A stretch of DNA of 12,439 nucleotides from Promethearchaeota archaeon. Lineage in GTDB: Archaea; Asgardarchaeota; Lokiarchaeia; Sigyniarchaeales; SOKP01. The translations under genes and the position numbers were made by a program. Location of the stretch: the NCBI GenBank assembly GCA_048939015.1, contig JBHLPW010000089.1:1-12439 (forward strand). The letters are read 5' to 3'. The notes under the pieces are model-generated. The model saw only the letters and a program-made list of their open reading frames with translations, was not told the DNA's origin and ran no database searches. Shown piece after piece: positions 1 to 12,439 of this stretch (the stretch's first letter is position 1; the number at the start of each line of letters is the position of its first letter).

Positions 1-2405
1 AAATTGTATTTATTAATTTTAATTAGTCGATCTGTACTAGTTTTATACACCTCAAAGGCTTTATCGTATTCATGATTTCTCAAGTGATTTAGACCATCTC
101 TAAAATAACCCCTTCTGTGTACTTTTCTCTCTTTTAACTCCTTTTCTCTGTCAAGTAATGCTTCTCTTGCCTTATTTTCGATTATTGAACGCCTTTCTTT
201 TATTTCCTCTCCCTCACGAGTTTCCTTAGCTTTCTTTGTTCGAATTTTACTTTTTTCATCTTCAAGTTCTGCTATTTTTTTATGAATTTCAGTTTTATAA
301 GCTTTATTTTCAATTTTATCATTATAAACTTGCGCTAAATGCAATTCATCAAATTTGATGTAAATTTCGGCAATCTTCTTATAGATTTTATTAAAAGTAA
401 TATTAATATTCTCTTCTTTATCTAAATAAGCCATTATTAATGTTTCAACCTTTTTAACCAAAGCTTCCGCTTGAGTAATAGCAGATAAATTTTCTTCAGT
501 TTCTAATATTTTTAAAGCTTCTTTTTTAATTACTTTAATATAACTAAGAGTTATTTCTTTTGATTGTTCATAAAGCATTTGATCTCGGTATATCTTGATT
601 GAGTTCTCAAAAATTTTTGATTTTTTTTGGTATTCTTCTGTTTTTTTAAGTTCTTCTAATTGTTGTAAGTATTTCGGAAAAATTCTGACTAAATATCTGG
701 TTTTTATTTCTCCTGAAAGTTCATTAAAAAGTTTAAAAAATTCTTGAAAAATTAAACCGTCTAAAAGTATATCCAAAGATTTTGTAAGAATCTGGTCTCT
801 GATTTCTTCTTTTCCAATTTTTTTAAGATATTCTGCCTGCTTTATTAAGATATTTGCTGCCTTTAAATGATTTTTATCATCTACAAATTCATTTGCTTTT
901 AATATTTTTTTATTGTTTATCTCTGCTATGATATCAATCTCAGCCTCAGAAAAATCTCTTATTACATCTACTCCCCTATTAATATAATCTTCTACTTCTT
1001 TCTTTTTTAATGCTTCATATTTATCTTCAAATTCATCTCTATTTTTTGCTAATTGTTGTTTTAATTTTCTGGAGTTTAATTTGTCAATTAGAATTGTTGC
1101 CATTCCAAAATTGTTTACCTTAAAAAATTGATTAATTAGTTTTTCTAAAGTTGAATCTAGGTTCATCTTTTTCACTTTATAAGATTCCCACATATTTTCA
1201 AGCTCATCATAGGTATTTTTTGCAGCATGGTTTTTTTCCTCACTTATTTGTTGAGTAAAAAGCGTGATTAAGACATCAGTTAATTTTTTTGTTAGAGTTT
1301 TTAATTCTTCAGAAAGTGCTTCACGTTGGTATTTATTGATAGCTAGGTATAACTGTTCTCTAGCTGATTCAATATTGTTGATACTTACTAAATAATCTGC
1401 TGCTGAACAAATCTTGTTTGATATCTCTGTTAATATAGTAATTACTCCCTGATGAGGTAAACTATCCAAAATTCTCAATGCGTTATCAACCTTACAAGCT
1501 GAAATCCAGGAATTTATAGACAATTTAAACGCCTCATCAATAAAAGTCTTGTCTAGTGATTCTATACTAGACCATTGAGCTGCTCTTTCATAATTTTTAG
1601 CAGCTCGTTCATATTCATTTCTATTGAAAGCAAGATTTCCTTCTCTTATCATGGCATCTGCATAGAGCTTTTTAAAATTTGAAGATTTTCTTGCGTCTAC
1701 TTTTTCTAAAATCTTGCTAGCTTCTAAATAAAGATTGATTTTTGAATAAAGATACGCCGCTTGCTCACATATTATAAAATATTCTTCTTTATTATAAATG
1801 TCGGCTATTAACGCTGCCTTTCTGATAGCCTGAGCAGCATAATAATAATTTTGGTTATTAAAATAGATATTGGCCATACTAATGAAGATTGGGAACCTCA
1901 TCCAGGCATTTTCAATATTTAATGGAGTATCTCCATTAATCATTGCTAAACATAAGGATTGGAGTGCTTGATGAAAATTTTGAGGTGGTAAATTTGCAAA
2001 TGCTTCTAAACTTGGAAAATTAACCCATATATGTTGTAATAAATCATTGACGGGAATAGGGAGGATTCCATTCTGATCATGAAACATTACAATTGTAGGA
2101 ATATCATGTTTTACTGAAAAAATATCTGGGAGTATCATCTCAAATAACTCTGATTCCTCTTCATTTACAGGATTCAAAAAATATATGATTCCATCAACCA
2201 TAGGAATTATTTCATCTAAATCCGCAGAAATACTTGTAATAGCGTCAATTTCTAAATCGCAAACATCATCGAATACTTTAATTTCTTTATACCATTTGAA
2301 ATGCGTTTCTTGATCTTCCCCTGGCTCACCAAAAGCTTGGGAAACATAAAAATGGGTTGTGTCAACATCATCCCCCAAGATCAATACCGAAAAGTAATAC
2401 TTCAT
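1..2405 (-). CDS. Large protein (>801 aa, C-terminus beyond the window edge): degenerate small-GTPase-like N-terminal domain plus TPR/SNAP-like alpha-helical solenoid
   Basis: Not in the ORF track. Hand translation from ATG at 2405 gives MKYYFSVLILGDDVDTTHFYVSQAFGEPG... and stays open to position 1. The first ~165 aa have Ras-like strand motifs (FSVLILGD, DLEIDAI, VDGIIYFLNP, DIPTIVMF). The rest is helical with TPR-like segments (YYYAAQAIRKAA, GNLAFNRNEYERAAKNYERAA, GLNHLRNHEYDKAFEVY). The ORF is certain; the domain calls are by eye. Confidence 0.85.
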   Translation of the reverse strand, partial: MKYYFSVLILGDDVDTTHFYVSQAFGEPGEDQETHFKWYKEIKVFDDVCDLEIDAITSISADLDEIIPMVDGIIYFLNPVNEEESELFEMILPDIFSVKHDIPTIVMFHDQNGILPIPVNDLLQHIWVNFPSLEAFANLPPQNFHQALQSLCLAMINGDTPLNIENAWMRFPIFISMANIYFNNQNYYYAAQAIRKAALIADIYNKEEYFIICEQAAYLYSKINLYLEASKILEKVDARKSSNFKKLYADAMIREGNLAFNRNEYERAAKNYERAAQWSSIESLDKTFIDEAFKLSINSWISACKVDNALRILDSLPHQGVITILTEISNKICSAADYLVSINNIESAREQLYLAINKYQREALSEELKTLTKKLTDVLITLFTQQISEEKNHAAKNTYDELENMWESYKVKKMNLDSTLEKLINQFFKVNNFGMATILIDKLNSRKLKQQLAKNRDEFEDKYEALKKKEVEDYINRGVDVIRDFSEAEIDIIAEINNKKILKANEFVDDKNHLKAANILIKQAEYLKKIGKEEIRDQILTKSLDILLDGLIFQEFFKLFNELSGEIKTRYLVRIFPKYLQQLEELKKTEEYQKKSKIFENSIKIYRDQMLYEQSKEITLSYIKVIKKEALKILETEENLSAITQAEALVKKVETLIMAYLDKEENINITFNKIYKKIAEIYIKFDELHLAQVYNDKIENKAYKTEIHKKIAELEDEKSKIRTKKAKETREGEEIKERRSIIENKAREALLDREKELKERKVHRRGYFRDGLNHLRNHEYDKAFEVYKTSTDRLIKINKYN

Positions 2406-2432
2406 TTCTAAATCTCATCGAAAATTTTTTAC

Positions 2433-2460
2433 ATAGATATATTATCTAAGATAAATCTAT
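2433..2460. promoter_or_regulatory. Imperfect palindrome in a divergent intergenic region, possible operator
   Basis: ATAGAT-ata-TTATCT-a-AGATAA-ATCTAT: nested inverted arms 27 nt upstream of the minus-strand ATG at 2405. The AT-rich context lowers its significance. Confidence 0.25.
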
Positions 2461-2580
2461 TCTAAACACATAAAATTATGAAACTTATGAAATTCTTTTA
2501 AAAGAAAAAAAATCTTTTAATAATAATTAATTGAGTTTGCTAATTTAAATTTTTTTTTAGACCTAAAAGGAGAATAAACA

Positions 2581-3243
2581 TTGGAATACATTGAAAGGAA
2601 TTATCAGCTTATAAAACAACGAATGATTGAGCAAATGGAAAATAGTATAAAATTAGGCCGAAAATTAATTGATACTGAATTAGACACAGGTTTGCTAAAT
2701 TTTATTATAAAACCGATTGTAAAAACATTCTACGATTATTGGTCTCAAAATGATGCCCGAGAGGGTACTCTTAAACAAATCAAAATTACTTTAGAAGCAG
2801 GAAAAAAATTATTGTTTAATGGAGGTTCTGATGAAATATTCAATGAAATACTTGATGATTCTTTTCCAAAATATCTTGAAGCAGATCAAACAACACGTCA
2901 ATGCTCGCGACATCATAAAAATTATGAAAAATTAATAAATGTTACCAAGGAGACTTTTATAAATTATTTAAAGGAAGTAATAAAACTTTTAGACATTAAA
3001 GCTGAAGCAGATAATTATGGAGACTTATGTCGTGAGGCATTTCCTTCTAAGGAGGTAGCAAAACAAAATTTGATGAAACAATTAGATTTTACAGATCGAG
3101 GTATTAAAATAGTTGAGGAAGATCCAAGCATCCTTAAAGTCCCCGTTGGAAAAAAGATAATTTTAAAGGCATTAAGAAGGGGTTTCGAACAAACTAAGGA
3201 AGAGTTTACTAAAGCTCTCAATGATACTTATAACAATAAATAA
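2581..3243 (+). CDS. Hypothetical alpha-helical protein, paralog A of a tandem pair
   Basis: 220 aa ORF with a TTG start and AGGAG at 2568-2572. It aligns end to end with 3332..3991 (about 111 of 219 residues identical by hand count), which supports both the coding call and the start. Confidence 0.9.
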   Translation: MEYIERNYQLIKQRMIEQMENSIKLGRKLIDTELDTGLLNFIIKPIVKTFYDYWSQNDAREGTLKQIKITLEAGKKLLFNGGSDEIFNEILDDSFPKYLEADQTTRQCSRHHKNYEKLINVTKETFINYLKEVIKLLDIKAEADNYGDLCREAFPSKEVAKQNLMKQLDFTDRGIKIVEEDPSILKVPVGKKIILKALRRGFEQTKEEFTKALNDTYNNK

Positions 3244-3331
3244 TTAAAATATTAATTTAATAAAGAATTTTATCTAGAAAGTGTGTAAAATTTTAATTCA
3301 AATATAATTTAAATGAGATTTTTGCATAATA

Positions 3332-3991
3332 ATGGATTACGTAGATAGGAACTATAGAATCTTAGAGAAGAGGATGGTGGAGCAAATGGAAACCTCACTT
3401 TCCTACGGGAGGGATTTATTAGATTCTGAGGTTGAAGCTGGGGCACTAAATTTCGTTGTAAAGCCGATCGTCAAATCATTTTATAAATATTGGAGCGATA
3501 ACGAGGCTAAAGTAGGTACTAAAGAACAGATTCGCGTTACGCTTGATTCCGCTAGAGAGTTGGTCCGAAATGGAGATATATCAAAAGAAAAGTTTGATAG
3601 GGTTGTCAATAAGAATTTTCCTGTTTATTTAGAGAATGATCAAACAGACCGTCAGTGTAAAAAAACACACCAAAATTATCAAAAGTTGAAGGACGTAACT
3701 AAAAAATGTTTTATAACTCAAATTGAAGAAAGTATTCTGTTTCTAGATGTAAAGGATGATGTAGAAGGATATAATGCATTATCTAGAGCAGCTTTTAAAA
3801 CAAAAGAAAGAGCTTATCAAGCTTTGATACGCCAACTTGACTATAATGAGGAAGGAATTTCTGTTGTTGAAAAAGATGATACTATTCTTAAAGTTCCTGT
3901 TGGAAAGAATATTATTTTAAAAGTGCTACGATTAGGTTTTGAAAAGACTAAGGAGAAATTAATTGAAGAACTTGACGAGATATTTAATTAA
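3332..3991 (+). CDS. Hypothetical alpha-helical protein, paralog B of a tandem pair
   Basis: 219 aa ORF sharing KPIVKxFYxYWS, YLExDQTxRQCxxxHxNYxKL and ILKVPVGKxIILKxLRxGFE with the upstream gene. Confidence 0.9.
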   Translation: MDYVDRNYRILEKRMVEQMETSLSYGRDLLDSEVEAGALNFVVKPIVKSFYKYWSDNEAKVGTKEQIRVTLDSARELVRNGDISKEKFDRVVNKNFPVYLENDQTDRQCKKTHQNYQKLKDVTKKCFITQIEESILFLDVKDDVEGYNALSRAAFKTKERAYQALIRQLDYNEEGISVVEKDDTILKVPVGKNIILKVLRLGFEKTKEKLIEELDEIFN

Positions 3992-4029
3992 ATTCTCTCT
4001 ATATGAAATATTGTTAAAAAAAGAGGTAT

Positions 4030-5079
4030 ATGTTTACCTTGACTGAACTTGCTCAAGAAAAGGAGCAAAAAAATTTTCTAAGAATTATTTTTTTGAATCT
4101 TTTGATAGTAGGTTTTATTATAATCTCGTATGTATATATTTCTGAACCCTTTGGTTCAATATCTACAATTTTTATTACGAACAAGGAATTTTCAATTCAA
4201 TTCGGGGTTACTCTTCTGATTTTTACGTTTTTTTCAATATTAGGAGGTTCAATCCAAGGTTTAATCTCAGGATTTCTAGGAGAATTATTGTACCAATTAG
4301 CTTTTTATAACTCTTTTTACCTTGATTGGTGTCTTTTCGTTGCAATATTAGGATTTTTATCAGGTGTCTATAAATATCATCCTTTAAAATATCATGATGG
4401 GATAAAAGTATACTACACATTCGTCATTCTCATTATATCATCATTTATTTTATTTGGTCTCATTATTATTTTTCAACTAATTTTTTATCCTAACCAAAAC
4501 AGTGTCGAAGATATTGTAATAAACTATGGCTTTAAATTTTTCATCCAAGCGCTTATTTCAATAATTTTCTTTATACCTATACTCTTAGTCATCTACGATA
4601 GAATTCTAGCAAAAAATGAAAAGGAGTTGTATTATACAATACTAACGCATCATCCTCCTTCGGCAAGCGACCACACGTTTTATCTCAAATTTGGCAGAAC
4701 GAAAATTTATTTTTGCACTAGGTGTTCAGGCGTAATTCTTGGGGGTTTATCTGCGATGTTTACTACTTATTTAACAGCAAAAATATTGCATGTAGAATTT
4801 AGTCCAGAAATAGCATTACTTATGTGTATTCTTCTGCCAATACCAGGTTTAGCAGATTGGGGTACACAAAGACTTTTACTAAGAAAGAGTACTACCGTAT
4901 CGAGACTATTTACAGGTTTTATTATTGGATTAGCCTTACATTTTATGAGTTTTACTTATAAGTATTACTTCTACACATTATTAATATTAGTAATTTATTT
5001 CAGTATCTTTTTCCTTCTTGTATTTCTTGGGAGAAGAAAGGAAATGAGATTATGGAAGGAAGAATATGAGGACCTCTAA
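4030..5079 (+). CDS. Polytopic membrane protein: ECF S-component-like N-terminal half fused to a DUF2085-like C-terminal domain
   Basis: Many hydrophobic helices. FSILGGSIQGLISGFLGELL resembles the ECF S-component helix motif. HH...HTF...FCTRCSG...PGLADWGTQ...RKS...RLFTG matches the DUF2085 pattern (CxRCxG, DGxTQ, RxxTG). An alternative TTG start exists at 4039. Confidence 0.75.
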   Translation: MFTLTELAQEKEQKNFLRIIFLNLLIVGFIIISYVYISEPFGSISTIFITNKEFSIQFGVTLLIFTFFSILGGSIQGLISGFLGELLYQLAFYNSFYLDWCLFVAILGFLSGVYKYHPLKYHDGIKVYYTFVILIISSFILFGLIIIFQLIFYPNQNSVEDIVINYGFKFFIQALISIIFFIPILLVIYDRILAKNEKELYYTILTHHPPSASDHTFYLKFGRTKIYFCTRCSGVILGGLSAMFTTYLTAKILHVEFSPEIALLMCILLPIPGLADWGTQRLLLRKSTTVSRLFTGFIIGLALHFMSFTYKYYFYTLLILVIYFSIFFLLVFLGRRKEMRLWKEEYEDL

Positions 5080-5102
5080 GAAATATAACCAAAAAACAGA
5101 AA

Positions 5103-5603
5103 ATGGAAAATATAATTTTTATTCATGGACTAGAAAGCTCTGGTAATGGGTTTAAAGGGCAACTATTGAGAAAATTTTTACCTAGTTGCTTAACACCTAA
5201 TTTTTTACCTTATTCTTCAGAAATATCGATTAAAAATTTATTGAAAAACCGCATGGAACAACTATATCCTATTTTAAATGATAAGGAACAATGGATAATT
5301 ATTGGTTCTAGTTTTGGAGGTTTAATGGGGACACTATTTACTCTTGAATTTCCTAATAAAGTATCCAAACTAATTCTGCTTGCCCCCTATTTATCATCGG
5401 GAATTTTAAGAATTAAAAAGTATAATCCTGTTGATGTTCCAGTTTTGGTTTTCCATGGTAGACACGATAAAATTGTTTCTTCAAAACTCACACTAGTTTA
5501 TGCAGAAAAAATTTTCACAAATCTCAGTTATAATATAGTAGATGATAATCACCTACTTCATAAAACTGTTCAAGCTTTAAATTGGAAAAAAATTATTACC
5601 TAA
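5103..5603 (+). CDS. Minimal alpha/beta hydrolase (YqiA/UPF0227-like esterase)
   Basis: Oxyanion motif FIHGLES, nucleophile elbow GSSFGG (GxSxG), acid in HGRHDKIV and His in DDNHLL give a complete Ser-Asp-His triad. Confidence 0.9.
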   Translation: MENIIFIHGLESSGNGFKGQLLRKFLPSCLTPNFLPYSSEISIKNLLKNRMEQLYPILNDKEQWIIIGSSFGGLMGTLFTLEFPNKVSKLILLAPYLSSGILRIKKYNPVDVPVLVFHGRHDKIVSSKLTLVYAEKIFTNLSYNIVDDNHLLHKTVQALNWKKIIT

Positions 5604-5620
5604 TAGTTTATTTTACTGAC

Positions 5621-5653
5621 ATTTTAAAAATTGGACTCCAATTTTTTTAAAAT
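5621..5653. promoter_or_regulatory. Inverted repeat, either a terminator-like hairpin after the hydrolase or an operator for the next gene
   Basis: Perfect 9-bp arms AAAAATTGG-act-CCAATTTTT (5626-5646), extendable outward with ATTTT/AAAAT across a 2-nt bulge. It contains a T7 run and lies just before TTTATAAC at 5657-5664. Confidence 0.45.
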
Positions 5654-5656
5654 ATA

Positions 5657-5700
5657 TTTATAACTTCTTTTTTGTAGAATAAAATAAAAAAAAATGGTGA
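5657..5700 (+). promoter_or_regulatory. Putative archaeal TATA box and GGTGA Shine-Dalgarno site for the gene at 5708
   Basis: TTTATAAC at 5657-5664, and GGTGA at 5696-5700, 7 nt before the TTG at 5708. Confidence 0.45.
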
Positions 5701-5707
5701 GTAAAAA

Positions 5708-6193
5708 TTGGAATGGGAGCATTTTTTTAAAAGTATTGAATTTTGGTATAATACTTTTGTGGATTGGTATTTATCTGCACCAATATATGCACAAGTACTC
5801 GCAATTATAGGTCTAATTACAATATTTGCGCTAGCTATTACTCTTGTATATTATTTTATTAAAGGAATTGCATATTTAGTGTATTATATTTTAAAGGGAT
5901 TGTATTTGCTTCTAAAATATATTGGATATGGATTTTATAGGTTAACTGAAGGATTTTACTTATTAGTTTCAGGGAAAAATAAAATCAAAAAACAAAAAAG
6001 CTTTCAAAAAAATATTCAAAACAATATTACTTTTCATCAAAATTACATTTTAGAATATTGTAGTGAATGTGGGAGGAAACTTTCCGATAGAACGAAAACA
6101 TATTTTGCAAAAAATGGAATGGCATTTTGTGAGCACTGTGGAACACATCTAACTTTGAATCATGCTCTTAAGGCAGTAACAATCTCCCATTAG
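5708..6193 (+). CDS. Membrane-anchored protein with a C-terminal zinc ribbon
   Basis: TM helix (VLAIIGLITIFALAITLV), Tyr/Gly-rich 11-residue repeats, then CSECG...CEHCG (two CxxC knuckles). TTG start with a GGTGA site. Confidence 0.85.
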   Translation: MEWEHFFKSIEFWYNTFVDWYLSAPIYAQVLAIIGLITIFALAITLVYYFIKGIAYLVYYILKGLYLLLKYIGYGFYRLTEGFYLLVSGKNKIKKQKSFQKNIQNNITFHQNYILEYCSECGRKLSDRTKTYFAKNGMAFCEHCGTHLTLNHALKAVTISH

Positions 6194-6272
6194 TTAATTT
6201 AAATATCTTTTTATACAAAAATAATTAAAGTAATAGAGCAAAAATATAATTATAAAGGTGTAGTAAAAGTAT

Positions 6273-7931
6273 ATGTCAAAAATATATGTCTGTAGGGAAT
6301 GTGGTTATGCGTTCCCACAAGAGCTCTCTCACCTAATAGAGAGTAATATTCAAGTTTATTGTGAGAGATGTGGTTCTCCTTTTGTTTTGGAAGGAGTTGA
6401 ATTTACACCTGCACAAACTCCATATAGGAGGGGGGAAAAACCATATCAACTAATCACAGAAAAAGCTTCTTCTAATCTAGACAAACTTATACAAGGATTG
6501 AATAAAATTTCTAGTATTCCACTAGTGATTTTTATTTTTATTTCTTTTTTAGTACTAATTACTGACATTCCTGTGTATTGGGAGTTATTAGGACTTTCGC
6601 CTGGTCAATTTATATTAAATTGGATTTCAAGAATTTTACAAGCAGTCGTAGGTATAATACTCTTGACATACGATAAAGGATATATTTCTAAAAAGGTTAA
6701 GGAGAAAAAGTACAATGAAATTTTTCTCGACTCATTTTGTTGGGGGATTTTAGGTTGTATATTACATGGTCTTGGAGCAATTATATTGCTAAAAGGAATT
6801 GCTATTGCAATCCATGTCATTACAGATTCTAAAAATAAGGAATTAAAAGCGTATAATTATGGATTGCTTGCGAAAAACTCACTAAATCATTTATCTACTA
6901 AAGCTGGTTTCTTTATCATATTACTCACATTAACTCACATTGTTTCTGAAGGAGGTTTTATATTTCTAAACGCTGAGAGAATGATCATAATTGATTTTAT
7001 TGATATCATTGAAATCCCTCAAATATATTTGATTTTTGGGATTCTTCTTACAATTGCAATTATAGTCCTCCTTATTGATAAGAATATAAAAGGACAAATT
7101 ATTGACAAAGATAGTTTTCAATTAATTGATTCAATTAAATTTCTAGTGCTAGGAATTTTTGCAACAACTTTCTATGCTGCAGGGATTTTTATTTTATTGA
7201 AAGGAATTCTACTATTTATTTTGTTTACAGGGAAACCAAAAAAGGTGTTCCAACCTGTACCTACCGTAGAAAAACCATACGTTCCAACACCACCGATGCC
7301 TCCAACTCCACCGATACCTCCGCCACCTTCAACTCCAATACTAAGAAAAACAGAAATTCCAGAAAAGCCAATAATTGAAGAAAAAGTAGTTGAAACAAAA
7401 CCTGTGGAAAAACCAACTGAACCAAAAACACCTTTAATTTCAAAAAAAGAAGATATTGAAGAGAAAAAAGAAGAAATAGAAGAAACTACACGGAAGGAAC
7501 TTGAATTAATCCCAATAGTAATTGATAAGGAAGAACGAATAAAAAGAGAAGAAGAATATGAATTAAAACTACATGAATCACTCTTACCGGTAAAAGATGA
7601 AAAGGATAAGAAGTTGGTAAAAGAATACTTTTCTAAGATTTTTACTCTTTTATCCAAGGATTTAAGGAATCAAATCACAGAATTAAAAGTTTCTAAGAAA
7701 GAAAAGAGGGAGTTGTTAGAGGAACTTGCGTTCCTAACACAAGAAGAACAAGTTAAATATATTGATTCTATAGTGAGTCTATATAAAGAAATACCTAAAA
7801 AACTAATCAATAGAATTAGAAAACTTCCAAATGTTAAACCTAAACATTATGATAAGATTGTTGAACAATTAAAATTTATGGATGTAGATGAACAAATAAA
7901 ATTTGTTCAATTTTTAGAGGAAAACGCCTAA
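6273..7931 (+). CDS. Polytopic membrane protein with N-terminal zinc ribbon, internally duplicated TM region, proline-rich linker and duplicated helical C-terminal domain
   Basis: CRECG...CERCG at the N-terminus. Two TM units about 135 aa apart both end in GxxILLKGI. PYVPTPPMPPTPPIPPPPSTP is followed by a Glu/Lys-rich linker and a C-terminal two-copy repeat (ELAFLTQEEQVKYI / QLKFMDVDEQIKFV). Confidence 0.85.
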   Translation: MSKIYVCRECGYAFPQELSHLIESNIQVYCERCGSPFVLEGVEFTPAQTPYRRGEKPYQLITEKASSNLDKLIQGLNKISSIPLVIFIFISFLVLITDIPVYWELLGLSPGQFILNWISRILQAVVGIILLTYDKGYISKKVKEKKYNEIFLDSFCWGILGCILHGLGAIILLKGIAIAIHVITDSKNKELKAYNYGLLAKNSLNHLSTKAGFFIILLTLTHIVSEGGFIFLNAERMIIIDFIDIIEIPQIYLIFGILLTIAIIVLLIDKNIKGQIIDKDSFQLIDSIKFLVLGIFATTFYAAGIFILLKGILLFILFTGKPKKVFQPVPTVEKPYVPTPPMPPTPPIPPPPSTPILRKTEIPEKPIIEEKVVETKPVEKPTEPKTPLISKKEDIEEKKEEIEETTRKELELIPIVIDKEERIKREEEYELKLHESLLPVKDEKDKKLVKEYFSKIFTLLSKDLRNQITELKVSKKEKRELLEELAFLTQEEQVKYIDSIVSLYKEIPKKLINRIRKLPNVKPKHYDKIVEQLKFMDVDEQIKFVQFLEENA

Positions 7932-7933
7932 AT

Positions 7934-8818
7934 ATGTCACTTGAAAAAAGAAGAGAACCTAAAAGAAGCAAAGAAAAAGAAGTTCTACAGGATAGTTCAT
8001 TTAGGCGTACTGATTTTAGACCACTTCAAGTAGAAGAGAAAGAAGAGGAGCCACCAGAAGTAATTGTTGATGAATTAAATGAAATTGAAAAAGATGTATT
8101 AGAAATCGCAAGTGATATATTAAAATTAAAACGATATGAAACAGAATTTGAAATTGAATCAGAAAGCCAAATTCAGAAGTATCCAATTATCGAAAAATTA
8201 TATGCTAAATGCATTGCAAAACTCTCCTATAGAAAAGGATATAGTAAGGAAGAAATTTTCTTAGCAATTCGGAGTTTAGAAGAAAAATCATATATTGTCA
8301 CGAATGAGAGAAGAACTAAATTGGAAATACTTACAAACGAAAAATTAGTAAGTATACTTAATTTCATAAAAGAAAATCCTGGAATTCATGCCAGAGATGA
8401 AAAAATCGAAAGTGAACTAGAGATTACAAGAACTCCATTTTTGAAACATGTGATGACTCTTGAAAGATTTAAACTTGTTCGCTCAAAAAGAATAGGGAAG
8501 TCGTTGCATTATTTTCTGAGTGATTTAGCAGAAGATTATGATAAATATAAGGTTATCTTTTTAAATCCTCTGATTCCTCAAATCTTAGAAGAACTCTTTA
8601 GAGATGAAGCAATATCAATTTCAGAAATCGGAAATACTCTTGATATGTATTCTGGGACAATATTATATCATGTTAAGAAGTTAAAAGAATTAGATATAAT
8701 CAAATCCGCCAAAAATCAATCGAATAAGAAAATTCATCTTGTAAATGTTGAGCTATTAAAGAAATATAATGATTTTTTTAAAGAACCAGATTTTGGCAAA
8801 TTGCTTAAAGGTCTATAA
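7934..8818 (+). CDS. Multi-winged-helix transcriptional regulator (ArsR-like tandem wHTH, COG3398-like, with an extra N-terminal wHTH-like domain)
   Basis: ILNFIKENPGIH...LKHVMTLERFKLVRSKRIGKSLHYF and ILEELFRDEAISISEIGNTLDMYSGTILYHVKKLKELDII are typical tandem archaeal wHTH domains. YSKEEIFLAIRSLEEKSYIV suggests a third. It starts 2 nt after the upstream stop. Confidence 0.85.
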   Translation: MSLEKRREPKRSKEKEVLQDSSFRRTDFRPLQVEEKEEEPPEVIVDELNEIEKDVLEIASDILKLKRYETEFEIESESQIQKYPIIEKLYAKCIAKLSYRKGYSKEEIFLAIRSLEEKSYIVTNERRTKLEILTNEKLVSILNFIKENPGIHARDEKIESELEITRTPFLKHVMTLERFKLVRSKRIGKSLHYFLSDLAEDYDKYKVIFLNPLIPQILEELFRDEAISISEIGNTLDMYSGTILYHVKKLKELDIIKSAKNQSNKKIHLVNVELLKKYNDFFKEPDFGKLLKGL

Positions 8819-9396
8819 TTTAATGAAAATACTTTAAGGTTTAATGGCGGATTTAAGTAAAATTTCTTATATATTAATTATTTTCCCAATTTCTATATAG
8901 TCATGCTAGAAGTCTATTCTATTACAAATTTTTTATACTAATTAATTTTAGATTACTATTTGAAAATTTATCCAATAATCTGTGGTTAAAATTAAACACA
9001 ATTTTTTAAGGAAAGGACGTGTATTTTCATCAATTAAGAAAGTCTCAATTTTTACCAGTAAATCGTCTTGGAGCTACATTTTTTGAAAATGTATTAATAA
9101 AATCTAATTAAGAATAATAGTCTCAAATTTGGAAAAAATATGATTATTCGATTGTAAGATAATTCATTACTTTATACAAGTATAAACAAAAGAAGAAAAA
9201 GAATTGCTAATGAAATGTATTTAAGAACTATTTATCATTATAAAAGAAAAAATCTGAAAAAAAATCCTACTTCTTTTTATACATAACATAAAATTTTTAT
9301 TTATTTTTTTTTATTAGTAATACAAAATCTTTCAATGTAGTAATTCTATGTTTTTAAATTATTACCTTACTATAAACTATTAATAATAATATGAAT

Positions 9397-9410
9397 GTAA
9401 AATTTAAATA
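9397..9410 (+). promoter_or_regulatory. Putative BRE/TATA promoter of the 9437-11669 cassette
   Basis: GTAAAA-TTTAAATA, with the TATA-like box at 9403-9410 ending 26 nt before the ATG at 9437. This spacing is usual for leaderless or short-leader archaeal transcripts, but the background is very AT-rich. Confidence 0.35.
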
Positions 9411-9436
9411 AAATTATAGATAGAGATAAGAGAAAA

Positions 9437-10747
9437 ATGAAAAGCATTAAAGATTTATTACCTGATAAAAAAATACCGGATTTAATCCATATTTGTAAAA
9501 ATCTCGGTCTAAGAGGGTATACAAATCTTAGGAAAGAAGGGATTATTAACTTAATTAATGAGAATGTGAGAAACCCGCAAGTTCAAGAAACTATAAAATT
9601 TTCGATACCCGACAATGGAACTGTTGCCTTAATTCTGAAAAGTCTCATAGAGAATAAAAATGAAGTAAAATATAGGGATCTAAGGAATGAAGTATTAGAA
9701 AATCGATCGGGTTCAACTTTTAGAGACAATTATCGAACACTGTTAGCACAATCTTTTATTTTTGAGGACGAGAAGTCTGAGGAAGATATCCTTTATTTAC
9801 CTAAGGAATTTTCCAATATTGCCAAAGAAATAATCGAAAAAAGAATTCAAGAAGAAGAACCCGAACTTGAAATTGAGATCGCAAATGAGGAGGAAGAAAA
9901 AGAAGAAAAAATACTTACCTCAATTGACCAATTATTATATTCAAAAAAATATACGAGTGTAAGTGGGATTCAAAAGGAATTGATGGAAAGGAATTTAAAG
10001 ATATCTGGAACCAAGGATCAATTGATTGACAGATTGTTATATGAATCAAATGAGCCTATTCAAAACATTTTAGGTCTCTTATTTGGAAAGATTGAATTAA
10101 AAGAAATTTGTAGGGAATTTGATCTACTTGTATCTGGAACTAAAGAAACTTTAATTGATAGAATTTTGGAAAAATTACCTCCCGCTCATCCAGATAAAGT
10201 TAAATCACCAGTTCAAGAAATTGAGTCTGAAGAAAAGATTATGATTAAAGAAGTCACAGGTGTTGCTTCTGGGTTAGCAGAAGAAAAAATATCTGAAATT
10301 CAACCTGTCAAACCAATCCAAGAGGTAGAACCACAAATAAGGATTGTTGAAACCATATTTAATGATCTCAATAATGCATGGATTGATTATAAATCAATTA
10401 CAGATAATAAAAGTCTAGCAGGAATGATTAATACAAGACTTCGAAATCTACCAAGCTTAAGAGAGGCGGAGATTCATAGGATTGATAAAGCCCGTGAAGA
10501 ACCTCTCATTACTATAGAAAAAGAAGGTGAAGTTGTAGTTGTCTTTGTCTGGTATTTCGATAAGAGTAAGGGGTATAAAACACAAATGCAAAAGATCACA
10601 TTTGGAATTATGACATATAGTGCTCAGATTAGTAAAGATGTAATTTGTTATATTTATGACCCAGAACCAAAGCTTTCAGAGGAAGATATAGGAACATTTA
10701 GCTCTCTCTCACTTGTTATTCGTAAAACTGAAAGAGAATTTAAATGA
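9437..10747 (+). CDS. Multidomain nucleic-acid-binding protein: Rho-N/HEH-like, wHTH-like, two SAP domains and a C-terminal inactive PD-(D/E)XK-like domain
   Basis: KKIPDLIHICKNLGLRGYTNLRKEGIINLI is HEH/Rho-N-like. SVSGIQKELMERNLKISGTKDQLIDRL and GKIELKEICREFDLLVSGTKETLIDRI match the SAP consensus (LxxxLxxxxLxxSGxKxxLIxRL). The last ~134 aa align with the downstream nuclease but lack its catalytic residues. Confidence 0.8.
   Translation: MKSIKDLLPDKKIPDLIHICKNLGLRGYTNLRKEGIINLINENVRNPQVQETIKFSIPDNGTVALILKSLIENKNEVKYRDLRNEVLENRSGSTFRDNYRTLLAQSFIFEDEKSEEDILYLPKEFSNIAKEIIEKRIQEEEPELEIEIANEEEEKEEKILTSIDQLLYSKKYTSVSGIQKELMERNLKISGTKDQLIDRLLYESNEPIQNILGLLFGKIELKEICREFDLLVSGTKETLIDRILEKLPPAHPDKVKSPVQEIESEEKIMIKEVTGVASGLAEEKISEIQPVKPIQEVEPQIRIVETIFNDLNNAWIDYKSITDNKSLAGMINTRLRNLPSLREAEIHRIDKAREEPLITIEKEGEVVVVFVWYFDKSKGYKTQMQKITFGIMTYSAQISKDVICYIYDPEPKLSEEDIGTFSSLSLVIRKTEREFK
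10003..10162 (+). repeat. Intragenic tandem SAP-domain duplication, 129-nt (43 aa) period
   Basis: ATCTGGAACCAAGGATCAATTGATTGACAGA (10003-10033) versus ATCTGGAACTAAAGAAACTTTAATTGATAGA (10132-10162), encoding SGTKDQLIDR and SGTKETLIDR. Confidence 0.75.
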
Positions 10748-10757
10748 GTAGAAAAGA

Positions 10758-11165
10758 TTGATGAAACAACTTCTATTAGATGTTATTGAAAATTTAAATG
10801 ATATCGATATTTATAAAATAACTCACATCGAAAATGAAACAGAATTTGAAAAATTTATTTATAATCGGTTAGATAAAATCCTCGATAAAAAAATCAATTT
10901 AATGACACAATCCAGATCATACAAAGAGGGTCGTGAAGTAAGACCAGATATAGTTATCGGAAAAGATGACATCTTAATAGAGTTAAAATATGATTTAAAG
11001 GGTGTTAATGATATTTATCGGCTCTACTATCAAGCAGTTAAATATTCCAAAAGAGCTAATTATGCTTTAATTCTATGTGTCCATGATCCTGCTAAATTGT
11101 TATTAAGAAGTGATATTAATGATTTAGAGAGCGTAGAAAAAGTCAAAGTGATACAAATTTATTGA
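10758..11165 (+). CDS. Stand-alone PD-(D/E)XK nuclease (restriction-endonuclease fold, resembling the REase_DpnII-MboI-like group)
   Basis: Helix Glu in NETEFE, RPDIVI (PD), ILIELK (ExK), QAVKYS (QxxxY) and the C-terminal strand LILCVHDP. The start is TTG at 10758 or ATG at 10761. Confidence 0.85.
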   Translation: MMKQLLLDVIENLNDIDIYKITHIENETEFEKFIYNRLDKILDKKINLMTQSRSYKEGREVRPDIVIGKDDILIELKYDLKGVNDIYRLYYQAVKYSKRANYALILCVHDPAKLLLRSDINDLESVEKVKVIQIY

Positions 11166-11174
11166 GGATTTACA

Positions 11175-11669
11175 TTGCCTATAAAAAAATATATCTCAAG
11201 ACCAATATTTTCTTTTATTTTAAGCGAGAAATTGGAATTGAAATTGAAAGAATATATTAATTCAAAAAATCAGCAAGAAATAGCAGGCGGATTAATCGGA
11301 GACATTAAAGGTGGAGAAAAAAATAATATTATATTTGATATAAAGAAGTTTTTACCTTTTCCTAATTTGTCTCAAGATCCTAAAAATTTTGCGATTCCTC
11401 CTCAATCATGGTTCGAGATACTTGATGATTGGCGATTTTTTTATCATAATGAGTATAAATTCTTAGGTTTTTTACATACGCATCCAGAGAGTTCCTCTAA
11501 ATTAAGCAAACAAGATGAACAATTTGGTATTCTTTTAAAAAAAAAATACGGTTCAATTGTATTTATTATCATTGGAAAAAATAAATATCTTAGATGTTAT
11601 TGTTTTAATGATTATTCGATAGAACTAATAGAGGGTAGTTTAAAATATTACCGACTCATCCAGAAATGA
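11175..11669 (+). CDS. JAB/MPN+ (JAMM) metalloprotease
   Basis: Catalytic Glu in QEIAGGLIG and a complete HxH-x7-S-x2-D motif in LHTHPESSSKLSKQD. TTG start with GAGGA (11164-11168) overlapping the upstream stop. Confidence 0.9.
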   Translation: MPIKKYISRPIFSFILSEKLELKLKEYINSKNQQEIAGGLIGDIKGGEKNNIIFDIKKFLPFPNLSQDPKNFAIPPQSWFEILDDWRFFYHNEYKFLGFLHTHPESSSKLSKQDEQFGILLKKKYGSIVFIIIGKNKYLRCYCFNDYSIELIEGSLKYYRLIQK

Positions 11670-12173
11670 TATGATTTGTTATTATAAAATGTGATAAATT
11701 TTAAAAAACCAATTACTATTTCACTTAGGACAATTTCTAACACATTATATTTTGGATCTTACATTTTGGAAATATAAATTATTTTTGCTTATATCATGAT
11801 ATTTCTATAAAAATATTTTTATGTATTGATAATATAATTTTTAAATAACTTTAAATACACTGTCTTTTATACATCTCTTTTAAGTATTTTCTAGTTTTTT
11901 TTTCAGAAATAGAAATTAGAATATTTCAGAATAAGATTTTTAGGAAAATAAATTAGTGGGAAAAAAAAATCTTTTTAATTGGACAAAAAATTTTTTATCG
12001 AGATTTTATTTAATTGATTCTGTAAGATATTATTTTTAAAAGACCTTATTTGAAACGGTTATTCAAAACATATCAAATATATAGGTTCTTTGATTTTATT
12101 ATTATTAGGCATTTAATCATAAGACAAATGAAAAGAATATATATTTGTGTTTATAAATTCTTGGTTTATTAAT

Positions 12174-12439
12174 ATGAGTGATTACAATTTTATTGAAGAT
12201 TTTTCTTTGTGGGACCATCAAAAAGATGCATTAAGAAAAATTGTAGATTATATTGACTATTGTCAAAAAAATAATGATTTTTCGAAATCTGCTTTAGTTC
12301 ATATGCCAACAGGTAGTGGTAAATCTGGAGTTATTGCAACTCTATCTCGATTCTATTCTAAAGTTAATCATGTTTTAATATTAACTCCTAAGATCGCTCT
12401 TAGAGATCAGCTCTACAATGATATTAATGAGCGTTTTTT
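12174..12439 (+). CDS. Superfamily 2 helicase/ATPase (ResIII / DEAD-DEAH-like), N-terminal fragment cut by the window edge
   Basis: Not in the ORF track. Hand translation gives MSDYNFIEDFSLWDHQKDAL...SALVHMPTGSGKSGVI...VLILTPKIALRDQLYNDINERF, with a Q motif (LWDHQ), Walker A (MPTGSGKS) and motif Ia (LTPKIALRDQ). Open to the end of the window. Confidence 0.9.
   Translation, partial: MSDYNFIEDFSLWDHQKDALRKIVDYIDYCQKNNDFSKSALVHMPTGSGKSGVIATLSRFYSKVNHVLILTPKIALRDQLYNDINERF

What the first reader, a model, noticed from the sequence alone, without database searches (positions are those of the whole stretch)
9437..11669. Candidate undescribed three-gene system: SAP/HEH DNA-binding pseudo-nuclease, paralogous active PD-(D/E)XK nuclease and JAMM protease
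Seen: three co-oriented genes with 10- and 9-nt gaps, the third gene's RBS overlapping the second gene's stop, a TATA-like box in front, and 618- and 504-nt AT-rich spacers on either side. Known: PD-(D/E)XK nucleases are common defence effectors, SAP/HEH domains bind DNA without strict sequence specificity, and JAB proteases regulate CBASS (Cap3) and Bil-type systems or remove SAMP/ubiquitin. This cassette has no methyltransferase, CD-NTase, E1/E2 or Ubl gene, and I know of no described system with this composition. Inferred: gene 1 senses or tethers DNA and holds the nuclease through its dead paralogous domain. The JAMM enzyme would switch the complex by removing a host ubiquitin-like modifier or by cleaving gene 1's linker. 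An anti-virus/plasmid or DNA-damage role is plausible.
Basis: partly seen in the sequence, partly recalled or inferred. Interest (0 to 1): 0.8.

Follow-up and report, generated by a model that had tools for sequence, protein, structure and literature searches.

The report
Asgard SAP-nuclease plus JAMM protease module
A rare, horizontally moving gene trio of Asgard archaea pairs a DNA-binding protein carrying a dead nuclease domain with a live copy of that nuclease and a JAMM-type protease; it matches no described system and is most likely a new, still untested genome-conflict (defence) module.

Summary

**The three genes**
- Gene 1 (436 aa) has a HeH, a winged helix, two SAP domains, a disordered linker and a C-terminal PD-(D/E)XK-like domain. 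That domain is homologous to gene 2 (hhalign E 1e-5) but lacks D, E and K.
- Gene 2 (134 aa) keeps an invariant PD..ExK motif.
- Gene 3 keeps the full JAMM motif.

**Linkage and distribution**
- The trio recurs in about 10 Asgard metagenome loci with unrelated flanks.
- The association survives gene-order changes: JAB-first, a divergent JAB, and two-gene forms where the SAP protein carries an active nuclease domain.
- It is rare. Gene 2 matched 3 of 400 Asgard genomes and none of the other 53 genomes of the genus. No homologue was found in viral contigs.
- In this genome it lies in an island inserted into a core gene.
- Several loci sit beside pAgo, HEPN, Mrr, RAMP or AAA_15 genes.
- No methyltransferase, CD-NTase, E1/E2 or Ubl gene accompanies it. 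PADLOC recognises only the JAB domain.

**Verdict**
This is a real, apparently undescribed module. A conflict or defence role is likely but unproven, and the JAMM substrate is unknown. An earlier scan report on another genome reached the same view.

The parts
9437..10747 (+). Gene 1, 436 aa: multi-domain DNA-binding protein with a C-terminal pseudo-nuclease
   Evidence: ORF. About 20 full-length homologues at 36-82% identity. AF2 model with mean pLDDT 79.6 shows three folded blocks and two disordered linkers.
9464..9562 (+). N-terminal HeH (Rho_N-like) motif, residues ~10-42
   Evidence: Pfam Rho_N E 5.6e-5, just under its cut-off. Helices 13-22 and 33-43 in the model.
9609..9847 (+). Winged-helix-like domain, residues ~58-137
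   Evidence: Foldseek matches to the winged-helix proteins SSV1/STIV F93 and pNOB8 AspA: probability 1.0, TM by target 0.63-0.69.
9923..10174 (+). Two tandem SAP domains, residues ~163-246
   Evidence: Pfam SAP 61.6 bits (cut-off 23.9), two stretches. The internal DNA repeat 10002-10038 / 10131-10167 reflects the duplication.
10208..10339 (+). Disordered linker, residues 258-301, holding the only semi-conserved motif (A277-S-G279, nt 10265-10273)
   Evidence: pLDDT 25-31. A hydrophobic-A-S-G consensus sits within otherwise variable columns. Its role as a cleavage or docking site is inference only.
10340..10744 (+). Degenerate PD-(D/E)XK domain, residues 302-436, paralogous to gene 2
   Evidence: hhalign A4 against A2: probability 82.5%, E 9.8e-6, 117 columns, with L357/F370/W372 in place of D/E/K. 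Same order of secondary-structure elements as gene 2. Foldseek hits to EcoT38I, EndoMS and BamHI. The dead copies form one clade.
10761..11165 (+). Gene 2, 134 aa from the ATG (the TTG at 10758 is possible): minimal active-looking PD-(D/E)XK nuclease
   Evidence: R58, P62, D63, E74, K76 and Q91 are invariant in 16 sequences. AF2 pLDDT 90.4. Best structural matches are restriction-endonuclease-fold proteins: R.BspD6I small subunit Z 8.5, Card1/Can2 nuclease domains Z 7.8-8.2, Hjc and XPF.
11175..11669 (+). Gene 3, 164 aa: stand-alone JAMM/MPN+ metalloprotease
   Evidence: E35, H101-x-H103, S111 and D114 are invariant. PADLOC JAB model E 3.9e-11. Pfam JAB and Prok-JAB score just under their cut-offs. 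Weak NCBIfam desampylase and Cap3 matches. The Atlas's nearest clusters are all Prok-JAB.
8819..9436 (.). 618-nt AT-rich upstream spacer with a TATA-like TTTAAATA at 9403-9410
   Evidence: No Rfam family or tRNA. The motif is not above chance.
8294..8836 (+). Left end of the inserted island: the element-borne 3' part of the core wHTH gene, a duplicate of G000:C67:3387-3929
   Evidence: blastn 75.5% over 543 nt. The C-part of the window copy is 80.8% identical to the G020 orthologue, against 95.7% for its N-part. The displaced remnant on C67 is 96.0% identical.

Best explanation
The three genes form one functional module, so far found only in Asgard archaea, carried as cargo of variable genomic islands.

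**Shown**
- The module is a conserved, accessory and horizontally moving unit.
- Its minimal form is a HeH-wH-SAP DNA-binding protein ending in a PD-(D/E)XK nuclease domain, plus a JAMM metalloprotease.
- In the window's form the nuclease domain has been duplicated. The free copy (gene 2) keeps the catalytic D..ExK. The copy fused to the DNA binder (gene 1) has lost it but stays under selection.

**Inferred**
- Gene 1 binds DNA through its HeH, wH and SAP modules. It recruits gene 2 through nuclease-domain dimerisation, as in active/inactive pairs such as XPF-ERCC1 or large/small-subunit restriction enzymes. This would give a DNA-tethered enzyme with one active site.
- The JAMM enzyme controls this nuclease post-translationally. 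It most likely acts by proteolysis of the SAP protein or nuclease, possibly in the disordered linker. Less likely, it removes a host ubiquitin-like modifier.
- The biological role is most likely genome conflict, meaning defence against viruses or plasmids, or addiction of the island that carries it.
For: **The genes behave as a unit**
- The g1-g2-g3 order recurs with unrelated flanks in L008, L013/14, L016, L018/19 and L056.
- The association survives rearrangement. L077 has the order JAB-g1-g2. In L055 the JAB is divergently transcribed from a fused SAP-nuclease gene.
- Two-gene fused forms occur in L022, in L028 (cut by the contig end) and in the P0060 locus.
- The three families are of similar, small size: 13, 20 and 21 clusters.
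- The JAB subfamily has only 47 hits at E<=1e-3 among 1.84 billion representatives. In five of the six hits beyond the first-found set whose contigs I inspected, a SAP protein is the adjacent gene.

**Catalytic status**.

**Fold**.

**Evolutionary series**
- Fused active domain, then active fused domain plus an active free copy (L077), then dead fused domain plus an active free copy.
- The dead copies form one clade.

**Accessory status**
- The gene 2 profile matched 3 of 400 genomes of the phylum and none of the other 53 genomes of the genus.
- Only 2 further species matched in the scan of 185,579 species genomes.

**Island**
- The flanking wHTH gene is core (54/54). Its native 3' part is displaced to another contig.
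- A congener carries an integrase-like gene at the same site.

**Conflict-type neighbours**
- PDC-S71-like helicase and a Cas4-like protein in this island.
- pAgo (L017), Mrr_cat/DUF4238/ApeA-HEPN (L018), HEPN (L022), a HerA-like ATPase (L016), RAMPs (P0060 locus), and AAA_15 (L077, L010).
- Decayed copies exist (L010-12, L024), as expected of dispensable cargo.
Against: - No experiment and no expression data bear on the module.
- The neighbourhood argument is qualitative. Two loci (L008, L056) show no recognisable defence neighbours, and Asgard genomes are rich in such genes anyway.
- The JAMM substrate is unknown. Neither gene 1 nor gene 2 ends in a Gly-Gly-like tail.
- The ASG linker motif is absent from the fused forms (L022, L028, L055). 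A common cleavage site in the linker is therefore not supported across the family.
- A dead domain could serve another role than heterodimerisation.
- One locus (L017) keeps g1-g2 without the JAB, so the protease is not strictly required for retention.
Confidence: 0.5

Rival explanations
1. A methyltransferase-less (Type IV-like or Type IIS-like) restriction endonuclease. The HeH/wH/SAP part recognises foreign or modified DNA and the nuclease domains cut it, as in large/small-subunit enzymes. The JAB is only an accessory or maturation factor.
For: - The best structural match of gene 2 is the small catalytic subunit of the heterodimeric R.BspD6I (Z 8.5), followed by many restriction enzymes.
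- The architecture, a DNA-binding region followed by a non-specific PD-(D/E)XK domain, resembles FokI and Mrr layouts.
- No methyltransferase was seen in any locus.
- L077 has two active domains, as in two-subunit enzymes.
Against: - Z 8.5 is tied with unrelated nuclease domains and lies in the range common for chance fold matches (note).
- SAP and HeH modules bind DNA with little sequence specificity (general knowledge).
- Losing one active site in most members would leave a nickase, a poor restriction enzyme.
- This reading does not explain why the JAB is kept so tightly through rearrangements.
Confidence: 0.2
2. A toxin-antitoxin-like addiction module of the island. Gene 2, or the fused nuclease, is the toxin. 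The pseudo-nuclease protein and/or the JAB neutralise it. The module stabilises the mobile island and does not defend the host.
For: - The module lies inside an inserted island at a recurrent integration site.
- It is compact, with tight gene spacing and patchy distribution.
- Decayed copies exist.
- A weak Pfam hit of the L055 fused protein to Tox-REase-7 (E 0.0098, under its cut-off).
Against: - Fused forms have no separate pseudo-nuclease that could act as antitoxin.
- A 436-aa multi-domain DNA binder is unlike usual antitoxins.
- No homologue was found in viral contigs.
- No integrase or replication gene travels with the module in the loci seen.
Confidence: 0.15
3. An accessory DNA-repair or chromatin-processing factor. 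An example would be a structure-specific nickase tethered to DNA, whose turnover is set by the host ubiquitin-like system through the JAMM deconjugase.
For: - Structural similarity of gene 2 to Hjc and XPF/Hef nuclease domains.
- The active/dead pairing recalls XPF-ERCC1 and Mus81-Eme1 (general knowledge).
- The host genome encodes ubiquitin-like proteins, five E1-like enzymes and at least nine other JAB proteins.
- The JAB's best curated match is a desampylase.
Against: - The module is extremely rare and strain-specific.
- It lies in inserted islands beside conflict genes.
- The desampylase score is 28.9 against a cut-off of 130.
- No Ubl, E1 or E2 gene is linked in any locus.
Confidence: 0.1

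Closest known systems
CBASS Cap3 / Bil-system JAB / archaeal desampylase (stand-alone JAMM isopeptidases of prokaryotic Ubl-type systems)
   Same: Small single-domain MPN+ enzyme with the complete E..HxHx7Sx2D motif. PADLOC Cap3-type JAB models give the best family hits (E 3.9e-11). It is encoded in a mobile, patchily distributed operon.
   Different: No CD-NTase, Cap2 (E1/E2), Ubl or SAMP gene is linked in any locus. Scores are far below the curated Cap3 and desampylase cut-offs. The partners here are a SAP protein and a PD-(D/E)XK nuclease. The subfamily is tiny and confined to Asgard-type contigs.
Heterodimeric restriction endonuclease R.BspD6I (large DNA-recognising subunit with a nuclease domain plus a small catalytic subunit), and FokI-type layouts
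   Same: A large DNA-binding protein ending in a PD-(D/E)XK domain, plus a small protein that is only a PD-(D/E)XK domain. The top structural match of gene 2 is the R.BspD6I small subunit (Z 8.5, rmsd 3.2 over 111 residues).
   Different: There is no methyltransferase. The large subunit's nuclease domain is catalytically dead in most members. The DNA-binding modules are HeH/wH/SAP, not a sequence-reading recognition domain. A JAMM protease is an obligatory partner. The structural score is not distinctive.
XPF-ERCC1 and Mus81-Eme1 (active/inactive paralogous nuclease heterodimers with helix-hairpin-helix DNA-binding modules)
   Same: An active nuclease domain is paired in the genome with a degenerate paralogue attached to non-specific DNA-binding helical modules. 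Foldseek lists archaeal XPF/Hef and ERCC1 among matches to gene 2.
   Different: No sequence-level relation was found. The module is accessory and mobile, not a core repair factor. A physical heterodimer is not shown here. A protease partner is present.
Metallopeptidase plus DNA-binding-protein switches (ImmA-ImmR, IrrE-DdrO, CapP-CapH)
   Same: A metalloprotease gene is tightly linked to a gene for a DNA-binding protein within mobile or immune loci. In those systems the protease cleaves the DNA binder on a DNA-damage or ssDNA signal (CapP-CapH: bioRxiv 10.1101/2022.04.27.489752 and PMC13228613, abstracts listed).
   Different: Those peptidases have a zincin fold, not JAMM. Their targets are small HTH repressors that control transcription, not a nuclease-bearing protein. 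Cleavage is untested here.

Membership tests
PD-(D/E)XK nuclease superfamily (gene 2) | Catalytic D ... (D/E)xK motif on the core beta strands | tested here: met
   P62-D63 and E74-L-K76 are invariant in 16 homologues.
PD-(D/E)XK nuclease superfamily (gene 2) | Restriction-endonuclease-like alpha-beta-beta-beta-alpha-beta fold | tested here: met
   AF2 pLDDT 90.4 with that order of elements. The matches are almost all PD-(D/E)XK enzymes: Foldseek probability up to 0.99 and VIA Z up to 8.5.
PD-(D/E)XK nuclease superfamily (gene 1 C-terminal domain) | Catalytic D ... (D/E)xK motif | tested here: not met
   L357, F370 and W372 align to D63, E74 and K76. No member of the 18-sequence alignment keeps ExK. 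Homology and fold are kept, so it is a pseudo-nuclease.
JAMM/MPN+ metalloprotease (gene 3) | E ... HxHx7Sx2D zinc-binding and catalytic motif | tested here: met
   E35, H101, H103, S111 and D114 are invariant in 19 homologues.
JAMM/MPN+ metalloprotease (gene 3) | Score above the curated Pfam thresholds (JAB, Prok-JAB) | tested here: not met
   20.8 bits against 22.5, and 17.7 against 25. PADLOC JAB E 3.9e-11 and the Atlas neighbours still place it in the fold. It is a divergent subfamily.
SAP domain (gene 1) | Pfam SAP above the gathering score | tested here: met
   61.6 bits against 23.9, two stretches.
CBASS type II | CD-NTase, a Cap2 (E1/E2) gene and an effector next to the Cap3 JAB | tested here: not met
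   No such Pfam or PADLOC hits in the window or in any related locus. NCBIfam Cap3 scores 20 bits against a cut-off of 200.
Bil / prokaryotic ubiquitin-like conjugation operons | Ubl, E1 and E2 genes in the same operon as the JAB | tested here: not met
   None in the cassette or its flanks. Ubl and E1 genes exist elsewhere in the genome, on other contigs.
Archaeal desampylase (NF041370) | Equivalog score at or above 130 bits | tested here: not met
   28.9 bits.
Type II/IIS restriction-modification system | Cognate DNA methyltransferase gene adjacent | tested here: not met
   No methyltransferase family among the called neighbours of any locus inspected.
Heterodimeric restriction enzyme of the R.BspD6I kind | Physical complex of the large subunit with the small catalytic subunit | tested here: inconclusive
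   Only structural similarity of gene 2 to the small subunit is available (Z 8.5, tied with other families). Binding is not established.
Hachiman (HamA nuclease + HamB helicase) | DUF1837-type HamA next to a HamB helicase, the two conserved as a pair | tested here: not met
   The downstream helicase matches HamB models only at its first ~100 residues (E 6e-8). It matches PDC-S71 far better (3e-48). It lies 504 nt away, is split, and is absent from all other loci of the module.

The most novel reading that the evidence does not exclude
A new class of protease-gated immune nuclease that needs no ubiquitin-like partner. A JAMM enzyme directly processes a DNA-tethered nuclease/pseudo-nuclease complex to switch DNA cutting on or off. 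It arose in Asgard archaea from building blocks later prominent in eukaryotic DNA-damage and chromatin biology: SAP, MPN+ and asymmetric nuclease pairs.
Probability: 0.2. Interest if true: 0.8.

Novelty: new variant of a known kind. Interest (0 to 1): 0.55.

Why it matters
- JAMM proteases in prokaryotic immunity are known only as parts of ubiquitin-like conjugation machinery (CBASS Cap3, Bil). A JAMM enzyme tied instead to a DNA-bound nuclease would be a different regulatory logic.
- The module shows a full evolutionary series from a fused active nuclease to an active/dead pair. This makes it a compact model of how asymmetric nuclease complexes such as XPF-ERCC1 can arise.
- It adds a candidate to the poorly charted defence repertoire of Asgard archaea.
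- It marks a recurrent integration site in a core gene of this genus.
- All three proteins are small enough for direct biochemical tests.

Tried and rejected
- **Complex prediction.** Gene 1 C-terminal domain with gene 2 scored 0.02 against a mark of 0.32. This is no verdict and counts neither for nor against binding.
- **Direct BLASTP of gene 1 against gene 2** found nothing. Only the profile comparison showed the relation.
- **PDB sequence searches** with the gene 2 and JAB profiles gave nothing useful: a dynein light chain at E 0.12, and one uncharacterised JAB protein, 2kks, at E 0.027.
- **PHROGs and NCBIfam** gave no hit for genes 1 and 2.
- **Viral contigs (IMG/VR)** held no JAB homologue.
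- **Rfam, tRNA, terminator and sigma-70 scans** of the spacers found nothing above chance.
- **Repeats flanking the cassette** are only low-complexity AT-rich matches.
- **Sequencing runs:** no RNA holder is listed, so expression could not be examined.
- **Integrase in G000:** a search with the integrase-like gene found at the same site in G017 gave no hit. The island is split over two contigs, so this does not show absence.
- **Literature:** full-text searches for JAB + SAP + nuclease in Asgard or defence contexts found no description of this architecture. The library lacks most subscription journals.
- **Argonaute link rejected:** I considered that the module is one system with Argonaute (L017). 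That adjacency occurs in one lineage only.
Full report
**1. What is in the sequence**

The window is the first 12.4 kb of a 15.6-kb contig, G000:C110. The assembly is 4.86 Mb at about 28% GC, and its relatives are labelled Promethearchaeota / Lokiarchaeia / Thorarchaeota.

- Three co-oriented ORFs lie at 9437-10747, 10758-11165 and 11175-11669. The gaps are 10 and 9 nt.
- All homologues of gene 2 start one codon later, at the ATG 10761, so the first gap is probably 13 nt.
- GAGG overlaps the gene 2 stop, just before the gene 3 TTG start.
- AT-rich spacers of 618 and 504 nt flank the block.
- TTTAAATA lies 27-34 nt before the gene 1 ATG. Such octamers are no more frequent than chance in this window.
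- No RNA family, tRNA or terminator-like site was found in the spacers.

**2. The three proteins**

*Gene 1.*
- Pfam finds two SAP domains (61.6 bits) and a Rho_N-like HeH at the N-terminus.
- An AlphaFold2 model built on 18 homologues has mean pLDDT 79.6. It shows a HeH plus winged-helix block (1-137), an acidic disordered stretch (140-157) and two SAP units (160-250). A 44-residue disordered linker (258-301) and a folded C-terminal domain (302-436) follow.
- Foldseek matches the winged helix to SSV1/STIV F93 and pNOB8 AspA. It matches the C-terminal domain to restriction-fold enzymes: EcoT38I, EndoMS and BamHI.

*Gene 2.*
- It models with pLDDT 90.4 as a minimal alpha-beta-beta-beta-alpha-beta nuclease fold.
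- Its structural neighbours are almost all PD-(D/E)XK proteins. They include the R.BspD6I small subunit (Z 8.5), the Card1, Can2 and VC1899 nuclease domains, BamHI, BglII, Hjc and XPF. None stands out from the rest.
- P62-D63 and E74-x-K76 are invariant in 16 sequences.

*Gene 3.*
- It keeps E35, H101-x-H103, S111 and D114 in all 19 sequences.
- It scores just under the Pfam JAB cut-offs. It matches PADLOC Cap3-type JAB models at E 3.9e-11, and a desampylase model only weakly.

**3. The dead paralogue**

- BLASTP sees no similarity between genes 1 and 2.
- A profile-profile comparison of the gene 1 C-terminal domain (A4) with gene 2 (A2) gives 82.5% probability and E 9.8e-6 over 117 columns.
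- The alignment puts L357, F370 and W372 where gene 2 has D63, E74 and K76. No gene 1 homologue keeps ExK.
- Both domains share a conserved strand ending in D-P (YIYDP in gene 1, CVHDP in gene 2).

**4. Relatives and the shape of the family**

- Each protein has a small family: 13, 20 and 21 clusters at 90% identity. All come from metagenomes or Asgard MAGs.
- The g1-g2-g3 order recurs with unrelated flanks in L008/L009, L013-15, L016, L018/19 and the divergent L056. In L056 gene 1 has 585 aa and extra SAP units.
- A profile of the JAB found only 47 proteins at E<=1e-3 among 1.84 billion representatives.
- I inspected the contigs of six hits beyond the first-found set. Five have a SAP protein as the adjacent gene:
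  - L055 (Heimdallarchaeota) has a 419-aa SAP protein with an active-looking nuclease domain. It is transcribed divergently from the JAB.
  - L056 has the three-gene form.
  - The P0060 locus has a 407-aa SAP protein followed by the JAB, beside a RAMP gene.
  - L077 has the order JAB, SAP protein, small nuclease. Both nuclease domains keep D..ExK.
  - One locus had an unannotated 226-aa neighbour and no DNA. A more distant JAB has another context.
- Genome searches added two further fused forms. G307 (L022) has a 424-aa SAP protein with VPD..ELK followed by a JAB. G066 (L028) is cut by the contig end.
- The minimal unit is therefore a SAP-nuclease protein plus a JAB. Linkage that survives changes of order and orientation argues for joint function.
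- A tree of the nuclease domains puts the dead copies in one clade on a long stem. The free copies, the fused active domains and the L077 domains are unresolved at the base. This fits one duplication followed by decay of the fused copy. The tree is unrooted and built from short sequences.

**5. Distribution and context**

*Rarity.*
- The gene 2 profile matched 3 of 400 genomes of the phylum and none of the other 53 genomes of the genus.
- The scan of one genome for each of 185,579 species added only two Promethearchaeota contigs. One of them is a JAB remnant.
- No homologue was found in IMG/VR.
- Decayed copies occur: L010-12 (gene 1 lost, gene 2 truncated, JAB frameshifted) and L024.

*The island in this genome.*
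- The upstream wHTH gene (7934-8818) is present in all 54 genomes of the genus.
- In four of five relatives inspected, a conserved convergent gene block follows it directly.
- In G000 that block lies on contig C67. There it is preceded by a remnant of the wHTH gene, residues 118-294.
- The N-part of the window copy is 95.7% identical to the closest orthologue. Its C-part is only 80.8% identical, while the C67 remnant is 96.0% identical.
- An element therefore inserted at codon ~118 and brought its own 3' gene end.
- The island holds the cassette and a split helicase matching the candidate defence family PDC-S71 (E 3e-48; 0 of 53 congeners). It also holds a 937-aa protein with a Cas4-like domain.
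- A congener (G017) has an integrase-like gene at the same site plus the same kind of remnant. No such integrase was found in G000.

*Neighbours elsewhere.* They include pAgo (L017), Mrr_cat, DUF4238 and ApeA-HEPN (L018), a HEPN protein (L022) and a HerA-like ATPase (L016). RAMPs (P0060 locus) and AAA_15-type ATPases (L010, L077) also occur.

**6. What it most likely does**

*Shown:* a conserved, accessory, island-borne module whose parts are predicted to bind DNA, cut DNA and cleave peptide or isopeptide bonds.

*Inferred:*
- The SAP protein tethers the nuclease activity to DNA.
- In the three-gene form, the dead domain pairs with the free nuclease, as in other active/inactive or two-subunit nucleases.
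- The JAMM enzyme controls the complex.

*The JAMM substrate is open.*
- Neither partner ends in a Gly-Gly-like tail.
- The only semi-conserved motif of the disordered linker (ASG, residues 277-279) is missing from the fused forms.
- The host has ubiquitin-like proteins, E1-like enzymes and other JABs, but on other contigs.

I rate a conflict role (defence or island addiction) with protease control of a DNA-tethered nuclease at about 0.5. The rivals are a methyltransferase-less restriction enzyme, a toxin-antitoxin-like addiction module and an accessory repair factor.

**7. Comparison with known systems and novelty**

- No CD-NTase, Cap2, Ubl, E1/E2 or methyltransferase gene is linked. The module is therefore not CBASS, Bil or a classical R-M system.
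- The neighbouring helicase is not a conserved partner, so the module is not Hachiman.
- PADLOC models recognise only the JAB domain and, weakly, a nuclease domain.
- Full-text searches found no description of this architecture.
- An earlier follow-up in this scan, on another genome, independently called the g1-g2 pair an undescribed Asgard nuclease module that elsewhere travels with a JAB. My data agree.
- The parts are familiar domains and the general logic, a nuclease effector with a protease partner, is known. I therefore class it as a new variant of a known kind. Its function is untested.

Noticed in passing
window 7934-8836 and G000:C67:3378-3929 (L076): A core wHTH gene serves as a recurrent integration site. 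The window copy is chimeric: native 5' part, element-borne 3' part from about nt 8294. The native 3' part (residues 118-294) survives as a remnant on contig C67, next to the conserved downstream genes. G017 shows the same full copy plus remnant, with an integrase-like gene at the junction.
   Followed up: partly
window 12147-12439, continuing to G000:C110:15223 (L005 3148-6227): The SF2 helicase downstream of the cassette is split into a 113-aa ORF (Walker A part) and an 887-aa ORF in another frame. The large part matches the PADLOC candidate family PDC-S71 (E 3e-48). It has no homologue in the other 53 genomes of the genus. The split may be a frameshifted pseudogene or an assembly error.
   Followed up: partly
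L076 (G000:C67) 556-3369: A 937-aa protein at the other end of the same island ends in a Cas4-like PD-(D/E)XK domain (PADLOC Cas4 E 6.7e-5). The rest of the protein has no family match.
   Followed up: no
L017 9807-12113 (same place as G241:C60): In one lineage the SAP protein and the small nuclease are followed by a 768-aa prokaryotic Argonaute (PADLOC pAgo E 5e-44) where the JAB gene normally sits. This is the only locus with genes 1 and 2 intact and no JAB.
   Followed up: partly
L010 7953-8763 (also L011, L012): A decayed copy of the module: gene 1 gone, gene 2 lacking its first 31 codons, the JAB frameshifted near residue 120. It sits among AAA_15/AAA_21 ATPase and PIN_4 genes.
   Followed up: partly
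window 2581-3243 and 3332-3991: Two adjacent, clearly similar ~220-aa proteins (a tandem duplication) with no Pfam family above threshold.
   Followed up: no
many genomes of the family (e.g. L032-L054); second hit in G000:C64:28387-28530: The first ~50 residues of gene 1 (the HeH motif) also match the N-terminus of a ~317-aa protein present in most genomes of the family (84 of 134 at E<=1e-6). This HeH module is therefore common in these archaea outside the cassette.
   Followed up: no
window 9275-9312 and 11865-11902: An imperfect 38-nt direct repeat (74% identity) lies in the two AT-rich spacers flanking the cassette. It is low-complexity and probably chance.
   Followed up: no
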